The notes under the pieces: generated by a model
What the model saw: the letters and a program-made list of their open reading frames with translations, nothing else
The model's database searches: none
What the model was told of the DNA's origin: nothing
From: Thermoplasmata archaeon
Lineage (GTDB): Archaea; Thermoplasmatota; Thermoplasmata; UBA10834
NCBI GenBank assembly: GCA_041559015.1
Contig: JBFFED010000001.1
Coordinates: forward strand, 79,241-143,240
Reading direction: 5' to 3'
DNA length: 64,000 nucleotides
Program-made: the position numbers and the translations under genes
Part shown: positions 1 to 64,000 of the stretch, piece after piece
How the letters are laid out: every line of letters starts with the position of its first letter
Position numbering within the stretch: position 1 is the first letter of the stretch

Positions 1-2
1 AG

Positions 3-542
3 AGCAATGACCTCCTCGTGAAGAAACACCTCAAGCCAGGCGACAGATACGCGCACGCGGACATGCACGGGGCGCCCAGCGTCGTCGTGAAGATGCAGGA
101 AGGTGTCACCGACAAGACACTCTACGAGGCCTGCGAGTTCGCGGTCGCCACTTCGAAAGCCTGGAACGCGAAGATAGGTTCGGCGGCTGGTTATTGGGTC
201 ATGCCGGAACAGGTCAGCAAGACGCCCCAGAGCGGCGAGTATCTGGCTAAGGGGGCGTTCGTCATACGCGGTAGGAGGAACTACTCGAACAAGCTCGACA
301 TCAAGCTCGGCATCGGCGAGACACAATTCGAGAACGCTAGGAAGATCATGTGCGGCCCCGAGAGCGCTGTCCGCTCACGGTGCGCGAGATATGCGATCAT
401 CAGGCCGGGGAACAAAGATAGGAACGATTTCGCCAAGATGCTTGCGGACGTATTCGAGGTGCCGATCGAGGAGATCCAGAGCATCCTCCCTCCGGGAGAT
501 GTGGACGTCATCGACCAAGTCGGGATTTCTATCTTTTCCTGA
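3..542 (+). CDS. Rqc2/NFACT-family ribosome quality-control protein, C-terminal part (5' truncated by window edge)
   Basis: HADMHGAPSVVVK and QVSKTPQSGEYLAKGAFVIRGRRNY motifs of the NFACT-R/DUF814 domain. Confidence 0.88.
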   Translation, partial: SNDLLVKKHLKPGDRYAHADMHGAPSVVVKMQEGVTDKTLYEACEFAVATSKAWNAKIGSAAGYWVMPEQVSKTPQSGEYLAKGAFVIRGRRNYSNKLDIKLGIGETQFENARKIMCGPESAVRSRCARYAIIRPGNKDRNDFAKMLADVFEVPIEEIQSILPPGDVDVIDQVGISIFS

Positions 543-1377
543 GCGACCTGAGCACTTTGAGCTCGCTCATGTAACCCTTCTCGCCCTGCGGCGTTTCGAG
601 GACCATCGGCATCCTATCCCAGCGCTTGTCGTTCATGAAGTTTCTAAAACCGTCGAGGCCGATGAAGCCTTTGCCGATCTGCTCGTGTCTGTCTATCCTT
701 GAGCCCTGCTTGACCTTCGAGTCGTTCATGTGTATCGCCTTCAGGTGTTCGAGGCCTATCACATCGTCGAACATCTGGAATGTCCGCTCGTAGCCCTTCT
801 TGGTCCTGACATCGTATCCGGCGGCATATGCGTGGGCGGTGTCAAAGCACACTCCGGCGTTCTTCTGGTCCTCGAGCAAACTGATAATCCTGTCTATCTG
901 CTCGAACGAATATCCAAGCACGGTCCCCTGACCAGCAGTGATTTCAATCACGAAGGCCACATCCCCGGAGCCGAACTCCTTCCTCGCCCAGTTGAGCGAC
1001 GCGGCGATCTTCTTCAGACCTTCCTGCTCTCCAGCGCCCATGTGCGCGCCCGGGTGGAAGACCAGGTTCCGGACTCCGAGGTGTCTCGCCCTGACGAGCT
1101 CTTCCAGGAACGCCTCCCTCGACTGCTTGAGGAGTCGCTTGTCCGGGCTACCCAGGTTGATGAGGTACGAATCATGGATGATCGTTTCCTGGACGGCGAA
1201 CTTCACCGAGTTCTCCTTGAACCTCCCGGCTTCATCGAGGCCGAGAGGCTTGGCTTTCCACTGCATCTGGTTCCTCGAGAATATCTGCATGCAGTCGCAT
1301 GTGGCCTGATGCGCGCGCTCCGGGGCCCTATCTACGCCCCCTGAAATCGATACGTGCCCTCCCAGCATCATTCTCAC
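529..1377 (-). CDS. nfo: Endonuclease IV (AP endonuclease)
   Basis: GGHVSISGG, HDSYLINLGS, FHPG, CFDTAH, HMNDSK, DRHE, LETP motifs. Confidence 0.95.
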   Translation of the reverse strand: MRMMLGGHVSISGGVDRAPERAHQATCDCMQIFSRNQMQWKAKPLGLDEAGRFKENSVKFAVQETIIHDSYLINLGSPDKRLLKQSREAFLEELVRARHLGVRNLVFHPGAHMGAGEQEGLKKIAASLNWARKEFGSGDVAFVIEITAGQGTVLGYSFEQIDRIISLLEDQKNAGVCFDTAHAYAAGYDVRTKKGYERTFQMFDDVIGLEHLKAIHMNDSKVKQGSRIDRHEQIGKGFIGLDGFRNFMNDKRWDRMPMVLETPQGEKGYMSELKVLRSLRKR

Positions 1378-1416
1378 CGACCTGACCTGTATTCGAGCAT
1401 CTGATAGATAATCATT

Positions 1417-1889
1417 CTAGAAATCCATCGTGAACACATATGAACCGTCGACGATGTTGGACTTCGGCTCAACGCCGGCCTTATGCATGAGCGCTATCAT
1501 CGCCACGTTATCCCTCAGCACCTCGGCCGTGAAGCCCTTTATGTTCTTCGATTTGGCAATCCTGACGATTGATTTCATCATGAAGGTGCCTATGCCCTTG
1601 CCCTGCCCTCCGCCACGGCCTGCCGCGTGTTCGCACCAATGAAGAAGGCGTTGTGCCGGAACTGGTCTGTGAACTTCTCCTCCGTATAAGGCGCGACTCC
1701 CAAGGTCATGATGTGCATGATCCTGGTGTCCGCGAGTCTCCCCGAGGTCTCGATCAGCGCCTTGACGAGTGTCTGAGGCCCGGCCGCCCCTGAGCCGATG
1801 AAGACCTTGTCGCCTCGGCGTATCGTCGAGACTGCCTGCTCCGGAGTCCTCACCTTCTCCTTGTAGCGCTCTTGCCAATCGAGCATCAT
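1417..1889 (-). pseudogene. Internally deleted acetyl-CoA hydrolase/transferase-GNAT fusion gene
   Basis: N-terminal fragment (WQERYKEKVRTPEQAV..IRRGDKVFIGSG..FFIGANTRQAVAEGRA) joined out of frame at about 1600-1605 to a GNAT C-terminus (QGKGIGTFMM..FTAEVLRDNVAM). Confidence 0.8.
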
Positions 1890-2092
1890 CTTGGAACTCG
1901 TGGCAGGGGGTGCGTTCGAGGGCACCTTGGACGCTGCGGATTTGACACCCATGTATGGTCATCCACTGGTACTTCGTAGGCAGTAATAACGGTTTTGAAG
2001 ATACAGAATGGGGCATTCCAGGCATCTGGACGCGAACGGCAATGTTCCCATCCGCAGAGGACCTTCGATTCCCGACCGACCCGAACGGGTCT

Positions 2093-2410
2093 TCACATCG
2101 TCAGGAGCATCGCCTTCATCGCCTCAAGCTCCTTGCCGATCTTGAGTATGGCCTTATCCTTGTCCTGGAAGACGAGCTCTGGATGTTCGCTCCGGAACGT
2201 GTCGAGTATCTCGCCCGGAGATATCTGGTGCAGCTCCCTGAGCACTTGGGCCTTGTAAGGGGACATCGCCCTCAGGGGGGGCTCCAGCAGGGGTGCGAGA
2301 TCGAGGTCGTCGCTCAGCCAAGCATCGACCTCTGCCTGCTCCATCTGGCCGAGGTTGTTCAACAGGAACCTTCTGATGGCCTTCTTCCACTCCGCTTCCA
2401 TCTTCATCAC
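2093..2410 (-). CDS. Hypothetical protein (105 aa)
   Basis: 4-nt overlap with the stop of the upstream oxidoreductase gene; no recognised motif. Confidence 0.7.
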   Translation of the reverse strand: MMKMEAEWKKAIRRFLLNNLGQMEQAEVDAWLSDDLDLAPLLEPPLRAMSPYKAQVLRELHQISPGEILDTFRSEHPELVFQDKDKAILKIGKELEAMKAMLLTM

Positions 2411-3807
2411 TCCTTCTCTGGAATCTTCTTGCCGGGGTTCATTATGTTGTCAGGATCGAGCAATCGCTTGATGCCGCGCATCGTCTCAAGGGCTACATCG
2501 GAATACTCGAACACCATGTTATCCCTGTGCTCTATACCCACTCCGTGGCAAGCCTGCACCGAGCCGCCGAGTCTTGCAGCCAGGGCGGCTATCTCCTTGA
2601 GCAATTCCTGGTACCTCTCCCAAGCACGGTCCCCCTTGGGCAGACGATATCTTCCCCCTGTCATCCTGTATCTTCCGACGTCCAAGCTGAACTTCTCACC
2701 TGGAAGGGGCTCGATGCCGTATTTGGGGGCGACCTCATTCCACAGAACGTCATAGTACTCGCGCATCTTCTCCATCGGGATGTAGGTGGTGAGCACATCC
2801 TCGAAACCCGTCAACGCCCTTGCGCCACACCATTGCTTTGTGTAGGTCGTGAGGAACTGTTCGGCGACTCTGTTGTCTGCAAGGATGCCGCCAGCGTCCT
2901 CCATCGTGCGTCGGAGGTGTTCCGAGACGGCTTTCACCTCCCCCTTCGTGCCATGCGCCAGGGCGTAGAAGATAGCCTTCTTACCAGGAGGGGCGCCCAG
3001 TCCGGAATCATCACCCGTCTCGTACGCCTCTCCACCCGAGAAACCGACGCCTGAGGTCATCACCCTCTGGGCGGCCTCGTTGGCGGCCCAGAAATCGTCG
3101 AAGAATCCTAGCACGACCGCCTCGGATTCCGGGAGAGGTTCGACCCTGAGAGTGGCCTCGGTGATTATCCCCAAGGTGCCCTCAGCGCCTATGAACATCT
3201 GATGGAGGCGGTATCCTGTGGATGTGTAGAGCGTCTTCGGTCCAGTCCTCAGGATGCTGCCATCGGCAAGGACGACCTCGAGGGACATGACACGGTCCGC
3301 GATGGCCCTGTACTTCTGGTGCCGTCTGCTGAAGGCTGACGTGGATATAGCTCCGCCCACGGTGGCCATCTTAAGAGAACCCTGCTCCTGCGTGAGCCAG
3401 ACCCCGTGCTCGCTGAGCTGGTCCTCCAGATTCTTGAGGACCATACCTGGTTGCACTGTGACATGGAGGTCTGGAACGCTGACCTCGATGAGCCTGTTCA
3501 TCCTTATCGTGTCTACGACTATCCCACCGCTTATCGGGACGAGCATCCCGGTCCTGTTGGATCCACCGCCCTTCGGGATAAGGGGGATCTTCCTCTGCGC
3601 GGCTACACGAACGACCCTCTGCACCTCATCGGTCGTCTCTGGCAGGACGACGAAATCCGGCATGTACCGATACTCATCCTCGAACCTGATCCTGTAGGTG
3701 TCCTTACAGTACGGGAGGAGATCCACCTTCTTCCAGAGCACCCTGTCCTCTCCGAGGATTGCGACCATCTCTTCCCTGACCGCGTCCTTCAAAGCATCGG
3801 GGATCAT
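2407..3807 (-). CDS. FAD-binding oxidoreductase (GlcD/alkyl-DHAP-synthase-like, VAO superfamily)
   Basis: PDFVVLPETTDEV, PKGGGS, ATVGG, GAEGTLGIITEATL, CHGVG, LDPDNIMNPGK; ATG at 3807 in TGATG overlap with upstream stop. Confidence 0.9.
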   Translation of the reverse strand: MIPDALKDAVREEMVAILGEDRVLWKKVDLLPYCKDTYRIRFEDEYRYMPDFVVLPETTDEVQRVVRVAAQRKIPLIPKGGGSNRTGMLVPISGGIVVDTIRMNRLIEVSVPDLHVTVQPGMVLKNLEDQLSEHGVWLTQEQGSLKMATVGGAISTSAFSRRHQKYRAIADRVMSLEVVLADGSILRTGPKTLYTSTGYRLHQMFIGAEGTLGIITEATLRVEPLPESEAVVLGFFDDFWAANEAAQRVMTSGVGFSGGEAYETGDDSGLGAPPGKKAIFYALAHGTKGEVKAVSEHLRRTMEDAGGILADNRVAEQFLTTYTKQWCGARALTGFEDVLTTYIPMEKMREYYDVLWNEVAPKYGIEPLPGEKFSLDVGRYRMTGGRYRLPKGDRAWERYQELLKEIAALAARLGGSVQACHGVGIEHRDNMVFEYSDVALETMRGIKRLLDPDNIMNPGKKIPEKE

Positions 3808-4970
3808 CAGCGAACCTCCTTGTCGCACTCGACGTGCCTGTCGAGGAACACTGAAATCTCGACGACTTCGACGGGGGAGCTGATGCTCTGAGCGGCTGCC
3901 TTCAGGCTCTGCATGCAGAACGGGCAAGAGGTAACGAGGGCCGATGCGCCTGTACCCTCGGCCTCCCTGACTCGCTTGATTGCCGCCTTCTGAGAGATCT
4001 CTGGATACGCGGTCTTCACTCCAGCACCTCCACCACAGCACCTCGCCAACTCCCTGGAAGCCCTCATCTCTCTCAGCTGCAGGCCGGGGATGGCGCGAAG
4101 AAGCGCTCTGGGCGCATCGTAAACCTCGGTGTGTCTGCCCAGATGGCACGGATCGTGGTAGGTCACACAGATGTCCGTCGCTCTGAACTTGAGCTTGCCG
4201 GATACCGCCAGCTCGTCCAGGTACTCCGTCGAGTGCAGTATCCGCAGGTCCTCGGAGAGCCTTCCGTAGTCCTGCTTGAGGGTCTTGTAGCAACCAGCGC
4301 ACGCGGTCACTATCTTCCTGACTCCCGTTCCCCTGAGTCTACGCTCGTTCTCCTCCCTTAGCTCCCCGAAGAGCTTGGGATGGCCTAGCCTCTTCACGGT
4401 GGAGCCGCAGCAGAGTTCCTCATCGAGGAGAAGACCATAGTCTTCTCCAGCGCATTCGAGAAGGTGTGCGAGGGCTCGCGGACTGTCGACCAACATCCTG
4501 TCCAGGGAGTAAGTGCAACCGACATAGAAGAGCGTCTCCGTCTTCCCCGGGACGACCTTCTTGCTCTCAAGCTCCTTGGCCCAACGCCGCCTTGACGATC
4601 GTGGCTCCTGCCACGGGTTGCCGTAGTTCTCGAGGCTCTTGGCCAGCATCTGATGCTCTGGGAGGAGCTGCGCGCCCCCAGAGAGAAGGTACTCCCTGAG
4701 GGACTCGGCCGCATCGGCGTTCTTCAGCTCGGCGGTGCACGAGTGCTCGTCTCGCTTGCAGAGGAGACACGAGTAGGCGATTCGAACCGCGCGCTCATCA
4801 GGCTGGACGACGCCCGTCAACAGCGCATGCACGAGCATATTCCTGCCCTTAGGCGATATGCTCTCCTCCAGGATCTCCGAATACATCGGACACTCGTCCT
4901 TGCAGCAGCCGCATCTGCACTTGATACACGCCTCAGCGACCTCGCGCAAGGCGGTCTCTCCGTGTGACAA
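3807..4970 (-). CDS. Fe-S oxidoreductase with two CCG domains (GlcF/HdrD-like)
   Basis: N-terminal ferredoxin-like Cys clusters, ELCCG, TACAGC, YHDPCHLGR, CCGGGAG, TSCPFC. Confidence 0.9.
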   Translation of the reverse strand: MSHGETALREVAEACIKCRCGCCKDECPMYSEILEESISPKGRNMLVHALLTGVVQPDERAVRIAYSCLLCKRDEHSCTAELKNADAAESLREYLLSGGAQLLPEHQMLAKSLENYGNPWQEPRSSRRRWAKELESKKVVPGKTETLFYVGCTYSLDRMLVDSPRALAHLLECAGEDYGLLLDEELCCGSTVKRLGHPKLFGELREENERRLRGTGVRKIVTACAGCYKTLKQDYGRLSEDLRILHSTEYLDELAVSGKLKFRATDICVTYHDPCHLGRHTEVYDAPRALLRAIPGLQLREMRASRELARCCGGGAGVKTAYPEISQKAAIKRVREAEGTGASALVTSCPFCMQSLKAAAQSISSPVEVVEISVFLDRHVECDKEVR

Positions 4971-5131
4971 TCTCGGGATCCCCTGGCACGCATCTGGCAG
5001 GCGTGCGGATATGGATTGGATGACTGGTATATGACCGTTCCCGAGGAAGCCGAGGATTCAGCCGATGACGCCCGATAGTCAAAAAGTACATTCGGATGGA
5101 TGGCTTCACCTGATGAAGAGGAGGGACTTGA

Positions 5132-6559
5132 ATGGCGCGGGGTAAGCTTGAGTTCCTATCCAGGGATGATATCGAACGCATACACAGCGTGTCCGTCAGA
5201 GTGCTTGAGGAGGTTGGTGTGTCCGTCCACTGCCCCAAAGCAGTCGAGATGCTGCTCAAAGACGGCTCGTCCATGTCCGAGGATGGCAAGAGGATCCTGA
5301 TGCCAGAGAGCCAGGTCAAGGAGGCCGTGACGGCCGCACCGAAATCCGTCCTACTCGCAGCAAGGGACCCAAGAAAGGACCTTAGGCTCCCCTCGGAGGA
5401 CCGCATGTTCGTCTCGAATGGCGGCGAAGGGGTCTACATAAGGAACCTGCTGACCGGTGAGACGAGAACGCCTCGCACAGCGGACGTGAGAGATTTCGCA
5501 AGGTTGGTGGACTCGCTCGACCCTGTGGACTTCCTGTGGCCCATGGTCGGGGCGCTCGACCAGCCGGACGGGCTGAAGGGATTGACTGAGATGAGGGTCA
5601 GCTTCGAGTGTACAACGAAGCATGTGCAGACTGGGGCGATTGACTCGCGGGAAGCGCGAGCGTTCGTGGACCTCGCCTCGATACTCGTCGGCGGGAAGGA
5701 GTATCTCAGGGAGAGGCCCGTCTTCTCGTGCGTCCAGTGCCCCATATCCCCCCTGACTTTCGATGACGGCCTGACAGAAGCGCAAATCGAGCTCGCGAGG
5801 GCGGGCATACCGGTGGTCAGCATGGTGGCTTCGGTCGTTGGTCTGACGTCCCCGGTCACCCTATCGGGCTCCATGGCGCAGATCAATGCCGAGAACCTCG
5901 CGAGCTGCGTGATAAGCCAGGCCGCTGCGAAGGGCGCACCCTGGATATACAGCAGCGATTCGGCGCCGGGCGATCTCGTGTCTGGCTCCATCGACTACGG
6001 AGCACTCGAAGGGCCGCTGTTGCGGACCGCCGCGGCGCAAATGGGGCGGCGTTATGGGTTCGTGACCATGACAGCGGGATCCGGGCTCGAATGTACTTCC
6101 CATCTTCTAGGCAGACCTAGGGACGGCGTGCCATACATGGCCTTGATGGTGCTTGTGCCGTCGGACCTCGGCTCGGGCTTCGGTTCCCTTGACCAGGCTG
6201 CGGGCGCGTCCATGGAGCAACTCGTGCTCGACGCATGGGTCTGGGATGCCGCTAAGGAACTCGCGAGGCCTTTCTCCAGTGATGAGAGCGCGATATCGTT
6301 CGAGACGATACGCGAAGCGGGCCTCGACGGCAACTTCCTGGGTAAGAGGCACACGCTCACGCGGTTCAGAGACGAGTTCGCTGCTCCCAGGAAGCCGGAG
6401 GCTGTGTTGTCCGGCCGCGAGGATTCTCCGCCGAGAGGTGAGCTCCTGAGGAAAGCAGGAGAAGAAGTCAAGAGGCTACTGGACCAGCCGAGGGAGCGGC
6501 TCGTTTCCTCGTCGGAAACGGCCCAGATAGACGACCTCTTCAGGAGATTCGAAGGGTGA
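5132..6559 (+). CDS. Trimethylamine methyltransferase (MttB) superfamily protein, non-pyrrolysine
   Basis: LSRDDIERIHSVSVRVLEEVGV, TTKHVQ, CPISPL, GLTSPVTLSGSMAQINAENL, SMEQLVLD; no in-frame TAG. Confidence 0.88.
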   Translation: MARGKLEFLSRDDIERIHSVSVRVLEEVGVSVHCPKAVEMLLKDGSSMSEDGKRILMPESQVKEAVTAAPKSVLLAARDPRKDLRLPSEDRMFVSNGGEGVYIRNLLTGETRTPRTADVRDFARLVDSLDPVDFLWPMVGALDQPDGLKGLTEMRVSFECTTKHVQTGAIDSREARAFVDLASILVGGKEYLRERPVFSCVQCPISPLTFDDGLTEAQIELARAGIPVVSMVASVVGLTSPVTLSGSMAQINAENLASCVISQAAAKGAPWIYSSDSAPGDLVSGSIDYGALEGPLLRTAAAQMGRRYGFVTMTAGSGLECTSHLLGRPRDGVPYMALMVLVPSDLGSGFGSLDQAAGASMEQLVLDAWVWDAAKELARPFSSDESAISFETIREAGLDGNFLGKRHTLTRFRDEFAAPRKPEAVLSGREDSPPRGELLRKAGEEVKRLLDQPRERLVSSSETAQIDDLFRRFEG

Positions 6560-6580
6560 CGGGAAGAATCGAGGAGGAGG

Positions 6581-6654
6581 CGCCCGAGCTGGGATTCGAA
6601 CCCAGGTCCGAAGCTCCGCAGGCTTCTAGGATATCCAAGCTACCCCACTCGGGC
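6581..6654 (-). tRNA. tRNA-Arg(GCG)
   Basis: Cloverleaf: acceptor GCCCGAG/CTCGGGC, anticodon arm GAAGC-CTGCGGA-GCTTC, T arm CTGGG-TTCGAAT-CCCAG; CCA not encoded. Confidence 0.96.
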
Positions 6655-6718
6655 ATTCTTCCTGAACGGCACCCTCCATGAGGACATCGATAGAAATACC
6701 CTCCCATCCGCCGGGGAC

Positions 6719-7597
6719 CTAATACGCAGTGGTCCAGTCGATCTTGCCCTTCCTTCGGGCGACACCGTCAGCGAACCTGAACACGGCGAGAGACAGCACG
6801 AAGAACACGGCTGCGGAAATCGCCAAGTACGCCATGATGTACATGTCGCTGATGCTGCCGAGGCCGGTGACATCGACTGCCGCCGCAGTGCTGAGCTCGG
6901 CCATGGCTTCCGGCATAAGCGCCCGCCTCATGGAATCCATCCAGTATGTGATGGGGAGGACCTTGGAGATCGATTGGGCCCATGTGGGCAACGCGGTGAT
7001 CGGGAATATGATGCCGCTCATGACGTAGAACACGCCTGCAACGCCTTCGTTTATGCCGATCGAATGCCTGGCGGTCAGGAACGTGATACCGCCCAGGGCC
7101 AGCCCGAGCACGCATATGCAGCCCATGCCGAGCACGAGGGATCCGGCGAGCAACAGCCAGTTGATATCCCCGAGGAATATGTCCACGCCGAGGACCAGGA
7201 CGCCGAACGCCAGCGTGATGATGACCCCTGCAGTCGTGATGGCTATCTTTATGGCCGACCGGCCCAGGATGTAAGCATAGAAGTTGATCGGGGCTATGTA
7301 CACCTGTTTCAGGGTCATGTAATGCTCCCTGTCGTCGTGTATGACCCACGTGACCCCGAACAGCACCTCGGCCACGTACATGTAGAGCGCGTTCCCGATG
7401 AACATGTACGAGAAGTACGCATTGTCCGTGTTGCCGCCCGTGACGACCATGTACATGAATACGAGTATGAGGGTCGCGCTGATCGGCTTGACTATCGAGT
7501 ATGTGGCGAACAGGAACGGGTCCGTCCAGTTCGCCTCCATCTGCCAGCCGAGCCATGCGGCGTTCTTCATCGTCCTCAGGTCGTTCATCACTGCCAT
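6719..7597 (-). CDS. ABC-2 type transporter permease
   Basis: Multiple TM helices, SGIIFPITALP..LPITY motif; start taken at MAVMND overlapping upstream stop. Confidence 0.88.
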   Translation of the reverse strand: MAVMNDLRTMKNAAWLGWQMEANWTDPFLFATYSIVKPISATLILVFMYMVVTGGNTDNAYFSYMFIGNALYMYVAEVLFGVTWVIHDDREHYMTLKQVYIAPINFYAYILGRSAIKIAITTAGVIITLAFGVLVLGVDIFLGDINWLLLAGSLVLGMGCICVLGLALGGITFLTARHSIGINEGVAGVFYVMSGIIFPITALPTWAQSISKVLPITYWMDSMRRALMPEAMAELSTAAAVDVTGLGSISDMYIMAYLAISAAVFFVLSLAVFRFADGVARRKGKIDWTTAY

Positions 7598-8409
7598 CTG
7601 AGCGTCAGCCTCCCCGTGGCCTTTCCGAGGTGCTCCATGTACCTGAGCGAGTAGTGCGCGAGGACCATGAACAGCGCACACAGCCCCACCAGGAGCGCCA
7701 GCTCGAGCTCGATCGACAGGAACGCGTCACCGGTCCCGCTTGTGAAGAACAGCTGCCTGAGCGCATCCAGGCCAAGCGTGATGGGGATGAACGAAGCCCC
7801 AGCCGCGGCGAACGCTCCCAGATATCTGACCGGGAAGTAGAACCCTGAAGCAAGGTACACTGGCTCCGTGAGTAGACTGGACATGTGGTGCGCCTCCCTT
7901 CCGAAGAGCATGTAGAGCGACGCGAACATCATGCCCATGCCGTAGAGAGCGACCATCGTGGCGACGAATATGGCGATCAGCATGAGCGGGTCGACCACGT
8001 GGAAGGCGATGTTGAATATCAGCGCGCCTATCACCAGCGTCGACGCGGCGTTGACGGTCGTCGAGAGCATTCCGCCGAGGGCCATGCCCGCGAGGATCGA
8101 CATCCTAGATATGGGCGCTACCAGGTATAGCTGCAGGTTCCCGATCTCCTTCTCCCAGTAGAACTGGGCCGCCATGGACCACAGCACGTTGAGCCAGAAA
8201 GCGGTCATCGCGCCTCCGAGCACGACATAGCCGATGAGCTCGTGCCTCGCATCCATGAACTGATAGACGTACGCGTACGCCGCGACCGTGAAGAGAGGCA
8301 GCACCACCTCGAAGAAGAGCCAGCTGGGTTCCCTCTGCGCGCCCACGATGCGCGGGTATGCGCGCCCTCGGATCGCCCTCATGTTCTTGATGACCCAGCT
8401 GTCGCTCAT
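7588..8409 (-). CDS. ABC-2 type transporter permease
   Basis: TM helices, EKEIGNL..APISR, SGFYFPV. Confidence 0.88.
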   Translation of the reverse strand: MSDSWVIKNMRAIRGRAYPRIVGAQREPSWLFFEVVLPLFTVAAYAYVYQFMDARHELIGYVVLGGAMTAFWLNVLWSMAAQFYWEKEIGNLQLYLVAPISRMSILAGMALGGMLSTTVNAASTLVIGALIFNIAFHVVDPLMLIAIFVATMVALYGMGMMFASLYMLFGREAHHMSSLLTEPVYLASGFYFPVRYLGAFAAAGASFIPITLGLDALRQLFFTSGTGDAFLSIELELALLVGLCALFMVLAHYSLRYMEHLGKATGRLTLRWQ

Positions 8410-9383
8410 TCCAATCCCTTGCCGACCATCTTGATGAACACGTCCTCCAACGTGGGCTCGGTCTTCTGGAGCGACTCAATCCTCGAGCCTTGGCTCAGCA
8501 CAGCGGAGATGATATCGGACACCCCTGATTCGTCCCTCATCACGAACCTCAGCTTCGTGAGGCCACTCTCGCCGTCTTCCGTGAACGTGAAGTTCTCCAC
8601 GCCTGGGAACGATCCGAACGCGGCTGCATCTTTCAGGCGCGTGACGTCCATGCTCAGGGTGGTGTTCATCCTGACCATCTTCTTGAGCCTCTCAGGGGTA
8701 TCACATGCGAGTATCCGCCCGTTGTCGATGATCGCTATCCTGTCGCAGAGCTCGTCCGCCTCGACCATGTAGTGTGTGGTCAGCACGACCGTCTTGGTCG
8801 GGTGGTCCTTGAGCCAATCGACTATGTAACCCCTGATCACCCTGGAGGCGTTAACGTCGAGGCCGAGGGTCGGCTCGTCAAGGAAGATTATGTCAGGGTC
8901 GGTGATGAAACCCCGGATGATGTTCATCTTCTGCCTCTCGCCAGTCGACATCGTCCTCACCTTCTCGTCCTTCTTGGCACTGAGGCCGAAGTCATCGAGC
9001 ATCTCGTCTATGCGCTGAAGCGCGACCTTGCTCTTGATGCCGTAGAACTGAGAGAACATCCACAGGTTCTCCTTCACCGTGAGCAGGCCGTATCCGGATA
9101 TCTCTCCCCCGGAGACCATATTGATCTTCTGCCTGACCGCGCTGAACTGGTTCTCGACGTCCAGCCCGGCGACGTAGGCCTTGCCCGATGTGGGGAGCAG
9201 GAGCGTGCTCAGGATCTTGAGGAGCGTCGTCTTGCCCGCCCCGTTCGGCCCCAGGAGCCCGAACAGCTCCCCCCGCTCTATCCGCAGGTCGACGGAGTCC
9301 AGGGCCTTCACTGACTTGCCCTCTTTCTTCTTCTTGGGTTCGAAAACCCTCGACAGCGACTTCGTTTCTACAGCGGGTTCCAT
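8406..9383 (-). CDS. ABC transporter ATP-binding protein (exporter type)
   Basis: Walker A GPNGAGKTT, MSTGE signature, FLDEPT, TTHYM, PTLEDVF. Confidence 0.95.
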   Translation of the reverse strand: MEPAVETKSLSRVFEPKKKKEGKSVKALDSVDLRIERGELFGLLGPNGAGKTTLLKILSTLLLPTSGKAYVAGLDVENQFSAVRQKINMVSGGEISGYGLLTVKENLWMFSQFYGIKSKVALQRIDEMLDDFGLSAKKDEKVRTMSTGERQKMNIIRGFITDPDIIFLDEPTLGLDVNASRVIRGYIVDWLKDHPTKTVVLTTHYMVEADELCDRIAIIDNGRILACDTPERLKKMVRMNTTLSMDVTRLKDAAAFGSFPGVENFTFTEDGESGLTKLRFVMRDESGVSDIISAVLSQGSRIESLQKTEPTLEDVFIKMVGKGLE

Positions 9384-9469
9384 GTGCGGAGCACCTAGCC
9401 GAATGGAATGGTGGACCTATGAGCGGAGCGGGCCAACACGAAAATGGTCGCGCGGATGCGCGCAGGGCC

Positions 9470-9661
9470 TCAGGCTTCGTAGTGCGTCCTGTACCTCGTC
9501 ACATACCCCGCGATCTTGTTCCGCATGGATATGGAACGCACATCTGTGAGCTTTGAGACCATCAGCTTGTTGTGTTGGTAGTCACCCGTGAACTGTTCCG
9601 GATAGCGGTGGACCAGTTCGATGGCTACCCTCTTGATGTAGGTCGGTCTGATGTTTCCCAT
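9470..9661 (-). CDS. rps17e: 30S ribosomal protein S17e
   Basis: [22 protein letters not shown]. Confidence 0.96.
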
Positions 9662-9768
9662 AGGCTCACCGATTGGCCTGCGTAGGAGGAGGGCTTATAT
9701 ATGGTTTTCGGACTGGGAGGGCGCTCCTGTCGATACGGGCTCCAATTCCATGGCGGTCCGACAGGAGC

Positions 9769-10482
9769 CTATTCTGGCCTCATGCTCTCGACAACCAGCT
9801 CCTCATCCGTTGGCATCTGACCCTTCTTGAACGGCCTCCCGCAGGTGTACTCCCCTTCCGGGCAGGAACCTCTGAAGCATCCTGGGCCGGCGTTCTCGAA
9901 CAGTATCGGCGCGGCCTTCTTCGCCTCGGCGAGCATCCTCCAAGCCATCATCCGTATCTCCCATTGCGCTCTCCTGCAGCACCTGAGGCTGAAGAAATGC
10001 CAGAGCTCCCTGGCGTTCATGGTGATCGTGATGTTCGTATGGCACGCGTTCGGGAGCAGGTACCTCGCGTCCTCCTTGTCCACCTTGGAGGCGAGCTCAC
10101 GGTACGCCTTCCAGGCGTCGTCCATCGCCCTCTTGTAGAGCTTCTTCGCGTCCGGGTCGGCCTGTATCGAGGGCGGGAGCACGTATTCCGCCCTGTCCAT
10201 GGCGACATATCTCTGGCTCTGCTGGGAGTAAGAGGCTATCCTGTGCCTCACGAGCTGGTGTGTCAGCGTCCTCGAGACGCCCTCGACGCTGAAGGTGAAG
10301 TGTGCGTGCTCCACGACGGACAGGTGCCCCATGCCGACCACCTTCTTAATCATCTTCTTAGCCTTCTCGTCAGTGGTCTTCTCGAACAGCTCTGAGGCGC
10401 CCTTCTCGGAATAGCAGGATTGAGCGGCCGCTGCGCATATCTGGTCCGGGTTCTTCGTGTGGTTCAGAAGCACTACCTTCAA
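9769..10482 (-). CDS. thyX: FAD-dependent thymidylate synthase
   Basis: GHLSVVEH, RHRIASYSQQSQRY, EDARYLLP, LRC..AQWEIR. Confidence 0.96.
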   Translation of the reverse strand: MKVVLLNHTKNPDQICAAAAQSCYSEKGASELFEKTTDEKAKKMIKKVVGMGHLSVVEHAHFTFSVEGVSRTLTHQLVRHRIASYSQQSQRYVAMDRAEYVLPPSIQADPDAKKLYKRAMDDAWKAYRELASKVDKEDARYLLPNACHTNITITMNARELWHFFSLRCCRRAQWEIRMMAWRMLAEAKKAAPILFENAGPGCFRGSCPEGEYTCGRPFKKGQMPTDEELVVESMRPE

Positions 10483-10562
10483 GCGACCACCTGCTGAGCC
10501 CAGCCGGATACGCGTTCCATTCCTATAGCCTTTTCAGAAGCCCGCAGAGACATTCTCATCAA

Positions 10563-11279
10563 TCACTCCTGCTTCATCCAGAAACTGGTCGTGAATTCCC
10601 GACCGGATGCTGACGCCACTGGCTGGGTCCTGAGGTCCTTCAACCTCACAGTCTCGATCTCTGACCCTGCGAGGCCAGATGCTATACCTGACACATGTCC
10701 GTCCCCGACCACTGCCAAGACGGTGCTGTGCTGCGTGGCGATTTCCGAGAGCCGGCTGGCCATGAACCTGTTCCTGTCGTCGATCAAGACCGCCTTGATT
10801 GACGGGAACCCCGCTCCCACGAGCTCGAGGTATTGGTCCGAGCTCTCCTCGTACTTTCCGAGCTCCTTCTCGACCCGCTCCTTGGAAGCGAACAGGCCCA
10901 CGAACGCCCCTCCCATGAGGTGTATCTTCTCCCTGAACGACATGCGCTTCCAGAGCCTCGCGAAGACGGTGGCGGCGTCCATGTCTATGAGCGCGACCTT
11001 GGCACCGACCTCGCGGGCGGCCTCCACGGCCGCGATCATCTCGTCCCCGACCTCCGTGCCGAACTTCGAGGCCATCCTCTTCTGGAAGTACCCGAGGAGC
11101 CGGTATTGCAGGGGCAAGGCCCGTGACTCTCCCCGTTGCACGAGCGCCCTGTACCGTCCAGAGTCCAGCTCCAGGCAGACGACCTCGGGCCTCCTCGAGC
11201 GAATCAGGTCCTTGACGCCCTCGGATATCGCGAACACGTGCCCAACGCCGACGATGGTTATCATTTGGAGGTGCCCCAT
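10563..11279 (-). CDS. TraB/PrgY family protein
   Basis: GVGHV, VVCLELD..R, G.EM, LIDDRNRFMA, AVVGDGHV. Confidence 0.85.
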   Translation of the reverse strand: MGHLQMITIVGVGHVFAISEGVKDLIRSRRPEVVCLELDSGRYRALVQRGESRALPLQYRLLGYFQKRMASKFGTEVGDEMIAAVEAAREVGAKVALIDMDAATVFARLWKRMSFREKIHLMGGAFVGLFASKERVEKELGKYEESSDQYLELVGAGFPSIKAVLIDDRNRFMASRLSEIATQHSTVLAVVGDGHVSGIASGLAGSEIETVRLKDLRTQPVASASGREFTTSFWMKQE

Positions 11280-11320
11280 CGTCCCATCCTTTTAATAATG
11301 CTTTCCGCCATCAGCGGGCA

Positions 11321-11956
11321 GTGGCCAGGCTCGTGGTCTTCGACATGGACGGCGTTCTAGCCGATACCATCAGCTCATGGGTGTTCGTACACCAGCATTT
11401 CGGTGTCAACAACGATGAATCCCTGTGCGTCTACCTGAGAGGTGATATCGATGACCTCGAGTTCATCAGGAGGGACATCGGCCTCTGGAAAGCGAAGGAG
11501 CCGGGAGTGACCTCCGAACGGATAAGGGATATCCTTGGGGAGGTGCCCTTGATGCCAGGGGCCTCGGAGACGATGGCTGCGCTCAGGGCGCTCGGCGTGA
11601 AGACCGCAATCGTCTCGGCGGGGATAGACCTCCTGTCCGAGCGCATCGCCGAGGAGCTGAGGATGGACCATCAGATAGCGAACGGCCTCGAGACCGACGC
11701 CTCTGGCCGACTATCTGGCAGAGGCATACTCCGCGTGAAGCTCACTGACAAGGGCGACGCCGTCCTTGCTGCGGCGAATATGTTTTGCGTGCGCAAAGCG
11801 GATGTCACCGCTGTTGGGAACTCGAAGTATGACATCTCGATGTTCCGCAAGGCAGGCAAGGGGATTGCCTTCTCCCCCGCAGACGACTCAGTGCGCGAGA
11901 GTGCTGACGCGGTCATCGATGGCAAGGACCTGACCAAGATACTGGACCTCATATGA
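11321..11956 (+). CDS. HAD-IB phosphatase (phosphoserine-phosphatase-like)
   Basis: VFDMDGVL, IVSAG, AVGNSKYD motifs. Confidence 0.85.
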   Translation: MARLVVFDMDGVLADTISSWVFVHQHFGVNNDESLCVYLRGDIDDLEFIRRDIGLWKAKEPGVTSERIRDILGEVPLMPGASETMAALRALGVKTAIVSAGIDLLSERIAEELRMDHQIANGLETDASGRLSGRGILRVKLTDKGDAVLAAANMFCVRKADVTAVGNSKYDISMFRKAGKGIAFSPADDSVRESADAVIDGKDLTKILDLI

Positions 11957-11964
11957 CGGCTGCA

Positions 11965-12618
11965 TCAGTGGTAGCCGTGCTCCCCGATCAGGGGGACGAA
12001 CACACAACCTCCAAGGCTCTCCTTCTTCAGCTCCGCGCCCCTCTTCTCTATCCTGATCAGGTCCTGGTAGAACCTGCCACCGACAGGCACCAGCAGCCTA
12101 CCGCCCTCCGCGATCTGCTCCGTCAGCGGAGGCGGTATGTCCGGGGCACCCGCGGCGACGAATATCCTATCATATGGTGCATGTTCAGGCAGGCCTTTCG
12201 TCCCGTCGCCGAAAATGACCGTGACCACGGAGGCGTACCCTGTCTTCTTGAGGTTGGCCTCCGCGAAGGATGAAAGCGACGAGATTCGCTCGACAGTGTA
12301 GATGTGCCCTTCCTGACCGACGATCTCGGCGCAGACCGCCGCATGGTACCCCGAGCCCGCACCTATCTCCAGCACCTTCATGCCTGGCCTGAGATCCAGG
12401 TGCTCCACCATGATCGCGACCATGTGTGGCGCGGATATCGTCTGCCTGTCGCCTATGGGCAGCGGAGTGTCCACATACGCGTCGTCCCTGATGCTCTCAG
12501 GTAGGAACTCCTCCCTCGGGACCCTCAGCATCGCGGCCTCGACGCTGGTGGTCGAGACGTAGCCGCGCCTCTTCAGGCTCTCCACGAGCCGCGTCCTCTG
12601 CTCCTCGAACGACTCCAT
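11965..12618 (-). CDS. pcm: Protein-L-isoaspartate O-methyltransferase
   Basis: VPREEF, QTISAPHMV, VLEIGAGSGY, APYDRI, FVPLIG; start moved to MESFEEQ. Confidence 0.95.
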   Translation of the reverse strand: MESFEEQRTRLVESLKRRGYVSTTSVEAAMLRVPREEFLPESIRDDAYVDTPLPIGDRQTISAPHMVAIMVEHLDLRPGMKVLEIGAGSGYHAAVCAEIVGQEGHIYTVERISSLSSFAEANLKKTGYASVVTVIFGDGTKGLPEHAPYDRIFVAAGAPDIPPPLTEQIAEGGRLLVPVGGRFYQDLIRIEKRGAELKKESLGGCVFVPLIGEHGYH

Positions 12619-12670
12619 CCGGATGGTAATCGCCGGAGAGGGTAAAATCTTGATGCCGAGGGCCATGCGT

Positions 12671-13276
12671 TCAGTGAGAAGTACTCTTCCTGACGATGTT
12701 CGCATACACACGCACTATGTCGCGAGCGCACGCGCCCCCGATCCTCAGGGACCTCTCCTTGATTTTTATGGAATGGATTACGACCTCGTGCTTGCCAACC
12801 TTCATCATGTCGCCTATGAAGAACTCCTCGTCTGGGAGGGCCATGACGTGATCGGAGTACGACCTGCCGTGATGGTTTATCGAGAACGGCACCCTGACCT
12901 TGTCGAACTTCTTACCCCAGATGGTCTGGATATCGCCCGCCCTCGCACACTTGACCCTCGCGCCCTTGGACTCAATCGATGTGATGAGCACAGGGTCCTC
13001 ACCGCACATGACCTCGTCCTCAACGCTGAGCACCTCGTCGGGGTCGAGGGCGATCGTCGACTTGGCCGATTCGCGGAGCCAGCTGACGACCACCGGTATG
13101 TCCACAGGCTTCTGGACCGCCAGGACGGCATGATGCACATGACCGCACTGCTTGCACTTGACCGTCGTCTCGAACACCGTCTGGGCCTTGCCACCCACCT
13201 TGCCGGTGAGCACCTCATGGAGAGCCTCGTGCTTGCAGATTGGGCATTCGACCGATACAGAAGAGGGGAGGGTCAT
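12671..13276 (-). CDS. Archaeal Zn-ribbon protein (HVO_0476-like)
   Basis: CPIC..HEVL..CKQCGHVH followed by two related beta-rich halves. Confidence 0.75.
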   Translation of the reverse strand: MTLPSSVSVECPICKHEALHEVLTGKVGGKAQTVFETTVKCKQCGHVHHAVLAVQKPVDIPVVVSWLRESAKSTIALDPDEVLSVEDEVMCGEDPVLITSIESKGARVKCARAGDIQTIWGKKFDKVRVPFSINHHGRSYSDHVMALPDEEFFIGDMMKVGKHEVVIHSIKIKERSLRIGGACARDIVRVYANIVRKSTSH

Positions 13277-13303
13277 GATGCGAAGTGATTGCCCTGGTTG
13301 GTC

Positions 13304-13894
13304 TTACCTCTTTCTGTCCACCGATATCGGCACATCATGGCCTGGGATTATGACATCTGCCCATGATCGTATGAGTTCCATGGACCTTAGGGCAAGCTCA
13401 GGGCTGAAGTTCAGGAACGGTGGCACCCAATTGTCGTAGTTGGCCCTCGTCGGGATGGCATCCCCGCAGATGGCGAACCGCTCACCGGCTGACACGAACA
13501 CCGATATTGACCCCTCGGAGTGCCCCGGGGTCGGCACCAGCTCTATCCCCGGCAGTAGCTCCTGCCTTCCGCTCACCCTCATGCTCCCTGCAGGGGGCGA
13601 CTCCGATCTGTGGGCCACGACCCGGGCCGCGACGAATAGATCGTTGCATCCGCAATGGTCGATGTGCATGTGCGTGTTGATCACGAACCGGACTGACTCT
13701 AGCTCGACCTTCATCCGCGCCAGGACCTTGACGAGCCTGTCCTCATCCTTCGGGGAGCCTGTGTCGACCATTATCCGCTTCTCGCCCACTTCGATCAGAG
13801 TGACGCTCGATGACGCGTCGATGACCTTGTCTCCGCTCCGCGTGATGTAACCGCTCCATATCGGGCGGACGAACGGAGCCTTCGCGGCGATCAT
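13304..13894 (-). CDS. MBL-fold metallo-hydrolase
   Basis: THMHIDHCG, TPGHSEG, GDA, IPGHD; start at MIAAKAP overlapping the rhomboid stop. Confidence 0.9.
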   Translation of the reverse strand: MIAAKAPFVRPIWSGYITRSGDKVIDASSSVTLIEVGEKRIMVDTGSPKDEDRLVKVLARMKVELESVRFVINTHMHIDHCGCNDLFVAARVVAHRSESPPAGSMRVSGRQELLPGIELVPTPGHSEGSISVFVSAGERFAICGDAIPTRANYDNWVPPFLNFSPELALRSMELIRSWADVIIPGHDVPISVDRKR

Positions 13895-14790
13895 ATCAGG
13901 TGGCCTTTCTCGCACATGACCGCCTCCTTGGTCACTCTCAGAGAGGAACCGCAGTGCGGGCACTTCGCCTTCGACACGAACTGCTCGATCCACGCGCTCT
14001 TCACATCTGGCACGTCCTCGTCCTCTATCCGCCTCAAGATCGCCTTGAGCTCTGGCGTCTTGGCCAGCTTCCTCAGGGACGAAAGGGATATCATCCTCTT
14101 GACACGCCTGTGCATGGGCGTCTTGACAAGCACCGGGGCAATAATCATGCCCGCCAACATGCCCCCAAGATGTGCCTCGTAGGCGATGTCGAAGGAACCC
14201 ATCGAGTATAGGACTTGCACGGCCAGGAATCCCAGGCCGGCCAGCCACAGAGGGAAGGTGAAGGACGGGACGAACAGAAGGGACATCCTCTCGTGAGGAT
14301 AGAGCCTCACGAAGGCCCCTATCACGCCACTTATCGACCCTGAGGCCCCGACGGCGAAGACGGCTTCCTCCCAGCGGAACAGCGCGAAGACCATCGTGCC
14401 GAACACGCCGCTGACGAGGTATATGACGACGTACCGTCTGGTCCCTATCCGTTCCTCGAAAGGCATCCCTATCAGGATGAGCACGAGCATGTTGAAGAGT
14501 ATGTGAGTGATGCCCCTGACATCGTGTGTGTACATCGATGTCAACACGGTCACGAACCCCGTTGCGCTCGTAAGGTCTCTGGGCTGGAAGGCGAGCTGAT
14601 ACATGATAGTGCTTGGGCTTTCGGGGCCTGGGATGTACATGACCAGCATCGTGAACACGCACGCCAGGCAGGCGAGGATGGAGAACATGCTCTGCCTCCA
14701 CCACGCGTAGGCGGCTGTGGCGACAGCCACGGCGATCACGATCAGAGCTGCTATCTCCAAACCAGTCCCCTCTCCATCTATTGGCCTCAA
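13891..14790 (-). CDS. Rhomboid intramembrane serine protease with C-terminal Zn-ribbon
   Basis: HILFNM, GASG catalytic Ser, AHLGG catalytic His; C-terminal CPHC..CEKGH. Confidence 0.92.
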   Translation of the reverse strand: MRPIDGEGTGLEIAALIVIAVAVATAAYAWWRQSMFSILACLACVFTMLVMYIPGPESPSTIMYQLAFQPRDLTSATGFVTVLTSMYTHDVRGITHILFNMLVLILIGMPFEERIGTRRYVVIYLVSGVFGTMVFALFRWEEAVFAVGASGSISGVIGAFVRLYPHERMSLLFVPSFTFPLWLAGLGFLAVQVLYSMGSFDIAYEAHLGGMLAGMIIAPVLVKTPMHRRVKRMISLSSLRKLAKTPELKAILRRIEDEDVPDVKSAWIEQFVSKAKCPHCGSSLRVTKEAVMCEKGHLI

Positions 14791-14876
14791 GCACCGGACT
14801 GTACGCGCCTGACTTGCCAGGTGATGGCCTTGGCCTAGTAAAACCTTAAGGATTAGGCTAGACCTATGCCCGAGCA

Positions 14877-15470
14877 GTGAAGGTCGACGGCAGCATAGAC
14901 ATAGAGGTGGACGACGAAGTCTACAACCCCAGCGACGACTCCTATCTGCTCCTCAGATGCGTCGAGGTGTCGCCTGGCCAGTCCTTTCTGGAAATGGGTG
15001 CCGGGACCGGGTTGGTCGCGCTCCACGCAGCAAAGCTCGGGGCCAAGGTGACCGCGGCTGACGTGAACCCGAAGGCTGTTGAGTGCACGCGCAGGAACGC
15101 CGCCAGGAACGGCATAAGGCTTGAGGTGGTGCGCAGTGACCTCTTCGAGAAGGTAACCGGCATATTCGACGTGATAGCATTCAATCCCCCATACCTCCCC
15201 GGGACTGCCAGTTCGACCAGCTGGGTCGAGAAGGCGTGGGCCGGAGGGGAGGAAGGGAGTGAGATGGCCCTGGAGTTCCTGGCGAACGCCTGGAGGCACC
15301 TTGCCCCGGGAGGGAGGATATTCATGGTCCTCTCCTCCGTCGGAGGACTCATGAGCCTCCTGAAAGGCGCCAGAGAGAGATACGAGTCAGAGATGCTAGA
15401 GGAGAAGCACATGTTCTTCGAGTCGATCTACGCTTACAGATTCAAAGTGCGTGATTTCGCGAAAAGATAA
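14877..15470 (+). CDS. HemK2/PrmC-type protein-glutamine methyltransferase
   Basis: VYNPSDDSYLL, EMGAGTG, FNPPY. Confidence 0.9.
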   Translation: MKVDGSIDIEVDDEVYNPSDDSYLLLRCVEVSPGQSFLEMGAGTGLVALHAAKLGAKVTAADVNPKAVECTRRNAARNGIRLEVVRSDLFEKVTGIFDVIAFNPPYLPGTASSTSWVEKAWAGGEEGSEMALEFLANAWRHLAPGGRIFMVLSSVGGLMSLLKGARERYESEMLEEKHMFFESIYAYRFKVRDFAKR

Positions 15471-15535
15471 CCCAGCGATAAGTTTTATCTAGTGTCCTCC
15501 GCGATAGAAGCATTGAGCGATTACGGAGTGGGCGA

Positions 15536-15724
15536 GTGACTGCCGAGAAACTGCGCAAGTACAACAACCTGGATGACCTGGACGAGCTCTGTAGGAGCTT
15601 CATAATAAACAGCGAAGCGGATACTGGCGCGGCAATTGAATACTGCAAGAGCTTTCTCATGCTCCTGGAAGAGAAGAAGCCTAACTCAGGAGGCGTCTTA
15701 TCCTCTCGCCCAAGATCTCACTGA
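15536..15724 (+). CDS. Possible small hypothetical protein (62 aa)
   Basis: Upstream TTTTATCT and GGAG; helical charged sequence; 44-nt convergent overlap with gatE. Confidence 0.4.
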   Translation: MTAEKLRKYNNLDDLDELCRSFIINSEADTGAAIEYCKSFLMLLEEKKPNSGGVLSSRPRSH

Positions 15725-17561
15725 TTATCTTGCCGTCCACCTTGCCCCTGAGCTCCTTCATCACAAGGCCCATCAAAGGTCCGATACTGGCCTCCCCACG
15801 CTCCCTGACCAGGTTCTCCTTCTCCCTGACTATCCTGTCGCAGAGCTCCCTCACGGAATCCATGTCTATGGACTCGACCCCCGCGACCTCTGCGGCCCGT
15901 GCGACATCGTGCCCGTGCCGCAGCACCGAGGCCAGCACCTTCGGTATGGCCTCTTTCGCGAACGCACCGGCCTTGAGACGGGTCATGACATCCTTCATCG
16001 TCTCAAGCGCGAGCCCTGAGGGGTCCAGGCCGAGCTTCTCGAGCTCAGGGTAGGTATTGAGATATATCCTGGCGACCACCTGTGGGCTGCCGAAGCTGCC
16101 GGCGAGGAGTTCGAACTCGTCCTCGTAGCCGCCTTTGATGAGAGCCTCCGCCTGGTCCCTGCTGATTCCGAAGTCCTTCACGAACCTGGATACCATCTCC
16201 TCCGGCAGTTCGGGGAGGTTGAGCCTGATGCTCTCGATGAGCTTCTCATCCACGAGAATGGGCCGGACGTCGGTCTCAGGGTACATCCTCTCCTTGCCGG
16301 GCAATGGCCGGCTGTATACGGTCTGGCCGTCCGGAAGCGGATCCCTGGTCTCCTCTGGGACCCCTTCGATAGCGACATCGAGGCGGTCCGTAGCCCTCAG
16401 GATTGCGGCGCGGGCCTTCTCCTCCTCGTCCGCGATGAGGAAGAAGGCGTCTTCCGGCTCGAGCAGCAGTACCGCCCTGACCGCCTCAACTTCCGCGACA
16501 GTGACACCGTAGCCCGGGAGCTCGTCTGAATGGAACAGCCCTTTGACGCCCGCCACGCGCGCATGCGAGGCCATCTCTGGGCCGAGCCTCTTAACCCCGG
16601 CCTCCGTTGGGCCAAGGACGCCGGCGAACCTGGGCAGCCTCGCCGCCAGGACGACGCCCCCCGCGTCAAGAGCACCCTTGATGACCTTGCACCTGGTGCT
16701 TCTGAATATTCCTGAGATGTCCTTGGTATCGTGAGAGATCTTCTCCGCGCCCCTGTCCCTCAAGGTCTTCATCACTTCGAGCAGCGCGAGCTGGCGCTTG
16801 ACCTCCTCGACTACATATACGTGAAGGAGCCGCAGGTCCTGGGCGCCCTTGATCTCCACTCTGGCCCCGCCCGCCACTGAGATGTTTATGTCCTCTCGAA
16901 TCGTGCCTATCCCACGTCTGACCTTCTTTGTGGCCCTTAGCAGCGACCCCAGGCGCTCCGCGACCAGCCTGACCTCCTCGGGGGAGGTTATCTCCGGCTC
17001 GGTCGCTATCTCCACCAGCGGTATGCCGAGCCTGTCGAGTCGGTAGACCACCTCGCTCCCATGCTCGGTTATCTTGCGGGCGGCGTCCTCCTCGAGACAT
17101 ATCGTGGTGACGCCTATCGTCCGTCCATTGACCTCGACCTTTCCCCCCATAGATATGAGAGCTGTCCTCTGGAACCCGCTCGTGTTCGAGCCGTCTATCA
17201 CTATCTTTCGCATGAAGTGTATCTCGTCGACGGGGGTCATCCCCAGCAACATCGACATCTCCAGGGCAGCCTCGATGGCTCGCCTGTTCGCATCGTGAGG
17301 CGGTTCTTCGTCTGCCTCGACCAGGCATGAGTCCGACACCGTCTGGTAGCGGAAGTGCATCTTCCTCTCCGATTCCTCCAGGGCCGCCCTGTCAATCTCG
17401 CCCATCTCGCTCTGGGTCGGCCTGAGCCGTCTGGTGAACTCCTTGTGGTGTTCGTCGGAGAGAGTGCACGCGCAGTCGCAGAAGAGCTTGCCCGTGTTGA
17501 GCTGCTGGTGGATCTCTATGCCCACTCTGAGCCCGAGTGACTTGTAGTCCAACTCAGACAT
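15681..17561 (-). CDS. gatE: Glu-tRNA(Gln) amidotransferase subunit E
   Basis: GIEIHQQL, RLRPTQSEMGEID, DGSNTSGFQRT, RMYPETD. Confidence 0.97.
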   Translation of the reverse strand: MSELDYKSLGLRVGIEIHQQLNTGKLFCDCACTLSDEHHKEFTRRLRPTQSEMGEIDRAALEESERKMHFRYQTVSDSCLVEADEEPPHDANRRAIEAALEMSMLLGMTPVDEIHFMRKIVIDGSNTSGFQRTALISMGGKVEVNGRTIGVTTICLEEDAARKITEHGSEVVYRLDRLGIPLVEIATEPEITSPEEVRLVAERLGSLLRATKKVRRGIGTIREDINISVAGGARVEIKGAQDLRLLHVYVVEEVKRQLALLEVMKTLRDRGAEKISHDTKDISGIFRSTRCKVIKGALDAGGVVLAARLPRFAGVLGPTEAGVKRLGPEMASHARVAGVKGLFHSDELPGYGVTVAEVEAVRAVLLLEPEDAFFLIADEEEKARAAILRATDRLDVAIEGVPEETRDPLPDGQTVYSRPLPGKERMYPETDVRPILVDEKLIESIRLNLPELPEEMVSRFVKDFGISRDQAEALIKGGYEDEFELLAGSFGSPQVVARIYLNTYPELEKLGLDPSGLALETMKDVMTRLKAGAFAKEAIPKVLASVLRHGHDVARAAEVAGVESIDMDSVRELCDRIVREKENLVRERGEASIGPLMGLVMKELRGKVDGKIISEILGERIRRLLS

Positions 17562-18843
17562 GCCTCCTGTTGTTGAATTCTCCCGCCACGTTGGTCAGCA
17601 TGATCTTGCGTACTTCCTCCGGGGAATCCGCCTGACCCATGGCCCACATGAGCTTGACATAGGCAGTCTCTGGGAGCATGTCCCCGAGGGGCACCGCGCC
17701 CGCGGCCAACATGTCCCTTCCGGTCGAGTAGACGTTGAGATTGACCGCGCCGTGGAGGCACTGGGTAGTCACATAGATGTGGACGCCGTTGTCGACGGCC
17801 CTCTTGACGGAGCCAACGATGTCCTCGGATACATGGCCCAGGCCTGTCCCGCCTATGACCATGCCCCTGACGTTGTTGGCGATGAGGTCGAAGTGCTCGG
17901 CATCGAACCCCGGGTAGAAGTGTAGCATGCTTGCCCGGCCATCGATCTTGTCCTTGAGCTGGACTGGGCCCGGGGACCGCTTGACGTATTGAGACAGGAC
18001 TCTCGTCTTCGCACCCTCCATCCTGAGGAGGGGGTCCGCGTTCACGCTCTTGAACGCATCCCGTCTAGATGAGTGCATCTTCCTCACTTTCGTGCCCCTG
18101 TGCACGAGGGTGTGCGTGTCGGCGGTCTCCCCGTGCATCAGTACCACCACCTCGCCCAGGTCGCTCTCTATGCACAGCCTGGTCGCCGAGAGAAGGTTCA
18201 TGATGGCATCCGAGGAGGGTCTGTCAGAGGACCGCTGCGCCCCCACGCAGACTACGGGGCCCGTCAGGTTCCTGAGCATGAATGCTAAGGCCGCCGATGT
18301 GAACCCCATCGTGTCAGTGCCATGAGGTATGATGACGCCGACCGCTCCTGAGTTCAACTCATCAGCGACTGCCTTGGCCAGGCCCTGCCAGTGCGAGACC
18401 TTCATGTTCTCGCTGAGAATCGAATAGAGGACCTTCGCCCGGACGTTCGCGAGGTCGAGCAGCTCCGGCACGGAGAAGACCAGTTCCTCGGCCGATATTG
18501 CCGGATGTACCGCGCCTGTCCTGTAATCCACGTAGGAAGCTATGGTGCCCCCGGTGCTTATGACGGCGACATCCTTCTTGGCGGGGTCGTGCGGGAGGAT
18601 CTGCTTCGTCTGCGTCTTGGCCTCTCTCTTTGAGACGACCCTGACCTCCGTGCCCTCGTCAACGGATATGCCCACGTTGTAGCCGGTGGACAGCTTGAGC
18701 GTGATAATGGATGGCGAGCTGAAGTCGTGGTGCGGCATGAGGACTCCGGAACGTACCTGACTCCCGCGCCTCACCTCGACCATATCGCCGATCTCGGCTC
18801 CGGCGCTGGACAGCAGCTCGCCCACATGGCCAGCGTACTTCAT
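17554..18843 (-). CDS. gatD: Glu-tRNA(Gln) amidotransferase subunit D
   Basis: TGGTIASYVDYRTGAV, HGTDT, GAQRSSDRPSSD, RKMHSSRRDAF; start moved to MKYAGH. Confidence 0.97.
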   Translation of the reverse strand: MKYAGHVGELLSSAGAEIGDMVEVRRGSQVRSGVLMPHHDFSSPSIITLKLSTGYNVGISVDEGTEVRVVSKREAKTQTKQILPHDPAKKDVAVISTGGTIASYVDYRTGAVHPAISAEELVFSVPELLDLANVRAKVLYSILSENMKVSHWQGLAKAVADELNSGAVGVIIPHGTDTMGFTSAALAFMLRNLTGPVVCVGAQRSSDRPSSDAIMNLLSATRLCIESDLGEVVVLMHGETADTHTLVHRGTKVRKMHSSRRDAFKSVNADPLLRMEGAKTRVLSQYVKRSPGPVQLKDKIDGRASMLHFYPGFDAEHFDLIANNVRGMVIGGTGLGHVSEDIVGSVKRAVDNGVHIYVTTQCLHGAVNLNVYSTGRDMLAAGAVPLGDMLPETAYVKLMWAMGQADSPEEVRKIMLTNVAGEFNNRRHV

Positions 18844-18973
18844 CGGGGTAGGGATAGGAGTCCTTGTCTTATATGACTTATCAGGCCCGGCGGGAACGCC
18901 CGGGGACGGCCAGTCGGGCCCCCTTGACAACCTTCTTATTTCATGAGCCTCATGCACCGGCGGGTCGCATAAG

Positions 18974-20305
18974 ATGAGGGTTCTGGCAGTAGGGGGAGGC
19001 GCTAGGGAGCACGCAATCGTCGCTGCCCTATCACGCTCCGGCGCTGATATCTATGCATGCTCCAAGAACAAGAACCCCGGCATCGCGAGAGCGGTCAAAG
19101 AGCACATGCTCGTCGACGAGATGGACCTGCACAATGTGGTCGAGTTCGCGAAGGACAGAAGGGTCGAGCTCGCCATCATCGGGCCCGAAGCACCGTTGGA
19201 GGTCGGGCTTGCAGACCAGCTGGAGATGGCGGGCATCCCGACGGCGAGTCCTAGGAGGGCAGCCGCGAGGATAGAGACTTCCAAGAGCTTCATGAGGGAC
19301 CTGCTGGCCAGGCACCGGATAAAAGGTGCGGTGAAGTTCGCGACTGTGAACAGCGTCCGGGATGCAGAGAAAGCCCTCGACTCCCTCGGGACCGACATAG
19401 TCGTGAAACCGACTGGGCTGACCGGGGGCAAGGGCGTGAAGGTGTTCGGAGAGCACCTGAACTCCAAGAAGAACATCATCGACTACGCAGAGGAGATATT
19501 CTCGAAGAGAATCGGAGGCACGCCCGGCATCGTCCTCGAGGAGAGGCTAGTCGGGGAGGAGTTCACGCTCCAGGCGTTCTGCGACGGCACGAGGGTGGCG
19601 CCCATGCCGACGGTCCAGGATCACAAGAGAGCGTTCGAGGGCGACACGGGCCCGAACACGGGAGGCATGGGCTCGTATTCGCAGAAGGACGGGCTCCTGC
19701 CTTTCCTGAGGAAGGGAGAATACGAGACTGCGATCGGCATCATGGAGGGCGTCGTGAAGGCGCTCAGGGCCGAGGGGGTGGAGTACAGGGGCACGCTGTA
19801 CGGCCAGTTCATGCTCACGAGAGAGGGCCCGAAGGTCATCGAGTTCAACGCGAGGTTCGGGGACCCTGAGGCCATGAACGTCCTATCGCTCTTGGAGGGG
19901 GACTTCGTCAGCATATGTGAGGGCATGGCCGGAGGCAACATATCGGCGAACCACGTGCGGTTCGCGGAGAGGGCCTCCGTGTGCAAGTACGTCGTCCCCG
20001 AGGGGTACGGAGTAAAGCCCCTGGCCGGCGAGGAGATCACAGTCGACGAGGGCGCGATCGCCGCTAAAGGGGCGATCCTGTACTATGCGAGCGTCAACGA
20101 GAAGGATGGCAGGGTGTTCACGACTACCTCGAGGTCAGTCGGCATAGTCGGGATAGCGGACACCATCGACGACGCTGAGGCCATCTCTGAAGGCGCCATG
20201 GGCCACGTATCCGGCAGGATACATGCGAGACACGACATAGCGAAGAGGGCGACGCTCGATGCGAAGGTCGCACGGATGGACCGTATAAGGAGGGGGGAGT
20301 TGTGA
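18974..20305 (+). CDS. purD: Phosphoribosylamine--glycine ligase
   Basis: GGGAREHA, GPEAPL, QDHKR..GPNTGGMG, EFNARFGDPE. Confidence 0.97.
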   Translation: MRVLAVGGGAREHAIVAALSRSGADIYACSKNKNPGIARAVKEHMLVDEMDLHNVVEFAKDRRVELAIIGPEAPLEVGLADQLEMAGIPTASPRRAAARIETSKSFMRDLLARHRIKGAVKFATVNSVRDAEKALDSLGTDIVVKPTGLTGGKGVKVFGEHLNSKKNIIDYAEEIFSKRIGGTPGIVLEERLVGEEFTLQAFCDGTRVAPMPTVQDHKRAFEGDTGPNTGGMGSYSQKDGLLPFLRKGEYETAIGIMEGVVKALRAEGVEYRGTLYGQFMLTREGPKVIEFNARFGDPEAMNVLSLLEGDFVSICEGMAGGNISANHVRFAERASVCKYVVPEGYGVKPLAGEEITVDEGAIAAKGAILYYASVNEKDGRVFTTTSRSVGIVGIADTIDDAEAISEGAMGHVSGRIHARHDIAKRATLDAKVARMDRIRRGEL

Positions 20306-20919
20306 AGAGGCTCGAGCAGGTGGTGTCCGAGATAGAGGCGGAACTCGACGAGAAGGACCAGGTGAGGGAGATTGCCCTGAAATCATCTCGAGCGATCATC
20401 AGGCTCTCAGGCGCCATACTAAGAGGTCTTCACAGGAATGAGCAGCCAGGGGACCAGCTTGATATCCTCAGGGACGAGGTGACCAGGCTGCAGAGCCTCC
20501 TGGCAGAGCACCCGGAGCTGGAGCACGCAGGCTACGTATCAAGCGCGTTCCAGGAGTATGCCGAGGTCGGATTGATCATGTCCCTGCTCGAGACGGGTGA
20601 TGTCCCCTCACCTGAGGAGCTAGGGGTCGGGAGCCCGCCATACCTCATGGGACTCGGGGACAGCATCGGCGAGCTCAGGAGGTTCTGCCTAGAGGAGCTC
20701 AAATCAGGTAGGGCCGGCCGCGCGAACGAGATCCTTGACATGATGGAGGACCTCCTGACCGCACTGATGAGATTCGATTACCCGGACGCGATCGTGCCCC
20801 TGAGGCACAAGCAGGACGTCGCCAGGAGTTTACTGGAGAAGACCAGGGGCGAGGTTGCCGTAGCGACCTCCACCAGCGCTCTCCGCGAGAAGATCGACGA
20901 AGTCCTGAGAAAGGGTTGA
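20302..20919 (+). CDS. Translin/TRAX family protein
   Basis: QEYAE, YLMGLGDSIGELRR, LRHKQD. Confidence 0.88.
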   Translation: MKRLEQVVSEIEAELDEKDQVREIALKSSRAIIRLSGAILRGLHRNEQPGDQLDILRDEVTRLQSLLAEHPELEHAGYVSSAFQEYAEVGLIMSLLETGDVPSPEELGVGSPPYLMGLGDSIGELRRFCLEELKSGRAGRANEILDMMEDLLTALMRFDYPDAIVPLRHKQDVARSLLEKTRGEVAVATSTSALREKIDEVLRKG

Positions 20920-20925
20920 CCGCGC

Positions 20926-21252
20926 TCAAGAATAGTGCTTCTTGATCACGGCCTCTATGTTCGCGCGCGGATGCGCGCCCGTCATGCGCTCGACCTGTTT
21001 CCCGTCCTTGAAGAATATGAGCGTGGGGATGCTGTGTATGCCTAAGGACATGGCAGTCTTGGGTGCCTCGTCGGTGTCGAGCTTCGCGAAGGTCACCTTG
21101 CCACTGTAGTCCTTCGCCAGGGCTTCGAGTGTCGGTGCGAGCATCTTGCACGGGCCGCACCATGGAGCCCAGCAGTCCACCAGCAGGTTGCGCGAGGACT
21201 TCACGGTCGAATCGAAATCGGAGTCGCTCAAGTTCAGGATGTTCTCGGACAA
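20926..21252 (-). CDS. trxA: Thioredoxin
   Basis: WAPWCGPC, SIPTL; TTG start after a GGGGGAG RBS. Confidence 0.93.
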   Translation of the reverse strand: MSENILNLSDSDFDSTVKSSRNLLVDCWAPWCGPCKMLAPTLEALAKDYSGKVTFAKLDTDEAPKTAMSLGIHSIPTLIFFKDGKQVERMTGAHPRANIEAVIKKHYS

Positions 21253-21339
21253 GTTGACGTCTCCCCCTTGGGTTGGCCTCTGTAAAGTGTGCTCGATATT
21301 TGAGATTATCCCATCGCCATGTCCCATGAGCCGATCCGC

Positions 21340-22146
21340 TCAGAACTTCTTCCCGCGCTTCGGGGGCTTCTGGAGCCACATGAGGCCCACGAACACCGAT
21401 ATCACTATCACGCCGATCGCGAGCACCGCCCCCAGAGGGTTCCCGGTATCGGCTACGTATATGGTGAGCGAGTAGACGTTGTTGCCGTTGCTGAACTCGA
21501 CCAGCTTGTTCGCATCGTCGACGACGATGGTGATTACGTGCTCGCCAGAGCGGATGCTCTCGAAGCTCCAGTTGTAGGATATCTTCGTTGACGACCCGGC
21601 GGTCACGTTGAACACGCGCGAGGCGAGGTATGTCCCATCCGCGTAGAACTTCGCGGTTACATTCAGGGCGTCGACCTCGCCCATGTTGTACACTGTGGCC
21701 GTTATGAATATGGGGTCGACGACCTCCATCTCGAACTCCTGCTCGAGGTACTTGGTCACCTGCGGCACGCCGCCCTTCGATGTCGCGTTTATCCTCACCT
21801 TGATCTTCTGCGGCGCCTCACCAGGCATGGTGACGTTCAGCTTGAACACGCCACTAGGAGAGGTACTTGTGGTCGGATCCACCGAGGACCCGGTCGTGTT
21901 GGTGCCCTCTACCTCGGCCCTGTAGGTGTAGTTGCCCCCGCCGTCCTCGGCCGGACCTCCGGTGATTGTCAGCGTGCACTGGACCGTCTGGGACTTGCCC
22001 GCGAACAACGGTCGGTCAAACTGTACGCTTATGCCCCCGTAGGCAGTCGCGTCGGAGGAGAGCTGGACCCCAATGGGAAGGGCCATCATCGCCAGCGAGG
22101 CGGTGACCAACAGCGCGAGAAGCGCAGAGAACCTCATCCGTCTCAC
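21340..22146 (-). CDS. Secreted, C-terminally anchored CARDB-domain protein
   Basis: Signal peptide, CARDB-like VDDANKLVEFSNGNN, C-terminal TM plus basic tail. Confidence 0.8.
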   Translation of the reverse strand: MRRMRFSALLALLVTASLAMMALPIGVQLSSDATAYGGISVQFDRPLFAGKSQTVQCTLTITGGPAEDGGGNYTYRAEVEGTNTTGSSVDPTTSTSPSGVFKLNVTMPGEAPQKIKVRINATSKGGVPQVTKYLEQEFEMEVVDPIFITATVYNMGEVDALNVTAKFYADGTYLASRVFNVTAGSSTKISYNWSFESIRSGEHVITIVVDDANKLVEFSNGNNVYSLTIYVADTGNPLGAVLAIGVIVISVFVGLMWLQKPPKRGKKF

Positions 22147-25100
22147 TTCGAGGCACCTCCCTTGCCAAGGCCCTTCCTCTTGCGTAGGGCGAAGAACATC
22201 ACCACCAGCGACGCAAGGGCGATTGCGAGGCTGATGTTGATGAGTACCTTAGACGCGTCATATTCATATGAGATGTCGGCCCGCTCGGCGGTCACGTCCC
22301 CTGGGCCTACCAGCAGGTCTGGGAGCATCACCTGTACCGAACCGTAGGTGCTCGAGGAGGGGCTCTCGACTGAGGCGGCGAAAACGAGCGCGGACGCGGT
22401 GGTGTCCGGTACGCTCCTGATGGCTGTGAAGTTCACGGCCAGCTCAGTACTGCCGAAGGCTGGGACCTCCACCTCCGTCACCTCGTCCCCAGTCTCCAGA
22501 TCGATTATGGTAGCCGTCCAGCCCAAAGTGACAAGCGAATCCAGGTTGGATACTGCCACTTGGAACTTGTCATCCACGTTACCGGTGTTGTTCACAGTGA
22601 ACTTGGTGATCGTGCTCCAGCTGGCCGAAGGCATGGACTCATTGAGGCTGTGGATGCGGACATCATGCACGGGCGAGACATTGAGGTACATGTTCAAGGT
22701 CGTCCTGGCGGATGACTGAGTCTTTGAGCGCACGACTGCTCCGATGACTGTCTCTCCCGCGGCCACGTCATCATGGGCGATTATCTCCGCGACTACGGTC
22801 ACCTGGCCCTCCGCCCCGAAGCCGAGTTCGAAGGTGTCAGGGATGAATGTGACGTTGAAATCCGCCGTTGAGGATGTCACCAGCCATGTGTCCTCTATGT
22901 TGCCCGTGTTCGTGACAGTGAAGGCGTACCTCACCAGGACACCTGGAGGGACAGTCTGCGTCAGATTCCTGTCCCAGCTGACCGAGACGCTGCGCTTCGA
23001 GTCCCTGACCAGGGTCAGGGTGACATACTTGTCCGTGCCCTCGGCCGTCAGGTCGAGGCTGCCGGTGTAAGTCACCGTCAGGCCGTTCTCGATCATGGTC
23101 GTGACGGCGGAGAGCGTGTAATTGCCCTCTGGCACGAGTATCTTGAATGAGCCGGAGGCGTCGGATGTGACCTTGAGCTTAGCGCTCCCAGAGGCGACGG
23201 AGACCTCGACGGACGTGCCAACATCCCCCACTAGCACCTGACCCGAGATGTACAGACCGATCTCCATGTCGAAAGACTGTTCCATCGGGACGTCGCGGTC
23301 GAGCCGTATCGTGGACAGGAATGAGCCCTTGTCCTGCGGCCTCGTTATCTGTATCGTGTAGTCCCCTGGCTGCACGGATGCATTGAACGAACCGCTGACG
23401 TCAGTCCAGAACTCCAGGCCCAGGCCGTAGATGCTGCTGGGGAACATCTTCACATTCGCTCTTGTCGGCGTGCCCTCCGGGTCGTACACGACGCCGCTGA
23501 ACGTAGTGTTATCCAGGCGCATCTCGAGGGATGGGTCGAGCCTCAGTTCGGATACGCCTATGACCACGTATGCCTCGTGGTCGTACTCCACATACAACGT
23601 CCTGCCATCGACGAGCCTGGTGTCCTCCAGGCTGAACATAACTGTGTACTCGCCCTGGGGCAGCTCGACCGAGTAGGACGACATCGACGATATCGTCTCG
23701 ACCGTCTCGCCAAATGATGACACGGCAGTGACGGCCACCGACTTGGTGGCCGGCCGGCCATTGACACTGATGGCCCCGTAGAGCTCGCTGGCCAGCTGCA
23801 GCTGGAAGTCGTGCTCCCTGGAGTCCATCGACAGAGTCACGGATGTGATGTTTGCGTACATGCTCTCGCCCACAGCGCTCTTGGCGTAGACGCTGTACTC
23901 GCCGGGCAACAGGTACGTGGAGTAGCTGATATTGACGTCAAGGGCGAGCACCTTCGTCTCGGGGCCCACGAGGCGCAGCTCGATGTCCGAAGCCGCCCCG
24001 AACAGGTACCCGTACATCTCGATCTTCTTCTGCGGTGAGAATGAATACTCGACTGGCGTCCCAGATGGGTAGAAGGCCACCTCGGCCTCGAACATGTACC
24101 TCTCCCCTCCCATCGGGCTGGTGTCCTGGTCCACAGACACGATGTAGGCTGCCGGCAGAAGGTTGACAGTGTAGTACCCGCCCGTAACTGTGATAGCCGT
24201 CACGACATCGAGCATCGGAACTAGGGGCAGGAAGGAGAGCTGCACGCCTCTGAGCCCGAGCCCGTCGTAGGTGACCCTGCCCTGCAAGAGGATTTCGTCT
24301 GGCTCGGCGACCACGCCCACGTCAGCCGTGTCGTTCAAGAAATTCGATGTGACAGACCACTGCGAATACCCCGCATCACCTACCGAGAGGACCGCGTCCG
24401 TTCCCTTAGGGTACATCAGGAGGAATGTACCATCGTCTGCGGCCGAGACCGTGAACAATGCTCCAGTGTGATCTATCAGGCGCAGTTTTGCGAACTTTCC
24501 GAGCTCCTCAGGCATGAGCGTGCTTGCGCTGTCCCTGTCGAGCCATATCGCTCCCTGGACCAGAACGCCGCTTACCATGTTGACCTGGAGGTTCGTCCTC
24601 GGACCCGTCACATCGATGGTCCCCGAGAAGATGCACCTTTCCGTGATGTAATAGGATGTGACACGATAGGTCCCGTAGGGGAGCTCCAGCTTGTACACGC
24701 CCAGGGTGTCTATGCGCGCTGATATCCTTACGCCATCTGAGTTCTCGAACACGACGTGACCTGTCTTGATCATCAACCCTGCTGGGGTCCTGGCTCCGCC
24801 TGAGACAACCGACGCCTGGCTGAGCGACACGGTGGCGGTGATGGAATCCGCAGTCCTCAAGTCCAGGGTCTTGACACCTGCATACGATTCGAACCCCACG
24901 GAATGGACCGCACGCAGTGTCCACACGCCCATCGGGACCTTCGCAACTATGAGCCCGCTGGCATCGGTCTGCCCGGAGATGACTGCTGTCGGCGAGTAAA
25001 CATCCGTGAGCTCATATGCGGCGTACGGTACGCAGACACCGTCCTTGAACACCCTCACCTGAACGGTGGCCTCCCGTACCAAGGTAAGGTTCTTCACCAG

Positions 25101-28100
25101 CTCTGACCCTGCGCCGACTGCGATCGAGGTGGTCGATAGCGTGTATCCTGGTTCCGTCGTCGCCAGCTTGTACAGGCCGGAAAGCAAGCGCTCGAACTCG
25201 AACATGCCGTCCTCGTCCGTGACGGTGGACATCTTGCACCCGTTGGTGGTCTCGGTCATGACGATCTCGACGTCGTTCGCGGCGTCGCCACCGAGATACG
25301 AGATGTACCCGGAGATTGTGCCAGGCATCAGGGCTAGCTTCTGCTCGGACTTCTGGCCAGGCGAGATCACGGCCCCCTTCTTGACAGTGATGTTGACTCC
25401 GCGTATGTCCGCCCAGAGGTCATAGATGCCCGGTGGCAGGGTCGTGTCGAATGTCCCCTCAGGGGCGTCGATCTCGAACTCGCTGCCGGTAATAAGGTCC
25501 TTGGCGTACACCGTCACGTCCCGGATGAGTTCGTCGGTCCCCACAGTGTAGTTGCCTTCCTTGTCCAGGTCCCAGAACAGGTCTGCCGTGACCTGGGTCT
25601 CGCGCATCTGGTAGTCCTTCGTTATGATGTAATCATAGACACCATCGCCATCCAGGTCGTACGGGAGCCGCATGGCTTGGTCATCTGTCACGTTGAACTT
25701 GAGTCTGTCAATCACGTTCGACCCGACGAGCGAGGACGAAGTCACACCGCCGGCCGAGAGCACGACCGTGACCTCCCCGAAAGGTGCCAGGACGGAGTAC
25801 TTCCCCTCTGAGTCGGTCAGGACGGACATGTGCGGGATGCCGTACTCATCCTGAACCGTCGCCCTTATGTTAGCGACTGGGTACCCCTCGAGGGTAGTCA
25901 CGGTCCCGTTGACGTAGGCGCCCTCGTAATACTTCAGGAAGACGACGCCGGCGCCGTAGTAGGAGCCCGCTGAGTCGTCCACGTATCCCTGGGTCTCGCC
26001 GTTCTGTATCTTCTCCCTGAGTTCGAGAGCCTCGTCGTAGCTGACGGCGACCCATGCCTCCCGATGATATGGAATCTCCGAAATGGGGTACGGGTTGTAG
26101 TAGGCAGTCCTGTAGACCATTCTGAAGTGCTCCATGTTCCAGCCGGGCATCACGGGCTCGCTGGCCAACGACCCGGAGAGCCCCGGGATGCCTTCGTTCG
26201 ACATACCGAGTTCGTACCCTGATACGCCGCACATCGCCCTGTAGAATGTTGAGTTGTAGAACATCGGCTTGTAGACGAGCTTGTAATCGACGATCACCAT
26301 GTCCGCTGTCACGGCGTCGATGTCGACCTCCCTGCCGTACTGGTCCACCGCCTTGATGTCGAAGAAGTCCACGGGAGTCGAGCCGTGCGCGATCCTGCGG
26401 TCCGAGAGCTTCGCGGGGGCGTAGAATATGCCCGTGTCCATGCCAGACCTTGGAAACATCCTGGAGTCGACGCTGAAGTACCTGATGTCCCACCCGGTCA
26501 CGTCGCATAGGTCGCTATAGAAACCGACCAGCGACTCCTGGCCCATCTTCGCCAGCTCTACCCTCGCGGCGACTATCCTCGCGTTGACCTCGCTCAGGTC
26601 GCTGTCCATCGGGCCATAGACCACAGAGTCTCCCAGGACCTCGTCTATGATGGACTGGGCTGGGCCGGATATTATCTGATCCATGCGCTCCGAGTCCACC
26701 TCGTACTTCTCGAAGAGAGAGTATATCTGGTTCTTGAGGTCAGGCTTGGTGACGCCCACCTGGATGAGCCGGTAGGAGAACAGCGCGACGACCTCCGTCT
26801 CGCTCTGCGCCATGATGATGTTCCCAGTCATCTGGAAACCGTTCTGGAAGTTATCGGCCACTGTGGGATGCTCACCCGCCTGGGCGGCCTCGAAACCATA
26901 GTCCCACCAAGACACGTACGCCGGCCTCTCGGCGATTGCCGGTATGTCCGAATCGTAATCGGCGAACCAATCCCAGGCCGCCGGGAAATAGTACCGCTCA
27001 AGCGGTATCGAGTACCCGAATGCGCCCAGGTACCAGTTCGAGCCGTTGATCCTATCGTAGTCGTCAGGTTTGAGGAAATCGGGCATGCTCTCGTAGATCT
27101 GCTTGTCGAGAAGCGTCTTCGTCTCCGAGGGTATACCCGCATCGGTCCCGAACCACACGTTCGGAAGGACTACCATGAACGCGATGAACAGAACGCCCAC
27201 TATGTGCCTTATCTTCACGCTCTTCCTGAATATCTGCCAATAAGACCCGCTCGCTCCTGTGAGCGACTTCCGGACGCTGTTGAAGTCGAGCGCGTCTATG
27301 ATCATGACCGTGACCCAAGCCGCCGAGAGCGCGAACGCAGGAGCGGCATTGAACATGAACCTGCCCGCGGAGATCGCCATGAAGATCGCTGCCCCGAGCC
27401 AGACGACGATGAATATGTACTCGGCCGTGGCCTTCTTGGGCACCTTCACAATGGCCCACATGAGCCCGATGAGCGACAGGAAGAACGTGACCATGCCGAA
27501 GCTCATTGCGAGCTCGCTGAACTGGGGCGCGCGGGCCTCCGCGATGGTGGAGTACAGCTTGTTCTTCACGAAGTAGCCCTGTCCGCTGAGGATCGCCTCC
27601 GCGAGGCTCGGGTCCACCGCGTTGATGACGAGCACTCCGACCCCGAGCACCAGGAATATCGCCGGGAGCGTGAGCGTCCACGGGTAGTCCCTCGATATGA
27701 CGAACAGGAGCCCGAAGACCACCGCCACGACGAAGAGATAAACTGGGACGTCAAACCTGACGGGTATGAGGCTCTGCTCGTAATACACTGGGAATGAGAG
27801 CAGATAGCCGAATGCCATCGTAAGCGATATGATGATGGTTATGCTCGTTGAGTCGAACCCCTTGAACTTGTTGAGCAGTATCTGTATGACATAGTAGGCG
27901 AGCATGATGACGGCCACATAACCGAATCCGACCCATGCCATGATGACGCATCCGTACGCGACCCCCGCCATCAGCGCATATATGATAGGGGTCCTGCTCT
28001 CCCGGAAGTAGCTGCTGAGACCCGCCTTTATGCTGGCCCGACTACGCCAGTTGTCGACCCATTTCTTGTGTTCCTGTGTCTTTATAGCCCTGAGCAGGAA

Positions 28101-28727
28101 GAAGAAAGTCAAGACTATGAAGAACAGGATGAACGAGTCGTGGTCCGCCCCTGAGAACACGCTCCTCTGGACATGCGAGGGCATGATCGCAAGGAAGAAT
28201 GCGGCCACCAGTCCGGCCCTCCTGCTGAATATCTCCTTGCCCACGAGGTAAGTCGGGATGATTGTGAGAGCGCCCCAGAACGCCGTTGACCAAAGCAGGG
28301 ACCAGCCTACCGCGTCGTCCAGGGACTCGAAGAGCCCCTGAGCGAACACCGCGGGGACGACTATGGACATGCTGTAGAACGGCGGACGGGGGTTCCTGAT
28401 ACCGTCCGGATAGTTGATGACAGGGTCCCAGTAGAGCTGTTTGCCTGTCTCGGCAGAGTAATCTATGATCCGCTGCCAATAGTACGAGTCGGACCCTCCC
28501 GAAACGAGGTGTCCGTCCATGGCGGTATCGTATCCGAAGTATGTGCGCGTGAACAGGGCGACCGCGAAGAGCAGGATGAGGATGAACAGGGTTGTCCAAT
28601 TGGCGACCAGCCATTTCTTCAACTCGCTCGGTCCCCTGTCCCCCCTTCTGAACCAGGACAGAGGGGACCCAGCTGGGACTTCCCTCGCCTCAGACAAAGA
28701 TAATGCCACCTGGTGATAGTAGCCCAC
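22143..28727 (-). CDS. aglB: Oligosaccharyltransferase AglB (STT3) with about 1250 aa of C-terminal beta-sandwich repeats and a second membrane anchor
   Basis: DSYY, ADHD, TIAE, WWDYG, DNFQ motifs; multi-TM N-terminus; repeated T-D-x-x-G-x-(Y/F) units; C-terminal TM plus RKRK. Confidence 0.92.
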   Translation of the reverse strand: MGYYHQVALSLSEAREVPAGSPLSWFRRGDRGPSELKKWLVANWTTLFILILLFAVALFTRTYFGYDTAMDGHLVSGGSDSYYWQRIIDYSAETGKQLYWDPVINYPDGIRNPRPPFYSMSIVVPAVFAQGLFESLDDAVGWSLLWSTAFWGALTIIPTYLVGKEIFSRRAGLVAAFFLAIMPSHVQRSVFSGADHDSFILFFIVLTFFFLLRAIKTQEHKKWVDNWRSRASIKAGLSSYFRESRTPIIYALMAGVAYGCVIMAWVGFGYVAVIMLAYYVIQILLNKFKGFDSTSITIIISLTMAFGYLLSFPVYYEQSLIPVRFDVPVYLFVVAVVFGLLFVISRDYPWTLTLPAIFLVLGVGVLVINAVDPSLAEAILSGQGYFVKNKLYSTIAEARAPQFSELAMSFGMVTFFLSLIGLMWAIVKVPKKATAEYIFIVVWLGAAIFMAISAGRFMFNAAPAFALSAAWVTVMIIDALDFNSVRKSLTGASGSYWQIFRKSVKIRHIVGVLFIAFMVVLPNVWFGTDAGIPSETKTLLDKQIYESMPDFLKPDDYDRINGSNWYLGAFGYSIPLERYYFPAAWDWFADYDSDIPAIAERPAYVSWWDYGFEAAQAGEHPTVADNFQNGFQMTGNIIMAQSETEVVALFSYRLIQVGVTKPDLKNQIYSLFEKYEVDSERMDQIISGPAQSIIDEVLGDSVVYGPMDSDLSEVNARIVAARVELAKMGQESLVGFYSDLCDVTGWDIRYFSVDSRMFPRSGMDTGIFYAPAKLSDRRIAHGSTPVDFFDIKAVDQYGREVDIDAVTADMVIVDYKLVYKPMFYNSTFYRAMCGVSGYELGMSNEGIPGLSGSLASEPVMPGWNMEHFRMVYRTAYYNPYPISEIPYHREAWVAVSYDEALELREKIQNGETQGYVDDSAGSYYGAGVVFLKYYEGAYVNGTVTTLEGYPVANIRATVQDEYGIPHMSVLTDSEGKYSVLAPFGEVTVVLSAGGVTSSSLVGSNVIDRLKFNVTDDQAMRLPYDLDGDGVYDYIITKDYQMRETQVTADLFWDLDKEGNYTVGTDELIRDVTVYAKDLITGSEFEIDAPEGTFDTTLPPGIYDLWADIRGVNITVKKGAVISPGQKSEQKLALMPGTISGYISYLGGDAANDVEIVMTETTNGCKMSTVTDEDGMFEFERLLSGLYKLATTEPGYTLSTTSIAVGAGSELVKNLTLVREATVQVRVFKDGVCVPYAAYELTDVYSPTAVISGQTDASGLIVAKVPMGVWTLRAVHSVGFESYAGVKTLDLRTADSITATVSLSQASVVSGGARTPAGLMIKTGHVVFENSDGVRISARIDTLGVYKLELPYGTYRVTSYYITERCIFSGTIDVTGPRTNLQVNMVSGVLVQGAIWLDRDSASTLMPEELGKFAKLRLIDHTGALFTVSAADDGTFLLMYPKGTDAVLSVGDAGYSQWSVTSNFLNDTADVGVVAEPDEILLQGRVTYDGLGLRGVQLSFLPLVPMLDVVTAITVTGGYYTVNLLPAAYIVSVDQDTSPMGGERYMFEAEVAFYPSGTPVEYSFSPQKKIEMYGYLFGAASDIELRLVGPETKVLALDVNISYSTYLLPGEYSVYAKSAVGESMYANITSVTLSMDSREHDFQLQLASELYGAISVNGRPATKSVAVTAVSSFGETVETISSMSSYSVELPQGEYTVMFSLEDTRLVDGRTLYVEYDHEAYVVIGVSELRLDPSLEMRLDNTTFSGVVYDPEGTPTRANVKMFPSSIYGLGLEFWTDVSGSFNASVQPGDYTIQITRPQDKGSFLSTIRLDRDVPMEQSFDMEIGLYISGQVLVGDVGTSVEVSVASGSAKLKVTSDASGSFKILVPEGNYTLSAVTTMIENGLTVTYTGSLDLTAEGTDKYVTLTLVRDSKRSVSVSWDRNLTQTVPPGVLVRYAFTVTNTGNIEDTWLVTSSTADFNVTFIPDTFELGFGAEGQVTVVAEIIAHDDVAAGETVIGAVVRSKTQSSARTTLNMYLNVSPVHDVRIHSLNESMPSASWSTITKFTVNNTGNVDDKFQVAVSNLDSLVTLGWTATIIDLETGDEVTEVEVPAFGSTELAVNFTAIRSVPDTTASALVFAASVESPSSSTYGSVQVMLPDLLVGPGDVTAERADISYEYDASKVLINISLAIALASLVVMFFALRKRKGLGKGGASK

Positions 28728-28853
28728 CGATTACAAGGGTGCTATATATACGTTATCTGCCGGCGCGCGCCCGACGGAGGCAGGCACACCTAGCCATCTG
28801 GCACATCCCGATTTCGCACCTCGGAGGGCCACAGAACCGCGATAAACGGCTTC

Positions 28854-29495
28854 TCAGCCGACCTCACGCACCTCGGCGGCCATCCTGCTAGCGGCGTCTG
28901 CAGGGTCCTTGGCCTCGTATATCGCTCGGCCGACGATGATGTAGTCGGCCCCCGCCTTGATAGCGTCCGAGGCCTTGCCCCCCTGAGCCCCCACACCCGG
29001 GCTGATGATCTCCATATCCCCTATGATCCTCCTCAGCTCGGCAATCCTCTCTGGCCTCGTCGCCGGGGCGACGATACCTCTCGCACCCGCGGCTTTCGCC
29101 ATCGCTGCGACCGTGTCCGCTATCGGGGCCGTGAACTGCCTGCCCCCCGGGTGGCTCATCTCCGTGAGGACGAAGACCTGCCCCTTCGAAGCATCGACGC
29201 ATGCCTTGACAGAGTCCTCGCCCGCGAACCCGTGGCAGATGACGGCGCTCGCGCCCCTGGCCATCGCCTGCTCCACGATGAGCCTGTTCGTGTTCGGTAT
29301 ATCAGAGATCTTCATGTCGCATATGACCGGTTTCACCTCGGACATCTCGGTGATGATCTCCGGCCCCGCCGCGAGTATCAACGGCCAGTTGATCTTGATG
29401 GCGTCCACATGGCCCTTGACCGCCCCGACGACCCGCATCGCGTCCGCGCGGGACGTGACGTCGAGGGCTAGTATGATCCTATTCCTCTTCTGCAT
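28854..29495 (-). CDS. pyrF: Orotidine-5'-phosphate decarboxylase
   Basis: ILALDV, DMKISDIPNT, SPGVGAQGG, IVGRAIY. Confidence 0.97.
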   Translation of the reverse strand: MQKRNRIILALDVTSRADAMRVVGAVKGHVDAIKINWPLILAAGPEIITEMSEVKPVICDMKISDIPNTNRLIVEQAMARGASAVICHGFAGEDSVKACVDASKGQVFVLTEMSHPGGRQFTAPIADTVAAMAKAAGARGIVAPATRPERIAELRRIIGDMEIISPGVGAQGGKASDAIKAGADYIIVGRAIYEAKDPADAASRMAAEVREVG

Positions 29496-29593
29496 CCTCT
29501 CCCCGTCGACCTGAACGACAACCGTCCCGTTAATCTTTTCCTGGCACGAAGTGGCGCATCAGTTGAATAGCAGAGAGCTAGATACCTGCCCTG

Positions 29594-30679
29594 ATGCCAG
29601 AGATACGCCGGCTGCCCCGGCGTTCCGCTTACACGCGGAGGCTCCCGAAGGGGTGCGTCCTGTGCGAGAAGGGGGCGAAGCTTGTCCTGTTAGTCACGGG
29701 CAGGTGCGGGCAGAGATGCCGCTACTGCCCGTTGTCCTCCGAGAAGCGGGGGAAGGACGTGTTCTTCGCCAACGAACGAAGGGTTTCAGACATCGCCGAA
29801 GTCCTGGACGAGGCCTGCCTGATGGACGCGCTTGGGACGGGAATCACCGGAGGGGACCCGCTTGTCGCCTTGGACAGGACCGTCGAATCAATAAACGGCC
29901 TGAAGATGCGCTTCGGGACAGGGCATCACATCCATCTTTACACCTCGACAGCCAGGCCTGACAGAATCCGCAAGGTTGCCAGGGCCGGACTGGACGAGAT
30001 ACGGTTCCATCCTCCGCTCGAGAGGTGGACGGCCCTCGAGGCCTCGGAGTACAAGGACGCTCTCAAGCTGTCGAAGCGGCTCGGAATGGCCGTCGGGATG
30101 GAGATACCAGTCATCCCTGGCAGAGAGGCCGGCCTTGTCGCTGCGGTGGCCTTCGCCGACAGAATGGAGCTCGACTTCGTGAACCTCAATGAGCTGGAGT
30201 TCTCTGAGACCAACTGGCGCTCCCTGCGGGCGCTCGGGCTCGACGTGAGAAAGGACGATGACATATCTTCCGGGGTCGAAGGGAGCGAACCCCTAGCCAG
30301 GGACCTTCTGAAGCTCGAGACGGACATCTCACTTCACTATTGCTCGGCGGCCTTCAAGGACGGCGTGCAGCTCAGACGGAGGATCATGCGCCGCGCGAAG
30401 AACGTCCGAAGGCCCCACGAGGTGCTGACAAAGGACGGCACCCTCGTCAAAGGGGTGATCGAAACCGATCTGGTGGCGGCGACAGCCGCATACATCATCA
30501 AGAGGTTCGGGGTGCCCGGCAGCCTCCTCTGGGGGGACGGCCGCAAGAAGAGGCTGGAGGTCGCCCCGTGGGTGCTCGAAGAGATAGCGGAGGAGATGGA
30601 CCTGCCCAGCTACATCGTGGAGGAGTATCCGACAGCGGACAGGCTCGAGGTCGAGAGGGAGCCGCTCAGGCGACGCTGA
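29594..30679 (+). CDS. Radical SAM protein (archaeal COG2108-like)
   Basis: LPKGCVLC, CGQRCRYC, GITGGDP, LDEIRFHP, NLNELEFSETN. Confidence 0.88.
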   Translation: MPEIRRLPRRSAYTRRLPKGCVLCEKGAKLVLLVTGRCGQRCRYCPLSSEKRGKDVFFANERRVSDIAEVLDEACLMDALGTGITGGDPLVALDRTVESINGLKMRFGTGHHIHLYTSTARPDRIRKVARAGLDEIRFHPPLERWTALEASEYKDALKLSKRLGMAVGMEIPVIPGREAGLVAAVAFADRMELDFVNLNELEFSETNWRSLRALGLDVRKDDDISSGVEGSEPLARDLLKLETDISLHYCSAAFKDGVQLRRRIMRRAKNVRRPHEVLTKDGTLVKGVIETDLVAATAAYIIKRFGVPGSLLWGDGRKKRLEVAPWVLEEIAEEMDLPSYIVEEYPTADRLEVEREPLRRR

Positions 30680-31091
30680 TGCTCTGGACGTTGTGGTGCC
30701 TGTTGACGACCTCTCGGGCTATCCTCAGGTTCTTGCCGTTCTTACCGATGGCCTTCCCCTTCATCTTCGGGTCGACGGTCACGGTGGCGTGTATGATGTT
30801 GCCCCTGTCCTCGATCGTGACGCTCTTGACGGAGTAGGTGTGAAAGACGTTCTTGATGAACGTCTCAGGGTCCTCAGAGTACTCTATCACGTGAATGTTC
30901 TTCCCAGTGAGGTCGTGGAGCCTTATGACATTCTCGCCCTTCTTCCCGACCGCCCTGCTCCCCTGACCCTTCTCTACCACGAACACGAGCTTCTCCTCTG
31001 TCTCGAGGCAATCCTTGACCTGCGTGGCCGTGATCTTCTCGAAGAGCGATATGTACCTCAGAGTGTCCCCGGTGAACGTGATGTCTGCCAT
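30666..31091 (-). CDS. nusA: Archaeal NusA-like transcription factor
   Basis: Two KH motifs (AVGKKGEN, AIGKNGKN); conserved position after rpl30e; start MADITF. Confidence 0.93.
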   Translation of the reverse strand: MADITFTGDTLRYISLFEKITATQVKDCLETEEKLVFVVEKGQGSRAVGKKGENVIRLHDLTGKNIHVIEYSEDPETFIKNVFHTYSVKSVTIEDRGNIIHATVTVDPKMKGKAIGKNGKNLRIAREVVNRHHNVQSISVA

Positions 31092-31105
31092 GATGTTTCC
31101 ACTCG

Positions 31106-35622
<4,517 letters not shown>

Positions 35623-35626
<4 letters not shown>

Positions 35627-38600
35627 TTCAAGTCCTCCAGCTGAAGGCGCATGGCGACCCCAAGCGAGAGCAGCTCGTCTAGGAGCAGCTTGAATGCGTA
35701 CGAGGTTTGCACCTGGTATATCTTCGAGTTGTTGCCGCAGACGGGGCACCTAAGCGTGCCGCGCCTGTCGAGGATCGCGATGTGGCCGCAGTTCGGGTTG
35801 CCGCATACGTACTGGAGCGTGCCGTCAGACTCGTCCAGGAGCCTGTCCTTGATGACCATGGCGGCGCCGTGGCCTATGAGGCAGTCCCTCTCCATCTCCC
35901 CGAACCTCAGGCCGCCCTGTCTCGACCTTCCCTCGGTCGGCTGCCTGGTGAGTATCTGGACCGGGCCCCTGCTCCTGACATGAAGCTTGCCCGAGACCAT
36001 GTGGTGGAGCTTCTGGTAGTAGATGACGCCCACGAACACCTCGGCCTCAATCATCCGCCCGGTGACCCCGTCGTACATGATCTCCTTGCCGTTGTGCTTG
36101 AAGCCGTTCCTGACGAGGGCGTCCCTGAGGGCCTCCTCCCTCTCGCCGCTGAAGGGCGTGCCGTCTATGAGCCTGCCCTCCATCGAGCCGACCTTGCCAC
36201 CAATCATCTCGAGCACATGCGCGACGGTCATACGCGACGGGATGGCGTGCGGATTGATTAGCAGGTCCGGCACGAGCCCGTCCTCGGTGAACGGCATGTC
36301 CTCCTGCGGGACCAGGAGCCCGACAACCCCCTTCTGGCCGTGCCTGGAGGCGAACTTGTCACCCAGCTCCGGGACCCTCTCGTCCCTGACCTTGACCTTG
36401 ACGAGCCTCGAGCCGTTCTCAGACTCGGTGAGCATTACGTTGTCGACATAGCCCATTTCGCCCGGCCTCACGGTGACCGAGGTCTCCCTGCGCTTCTGGG
36501 GCGTCAGGAAGTCCGCCTCTTCCTCCAGGAACCTCGGAGGCGATGTCTTGCCTATCAGGACGTCGCCGCCCTGGACAGCCGTTTCCGGGCTGATGAGACC
36601 GTCCTCGCCCAGGTTACTGTACGACAGGTCGGCTCTCGCCCCCCTGACGTCCGGGCTCGGTATCTCGAAGTGGTCCTCCTGCCCGCCAGGGTATCTGCGC
36701 TCCTCCGCCCTGTAGGTCCTCATGAAGGTCGACCTCCCGAGGGCCCTCTCGACGGAGGATTTGTTCATCACCACTGCGTCCTCCATGTTGTAGCCGTGGT
36801 ACGACAGGATGCCCACTACGAAGTTCTGCCCCGCGGGCCTCTTGTTGAACTCCACGAAGTCCATTGGCTTCGTCGTCGTCAGGGGCTTCTGCGGATAGTG
36901 CAGTATGTGGCTCCTCGTGTCAGGCCTTATCCTGTAGTTGGACGAGCTGAGCCCTAGCGACTGCTTCGCCATGCCCGAGCCCATCGTGACCCTAGGGCTC
37001 GAGTTGTGCTCCGGATACGGCACGAGCGCCGAGCATACCCCGAGTATGACCATCGGGTCGACCTCGAGATGCGTGTGCAGGTCCGTCAGCATCGACTCGA
37101 CGTGCATGGTCCCGCCGCAGTGCTTGCACTCCAGGAGGACCTTGCCATCGTCTCCCGGGTTGCGCCACTCGACGTCGATCTCGGAGAGGAACTTCTCGCA
37201 GTGCTCACAATTCTGAGGTGTCTTGTAGGCGAACACGGCGATGTATGTGTCCTCCTCCTCCTCGGCGTCGATCCACTCCACCACGCCCTCCCTGATGAGG
37301 TCTGACCAGCGGAGCTTCTTGGAGCGCATCTCCTCGACGTGCCTCCTGGTCATCATCGTCTTGCCGTGCCTGACGACGAGCAGCGGCCTCCTGAGCCTGC
37401 CCTCGTCGCAGTTGATTATTATCTCGTTCATGTTGTCGTCGAAGCGGACGTTGACCTCCGAGGACAGCAGCCCTGAGCGCCTCCTCTGGCGGACCTCCTC
37501 GACCAGCTCCTTCGGCTTGTCATGGAGCCCTATCAGGTCGCCGTTGACGTACACCCTCGTCTCGGTGGTGTACTGCTCCCCGACATCCTTGACCCCGAGA
37601 TCCTTCAGCAACCAGATGACCTCTTTGTCGTCGTAGCCCTCTGATATGTCTATGATGAGCGCGCAGTTCTTGACCAGCCCGCAGTTCTGACCCTCGGGGG
37701 TCTCGTTGGGGCAGAGCCTGCCCCACTGTGTCGGGTGCAGGTCTCTCGCCTCGAAGTGCGGTTGGCTCCTGGTCAGAGGGGATGTGACCCTCCTCAGGTG
37801 CGACAGGGCGCTCATGTTGGAGGTCCTGTCCAGCAGCTGGGACACGCCCGCCCTTCCGCCGACCCAGTTGCCCGTTGCGAACGCGTGGAGCAGCCTGTGC
37901 GTGAGCAGGTCTGGCCTTATGGCCGACGATATCTTCAGCCCCTTCTTCCTGGTGTACCCTCTCTCTAGCTGGTACTTCAGGTCCTTGATCAGGTTCGTGA
38001 AGGCGACCCTGAAGAGATCCTCCATGAGGTCGCCCGCGAGCTTCAGCCTCTTGTTGGCGTAGTGGTCCTTGTCATCCTCCTTCCTATGGCCGAGCTCCAG
38101 CTCGAGGATGGTCCTCGCCATCCTGCCCAGGAAGATGGACTTCTTGAGCCGCGCATCCGCGGTGTCGCCGAGGTGCGGCAACAGCGAGCGGTCGATGATG
38201 CTCTCGACCTTCTTCGCCCTGTACTCCTTGGCCTGCCCGGTTGCGAACTTCCTCTCGAGGAACAGTATGGCGTCCTCGGTCGTGTAGATGCCGTTCGGGG
38301 GGTACAGTTTCTTGTTCTGGCACTCCTCGATGTTGGCGTACACGATGTTGGCCATCTGCGGGTCCGAGACGATTGCCTTGAAGATGGCCTCGTCGCTCTC
38401 CATCCCGAGGGCCTTCATCAGGACCACGAGCGGTATCTGGCCGGAGGCCGCTGGGACGGACACTACGAGCATCCCGTCCTTCTTCTTCTCCATGAGAGTA
38501 AGTGCGCGGTAACCCTCCTTCTGCGAGAACACCTTGGCAACGTGCAGGCTGGTGCCGTAGCGCTCGTTGAGCTCGACCATGACCCTGTTTGGCGCGAGGT

Positions 38601-39213
38601 CCTCGAGCGATATCAGCGCCCTCTCGGTCCCGCCTATGATGAAGTACCCGCCGGCGTCGCACAGGTCCTCGCCCTGCTTCACCAGGAACCGTCTCAACTC
38701 CTCCTCGTTGGGTTCTCGGTCCGTCTCGATGTTGTCCTTGTGCAGGTTGCACTTCTTGGACTTGATCATCACTGGCAGGTCTCCGATGTGGACCTTCTCG
38801 GGCTCCCTCTCGATGCCGTCCTCGACGACCGTGAACTCCAGGTATATCGGCGCTGAGTAGTTCAGGTTCCTGAGGCGGGCCTCCATCGGGTAGAGGTCGT
38901 GCGTGGCGCCGTTGGCCTCCTTGATGACCGGCCTGCCAACCGATATCGACGGCCTGGCGTTGGTGTCGATCTGGCCCGTCTTCGGGTCGCGCCTCCGGCC
39001 GATGTAAATCTCGATAATCTTGCCCTCTGTCCTGTCCGGGTCCAGCCTGATGATGCCCCTCTCGGCCTCGTCGGGAGACGCACGGACGTTGTCCACTATC
39101 TTCTGCATCCTGCTGTTCGGATGGTCTATCGTGGGGAGGAAATCGTTGTATGACGCGATGTGGTGGTTGACGATGCTCCGCTCCCCGAAATAGGTTTCAA
39201 CAAGTTCTCTCAC
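35623..39213 (-). CDS. rpoB: RNA polymerase subunit B (unsplit)
   Basis: [32 protein letters not shown]. Confidence 0.98.
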
Positions 39214-39217
39214 AAGT

Positions 39218-39475
39218 CTACCCCCTTACGACAAGACGATAGCAGACGCTGACACCGCTTGTCTCGCTCCGCCTGACGACCTTCACAACCATTCCCTCTT
39301 CGACCGGGCCTGCGATCGCGTCCAGTGCGCGGATCGCTGGATCACTCAGTCTCATCTTCGGAAGCTGATCCTTGGTGAGCTTGAGCCCACCCAGTATCTT
39401 CTCGGAGTCCTTCTCCGACAGGAGATGATGCTCAGGGACGAGCTCATGCTCCAACACGTTGAATTCTTCGACCAT
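39218..39475 (-). CDS. rpoH: RNA polymerase subunit H
   Basis: HELVPEH, QLPKM..SDP, RRSETSG..YRLV. Confidence 0.96.
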
Positions 39476-39559
39476 TTGGATTCACCCCGCAGTCTGAAGG
39501 CTGGTCACGGTGCGCATCTTCCCTCGTTTCTCCCCGCACTTGCAGATGGGTCCGACCGC

Positions 39560-39706
39560 TGGCGGGCCCGCGGGGATTTCCGAGACTAGTCTGTTAGGCA
39601 TAGTCATTCGAACCCCGGGCCACCTGCTTAAAAGGCAGATGCTCTTTCTAGGGAGTCTGCGATTTCGAAAATGCATCATACTCCTACCTAGCTGAGCTAC
39701 GGGCCC
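39560..39706 (-). tRNA. tRNA-Lys(TTT) with two non-canonical introns (39646-39685 at position 20/21; 39577-39606 at position 59/60); CCA encoded
   Basis: Removing 40 and 30 nt gives GGGCCCGTAGCTCAGCTAGGTAGAGCATCTGCCTTTTAAGCAGGTGGCCCGGGGTTCGAATCCCCGCGGGCCCGCCA, a 77-nt cloverleaf; BHB-like pairing at both junctions. Confidence 0.92.
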
Positions 39707-39954
39707 TGGGCGGTGCGGATACCCTAGGCTGCGTTAGCAGGGCGTGTAGTCGCTTCAGGTATATAACACTTGTCCGGATTTCAACCTTCTTGTCGGTCAG
39801 ATGCGATTATCGTATTTATTTCACTGCGATTATCATTTAATCAGTATCATAAAATCGTCTTTCTCAGCAACAGTTTTAATCCTTCCCATGGCGCACCATC
39901 GGCTCGATGGGCGCATTCGTGTAATGCATATCGTCTTCAGACGATATGCGGCGG

Positions 39955-40446
39955 TCAACGTTTCATTGCCGAGACGAACACGCCCACATGCTCCTTGGTC
40001 TGCTCGATCCACCCGTCCGCCAACGGACCCTTTGTATCCTTCACGGCAACGTGAAGGACCCTGTCCACCACGTTCAGGCCTCTTGCCCTTGCGAGATCCC
40101 TTAGTCTCGGCCCGCCGCTGTAGACCCATTTCTGCACGCTCGCCTTCTCCTTCTCGTCTGCGGGCTCAGACTGCGGTGGGGCGACCGTCACGAATATCGC
40201 AATCGGCTTATTCCTCCAAGACTCGTGGTCGATCTTCTTCACGAACCGTCTGGCCTTTCTCGAGGCCTTGGCGAATCTGATTGGGGAGCCGATGAACATG
40301 AAATCCCCATTCGGCGGTGACTTGTGCTTCTCCCGGAGGCTCCTCAGCTCTGCGTCGTGGCCATCGGCCGTGATTTGACCCGCTATCGCCTCGGCGACCT
40401 TCTTCGTGTTGCCGTAGTATGTGTCGTAGATGACTACTCCCTTCAT
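39955..40446 (-). CDS. Flavodoxin-domain protein
   Basis: IYDTYYGNTKKVAEAIA, FIGSP. Confidence 0.85.
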   Translation of the reverse strand: MKGVVIYDTYYGNTKKVAEAIAGQITADGHDAELRSLREKHKSPPNGDFMFIGSPIRFAKASRKARRFVKKIDHESWRNKPIAIFVTVAPPQSEPADEKEKASVQKWVYSGGPRLRDLARARGLNVVDRVLHVAVKDTKGPLADGWIEQTKEHVGVFVSAMKR

Positions 40447-40582
40447 GATGCTCGATCCTCCCTCCGTCGGTCGCTAATCGCTCGTACCTCGAAAGTAGTT
40501 TGCGCCACCCGCGGTCCCTCTTCTCTTTACTGCTACTATTATATACGGATAGTCATTACCTCAGAGCCGAGGTCGAAGTCAC

Positions 40583-40756
40583 TTGATCGCAAGCCAGGAG
40601 AAGATATGCACCTCATGCGGAGTGCGTCTTGTCGGTAGGACGGAGACCACTTTCCCCTGCCCCAGCTGCGGGCAGGCGCAGATCGGCAGGTGCATGAACT
40701 GCAGGGACCAGAGCGTGAAATACAGGTGCCCTGCGTGCGGTTTCGTCGGGCCTTGA
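40583..40756 (+). CDS. Small double Zn-finger protein (DUF1610/HVO_2753-like), 57 aa; not in the ORF track
   Basis: TTG start; CTSCG..FPCPSCG..IGRCMNCR..YRCPACGFVGP; usual position upstream of EF-1beta. Confidence 0.9.
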   Translation: MIASQEKICTSCGVRLVGRTETTFPCPSCGQAQIGRCMNCRDQSVKYRCPACGFVGP

Positions 40757-40766
40757 GGTGTTTTCC

Positions 40767-41033
40767 GTGGGAGAGGTAGGTCTTCAGTACAGGGTGCTAC
40801 CAGAGGGTGTCGAGGTCGACCTCGAGGACCTGAAGAAGAAGATACAGGGTGCCTTGCCCGCAGGGGCCGCGCTGCGCGCGTCCGAGACGAAGCCGCTCGC
40901 GTTCGGGCTGCAGGCACTGCACGTACTAGTTGTGCTCGATGACAAAAAGGGCGGGGCGGAACAGGTAGAGGCAGCGATAGGCGCAGTACCCGGTGTCCAG
41001 AGCGTCGAGATAGTCCAGATGGGGCTCCTCTAG
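40767..41033 (+). CDS. ef1b: Translation elongation factor 1-beta
   Basis: VLPEGVEVDL, PLAFGL, GVQSVEI; GTG start after GAGGTG. Confidence 0.93.
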   Translation: MGEVGLQYRVLPEGVEVDLEDLKKKIQGALPAGAALRASETKPLAFGLQALHVLVVLDDKKGGAEQVEAAIGAVPGVQSVEIVQMGLL

Positions 41034-41137
41034 AACACGGTCGCGGACTCCGTCGTCCCACTACCAGTCATTCAGACCTTGAGAGAATCGTAAGAAGGAA
41101 AAGGGTTTCACGACCGTTCGGTCGGTCTGTCGAGGCT

Positions 41138-42577
41138 CTACGCTTTCGGCCGGGGCCTGATGAACTTCGTCTTCATCAGCATCTTCGTCTGGTTCCTCGC
41201 CCGTTTGATGTGATACGCAGCAGTGTCGTAGAGTTCCTGTTTGCTGGCCTTCTTGCGGGCGACGCCTTCGTTGATGGCCGCAATGCCCACTGCGGCTGCC
41301 TCTCTGGGGAAGACATCCCACTCGTCCATCGTCGGGACGATATAGGTCTCCGAGAGCCCGTTGTCCTCGGCCGTCTTCGCAAGCTCCATGACGGCCGCAA
41401 GGCACATCGTGTCGCTGATGGTCTTCGCCTTCACGTCGAGCGTGCCCCTGAATATCCCCGGGAACCCGAGCGAATTGTTGACCTGGTTCGGGAAGTCGGA
41501 CCTGCCAGTGGCGACGACCTTCGCGCCAGCCTCTAGCGCCTCCCAGGGCCATATCTCGGGAATCGGGTTGGCCGTGGCGAACACGATGGCGTCGTCCGCC
41601 ATCCCCTTGATCCACTCAGGCTTCAGGGTCCCTGGGCCGGGCTTCGATGCGGCGACGACTATGTCCGCGCCCTTCATGGCGTCGGCCACTGTCCCCACTA
41701 CCTGCTCCTTGTTGGAGTGCTCGCACATCCAGAGCTTCTCCTTGTACTCGTTCCTGACCTCGTCGCACCTTCCAAGGTGCAGCGTGCCCTTCGAGTCGCA
41801 CATGACCATGTTCTCGAACTTGTAGCCCGAAAGGGCCATGATTCTTGATATCGCGATGTTCGCCGCGCCAGCGCCGACGCATGCGACCTTCATCTCCGCA
41901 GGCTTCTTGCCGACGACCTTGGCGGCGTTGACGGCGCCAGCTGCGACGATTGTTCCGGTGCCCTGCTGGTCATCGTGCCAGACTGGTATCTCGCACTCCT
42001 TCCTCAGGCGGTCGAGCACGTAGAAGCACTTCGGCTGCGAGATGTCCTCCAGGTTGACGCCTCCAAGAGACGGTTGGAGTATCTTGACGGTCTCGATGAT
42101 CTTGTCCGGGTCCTTGGTGCCGAGACAGAGTGGGAAGGCGTCCACGCCTCCCAGGTACTTGAACAGGAGTGACTTGCCCTCCATGACTGGCATCCCGGCC
42201 TCGGGCCCGATATCCCCCAGGCCCAGCACCCTCGTCCCATCGGATATCACACCGACTGTGTTCCACCTGTTCGTGTGGATGTAGCTGAGCTCCTTGTCCT
42301 TGTTGATCGCCTTGCACGGCTCCGCGACGCCAGGAGTGTACCATATCGCGAAGGCGCTGAAGTCCCACACCGCGCACTTGGGGACTACCTCGATCTTCCC
42401 CTCGTAGAACGGGTGATATATCATCGCGAGCCTAGCGGGCTCGTACGCCTTCTTCAGGAGCTGGTCGACGGACACCTTCGCCATCGGCTTCGCGGCCTTC
42501 TTCGCCTTCTTTGCCGGAGCACTCCTCACGGCCTTCTTCGCGGCCTTCTTCTTGGCCGGCTTGGACTTCCTTGCCAT
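41138..42577 (-). CDS. NAD(P)-dependent malic enzyme
   Basis: YTPGVA, DGTRVLGLGDIG, NLEDI, HDDQQGT, GAGAA, ANPIPEI, TGRSDFPNQVNN. Confidence 0.95.
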   Translation of the reverse strand: MARKSKPAKKKAAKKAVRSAPAKKAKKAAKPMAKVSVDQLLKKAYEPARLAMIYHPFYEGKIEVVPKCAVWDFSAFAIWYTPGVAEPCKAINKDKELSYIHTNRWNTVGVISDGTRVLGLGDIGPEAGMPVMEGKSLLFKYLGGVDAFPLCLGTKDPDKIIETVKILQPSLGGVNLEDISQPKCFYVLDRLRKECEIPVWHDDQQGTGTIVAAGAVNAAKVVGKKPAEMKVACVGAGAANIAISRIMALSGYKFENMVMCDSKGTLHLGRCDEVRNEYKEKLWMCEHSNKEQVVGTVADAMKGADIVVAASKPGPGTLKPEWIKGMADDAIVFATANPIPEIWPWEALEAGAKVVATGRSDFPNQVNNSLGFPGIFRGTLDVKAKTISDTMCLAAVMELAKTAEDNGLSETYIVPTMDEWDVFPREAAAVGIAAINEGVARKKASKQELYDTAAYHIKRARNQTKMLMKTKFIRPRPKA

Positions 42578-42873
42578 TCGAATCTACCCCTTCATTTGAA
42601 CTCTTTTCGAAAGTCGTCAGTGCGATTTAGCGTTTCGAACAACTTGGGCCTTTCCATGTCGCTCGAACTGCAACCCACAGGAATGATTTCGGCAATTAAT
42701 AGATTGCCTTGTTACAGACTGTCCCCGGCCGGTCCTCCATGGCTCCGGGAGGGATGTCTGGATGCGGCTAGCGGGGCATACTGCAGGCGACGGTATCAGT
42801 CTATTGCCGCTGACAAATCGGCCCCCTTGGAACATTGGTAATAGGGGATGTCCATTACGTGGCAGGTTGGAGC

Positions 42874-43824
42874 ATGTCGGTCAAGGTGTCCAAGAAGGGG
42901 ATTCGGATTGGAGAGCGCGCTGACGGCAGTGCGTATGTACTCAATGTGTTGCAGTACAAGGGCTCGGCCGGCCCATCCGTGTTCATAGGCGCAGGTGTAC
43001 ACGGTGACGAGCTCACGGGGATGGCCTCCATCTGGCGGCTGATCGATTACCTGAACGGGAAGGCCGTGCGCGGGACGATCACAATCATCCCGTCCATGAA
43101 CCCTGACGGATTGAACTACAACATCAGGGGGATGCCCGAGGCGGGAGTGGACCTGAACAGGCTGTACCCGGGGAAATCGACTGGATACATGGCGGAGAGG
43201 ATAACAGCGAAGATCTGGGAGATCGCCCGGAAGCACGATGTCATCATCGACCTGCACACGATCGGGAGGGGCATTGCCTTCGTGCTGCTCGACCCGGTGA
43301 CCGGCGACCTCAAGACGAGGAACGACGAGCTGGCGGAGGCGACCGGGATAACCGTGCTTGACGAGTTCGGAGCCGAGGACTACGCCCAGCAGAACCTGGG
43401 CGCGAGCTTGGGAGGGGTGGCGTCGACTCACGGGATCCCCTCGCTCACAATAGAGCTCGGCGGGTCGAAGGACATCGATTGGGGCACTGTCGAGGCGGGC
43501 TATCTGGCGGTCAGGAATGTGCTCGTGCAGGTTGGCTCCATTAAGGGTACGCGTACGCCGGTCAAGTCGAGCACGGTCATCCATGAGAAGGGCTACCGCA
43601 GGGAGGACGTGTGGTCGGAGAAGGGCGGCCTCCTGGAGTACATGGTGAAGCTGGGGCAGAAGGTCAAGGCGGGGCAGGTCGTGGCGAAGGTGAGAAGCCC
43701 ATTCGGCGAGGTCGTCGAGGAGATTAAGATGCCGCAGGATGGTTACGTGATAGCCCTGAACTCCTTCGAGAACGCTTACACGGGCAGCCCCATCGCAACG
43801 ATCGCGATCAAGGTGAAGCAGTAG
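42874..43824 (+). CDS. Succinylglutamate desuccinylase/aspartoacylase (M14) family hydrolase
   Basis: GVHGDE, NPDG, DLNRLYPG, IDLH, TIELG, C-terminal biotinyl-like domain. Confidence 0.88.
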   Translation: MSVKVSKKGIRIGERADGSAYVLNVLQYKGSAGPSVFIGAGVHGDELTGMASIWRLIDYLNGKAVRGTITIIPSMNPDGLNYNIRGMPEAGVDLNRLYPGKSTGYMAERITAKIWEIARKHDVIIDLHTIGRGIAFVLLDPVTGDLKTRNDELAEATGITVLDEFGAEDYAQQNLGASLGGVASTHGIPSLTIELGGSKDIDWGTVEAGYLAVRNVLVQVGSIKGTRTPVKSSTVIHEKGYRREDVWSEKGGLLEYMVKLGQKVKAGQVVAKVRSPFGEVVEEIKMPQDGYVIALNSFENAYTGSPIATIAIKVKQ

Positions 43825-43871
43825 CCAGCAGGGTCACACATATTATCATTGGAAAGCGCTTCTCGCATCGG

Positions 43872-45512
43872 ATGAAAGCGCTGGTGCTCGACGGGTACAC
43901 TGATGAACCTGCGTGCCTTGGGGTTCCTCCGTTCATATCGCCCAACACGAGGCTGGCTTATGGTGCGCTCGCCTCCGCAGGAGCTGAGGTGTCCTATTCG
44001 ACGATAGACCAGTGGCGCTCGGGCGGACTGAGCACGGAGAGAATCGGTCTGCTGGCGGTCATACGCAGCATCGCCGTGCCTGGTAAGTACCTCAGGGGCA
44101 TGCCCGCAAGCGACAGCGAGCTGGCCAGGATAGCTGGGTCCTTCCCTGGGACGACGGTGGCCAGCCTGGGCGTCGCACAGGGCAGGGCGCCCGCAGCGCT
44201 GAGGGATTGCTTCGACCACATCGTCTCGATGGATCTCGATGCCTGCCTCCACGACCTCGTCAAGACAAGGAGGCTGGAGGACAGGAGGAGGACCCAGGCC
44301 GAGTGGAGAGAATGGGCCGTAAGAGGGGCAGAGGCCTGTGCCCATCACCCGGACTTCGGCGGCCCCCTGATCGCCGAGGTGCAGATGTACAGGGGATGTG
44401 TCAGGTACATCACAGGCGGATGCCGGTTCTGCGTGGAGCCCCTGCTTGGGGAAGTGCTGTTCAGGGAAGCCGAGGACATACTCGCGGAGGTCAAGGCGCT
44501 GACTGGCATCGGCGTGCGCAACTTCAGGCTTGGGGCGCAGTCGTGTGTGTACTGTTACATGTCGAAGGAGACCGGCTCGTCCGAGAACCCCAGGCCGAAC
44601 ACGAGCGCCGTCAGGAGACTGCTCGAGGGCGTCAAGAAGGGCGCAAACCCAGAGGTGTTCCACCTAGACAACGCCAACCCCGCAGTCATCGCGGAGCACC
44701 CTGAAGAGTCGCGGGACATCACCAAGGCAATAGTCGAGAATTGCACCAGCGGGAACGTGCTTGCGTTCGGGCTCGAGTCCGCGGACCCGAAGGTCAGAAA
44801 GGCGAACAACCTCAACTCGACCCCCGAACAGACACTGAAGGCGATAAAGATCATCAACGATATCGGGTCGGTCATAGGGCCCTCCGGCCTACCAACGGTG
44901 CTGCCTGGCATCAACTTCGTCTGCGGCCTAGAGGGCGAGACGAGGGACACCTACGACCTGAACCTGGGTTTCCTCAGGGATGTTCTCTCCAGAGGGCTGC
45001 TCCTACGTCGAATAAACATCAGGCAGGTGATACCATCCAGATTGGAGTCCCCGGGTCTGGCTTCGAGAGGCGCATTCATGGACTTCAGGAGGAAGGTCAG
45101 GGAGGATATCGACGCAGCCATGCTCGACGCTCTGGTCCCTGACAGGACCATCCTCAAGGGTGTGTATGCAGAGGTCCGGGAGGGCGGAAGAACCTTCGGG
45201 AGACAGGTCGGGTCATATCCTCTGCTTGTTTCGATCCCCTACCCGATGACGATTGGCCAGAAAGCGGACATCGCGGTGACTCGCAGGGGATACAGGAGCG
45301 TCTCAGGCGTCGTCCATCCCACGGACGTGAACACCGCGACGCTGTCCATGCTGCACGCGATACCCGGGATAGGTAAGAGGCGTGCCGCGACGATTGTGAG
45401 GCGCAGGCCTTTCGCGGATGCCGCGCGACTGTGGGGGATCTTCGACGATCCGACAGCACTAGAATCGGCGCAGTTTCACCTGACCTGCCTGAACGTAGAC
45501 AAGAAGCAGTAG
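43872..45512 (+). CDS. Radical SAM protein with C-terminal helix-hairpin-helix (COG1031-like)
   Basis: DGYTDEPACLGVPPFISP, RGCVRYITGGCRFC, FGLES, IPGIGKRRA HhH. Confidence 0.88.
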   Translation: MKALVLDGYTDEPACLGVPPFISPNTRLAYGALASAGAEVSYSTIDQWRSGGLSTERIGLLAVIRSIAVPGKYLRGMPASDSELARIAGSFPGTTVASLGVAQGRAPAALRDCFDHIVSMDLDACLHDLVKTRRLEDRRRTQAEWREWAVRGAEACAHHPDFGGPLIAEVQMYRGCVRYITGGCRFCVEPLLGEVLFREAEDILAEVKALTGIGVRNFRLGAQSCVYCYMSKETGSSENPRPNTSAVRRLLEGVKKGANPEVFHLDNANPAVIAEHPEESRDITKAIVENCTSGNVLAFGLESADPKVRKANNLNSTPEQTLKAIKIINDIGSVIGPSGLPTVLPGINFVCGLEGETRDTYDLNLGFLRDVLSRGLLLRRINIRQVIPSRLESPGLASRGAFMDFRRKVREDIDAAMLDALVPDRTILKGVYAEVREGGRTFGRQVGSYPLLVSIPYPMTIGQKADIAVTRRGYRSVSGVVHPTDVNTATLSMLHAIPGIGKRRAATIVRRRPFADAARLWGIFDDPTALESAQFHLTCLNVDKKQ

Positions 45513-45524
45513 ACAGATTATAGT

Positions 45525-46589
45525 ATGGACCACTCGATTTCGAGTGGCCTGAGGGGGGAACGCTTGGAGACCGCAGCTGCAGCGAAGTATCCGTTCTTGA
45601 AGGAGTCAGCGGCAGCCCTCAAGGCGACCGGGGTCTCGCTCGACGATCTCGTGACAGGCATGGCTTACGAGAGCGCCAGGATGGCTGGCAAGGAGCGCGT
45701 TGAGGAAGCCTTCGAGGACGGGGAGGTAGGGGACCATCCGACCCGGACGCCAGCAGACGCGACGAGGGAACTCCTCAGTTACCCCGTGGCCAGGATGATA
45801 GTCTCCGCCGTGGCCGATCCCGGGTTCATCAAGAGATACGCCATCGCCGAGGCGAAGAAGGCAAACGAGCGCCTGAGGAGCGAGACCGACGAGTTCGTGA
45901 TGAAGGTCGCATCCGAGCTCGGCCTAGACGTCGCCAAGGAAGACGACTCTTTCGGTATCTACTTCGCCGACTTCCTGAGGGCATCCTCGGCGATGCGCAG
46001 CAAGAGCTGGAAGCTTGTCAACCAGAGGATTGTGGACGGCAGGATCATCGTGTCCAAGACCAGGCTCGTCAGGATCGTGGAGGCGGCGCTGACGGACAAG
46101 ATATCCTCTGAACTCCCACTGCCCGTCAACGACACGATACTCGACCGGTTCGGGCCCACGATCGAGGAACTGAGGGCCGCCATCGAAGAGAGGAGGAAGG
46201 AGCAGCGGACAGAGGCGATGGAGAAGCTCAGCATCGTGAGGCTGCCTCCCTGCATGAGGAAGCTGCTGGACATGATCAGGTCGGGGGAGAACGTCCCCCA
46301 CACCGGCAGGTTCGCGCTCGTGTCATTCTTCCACACCCTTGGCATGGATTCCCAGGAGATACTGGACACCTTCTCAACTGCACCAGATTTCGATCCGAGC
46401 AAGAGCGAGTATCAAATCAAGCACATAACGGGTGAGATATCGGGAACGGAGTACACGCCCCCTGAGTGCAGCACGATGAGGAGCTACGGCATCTGCTTTG
46501 ACCCGGACGCGCTGTGCAAGGATGGGGCGATCAAGCACCCGCTCGTTTACTACAGGGTCAAGGGAAGACGGTTCCGCTCACGGAAGTGA
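45525..46589 (+). CDS. priL: DNA primase large subunit
   Basis: KYPFL, LPPCM, HTGRFAL, YTPPECSTM..C..C..IKHPL Fe-S motif. Confidence 0.95.
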   Translation: MDHSISSGLRGERLETAAAAKYPFLKESAAALKATGVSLDDLVTGMAYESARMAGKERVEEAFEDGEVGDHPTRTPADATRELLSYPVARMIVSAVADPGFIKRYAIAEAKKANERLRSETDEFVMKVASELGLDVAKEDDSFGIYFADFLRASSAMRSKSWKLVNQRIVDGRIIVSKTRLVRIVEAALTDKISSELPLPVNDTILDRFGPTIEELRAAIEERRKEQRTEAMEKLSIVRLPPCMRKLLDMIRSGENVPHTGRFALVSFFHTLGMDSQEILDTFSTAPDFDPSKSEYQIKHITGEISGTEYTPPECSTMRSYGICFDPDALCKDGAIKHPLVYYRVKGRRFRSRK

Positions 46590-47198
46590 CTTCCAGATCA
46601 GCCGCGCCCTCTGGAGCGCAGTGATGTTACCGGCGAGGCCGAAGTATATCATCATCCAGGCCATCAGCGTGTACCCGAAGATGTCGCTCGCCGCCCCGCT
46701 GCCGCCGAGGTCGAAGAAGTACATGACGAGCGGGACGATTACCAGGACCGCGATCCTGTCCGCCCTGCCGAGTATCCCCCTGTACTCGCGCCCAAGCCCG
46801 AGCGCCTGCGCCTGCGTGCCCATGTAGCTAGCGAGCAGGACGCCGATGACCGCGAAGAGGCCGAACTCTATAGGGCAATTCGGGCTCAGGGCGATCCCTC
46901 CCAAGATGATGGCGTCAGAGTATCTGTCAATCACATGGTCCACGAAGTCCCCACGCTTGGAGGCCTTCGAGGATATCCTTGCGACCTTGCCGTCGAGGGC
47001 GTCGAGCGCCCCGCTCACCAGGACGGCGATGGCCGCGAAGAGCAGGAAGTTGGACCAGTCGAGCGAGAACAGCAGCCCCGCGATGATCGCGAATACCAGA
47101 GATGTGAGCGATATGTGGTTCGGGTTCACGTTGCTGAGCCTCTTCGCCGCGGGGGAGAGTATCTTGTCTGCCTCGCCGCGGTAACTGTCTAGAACCAG
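46578..47198 (-). CDS. CDP-alcohol phosphatidyltransferase; probable CTG start at 47198 (first standard start is GTG at 47129)
   Basis: NPNHIS, DALDGKVAR..G.FVDHVIDRYSD; frame open upstream as (L)VLDSYRGEADKIL with GGAGGT 6 nt before the CTG. Confidence 0.88.
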   Translation of the reverse strand: MVLDSYRGEADKILSPAAKRLSNVNPNHISLTSLVFAIIAGLLFSLDWSNFLLFAAIAVLVSGALDALDGKVARISSKASKRGDFVDHVIDRYSDAIILGGIALSPNCPIEFGLFAVIGVLLASYMGTQAQALGLGREYRGILGRADRIAVLVIVPLVMYFFDLGGSGAASDIFGYTLMAWMMIYFGLAGNITALQRARLIWKSLP

Positions 47199-47704
47199 CT
47201 CAAAACCTCCTCGCTCCAGTCAACATTACCAACACTGTATTTCTCCCTTTCTCCAGCTATGATTCGTTCTATCGCTTCGGCCACCTGCGGGGGTTTCATC
47301 CCGGTCGTGTCGACCTCACACACTTCAGGCACGTTCTCGACCGCCTCGATGAGTACAACATCGACCGCCTCGGCCTCGACGTTCTCCCGTATCTTCGCAT
47401 CGGACCATCCCTTCTTCCTCAGGCGGCGCTCGAGCACCTTCGGTGAGCACCTGAGCACGATCGCGAGGTCGGGCTTGAGAAGATGGGACAGATGGCCCTC
47501 CAGGAGGATGTCCTCTCCGAGAGAGGACACCGCCTTCGCCAGCTTCGCGACGTCCACCTCCTTCGTCTTCCGCTTTCTGTCGTACCCAGAAGCCAGCCCG
47601 AGCTCGTCCACGAGCTCGTTGACATGTACGACTCGCACGCCCCTCACCCTGGAGCATGTGCTTGTCTTGCCCACCCCGGGAGTACCCGTGACGGCGATCC
47701 TCAT
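47189..47704 (-). CDS. Adenylate kinase, AK6/Fap7 type
   Basis: TGTPGVGKT, EGHLSH, LRC.P..L.RRL..KGW...KIREN.EAE. Confidence 0.9.
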   Translation of the reverse strand: MRIAVTGTPGVGKTSTCSRVRGVRVVHVNELVDELGLASGYDRKRKTKEVDVAKLAKAVSSLGEDILLEGHLSHLLKPDLAIVLRCSPKVLERRLRKKGWSDAKIRENVEAEAVDVVLIEAVENVPEVCEVDTTGMKPPQVAEAIERIIAGEREKYSVGNVDWSEEVLSWF

Positions 47705-47733
47705 CCTACATGGGGTAAGATTCGGAGCGGATA

Positions 47734-48561
47734 TCAAAGTTCACAATGGCGCTGCCCGCTCGAAATGCGGGCTTGCAGCGCCCTCTCGATCTCGAGCTTC
47801 ACCGCGCTCTCCCCTATCCGCCTCTCAAGGACCTTCGAGAGGCCGATGGAAGCCCGGTGGTCTACCGAGAACTCGACACCGCAATCGACATCCATCAGGA
47901 CCAGGAACTCTGGCCGGGCAAGCCCGACCCGCACAGGCCTCTTCTTCGCCTCTGGCCCGACGCATTCCAAGTCCAGGCGGCCGGAACTCGCCTCGTTCAT
48001 CGCCCAAGCCATGCGCCGGACCATGTTCCAGAGGAAGCTCTCAGCCCTGAAATCGACCGCGAAGAACATCCCAGTCTCGGACACGTCTATCGAGTCGATC
48101 TTCCTCATCGGGTTCCTGTCGTCCTTCCTTGAATACATCGAGAAATCGTGGACGCCAACGAACCTGGATGCGACCTCCTTCAGAACCTTCAGGTTCTGGT
48201 CCCCCCTGACAAGGTGGTAGCGGTACCAGCGCTGTCCAGCTGCCCTTGGGTTGAACTCCTCAGGCACCTCGACGGCAGAATACGCCCACACCCCTTCCAT
48301 TTCGGAATTGGTGGCCGCGCATATCTCGCCGATGTGAAAACTCGTCCTGAACGAAATCACGTTCCCGAGCGCGCTGACGCCCCGGTCGGTCCTGCTGGAA
48401 CTCCTGTAACCGCACTCCCTCGAAGACTTGATCGCCCCGACCCTGCTCAGCGCATCGATCAGCTCACCCTCAACGGTCAGTCGGTCTGGCTGTCTCTGGA
48501 ATCCGAAGAACCTCGTACCATCGTAGGCGAACTTCAGGGCGACCCTGCGCTCTGGCTCCAC
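47734..48561 (-). CDS. truA: tRNA pseudouridine(38-40) synthase
   Basis: YDGTRFFGFQRQP, SRTDRGVSA, G.HDFS, SFLWNMVRR. Confidence 0.94.
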   Translation of the reverse strand: MEPERRVALKFAYDGTRFFGFQRQPDRLTVEGELIDALSRVGAIKSSRECGYRSSSRTDRGVSALGNVISFRTSFHIGEICAATNSEMEGVWAYSAVEVPEEFNPRAAGQRWYRYHLVRGDQNLKVLKEVASRFVGVHDFSMYSRKDDRNPMRKIDSIDVSETGMFFAVDFRAESFLWNMVRRMAWAMNEASSGRLDLECVGPEAKKRPVRVGLARPEFLVLMDVDCGVEFSVDHRASIGLSKVLERRIGESAVKLEIERALQARISSGQRHCEL

Positions 48562-48613
48562 GCAGATGCAATCTGCTACAGAGTTAAATACCTAGGGCAT
48601 CTGTGGAGGGCAC

Positions 48614-49348
48614 GTGGCGCAGTTCAGGGTCGTGCTGGTGGAGCCTCTGAACGACGGCAACGTCGGGGCAGTCGCAAGGTCGATGAAGAACTTCGGCCTC
48701 GACGAGCTCATGCTGGTGAGGCCGTGCATGCTGGGAGAGGAGGCGACCAAGCGCGCGATGCACGGGATAGACATACTGAAGCGGGCAAGGACGGTGTACG
48801 CTGACGAAGAGGCGGTCAAGGATGTCGACTTCGTTGCCGCGACATCTGGGGTGGATACGGCCAACGAGAAGAACTTCGCACGCATTTCGCTCACGCCAAG
48901 GGAGTTTGCGGAGAAGGTCAAGGACTCCGACGGCAGGATCGCTCTGATGTTCGGGAGGGAGGATTTCGGGCTGCCCAAGGAGACCATCAAGAAATGCGAC
49001 TTCCTGGTCACAATCCCCGCCAACCCCGATTACTCCATACTGAACATGAGCCACGCTGCGACGATAGTGTTCTACGAGCTGTTCGCGACTGGCGTGGAGA
49101 GATGGAGCCCCAGGGAAGCAGGGGATCTCGAGAAGGAGAAGCTTTTCGAATACTTCTCCGCACTGCTGGACGCAATCGACTACCCACCCCACAAGAAGGA
49201 GAAGACCAAGGTGATGTTCAGACGGATGGTCAACCGTTCTGTCCCCTCGACCTGGGAGTTCCACACGCTGATGGGCGTGTTCGACGGGGCCGTCAAGACC
49301 TCCGCTCCAGAGGCCCATCCGAAGAAGAGACAGCAGACGAAAAGTTGA
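48614..49348 (+). CDS. trmJ: SPOUT tRNA 2'-O-methyltransferase, TrmJ family
   Basis: GNVGAVARSMKNFG, FGREDFGL, IPANPDYSILNMSHA. Confidence 0.9.
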   Translation: MAQFRVVLVEPLNDGNVGAVARSMKNFGLDELMLVRPCMLGEEATKRAMHGIDILKRARTVYADEEAVKDVDFVAATSGVDTANEKNFARISLTPREFAEKVKDSDGRIALMFGREDFGLPKETIKKCDFLVTIPANPDYSILNMSHAATIVFYELFATGVERWSPREAGDLEKEKLFEYFSALLDAIDYPPHKKEKTKVMFRRMVNRSVPSTWEFHTLMGVFDGAVKTSAPEAHPKKRQQTKS

Positions 49349-49404
49349 GCGCCCGCCCGAGTTACGGTGGCGGGCGCGGTTTGTTTGTTGGGGGGAGGAT
49401 TGGT

Positions 49405-50460
49405 TTATCCTATCATGTCCACCAGGTATCCAGAGGCGAACGGGTCTGTCTCGCCAGGGACCTGGGTGCTGCCCGGCCCTCCCAGCAGCGGGAGGCCGGT
49501 GATGATGCCTATCAGCTTGATGCTGTCTCCGAAGTCGTCGTCTATACGAGCGCCGAGCTTCACGTTGACCTGGGCTCCGAGCTCGCTCGTGACGCCGTTG
49601 AAGACATGGTAGGCCTTGCGCAGGGAGAGGGAGGGGCCGCCCGTGATATGTATCAGGGCGCCTGAAGCTCCCTCAAGGTCGACATCGAGCAGTGGGTTGT
49701 TGAGCGCCTCAAGCACAACCTTGTCCGGATCTTCACTCTCACTGTACAGGACAGTGGATGCTCCGCCATGGAGCATCACGTTTCGGAAGTCCGCGAAGTC
49801 AAGGTTGATCATGCTCGTCTCGCAGATCGTGTTGGTGATACCTTTGATCACCTCAGCGATGAGCTGGTCCATCACCATGAAGGCCTGCTCGACGGGCAGT
49901 TTCGGCACTATCTCGAGCAACCTGTTGTTGTCGAGGATTATCGTGCTGTGTGCCCGCTCTTTCAGTTTCGCTATGCCTGCGAGGGCTGTCCTCAACCTTC
50001 CCTTCTCGATGTCGAAAGGCAATGTGACGAGGGCGACGACCATGGACCCGTGCTTCTTGGCGCACTCCGCGATTACCGGCGCGGCGCCCGTGCCAGTTCC
50101 ACCGCCCATGCCGGCGGTGATGAAGACAATATCAAAGTCACGGACAAGCGCCTCCATCTTGTCGATGTCACAGGACGCAGCCTTCTCGCCGATAGACGCG
50201 TCGCCTCCCGTGCCGTAGCCGTGGCAGATGTGCTCCCCTATGAGTACGTGCTGGTCCGCGCCTATACGCGAGAGATGGAACTTGTCGGTGTTCACTGCGA
50301 TAGTGTCGACGCCCTCCAGCTCGAGCCGCTGAAGCCTGTGCACGCTGTTCGAGCCGCCGCCGCCGCAGCCGACCACGCATATCTTCGGGGCGAGGTGGGC
50401 CTCGAAGTCGCATTCGCGCTCGAGAGCATCTCTGACTATCTTCTCGAGCATACGCTGCAC
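49405..50460 (-). CDS. ftsZ: Cell division protein FtsZ (FtsZ2-like by gene context)
   Basis: [29 protein letters not shown]; directly downstream of an RHH regulator. Confidence 0.9.
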   Translation of the reverse strand: MQRMLEKIVRDALERECDFEAHLAPKICVVGCGGGGSNSVHRLQRLELEGVDTIAVNTDKFHLSRIGADQHVLIGEHICHGYGTGGDASIGEKAASCDIDKMEALVRDFDIVFITAGMGGGTGTGAAPVIAECAKKHGSMVVALVTLPFDIEKGRLRTALAGIAKLKERAHSTIILDNNRLLEIVPKLPVEQAFMVMDQLIAEVIKGITNTICETSMINLDFADFRNVMLHGGASTVLYSESEDPDKVVLEALNNPLLDVDLEGASGALIHITGGPSLSLRKAYHVFNGVTSELGAQVNVKLGARIDDDFGDSIKLIGIITGLPLLGGPGSTQVPGETDPFASGYLVDMIG

Positions 50461-50535
50461 CTCCTCGAGCGCCAGAGCTCATGCATGTGTGCGTGCGTGA
50501 CCATCGTTCCCAACCCCGAGTTCAGTTCTTGAGCG

Positions 50536-50850
50536 TCACCGTTCCAGTTCTTCCATCGCTTTTGACACTCGCTTCCGTATGTACTCGCGCACTGCGTTCC
50601 TGATGGCGTCGTCGACAGACACCGAGTCGCCCTCCTGTACAAGCTGCTTCAGGTTGACGACGTTGCCCTTGGGGAGTTCCACCGTGATCTTCTCGATGTA
50701 CTCAGGGGTGAACTCGCCCTCGACGAACTTGTCAATGGCGGCGCGTATCGCTTCGGAGATTGTGGGGAACTTGCCCTGGTCGACGAGGGCTTGAAGTGAC
50801 TTTATCCTCTCGTGGGGAAGCCTTATCGTGACCCGTTCCGACTCGACCAT
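50536..50850 (-). CDS. Tandem ribbon-helix-helix regulator, CdrS-like
   Basis: Two RHH units (ERVTIRLP..GKFPTISEAIRAA; EKITVELP..SVDDAIRNAVR) upstream of ftsZ. Confidence 0.85.
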   Translation of the reverse strand: MVESERVTIRLPHERIKSLQALVDQGKFPTISEAIRAAIDKFVEGEFTPEYIEKITVELPKGNVVNLKQLVQEGDSVSVDDAIRNAVREYIRKRVSKAMEELER

Positions 50851-50865
50851 CTGGCCGCCTCTCCA

Positions 50866-50927
50866 TGTCCGACGATAATTGCTATTTTGTCAGACGAATG
50901 TCAGTATCAATTCCTGAGTATTTATAA
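50866..50927 (-). promoter_or_regulatory. Promoter of the RHH-ftsZ operon with phased direct repeats
   Basis: TTATAAATA on the minus strand at 50919-50927; plus-strand TGTCCGAC 50866, TGTCAGAC 50888, TGTCAGTA 50899. Confidence 0.6.
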
Positions 50928-51446
50928 CTTTCTTGGCCTGGATACTTTCTTCAGCACCCAGACTATCTCAACCCGCTGACCGATAGGAAACTTGTACTTC
51001 CAGGGAGCCGGTATCGACAACCCCAGCAAGTTCCTGACATGCCATCTGAAGGGGATGACCCTCATTATGTCGCATTCCACCTTTTCGAATAGCTGGGGCT
51101 GCGCTCGATACTCCAGAGATTGAGAACCCCCCTGGTCCATGCAGAACACATCAAGGCTAGAAGGCAGGAAGTATCGGACATGCCCAGGATCAGCATTGAA
51201 CCCGTAAGGTACCTTGATGACCGCACGGCCCTCTGTCCTCAGAACCCGATGGACCTCGAGAAGCGCTGATTCCCAATTTGGCAGGTGCTCAAGGACATGG
51301 GACAGAAGCACTTTATCCGCGCATTCGTCCTCGAAGGGCCAAGGCTCGGCTGCGTCAAACACCTTGTCCACGCCTGGACCCTCCTTATAGTCGCAATTGA
51401 CCCAGCCCGGCAAAGTGGCATTCCCACAACCGACATTAAGATTCAT
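50922..51446 (-). CDS. Class I SAM-dependent methyltransferase (type 11-like)
   Basis: LNVGCG, LSHVLEHL, EVHRVL..G, DPGH. Confidence 0.85.
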   Translation of the reverse strand: MNLNVGCGNATLPGWVNCDYKEGPGVDKVFDAAEPWPFEDECADKVLLSHVLEHLPNWESALLEVHRVLRTEGRAVIKVPYGFNADPGHVRYFLPSSLDVFCMDQGGSQSLEYRAQPQLFEKVECDIMRVIPFRWHVRNLLGLSIPAPWKYKFPIGQRVEIVWVLKKVSRPRKL

Positions 51447-51596
51447 TCAATCACCCGAACATCCGATCATGTTCATCTTGGCCCTTTCCTCGGTATTCGC
51501 CTTCGCTATGTCCATCATTTGAGTGAATATACTTAACACATCCTGAAGGCTGGTATCCTTCGACATTATCGCATCCAGTAGGATGGCTCACGGCCT

Positions 51597-51791
51597 TCAA
51601 CCCTGCTGCAGCGACGGTGTCTCCTCCTTGACGGATTTGCCGCCCAGCTCAGTCATCTTCTTTCGAAGGCTGAGGAACACAACGGTCATCACGACGGCCA
51701 AGATCGCGAATGCGGCTAGTACCGCCATCAGCAGCGCGTTCTGCGATTTGACGTCGCTCAGGTCGGCCTCGACAGCATCCAAATCGGGCAT
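51597..51791 (-). CDS. Small single-TM protein or C-terminal remnant of a surface protein
   Basis: Short coiled-coil-like start, hydrophobic helix, RKK stop-transfer. Confidence 0.5.
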   Translation of the reverse strand: MPDLDAVEADLSDVKSQNALLMAVLAAFAILAVVMTVVFLSLRKKMTELGGKSVKEETPSLQQG

Positions 51792-51836
51792 TGCCGCGGA
51801 AAGTAGGATGAATATGGGCTCCCCGGTTGGCAGGAT

Positions 51837-52676
51837 TCACACGTCCCTCTTCCGGAACCAGATGTAGGCGAGAGCGAGGGGGATCAAGGTCCAGAGGAGT
51901 TGTACGAATACCAAGGTGCCGAGATTGATCCACGGCGGTGGATTCACTTCGTATCCCAGCAGCTCTGTCTCGCCGAATGCCAGCATTGCAGCCGTTCCAC
52001 TTCCATCCTGAGGACTGAGGAACATGTCGAACCAGAACCAGTCGGGCATCTGGGATGTATCCCCGCCGAAGAAATCGTCGATCTCGCCCCCCGTAGCCAT
52101 GAACGCACCAATGAAGACCATGCCGCATATCGCGCCCCAGAAGAACACGACCACGCCCGCGCCGAGCGATGTGACTCGGCGCCTCAGGACGGATGAGAAG
52201 CACACCGAGAGGCTCAGATAGAGCATCCCGAGAAGCATGGTGAGCAGGATGAACCCGATGTATCCGCCCCACTGGGCCTCCCCCGTCGATACCGCGATAA
52301 GAACACCTGCGACACCAAACCCCACGAGGATCGACAGGCATATCACTGCGCCCAAACCGATGTACTTGCCGAGCAGGACCTCGATACGTCTTACTGGACA
52401 TGCAAGGACAACGGAAAGCGCGCCGCCCTCGGCCTCCCCCGATATGGTTGCGTATCCCAGCATGATCGAAATGATCGGCACGAGCATGGTAGAAATGCTT
52501 ATGAGAGCACCGACGGTGATATCCATCTCACCGATATCGCCCCCGCCGGCCATGAACGAGGCAGCCACCGAGAGGATGAAGAATATCGACACCAGGGCGA
52601 GTATCCACTTGCTCCTCGCATTGTCGGCGAACTCCTTCTTCGCGATTGTGTATATCGACCGAGGACTCACCGGCAT
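51837..52676 (-). CDS. ABC-2/NosY-like permease
   Basis: IAKKEF, GYATISGEAEGG.L..VL..PV.R..VLLGK, WFRKRDV. Confidence 0.88.
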   Translation of the reverse strand: MPVSPRSIYTIAKKEFADNARSKWILALVSIFFILSVAASFMAGGGDIGEMDITVGALISISTMLVPIISIMLGYATISGEAEGGALSVVLACPVRRIEVLLGKYIGLGAVICLSILVGFGVAGVLIAVSTGEAQWGGYIGFILLTMLLGMLYLSLSVCFSSVLRRRVTSLGAGVVVFFWGAICGMVFIGAFMATGGEIDDFFGGDTSQMPDWFWFDMFLSPQDGSGTAAMLAFGETELLGYEVNPPPWINLGTLVFVQLLWTLIPLALAYIWFRKRDV

Positions 52677-53606
52677 CTAGGAACCCTCCTTCCCTGAAAG
52701 CAGCTTGACGAACGCCTCCTCCAGCGAAGGGTTCATCGTCTTGAAATCACTGACTGCGATTCCCCTTTCCAGCAACGCCGCCACGACGCTTGCGCGTGCC
52801 GCTGAGTCGCAGGTGACGAGAAGCCCATCATCCCTCCGCGAGATATCCTCGACGCCCTCAATCGAGCGGATGTGGGAGACGGTCCCCTGATCCACGCCAG
52901 CGGCCTGGACCCACAGCTGAGGCCTTATGCGAAGACGGTCGCTTATGTCCTCGACTGTCCCCTCGACCACGAGCCGGCCCCTGTCTATGATGGCGACCCT
53001 GTGGCAGAGCGCCTGCACCTCTGAGAGGATGTGCGATGAGAAGATTATCGTGGCGCCCTGCTCGTTCAGAGAACGTATCTTGTCCCTGACGGCCTTCACC
53101 CACCTCGCATCGAGCCCTCCCGTCGGCTCATCCATGATGTATATTGACGGCTTCCCAATCATCGCCTGGGCAACGCCCAGGAGCTGTACCATCCCTTTCG
53201 AGAACGTGCCCACCTTGCGGTTCATTGCGTGCTCCAGGCCCACCTCTTTTATGAGCGAGGGCACGACGGACTTGTCGGCTCCGCGGAGCTCACAGTAGAA
53301 GTTCAGTGTCTGGATTGGCGTGAGGTTGTCGTAGAACGATATGCGTTCGGGCAGGAACCCGACATCCCGGCGAAGCTCGACGGAGTCCGGTCCTGCGGGT
53401 TTGCCGTTGATGAAGGCAGAGCCAGAGGTCGGATGGAAGAGGCCCATCACCATCTTGATTGTTGTGCTCTTGCCCGCCCCGTTGGGTCCGAGGAAGCCGA
53501 ATATCTCTCCCTTCTGCACCTTCAAGTTCAGCGAGTCCACTGCAAGGACTTCTTTGAATCGCTTCGTGAGGTCCACTGTCTCGATCACTGCGGTGGAAGT
53601 GTTCAC
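52677..53606 (-). CDS. ABC transporter ATP-binding protein
   Basis: GPNGAGKST, FSKGM, MDEPT, SSHIL; GTG start assumed. Confidence 0.93.
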   Translation of the reverse strand: MNTSTAVIETVDLTKRFKEVLAVDSLNLKVQKGEIFGFLGPNGAGKSTTIKMVMGLFHPTSGSAFINGKPAGPDSVELRRDVGFLPERISFYDNLTPIQTLNFYCELRGADKSVVPSLIKEVGLEHAMNRKVGTFSKGMVQLLGVAQAMIGKPSIYIMDEPTGGLDARWVKAVRDKIRSLNEQGATIIFSSHILSEVQALCHRVAIIDRGRLVVEGTVEDISDRLRIRPQLWVQAAGVDQGTVSHIRSIEGVEDISRRDDGLLVTCDSAARASVVAALLERGIAVSDFKTMNPSLEEAFVKLLSGKEGS

Positions 53607-53853
53607 TGCGGATCCCTGCCTCTCAGGCCTCACGGCCTGACGACTTATAAAAGTAGGGAGGAGATGCCGCTCTATCCGGGGCTGCGGCTTCATAGCCGCA
53701 CATGCTCGACAAATCACGAAGCCACGTCCAGCCATCGCCGGAAGGGCCGTTCTGCGGCCGTGTTGAGCGCCTTGAGGGGCGCCGAATCGGCAAACACAGA
53801 AGCCAGGCCTACTGGAAATGATGGTCTTTGGACGGAAATGGACGACAAATCTT

Positions 53854-53877
53854 TTTAAATACCCATTTAAATATGGG
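53854..53877 (+). promoter_or_regulatory. Tandem TATA boxes upstream of tbp
   Basis: TTTAAATA at 53854 and 53866; second lies inside CCCAT-TTAAAT-ATGGG; GGTGAG RBS follows. Confidence 0.6.
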
Positions 53878-53897
53878 GAACATCGGGTGAGCTTTTA

Positions 53898-54446
53898 ATG
53901 GCAGTCATCAAGATAGAGAATGTTGTCGCCTCAACATCTCTGGGTGGGGAGTTGGACCTGCAGGCGATCGCGCTCGCTCTCGACGGCGCGGAATATGAGC
54001 CAGAGCAGTTCCCCGGCCTGATATACAGGCTGAAGGAGCCCAAGACAGCAACCCTCCTGTTCAGGAGCGGCAAGGTGGTCTGCACAGGGGCCAAGAGCCT
54101 CGACCAGGTCAAGACGGCGATCAACAAGGTCTCGAAGCAGATCGAGGCTGCCGGAATAACGATCAAGGGCGAGCCGAAGATCGAGGTGCAGAACATCGTC
54201 GCCTCAAGCGACCTGGGCGCGCAGATTAACCTCAACGCCATCGCTATCAGCCTCGGCCTCGAGAAGGTCGAGTACGAGCCCGAGCAGTTCCCAGGCCTCG
54301 TCTACAGGATAGACGTCCCCAAGGTGGTCGTCCTCCTGTTCGGCAGCGGGAAGCTCGTGTGCACGGGTGCGAGGAAGCCTGAGGACGTAGAGGCGGCGGT
54401 CGACAAGATCACCGAGGAACTCAAGGCCGCCGGACTCCTGAAGTAG
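53898..54446 (+). CDS. tbp: TATA-box binding protein
   Basis: Two NxVAS..YEPEQFPGL..LLF.SGK.VCTGA repeats. Confidence 0.98.
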   Translation: MAVIKIENVVASTSLGGELDLQAIALALDGAEYEPEQFPGLIYRLKEPKTATLLFRSGKVVCTGAKSLDQVKTAINKVSKQIEAAGITIKGEPKIEVQNIVASSDLGAQINLNAIAISLGLEKVEYEPEQFPGLVYRIDVPKVVVLLFGSGKLVCTGARKPEDVEAAVDKITEELKAAGLLK

Positions 54447-54454
54447 ACCGGACC

Positions 54455-55297
54455 ATGGCCTTACCGATACTGGACAACCACGTCCACCTCGAACCCTACA
54501 AAGGTCGCAACGTCGAGTCCGTAAGAGATTTCGAGAGGAGCGGAGGCACTCATCTCATCATCTCGCACCTTCCTTACGACGAGGTGCCCATCAGGGCGGC
54601 GGACGACTTCCGAGAGAGCTACGATCTGACGATATCCATGAAGGACAGGGTGAACAGGGAAACCCGTGTGAGAGCGTATGCGACAGTCGGGCCATATCCC
54701 GCCGAGCTGCTGGAGCTCGAGAAGCGACATGGACTGGAGCACGCGCAGGACATCATGATGCGTGGGATGGAGATTGCCTCGGAGTATGTGTCAGAGGGCA
54801 AGGCCTTGGCTATCGGGGAGGTCGGAAGGCCTCACTTCCCCGTCTCGTCAGAGGCCTGGAGGTCGTCAAACGAGATACTCGAGCGCGCCATGGCTCTGGC
54901 CAAGGAGGTCGGGTGCGCGGTCGTGCTTCACACGGAAGGCGCCACCCCGGAGAACATGCGTGAGCTGGCGCTGATGGCTGATAAGGTGGGCCTCGACAGG
55001 AAGAGGGTCGTGAAACACTACTCGCCGCCTCTGATCCTGCCCGAGGAGAACTTCGGGCTGATGCCGTCGGTGCTGGTCGGAAGGGATTCCGCCGAGCGGG
55101 CCATCCGCAAGGGGACAAGGTTCCTGATGGAGACCGACTTCCTGGATGATCCAAGGCGGCCAGGCGCGGTCCTTGCTATCACCACCGTGCCCAAGCGTAC
55201 CAAGACGCTGCTGCAGAAAGGCCTCATGACCGAGGAGCAAGCCTACAAGATACATGTCGACAATCCGCAGATGACTTACGGCCCCGGTTTCACGTGA
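54455..55297 (+). CDS. TatD-like metal-dependent hydrolase
   Basis: DNHVH, IGEVGRPH, LHTE, ETDFLDDPRRPGAVL. Confidence 0.88.
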   Translation: MALPILDNHVHLEPYKGRNVESVRDFERSGGTHLIISHLPYDEVPIRAADDFRESYDLTISMKDRVNRETRVRAYATVGPYPAELLELEKRHGLEHAQDIMMRGMEIASEYVSEGKALAIGEVGRPHFPVSSEAWRSSNEILERAMALAKEVGCAVVLHTEGATPENMRELALMADKVGLDRKRVVKHYSPPLILPEENFGLMPSVLVGRDSAERAIRKGTRFLMETDFLDDPRRPGAVLAITTVPKRTKTLLQKGLMTEEQAYKIHVDNPQMTYGPGFT

Positions 55298-55336
55298 GAG
55301 ACCTGAACGGGCCATCGCCCCCTGGGGGGACAGAGC

Positions 55337-56524
55337 ATGCAGGGGTCTCACTTCAAGCACTACGTGGTCGCGCTCTCGCATAGGCACGGAGCGCTGGTCC
55401 TGGTTCAGACCCTCGTAGCTCTTGCCAACACCCTCGCCAACTCGTTCGCGCTCATCTACCTCATCAAGTTGGACATGAGCTACCTGCAGTGCGCAACATT
55501 CATACTGATTTGCGCGGCCGTCCCGCTCGTGCTCACTGCCTTCGCCTCGAGGACCATAGTAACGAACTTCTCGTACTCTATCAACACGGCCCTGGTCTCT
55601 CTCACGGGATACTACGTCCTGCTCATACTCCTCAGGGGATGGGCGCTCGTGCTCATACCTCCCATCCTCTTCGGGATATACATCGTTACGTTCTGGGTAC
55701 CTTACAACGCGCTCATCATGCACATCACCTCGAAGAAGAAGCGGGGCGCGGCCATCGGCGCGTATTTCCTGATCTTCCCGCTAGTATCGGTGGTCACGCC
55801 GCTCGCGGGAGGGGCAATAATATCCGCGCTTTCGTACGAAGTGCTCTTCATCGTCGGAGGGGCGTTCGTGGTTCTGAACCTGATAGTCGTCTCCGGAATG
55901 AGGGTATTCCTCCGCCTTCGTGCGAGGATCATAATCCCAGAGCTGCTGCAGTCCCTGAAGGTCAACCTGATAGGCAAGCTTCAGATGGACCTCGTGCTCA
56001 AGCCCGTCGACTGGCGGCTCAGGGTCGCCCTCTTCGGCGAGGGGGTTCAGGACGGGGTCTTCTGGGTCTTCGTGCCGCTAGTGAGCTTCGAGTTCGCGAA
56101 GAACGAACTGAGCCTCGGAGGGTACTTGTCGCTCTTCGCCTTCTGGGGCGCGGTCATGACGGTCGCGCTGGGATACCTCTCGGACAGGCTGGAAGACAGG
56201 GCGCACATCGTGCGGATCGGCGCGACATTCGCCGCCGTCAGCATACTCCTCGCATCCATGGCTAGCACAGCGGAGCAGTTCGCGGCGTCAATGAGTATGG
56301 CATTCCTCTTCGTCGCGATCATACACTCGTTCCTCTTCACCATGCTCCTGGACAAGATGGAGAAGCTGAAGAAGAAGGGGGTACTCGTCCGTGAGTTCCT
56401 GCTCAACGCCGGGAGGACCTGCGGCATCTCGACAGTCATACTCGTCCTCCTACTCGGATTCGACCTGTCCATCTCGATGGTGGTGGCTGGCATAGCGATG
56501 GCCTCGATTGTGATCGTCAAGTAG
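55337..56524 (+). CDS. MFS transporter
   Basis: About 12 TM helices, GYLSDRL loop motif. Confidence 0.82.
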   Translation: MQGSHFKHYVVALSHRHGALVLVQTLVALANTLANSFALIYLIKLDMSYLQCATFILICAAVPLVLTAFASRTIVTNFSYSINTALVSLTGYYVLLILLRGWALVLIPPILFGIYIVTFWVPYNALIMHITSKKKRGAAIGAYFLIFPLVSVVTPLAGGAIISALSYEVLFIVGGAFVVLNLIVVSGMRVFLRLRARIIIPELLQSLKVNLIGKLQMDLVLKPVDWRLRVALFGEGVQDGVFWVFVPLVSFEFAKNELSLGGYLSLFAFWGAVMTVALGYLSDRLEDRAHIVRIGATFAAVSILLASMASTAEQFAASMSMAFLFVAIIHSFLFTMLLDKMEKLKKKGVLVREFLLNAGRTCGISTVILVLLLGFDLSISMVVAGIAMASIVIVK

Positions 56525-56549
56525 GGCCCAGGTTCCCGAAACCGACGGA

Positions 56550-56822
56550 CTACCTGACGAAGAATCCATCGAACTCGCCCGTGGCCGGATATGTCTCGAC
56601 AACCCTCCTCGAGACGCGGGCATGGGGCTGTTTCGTGGAGCACCACTCAATCGCCTCCCGCACCCTGTCTTCCTCTCCTTCGAATATAGCCTCCACTGAT
56701 CCGTCGAGCCTGTTCGTGACCCAGCCCGTGAGCCCGAGTGAGTCCGCGCATCGCTTGGTGTTGGCCCTGAAGAACACGCCTTGAACGATGCCTTCGAAGA
56801 TGACCCGCGCCCGGATTCTCAC
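56550..56822 (-). CDS. acyP: Acylphosphatase
   Basis: G.VQGVFFR, GWVTN..DGSVEA..EG; start uncertain. Confidence 0.92.
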   Translation of the reverse strand: MRIRARVIFEGIVQGVFFRANTKRCADSLGLTGWVTNRLDGSVEAIFEGEEDRVREAIEWCSTKQPHARVSRRVVETYPATGEFDGFFVR

Positions 56823-57020
56823 ATGCTTCGCATCGACTTCGAGAGTGAAAAAAGTTCTGTGCGTTCGACGCGGATCGGTGGAAAACATGGTCGGCGGGGC
56901 AACTACCAAACTATTTTATACTTACACCTCGATTTTATATGTACGCGCAACGCGCGCGCGAGGGATGCACTTCCAGTCACAGGAAGAGCGCTACCTCGCA
57001 CTCCCCGAAGGTGACCCAAC

Positions 57021-58145
57021 ATGATGAGATCGCTGGTCGAAGATGCCCTAGCCCGTGAAGAGACCCAGGGGGCCGAGATGGCCCAGGCCGCAGCGTTCGG
57101 CGCAGACGCGAGAGTCGATGCCGAACTCGAACAGATACTGCGGAGCCTCAAGACGAACATTAAGATCATAGGCGTAGGAGGCGGTGGCTCGAACACCATC
57201 GCCAGGATATTCGATGAGGGGATATTGGGCGCGGAGTTGTACTCAGCCAACACGGACGCGCAGCACCTTCTCACGCTTCACTCCCCGCACAAGATACTCC
57301 TCGGCAGACGGGTCACCAGGGGCCTTGGCGCGGGGGCGCTGCCACAGATCGGCGAAGAGGCTGCAAGGGAGGCAGAGGAAGAGCTGAAGAAGATACTGGT
57401 CGATACGCACATCTGCTTCATCACATGCGGGCTCGGAGGCGGGACCGGGACGGGCGGAGCGGCTGTCGTCTCGAGACTCGCCAAGGAGATGGGCGCGCTC
57501 ACCATCGCGGTCGCCACCTTGCCATTCAGGGGCGAGGGGAAGATGAGGATGGAGAACGCCGAGTGGGGCCTCGAGAGGCTCCGGGACTCTGCGGACACCG
57601 TCGTGGTCATACCGAACGACAAGCTCCTGGAGCTCTGCCCGAGGTTGTCCCTGAACGCAGCCTTCAAGGTCGCTGACGAGGTGCTCATGCGCTCCATCAA
57701 GGGCCTGACAGAAGTCATCACCAGGCCGGGGCTGGTCAATCTCGATTTCAACGATGTGAAGACGATCATGAAGGGCGGCGGCGTTGCGATGATCGGGCTC
57801 GGCGAGTCCGACGCCCCAGGCGACGACAGGATCCAGGAGGCGATAGACCAGGCCATCAACTCGCCTCTCCTCGAGGTCGACATAAGCGAGGCCACCGGCA
57901 TCCTGGTCGACGTCATAGGCGGCACCGACCTGACGATCTCCGAGGCGCAGAAGGCGGCGGAGGAGGTCCAGAGCAGAGTCCACGCCAATGCCAGGATAAT
58001 CTGGGGGGCTGCGATAGACCCGTCCATGGACAAGAGCGTCCGCGTGATGCTCGTGGCCACGGGCGTGAAGTCGAAGCAGCTGCTCGGGAAGCCCGGGTCG
58101 GACAAGAGGTTCAAGGGGATAGGTGAGGTCGACCTGGTCCGCTGA
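57021..58145 (+). CDS. ftsZ: Cell division protein FtsZ (FtsZ1 paralogue a)
   Basis: [33 protein letters not shown]. Confidence 0.96.
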   Translation: MMRSLVEDALAREETQGAEMAQAAAFGADARVDAELEQILRSLKTNIKIIGVGGGGSNTIARIFDEGILGAELYSANTDAQHLLTLHSPHKILLGRRVTRGLGAGALPQIGEEAAREAEEELKKILVDTHICFITCGLGGGTGTGGAAVVSRLAKEMGALTIAVATLPFRGEGKMRMENAEWGLERLRDSADTVVVIPNDKLLELCPRLSLNAAFKVADEVLMRSIKGLTEVITRPGLVNLDFNDVKTIMKGGGVAMIGLGESDAPGDDRIQEAIDQAINSPLLEVDISEATGILVDVIGGTDLTISEAQKAAEEVQSRVHANARIIWGAAIDPSMDKSVRVMLVATGVKSKQLLGKPGSDKRFKGIGEVDLVR

Positions 58146-58277
58146 GCCATACTTGGTATGGCTCAGGCCATTCGTCCGAAAATATTAAGAAGGGCAATCA
58201 GCTACGGTGCTGACAGCCGGTGAGCTAGTCTCGCCGCTCGCGCTTTAGCATCTACATATATAGTTCGGAGGCTCAAG

Positions 58278-59384
58278 ATGAAGTCCCTCATCGACAGCGT
58301 GATGACAGCTGCGGAACAGGAGCAGCAGAAGAAGGACCCAGAGGCGTTTAGGCCCACCTCGGCCGAGGACGAGGAGCTGCAGAGCATACTGCAGGGTCTG
58401 AAGACCAGCATAAAGATCATAGGCTGTGGTGGAGGAGGCTCAAACACGGTCAACAGGCTCGCGGAGGCGGGCATCGTCGGCGCGGAGCTGTACGCGGCGA
58501 ACACTGACGCACAGCACCTTCTCATGACAAGGGCGCCGCACAAGATACTCCTTGGAAGGCGCGTGACCAAGGGCCTTGGCGCTGGAGCGCTCCCTCAGGT
58601 CGGGGAGGAGGCAGCCCGAGAGGCGGAGCCGGAGATCAAGGCGGCCTTGAAGGACGCCGACATCGTATTCATCACCTGCGGCCTCGGAGGCGGCACTGGC
58701 ACTGGCTCTGCCCCGTTCGCGGCCCAGGTAGCCAAGGAGTTGGGAGCGCTGACGGTCGCCATCTGCACATGGCCCTTCGCGGCTGAGGGTGCTGTCAGGG
58801 CGGAGAATGCAGAGTGGGGCCTGGACAGGCTGAGGAACGTGGCAGACACGGTCATCGTAATCCCGAACGACAAGCTGCTGGACGTCGTCCCGAAGCTGTC
58901 CCTGAACGCTGCGTTCAAAGTGGCTGACGAGGTCCTCATGCGCTCCATCAAGGGAATAACCGAGGTGGTCACCAAACCAGGCCTGGTCAACCTCGACTTC
59001 AACGACATCAAGACGATCATGAAGTCCGGCGGCGTGGCCATGATAGGTCTGGGCGAGTCGGACGATGACGATGCGGCCATAACCGCGGTGAACGAGGCGA
59101 TAAACTCGCCGTTGATAGACATGGACATCAGCGAGGCCTCTGCGGCCCTGGTCAATGTGACAGGAGGGCCGAGCATGACCGTCGCTGAGGCCGAGCAGGT
59201 CGCCGAGGTCATACAGTCGAAGATCGGCCAGGATGCCAGGATCATCTGGGGCGCGGCCGTCGACGAGAGCCTAGAGGACACCATCAGGGTGATGGTCGTG
59301 ATTACGGGGGTCAAGTCCCAGCACATACTCGGCCCCGCGAAGGAGAAGAAGGGCCGGGACTTGGGACTAGACTTTATTAAGTAG
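58278..59384 (+). CDS. ftsZ: Cell division protein FtsZ (FtsZ1 paralogue b)
   Basis: Same motifs; usual ftsZ1-secE-spt5-rpl11 context. Confidence 0.96.
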
Positions 59385-59407
59385 GTCGATGCTAGGAAAG
59401 GAGAGCC

Positions 59408-59656
59408 ATGCCAGAGATGAAGGAGATAGTGGACAAGTCCTGGGACCTCCAGCGACGGATAGAGGAGAGGACCAAGCACGTCGGGAAGGGCAAGTACGGC
59501 AGGGTCCTGAAGATGGCCAGGAAACCCACGGGCGAGGAGTACCTCAGGATAACCCAGATAGTGGCCATAGGCCTGCTTCTGATGGGCGGGCTCGGATTCC
59601 TGATCTACTGGATATTCGAGTACGGGGCCGACATGCTCCTGAACGCTTTCACGTGA
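59408..59656 (+). CDS. secE: Protein translocase SecE (Sec61 gamma)
   Basis: [12 protein letters not shown] followed by TM ..GGLGFLIY. Confidence 0.93.
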
Positions 59657-59696
59657 TCACCGAAGGGATGGTACAACACACAGTGAGGTTGTCTGA

Positions 59697-60614
59697 TTGA
59701 GTCTTTTCGACATAGAGCCGAAGAAGAAGGATGAACCGAAGAAGGAGGCGCCCGCACCACCGCCAATGGCGAAGGCGCTGCAGTTCAACGTCCAGGGCGA
59801 GACGAAGAAGATGATGGCCTCAGGGGACTCGGCGGAGTTCGAGATGTCTCTGAAGGTACCGGATGACGGCTCGCCGCATGTGCTGGCCGTCAAGGTCGAC
59901 ACGGTCTTCGCGGCCACGGAGGAAGGATCCCCCGAGTGGTTCGTGAAGCTCTACGACGCGATAGGGCTCGTCTGGGAGAACTCGCCATCGGCAGACCAAT
60001 CCTCCGAACACACTTTCGAGGTCATGCCTGGCCAGGAGAAGTCTTTCACGCTGAAGATAACGTCCCCGACCGGCGCGAGGTACGGTGACAAGATAACGGT
60101 GCTCGTCAACGCGGGCCTGAAGGACAACCCGAGCATGAACGATGTGGTCACGATACACGCGACCGCGAGGCAGTCGATGCTCGCGGTGAAGACCTCGATA
60201 GGCCACGAAAAGACGGTCGCTGATGCCATTGCCAGCAGGGCCAAGCCGAAGCCCGTGGGAGTGTTCGCGATTCTCTCGCCCGCGACGATAAGGGGATACG
60301 TGTTCGTCGAGGCGATGAATACGGACGGACTAAGGGACCTCGTCAAGGGCGTGAGGAGGACCAGAGGGATCGTGAAGGGCGAGACCAGCTTCGGCGAGAT
60401 CGAGCACTTCCTGACCCCGAAGCCCATAGTGTCTGGCATTGTCGAGGGAGATATAGTCGAGCTGATTGCCGGCCCGTTCAAGGGCGAGAAGGCGCGAGTT
60501 CAACAGATTGACGAGGCCAAGGAGGAGATCACCGTCGAACTGTTCGAGGCGATGGTCCCGATACCGGTGACGATACGTGGCGATCATGTGAGAGTGCTTG
60601 AGAAGGAGAGGTGA
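59697..60614 (+). CDS. spt5: Transcription elongation factor Spt5 with extra N-terminal domain
   Basis: NGN ([14 protein letters not shown]) and KOW ([14 protein letters not shown]) domains in the C-terminal half. Confidence 0.93.
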
Positions 60615-60619
60615 ATGCG

Positions 60620-61093
60620 ATGACAGAGAAGCTCGAAGTGCTTGTCGACGGGGGCAAGGCGACCCCTGGCCCGCCGCTAGGCCCCGCTCTGGGACCGATG
60701 GGGGTCAACGTCATACAGGTCGTCAGCGCGATAAACGAGAAAACGAAAGCGTTCATGGGGATGAAGGTCCCAGTCACGCTCCTGGTAGACTCCAAGACGA
60801 AGGCCTTCGAGATCAAGGTCGGCACACCACCCGTGTCCGCTCTAGTGCTGAAGGAGATAGGCATGGAGAAGGGCAGCGGGAGCCCGAAGTCGACCAAAAT
60901 AGGCAACCTTACAGTCGAGCAGGTCCAGAAGATCGCGGAGATGAAGAAGGACTCGATGCTCGGCAAGGACAAGAAGTCCAGGTTCAAAGAGGTCGTAGGG
61001 ACCTGCGTGTCGATGGGCGTCACCGTCGACGGGAAGGACCCTAAGCAGATCATCAAGGAGATAGAGAAAGGCGAATACGCAGGGCTGTTCTAG
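60620..61093 (+). CDS. rpl11: 50S ribosomal protein L11
   Basis: GGKATPGPPLGPALG, GTCVSMGV. Confidence 0.97.
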   Translation: MTEKLEVLVDGGKATPGPPLGPALGPMGVNVIQVVSAINEKTKAFMGMKVPVTLLVDSKTKAFEIKVGTPPVSALVLKEIGMEKGSGSPKSTKIGNLTVEQVQKIAEMKKDSMLGKDKKSRFKEVVGTCVSMGVTVDGKDPKQIIKEIEKGEYAGLF

Positions 61094-61189
61094 AGCGGCC
61101 CAGCGCACACATCCGCATGCCTAGTCCCCTTGCGAACGGCGATTTGAGGTTCTTCTGTCTAAAGTAGAGCGCTGTCCAGACAGCGACCA

Positions 61190-62608
61190 CTACGTAGTGG
61201 CCGCCGAAGGTCGTACGCCTCTGGCCATCTTCAGCTTAGCCGCCTCGCAAGCGATGGTTATCGGGTCAATTGTCGGAGCAGCCGGGGGACAGTAGGCCGT
61301 CTCGAGCTTCGCAAGCTCCTGGACGGTCATGCTAGATTGCATCGCCACCGCGAACGCGTTTATCCTCAAGTGCACCCGGTCCTCGCCGACTATCTGCGCT
61401 CCGAGTATCTTCCCAGTCTCCGGATGAGCCAGCACCTTGACGTAGATCTCCTTTCGCCCTGGATAGTAGTCCGGCAGCGTGAACGACCTCACCTTGCCGA
61501 CCAGCGGCTTCACCCCAAAGGCCTCGAGTTGTGCAGTCGTTGGGCCGACGGCGGCCACCTGGCACCCGAACGGCTCGGTGGCCCTGGTGATCAGGAACCC
61601 CTTCGGGAGCCGCTCATCGCCTCCCGCGGCGTTCACGCCAGCGACCATGGCCATCTTGACCGCTATGGTCCCCAGGCCGCTCACGTATGGTTTTTGCGTG
61701 ACGAGGTCCGGATATTCCGTGCAGTCTCCGACCGCAAATATGCTCTTCTCGCACGTCTCGCACCTGTCATCGACGACCATCTGCTTCGTGACCCCGATGC
61801 TGCACCCGACCTGCTTAGCCAGATCGGTCTCCCCGCGCTGCCCGGTCGCGACGACTATGAGATCTGCATAGAACGTGCGTTCCTCACCTGTGGACCGCTC
61901 GTTGGCAACCACGCAATTGGCCTTCTCATCGCCGAGTATCTCGGTCGCCTGGAAGTTGGTGAACATCCTGACCCCGTGGCTGGCAATCGCATCAGCCATC
62001 ATCTGGGCCATGTCGTCGTCCACCATCGCGAGTATGCAGTTGTTGAGGTACTCGACGATGGTGACCTTGCAACCCCTTATCATGAGCGCCTCAGCCACCT
62101 CGAGACCCACCAGGCCAGCGCCGATGACGACCGCCCTACGGCCCTTGTGGCTCAGCGACTGTATGCCCTTGGCGTCCTCGATGGTGCGCAGGACGAACAC
62201 GCCCGGCTTCAACTCACCGGGCTTCCCGCCCTCCTTGAAGGCGCCCTTGATCGGGGGCACGACCGCCTTCGCGCCTGTCGCGAGAATGAGCGAGTCGTAA
62301 GGCAGTTCGAGGTCACCTGAGGGTGACCTCGCATAGACAATCTTATTCTCCTTGTCGATTCTGCTCGCCTCGGTGCCCAGGTGGAGGCCTATCCTGTTCT
62401 TCTTCAGCCGCTCCTCTGGCGCCTCGATGAGGTTGACGAAATCCGGTATGATGCCCGAGATGCCGTAAGGCAGTCCGCACCTCGAGTACTGTGAGTACGG
62501 CTCCCGCTCGATGATCGTTACCTCCGAGGTCCTGTCCGTCTTCCTCGCGAACTGGGCGGCGGTTGCGCCTCCGCACCCTCCCCCTATGACCACAATCCTG
62601 CGAACCAC
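61190..62608 (-). CDS. FAD-dependent NADH oxidase / CoA-disulfide reductase family
   Basis: GGGCGG, YSRCGLPY redox Cys, LATGA, GAGLVGLE, FAVGDC, YCPP. Confidence 0.9.
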   Translation of the reverse strand: MVRRIVVIGGGCGGATAAQFARKTDRTSEVTIIEREPYSQYSRCGLPYGISGIIPDFVNLIEAPEERLKKNRIGLHLGTEASRIDKENKIVYARSPSGDLELPYDSLILATGAKAVVPPIKGAFKEGGKPGELKPGVFVLRTIEDAKGIQSLSHKGRRAVVIGAGLVGLEVAEALMIRGCKVTIVEYLNNCILAMVDDDMAQMMADAIASHGVRMFTNFQATEILGDEKANCVVANERSTGEERTFYADLIVVATGQRGETDLAKQVGCSIGVTKQMVVDDRCETCEKSIFAVGDCTEYPDLVTQKPYVSGLGTIAVKMAMVAGVNAAGGDERLPKGFLITRATEPFGCQVAAVGPTTAQLEAFGVKPLVGKVRSFTLPDYYPGRKEIYVKVLAHPETGKILGAQIVGEDRVHLRINAFAVAMQSSMTVQELAKLETAYCPPAAPTIDPITIACEAAKLKMARGVRPSAATT

Positions 62609-62734
62609 GAGCCCACCCTCTCAAGGAAAGACATAACATCGTTACCGTTAAATGGTTTTGGCACTTGCGGGTGGTACGGGCCGGGCGAGGCCGTTCTGTC
62701 ACGGCCAGACGCCCTCTGACCTGGTTCAAAAGGA

Positions 62735-62818
62735 TTATAAACCCCTTCTGCATTCGCTCACATCCCTAGGCATGTAGGAGAGCTATCGGCTCGCCAGGAC
62801 TACATCGGAGGGATACGA
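62735..62818 (+). promoter_or_regulatory. rpl1 promoter and candidate L1-binding autoregulatory leader
   Basis: TTATAAA at 62735; ATGTAG-GA-GAGC-tatcg-GCTC-GCCAGGA-CTACAT hairpin; outer ATCCCT/AGGGAT stem covers the GGAGGG RBS. Confidence 0.7.
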
Positions 62819-63457
62819 TTGGTAGACCAACACCTCGTCGACGTGTTCAAGAAGCTGCAAGCGGAGTCGAAGCAGAGGAATTTTGTAGAGTCCGTCGAAC
62901 TAGCGATCAACCTCAAGGACATAGACCTCAGTAACCCGAAGAACAGGATACAGGAGGAGGTCTTGCTACCCAACGGCCGGGGCAAGCCCGTCAAGGTCGG
63001 TGTGTTCGGAAGCTCTGAGATGGCTGTGAAGGCAAAGGGCGTTGCGGACTTCGTGATACAGCCCGAGGATATCGAGACACTCGCCTCGGACAAGTCCAAG
63101 GCGAAGAAGTTCGCGACCTCGAGCGATTTCTTCATCGCGGAGGCACCACTGATGCCCACGATCGGTAAGCGCCTCGGTGTGGTGCTGGGCCCGAGGGGGA
63201 AGATGCCAAAGCCCATCCCGCCAGGAGCGGACCCGAAGGCCACGGTCGAGAAGCTCAGGAGCAGCGTGACCATCAGGACCAGGGACAGGAAGACTTTCCA
63301 CCTGCCGATAGGCACCAAGGACATGCCCCCTGAGAAGCTGGCGGAGAACTTCGACGCCGTGCTCAAGAGGCTGCTCCTTAAGCTCGAGAGAGGTAAGAAC
63401 AACATCCAGTCGGCCTATGTCAAGACCACCATGGGGCCGTCATTCAAGGTGATGTGA
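62819..63457 (+). CDS. rpl1: 50S ribosomal protein L1
   Basis: RNFVESVELAINL, LGPRGKMP, VKTTMGP. Confidence 0.97.
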   Translation: MVDQHLVDVFKKLQAESKQRNFVESVELAINLKDIDLSNPKNRIQEEVLLPNGRGKPVKVGVFGSSEMAVKAKGVADFVIQPEDIETLASDKSKAKKFATSSDFFIAEAPLMPTIGKRLGVVLGPRGKMPKPIPPGADPKATVEKLRSSVTIRTRDRKTFHLPIGTKDMPPEKLAENFDAVLKRLLLKLERGKNNIQSAYVKTTMGPSFKVM

Positions 63458-63458
63458 G

Positions 63459-64000
63459 ATGGCACACGTCGCAGCTTGGAAGAAAGAGGCGGTGTCCGCG
63501 CTCAGCACCAGGATGGCCAAGAGCAAGGTCGTCGGGATAATCGATGTCAAAGGCGTCCCAGCGCCGGCTTTCCAGACCATGAGGACGAACCTCAGGGGCA
63601 AGGCCGACATCATCATGCTCAAGAACACCCTCCTGAAGATAGCGCTTCAGGAGGCCGCGAAGGAGAGGAAGGGCATTGACAAGCTGGTGGACAGCGTAGA
63701 CGGTCAGTGCGCCGTAGTCACAACCGACCTCAACCCCTTCAGGCTCTTCAGGCAGCTCGACTCGACCAAGACCAAGATGGCGGCGAGGGGGGGCGAGATA
63801 GCCCCGGACGACATCGAGATAAGGGCGGGAGAGACCCCGTTCAAGCCAGGCCCGGTCGTCGGCGAGCTGCAGAAGGCGGGCCTGCCCGCGGCCATCGAGC
63901 AGGGCAAGGTAGTGATCAAGAAGGACAAGCTCCTCGTCAAGAAAGGAGACAAGATTCCGAGGGACGTCGCGCTCGTGCTCGGCAAGCTCGAGATATTCCC
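63459..64000 (+). CDS. rpl10: 50S ribosomal protein L10 (P0), 3' truncated by window edge
   Basis: MAHVAAWKKEAV..KNTLL..NPF..GETPFKPGP; open to the window end, not in the ORF track. Confidence 0.95.
   Translation, partial: MAHVAAWKKEAVSALSTRMAKSKVVGIIDVKGVPAPAFQTMRTNLRGKADIIMLKNTLLKIALQEAAKERKGIDKLVDSVDGQCAVVTTDLNPFRLFRQLDSTKTKMAARGGEIAPDDIEIRAGETPFKPGPVVGELQKAGLPAAIEQGKVVIKKDKLLVKKGDKIPRDVALVLGKLEIF

Follow-up and report, generated by a model that had tools for sequence, protein, structure and literature searches.

A tRNA-Lys(UUU) gene with bulge-helix-bulge introns in its D-loop and T-loop, an arrangement widespread in the archaeal class Thermoplasmata

Introduction

The closest described counterparts of the gene studied here are archaeal tRNA genes interrupted by bulge-helix-bulge introns outside the canonical position 37/38. 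Positions 20/21 and 59/60 are listed among the known non-canonical intron positions by Yoshihisa (2014, PMC4090602), where Euryarchaeota are described as having introns in fewer than 10% (~8%) of their tRNA genes, one per gene and at canonical 37/38, and these intron-poor organisms as having alpha4 or alpha'2 endonucleases. The tRNA-Glu gene of M. kandleri has a relaxed HBh' intron in its D-loop, which A. fulgidus alpha'2 and the loop-less M. kandleri EndA cut inefficiently in vitro (Kaneta et al. 2018, PMC5829648). According to the same authors, loop inserts in EndA, of which the Crenarchaea-specific loop with its key lysine, A. pernix Lys44, is one, correlate with tRNA gene disruption, and only loop-bearing enzymes efficiently remove non-canonical introns (PMC5829648). 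The A. fulgidus and T. acidophilum enzymes are classed as narrow, and A. fulgidus EndA is able to cleave a relaxed motif located at 37/38 when the precursor is full-length (Hirata 2019, PMC6379350).

Supplementary File S1 of the tRNAscan-SE 2.0 paper (PMC8450103) lists, for Candidatus Methanomassiliicoccus intestinalis Issoire-Mx1, a LysTTT gene 139 nt long that is marked 'novel' relative to v1.3 and goes undiscussed in the paper itself. A full-text literature search, with subscription journals outside its coverage, found no paper on these introns in Thermoplasmata or Methanomassiliicoccales; for D-loop and T-loop bulge-helix-bulge introns in Euryarchaeota it found only the review and the A. 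pernix paper.

Here we analysed a stretch of 64,000 nucleotides (the window) from the assembly of a Thermoplasmata archaeon (1.78 Mb, 83 contigs, 59.8% G+C, 87.9% complete), in which a first-pass annotation had described a tRNA-Lys(UUU) gene that D-loop and T-loop introns conceal.

Results

Removal of two introns restores a canonical tRNA-Lys(UUU)

The tRNA-Lys(UUU) locus runs from 39706 to 39560 on the minus strand and measures 147 nt unspliced. All three exons are colinear at this one place; the gene does not have exons at separate loci, as a split tRNA does. It lies about 85 nt upstream of rpoH, and the features of the region are as follows.

39707..39766, minus strand: upstream region, with a TATA-like TTATATA at 39766-39760 and the 5' leader (by eye)
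39686..39706, minus strand: exon 1, 21 nt; acceptor 5' strand, U8-A9, D-stem 5' strand and D-loop to position 20
39646..39685, minus strand: intron 1, 40 nt, at position 20/21; bulge-helix-bulge, with compensatory changes in the inner stem
39607..39645, minus strand: exon 2, 39 nt; end of the D-loop, D-stem 3' strand and UUU anticodon arm, and also the variable loop, T-stem 5' strand and T-loop through position 59
39577..39606, minus strand: intron 2, 30 nt, at position 59/60; bulge-helix-bulge, with compensatory changes in the inner stem
39560..39576, minus strand: exon 3, 17 nt; U60, T-stem 3' strand, acceptor 3' strand and discriminator G, with CCA encoded at 39562-39560
39218..39475, minus strand: rpoH, RNA polymerase subunit H, 85 aa (PF01191, E 1.1e-24), directly downstream
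35623-39213: rpoB, unsplit, after rpoH

Joining the exons by coordinate with a script gave 77 nt ending in CCA, which ARAGORN called as one gene, tRNA-Lys(ttt). Its cloverleaf has a 7-bp acceptor stem, a 4-bp D stem, a 5-bp T stem and a UUCGAAU T-loop, and the anticodon stem is drawn with five pairs and an additional A26-U44 pair. ARAGORN called nothing on the gene with both introns kept and no tRNA-Lys after removal of only one of them; a tRNA-Phe(aaa) reported by ARAGORN -i, whose product still contained intron 1, is spurious. The unspliced gene was missed by both ARAGORN and Rfam at the gathering score, the sole call in the window being a tRNA-Arg(GCG) at 6579-6654. Removal of the introns at the bulges thus restores a canonical cloverleaf tRNA. 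The first-pass annotation had placed the introns at 20/21 and 59/60, had cut after the second nucleotide of each bulge to reach a 77-nt tRNA with CCA, and had seen no intron at 37/38. Each of these points was borne out, and our analysis confirms that the locus is a genuine tRNA-Lys(UUU) gene with two bulge-helix-bulge introns.

The 5' leader is nearly invariant in the family (by eye), and TTATATA may serve as a promoter element. By eye, the leader sequence ACCGC at 39714-39710 is able to pair with the trailer GCGGU at 39559-39555. We considered this leader-trailer helix as a third bulge-helix-bulge and rejected it, as it forms a 3x4 internal loop beside the acceptor stem.

The interrupted gene is the only credible Lys(UUU) gene in the assembly

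Rfam, ARAGORN and BLAST revealed no credible intron-less tRNA-Lys(UUU) elsewhere in the 88%-complete assembly. The Rfam tRNA model found 35 tRNAs in the assembly, none of them Lys(UUU). BLAST of the spliced tRNA against the assembly matched only its own locus and the related Lys(CUU) gene. ARAGORN reported a second 'Lys ttt' at C2:23792-23875 that we regard as a false positive: its acceptor stem is mismatched, its D stem has 3 bp with weak pairs, its T stem is flawed and it has no Rfam support. AAA codons are rare and in use, with 4 AAA against 63 AAG in rpoB. Within this incomplete assembly, the two-intron gene is therefore the sole credible Lys(UUU) gene and AAA decoder.

Both introns keep the bulge-helix-bulge core and depart slightly from the strict motif

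In intron 1, the central helix pairs CUAG of the D-loop (39691-39688) with CUAG at 39651-39648, and the inner stem, GGAGU (39684-39680) with ACUCC (39656-39652), abuts it. The bulges are G39687 U39686 | A39685 on the 5' side and A39647 A39646 | A39645 on the 3' side, the bar marking the predicted cut. The D-stem forms the outer helix, and A14 and G15 stay unpaired between it and the central helix, facing the 3' bulge, so that the 3' splice site sits in a 2x3 internal loop. The intron 1 motif is a relaxed, HBh'-like form.

In intron 2, UUCG of the T-loop (39612-39609) pairs with CGGA (39582-39579) in the central helix, and GACUA (39605-39601) with UAGUC (39588-39584) in the inner stem; the bulges are A39608 A39607 | U39606 and A39578 A39577 | U39576. 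Here the T-stem abuts the central helix, and an extra U39583 lies between inner stem and central helix, facing the 5' bulge. In the minimum free energy (MFE) fold this U pairs with A58, giving an alternative 5-bp helix with a 2-nt bulge. In both introns the core of two 3-nt bulges on opposite strands, 4 bp apart, is intact, and neither intron of the source genome fits the strict hBHBh' motif (scan offsets of 2 and 1). By eye, some relatives, such as L030 and L034, have a strict intron 2.

The helices CUAG/CUAG, GGAGU/ACUCC, UUCG/CGGA and GACUA/UAGUC of the first-pass annotation are present, as are its bulges, GU|A and AA|A in intron 1 and AA|U twice in intron 2; it was silent on the unpaired A14 and G15 and on the extra U39583. 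Its remark that the junction helices draw on D-loop and T-loop exon nucleotides, making refolding of the precursor likely, is sound. The elbow of a tRNA is held by the contacts G18-psi55 and G19-C56. In the precursor, the central helices occupy C16-G18 and U54-G57 and G19 lies in a bulge, so the elbow contacts are engaged elsewhere and the elbow cannot form before splicing.

The gene exceeds chance and its introns covary

The MFE fold of the 147-nt precursor contains the acceptor, D, anticodon and T stems together with both intron helices. Its energy gave z = -1.9, with 8 of 200 shuffles folding as well; at that value energy alone is weak evidence, and the case does not rest on it. A genome-wide double-splice scan was more discriminating: 303,989 candidate pairs yielded 11 ARAGORN calls spanning both junctions, among which two were well-formed tRNA loci not already known, tRNA-Lys(UUU) and tRNA-Arg(CCG). 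The Lys(UUU) feature exceeds chance.

We then sampled relatives in two ways. The first was anchored on the neighbouring gene and is unbiased as to introns: 40 relatives were searched with RpoH and the flanks of the matches were read. In the same order, all 25 rpoH loci (the source genome, G000, 21 others of the same family and 3 of a sister family) carried both introns, with the three exons 100% identical and the intron sequences differing. In 13 genomes from other families of the class, Lys(UUU) adjoined rpoH in 9, and 7 of these 9 had at least one of the two introns: two loci had three introns (20/21, anticodon loop and 59/60), two had 20/21 and 59/60, one had 20/21 only and two had 59/60 only; the remaining two were intron-less.

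The second sample came from a pattern scan for the 20/21 arrangement, one genome per species, which selects intron 1 by construction. The pattern occurred in at least 118 records. Among the 80 titles listed, those with a lineage below phylum were mostly Thermoplasmata or Methanomassiliicoccales, with one Methanomicrobia, and the others named only the phylum (Thermoplasmatota) or 'archaeon'. From 148 extracted loci 147 could be parsed, and 115 of these had both non-canonical introns, 18 intron 1 only, 7 all three introns, 5 intron 1 with an anticodon-loop intron, 1 intron 2 only and 1 none. Together these surveys show that the two-intron arrangement is old and widespread in the class Thermoplasmata and not peculiar to one genome.

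Covariation was counted on pairs anchored on the splice sites, for which no alignment is needed; 94 unique contexts entered for intron 1 and 70 for intron 2. Central helices and bulges alike proved near-invariant, with CUAG/CUAG in 93 of the 94 intron-1 contexts (the other having one U-G) and UUCG with CGAA or CGGA in 69 of the 70 intron-2 contexts, and the inner stems showed up to six pair types per position. The best inner-stem register of intron 2 left one nucleotide unpaired in 47/70 contexts and none in 20/70, indicating that the small deviation seen in the source genome is common in the class.

RNAalifold on 79 unique double-intron precursors returned the cloverleaf and both motifs, with compensatory changes in 16 of 41 pairs. 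Counted on this structure, 6/6 inner-stem pairs of intron 1 and 5/5 of intron 2 had changed on both sides. In this structure 96.7% of cells were paired, against 88.3% in column shuffles, none of 500 reaching the observed value; these shuffles overstate significance, given that the precursors share ancestry and that the structure had been derived from the very alignment on which it was scored. When the partners were slid by 1-3 columns, 33-52% of cells were paired. The slid controls, together with invariant exons beside varying introns, are the stronger argument.

A C/D-box small RNA within intron 1 was also considered and dropped, the intron being 40 nt long and its box-like words unconserved in relatives (by eye). 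A search of public runs returned 20 runs with the sequence, 2 of them RNA libraries with a 0.05 share of words. Contigs of these two RNA libraries contained the gene unspliced, or other organisms' tRNAs matching exon 2 only. Among contigs of four public runs, X19 and X20 included, placed on 39000-40000, neither intron was bridged by a joint; rare forms do not show up in contigs, and because they are assembled the RNA-library contigs say nothing about splicing.

Further tRNA genes of the genome carry introns

A SPLITS-like strict scan of the genome with 120,070 candidates recovered both Lys introns, and single splicing gave 25 ARAGORN calls. A relaxed single scan gave 163 calls from 1,641,729 candidates; nine new-looking loci from it were rejected, all being drawn with mismatched stems. 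A 'Trp' candidate on contig C12 and a 15-nt match on C65 were likewise set aside, as by eye they are not tRNA-like and look like coding sequence.

Two further genes have introns at non-canonical positions. A tRNA-Arg(CCG) at C23:19272-19395, unseen by ARAGORN and Rfam, has a 22-nt intron at 37/38 and another of 22 nt at 59/60, both strict. A tRNA-Thr(CGU) at C16:10871-10978 is interrupted at 20/21 by a strict intron of 29 nt; Rfam finds this gene and ARAGORN miscalls it as Trp. BLAST matches over nearly the whole query, introns included, were obtained in 23/40 relatives for Arg(CCG) and 25/40 for Thr(CGU), nearly all of the same order. Splicing at the canonical position restored a tRNA in five genes (Gln-CUG, Glu-CUC, Ser-GGA, Leu-UAA and Lys-CUU). 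Two more long genes, a Tyr gene and one at C2:49144, appear by eye to have anticodon-loop introns. Introns, about 12 in total and four at non-canonical positions, thus occur in about 10 of 37 tRNA genes.

The expectation of more cryptic split tRNAs in this lineage therefore held in part: Arg(CCG) and Thr(CGU) do have non-canonical introns, but no trans-split tRNA gene was seen among the results of the bulge-helix-bulge intron scans. Neither a Gly nor a Trp tRNA gene turned up with ARAGORN, Rfam or the splice scans in this 88%-complete assembly; they may be unassembled or more deeply disrupted.

A predicted alpha'2-type EndA and RtcB as the probable splicing machinery

A Pfam search of the whole assembly with PF01974 and PF02778 placed the N and the C domain twice each within a single ORF of contig C4, and found no second EndA subunit gene and no three-unit protein in this 88%-complete assembly. 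Read from its ATG, the ORF encodes 351 aa. The best structural match, at E 1.6e-36, was 5x89, the engineered beta-alpha fusion of the M. kandleri enzyme, with residues 3-344 aligned to 17-352; it was followed by A. fulgidus alpha'2 (E 3.4e-26, with the N-terminal unit gapped), and T. acidophilum EndA matched over the last 85 residues only. In the C-terminal unit an alignment to the catalytic parts of both 1a79 and 5x89 is obtained, and this unit runs colinear with M. jannaschii EndA (7-170 against 5-169). At a place where the source EndA has no residues, A. pernix alpha has 10 additional ones, Lys44 included by our own count. The N-terminal unit has Phe and Trp at the places of the catalytic Tyr and His (by eye), which leaves the Tyr-His-Lys triad to the C-terminal unit. 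A single ORF with two units and a catalytic unit colinear with M. jannaschii point to a predicted alpha'2-type enzyme whose structural unit is full-length and whose catalytic unit carries no specificity-loop insert. The marks of a broad-specificity EndA, either a beta subunit or three-unit chain, or the lysine loop, did not appear. RtcB is present as PF01139 at C10:2-538, cut by the contig end, so that the genome has both an EndA and an RtcB-type ligase, as bulge-helix-bulge splicing calls for.

With the gene's anatomy, its restored cloverleaf, its conservation with covariation and the EndA and RtcB genes in hand, we consider it highly likely that the locus is the organism's tRNA-Lys(UUU), with a precursor spliced by alpha'2-type EndA and RtcB into a 77-nt tRNA. 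Its transcript would be a precursor of about 147 nt flanked by a leader and a trailer, in which the acceptor, D, anticodon and T stems would form. C16-G18 of the D-loop and U54-G57 of the T-loop would each pair with the 3' end of an intron, creating two bulge-helix-bulge motifs. The two-unit alpha'2-type EndA would then cut after the second nucleotide of each bulge and RtcB ligase would join the three exons, the D-loop/T-loop elbow presumably forming only after splicing to give the 77-nt tRNA with its encoded CCA. Cleavage as such, the exact cut sites and tolerance by alpha'2 of two small motif departures are what we infer from this arrangement. Several points count against splicing: A. fulgidus alpha'2 is reported to be inefficient on the relaxed M. 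kandleri intron (PMC5829648), the source EndA has no specificity loop, and neither Lys intron is a strict hBHBh'. A second endonuclease subunit or an intron-less gene copy may also lie on a missing contig, the assembly being 88% complete.

EndA homologs were found in 39 of the 40 relatives searched and were full-length except in two, G039, where the protein is short and divergent, and G035, where the match is split; G013, of the same genus, gave no match. The Lys(UUU) gene is intron-less in G039 and likewise in G031, which has a long EndA, so that no conclusion on EndA form and introns can be drawn. These data bear on a reading that we hold to be rather unlikely, namely that the alpha'2 EndA of this lineage broadened its substrate range by a route other than the L1/L2/L3 loops and, at the same modest probability, that such broadening, for example via the full-length structural unit, let the D-loop and T-loop introns persist across the class. 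Both Lys(UUU) introns depart from the strict motif, 47 of the 70 unique intron-2 contexts have an unpaired nucleotide opposite the 5' bulge, and the 351-aa EndA aligns end to end with 5x89 where T. acidophilum EndA aligns only in its last 85 residues. The genome has introns in about 10 of 37 tRNA genes, well over the ~8% cited for Euryarchaeota in PMC4090602, and in G039, the sole class-level genome whose EndA is short and divergent, Lys(UUU) is intron-less. However, that short-form correlation amounts to one genome, G031 combining a long EndA with an intron-less gene, and the catalytic unit has no insertion relative to the narrow M. jannaschii enzyme. The other introns delimited in the source genome fit the strict motif, and the 3-nt bulges and 4-bp helix, the core that the enzyme reads, are intact in both Lys introns.

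The first-pass annotation had instead expected a relaxed-specificity splicing system, which here would mean an (alpha-beta)2 or epsilon2 endonuclease as in Thermoproteales or ARMAN-2, and multiple and non-canonical introns are indeed a hallmark of such organisms (PMC3239211 and PMC5829648). That proposal is not supported and is very improbable: the assembly has one EndA ORF only, of predicted alpha'2 type, in which both endonuclease domains occur twice; it has no second subunit gene or three-unit protein; the Lys44 loop of A. pernix is missing; and EndA homologs occur in 39/40 relatives. A decaying pseudogene or chance look-alike whose insertions are never removed is scarcely credible, for although standard finders make no call, the fold energy is only z = -1.9 and the RNA-library contigs hold unspliced forms only, the splice sites restore a perfect cloverleaf with CCA, the exons are identical across the order while the introns diverge with compensatory changes, and this only Lys(UUU) gene found keeps its arrangement across many families of the class.

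Discussion

For annotation the introns have a practical consequence: because Lys(UUU) and at least one more gene, Arg(CCG), are invisible to ARAGORN and the Rfam tRNA model, genomes of this group seem to have no AAA and CGG decoders unless an intron-aware search is made. A bolder extension strikes us as improbable: that most Thermoplasmata, unlike the cultured Thermoplasmatales that serve as the textbook example, have a long, loop-less alpha'2 EndA that handles relaxed D-loop and T-loop motifs by an undescribed mechanism, and that class-wide retention of the introns in the one tRNA-Lys(UUU) gene, beside the RNA-polymerase operon, reflects function and not neutral persistence. If so, gating of elbow formation or of a modification step would be the candidate function of the retained introns.

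One close counterpart is the Methanomassiliicoccus LysTTT of PMC8450103 Supplementary File S1, which is of the same isoacceptor and the same archaeal class as the gene studied here. Its 139 nt fit 77 nt plus two introns, one of about 29 nt and one of about 33 nt, which matches the Methanomassiliicoccales loci that we parsed. It is a probable ortholog, with both orthology and intron positions judged from the length given in that file only, and intron-aware software has thus probably detected an ortholog already.

M. kandleri pre-tRNA-Glu(UUC) resembles the source gene in being euryarchaeal, in its relaxed D-loop intron and in an EndA without a specificity loop. It differs in that M. kandleri has separate alpha and beta genes whereas the source EndA is one ORF, in its second intron, which is at canonical 37/38 and not in the T-loop, and in its isoacceptor; its mature tRNA is documented by RNA-seq, whereas the source gene is known from sequence alone (M. 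kandleri details from PMC5829648).

Thermoproteales and ARMAN-2 share with the source gene two or more bulge-helix-bulge introns per gene, including 20/21 and 59/60, and multi-intron tRNAs that standard finders miss (PMC4090602 and PMC3239211). Those organisms, however, have an (alpha-beta)2 or epsilon2 EndA that bears specificity loops, and their tRNA genes are much richer in introns; in the source genome the EndA is a predicted loop-less alpha'2 enzyme, and the 37 tRNA genes hold about 12 introns.

Canonical strict hBHBh' introns at 37/38 have the same two 3-nt bulges and 4-bp helix as the Lys introns and presumably the same EndA/RtcB processing. The Lys introns differ from them in lying in the D-loop and T-loop, in building their central helices from conserved loop nucleotides that form the elbow, and in having extra unpaired nucleotides opposite one bulge per intron.

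The gene thus belongs to a known kind, archaeal tRNA genes in which several bulge-helix-bulge introns occupy positions already on record, and it extends known biology without being a new kind of system. Less expected is its host, a class that is euryarchaeal in the broad sense, with a predicted loop-less alpha'2 EndA and conserved, slightly relaxed introns in an essential single-copy tRNA. The Thermoplasmata case sits uneasily with the generalisation that alpha'2 enzymes are narrow, a mild tension that does not overturn it, and a class that combines such an enzyme with conserved relaxed introns offers a natural test case for the loop rule.

Intron-bearing tRNA genes elsewhere in the genome

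A splice scan of the host assembly (G000) recovered two more intron-bearing tRNA genes besides tRNA-Lys(UUU), and ARAGORN combined with reading by eye yielded a putative further one.

C23:19272-19395, plus strand, tRNA-Arg(CCG) gene with two introns (splice scan)
C16:10871-10978, minus strand, tRNA-Thr(CGU) gene with one intron (splice scan)
C2:49144-49252, minus strand, putative CAU tRNA gene with an insert (ARAGORN, reading by eye)

The tRNA-Arg(CCG) introns, 22 nt at 37/38 and 22 nt at 59/60, both form the strict hBHBh' motif, and together they hide the gene, which was therefore missed by ARAGORN and Rfam. The single 29-nt intron of tRNA-Thr(CGU) lies in the D-loop at position 20/21, likewise with the strict motif, and its central helix includes A14 and G15; ARAGORN mistook this gene for Trp(cca) and assigned it an intron of 11 nt. 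In BLAST searches, 23 of the 40 relatives compared gave matches over essentially the entire tRNA-Arg(CCG) gene, introns included, and 25 gave matches over nearly the entire tRNA-Thr(CGU) gene with its intron. ARAGORN labelled the C2 gene an intron-bearing 'Ser(cga)'; read by eye, its anticodon loop is CU-CAU-A followed by a 32-nt insert. If that reading holds, the gene would specify a third tRNA with the anticodon CAU (Met or Ile2), and its intron would be a canonical one. Neither ARAGORN nor Rfam nor the splice scans detected a tRNA-Trp, or a tRNA-Gly with any anticodon, anywhere in the assembly; these genes could either lie on unassembled parts of the genome, which is 88% complete, or be disrupted beyond the reach of the scans.

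EndA across the class

C4:34988-36040 of G000, splicing endonuclease EndA, 351 aa, used as query
C1:551099-551929 of G039, short EndA frame, about 299 aa

Among the 13 relatives from other families of the class, the EndA match spans most or all of the 351 residues in 12, falling into two separate pieces in one of them (G035). The remaining genome, G039, which is complete at 1.5 Mb, has the short frame, which matches the query well only at residues 257-351, and its tRNA-Lys(UUU) is without introns.

Flanks and neighbours of the tRNA-Lys(UUU) gene

39766-39760, minus strand, TATA-like TTATATA (by eye)
39707-39766, minus strand, 5' leader region (by eye)
39551-39559, minus strand, trailer region (by eye)
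35623-39213, minus strand, rpoB, one 1196-aa ORF

Across the family the 5' leader is almost invariant and the introns are variable. Leader ACCGC can pair with trailer GCGGU; relatives have ACGCC/GGCGU or CGCCGCC/GGCGGCG, compensatory changes by eye. Because a divergent plus-strand ORF starts near 39801, the TATA-like box could serve either that ORF or the tRNA gene. Downstream, no T-rich terminator is visible in the interval between the tRNA gene and rpoH, and a 350-nt contig from a public RNA-library run (X20 record 14; positions 39348-39658) joins a relative's unspliced tRNA gene to rpoH; this contig could stem from a co-transcript or from carried-over DNA. The rpoB gene is unsplit, a single ORF rather than separate B' and B'' genes, which fits placement in the Thermoplasmata.
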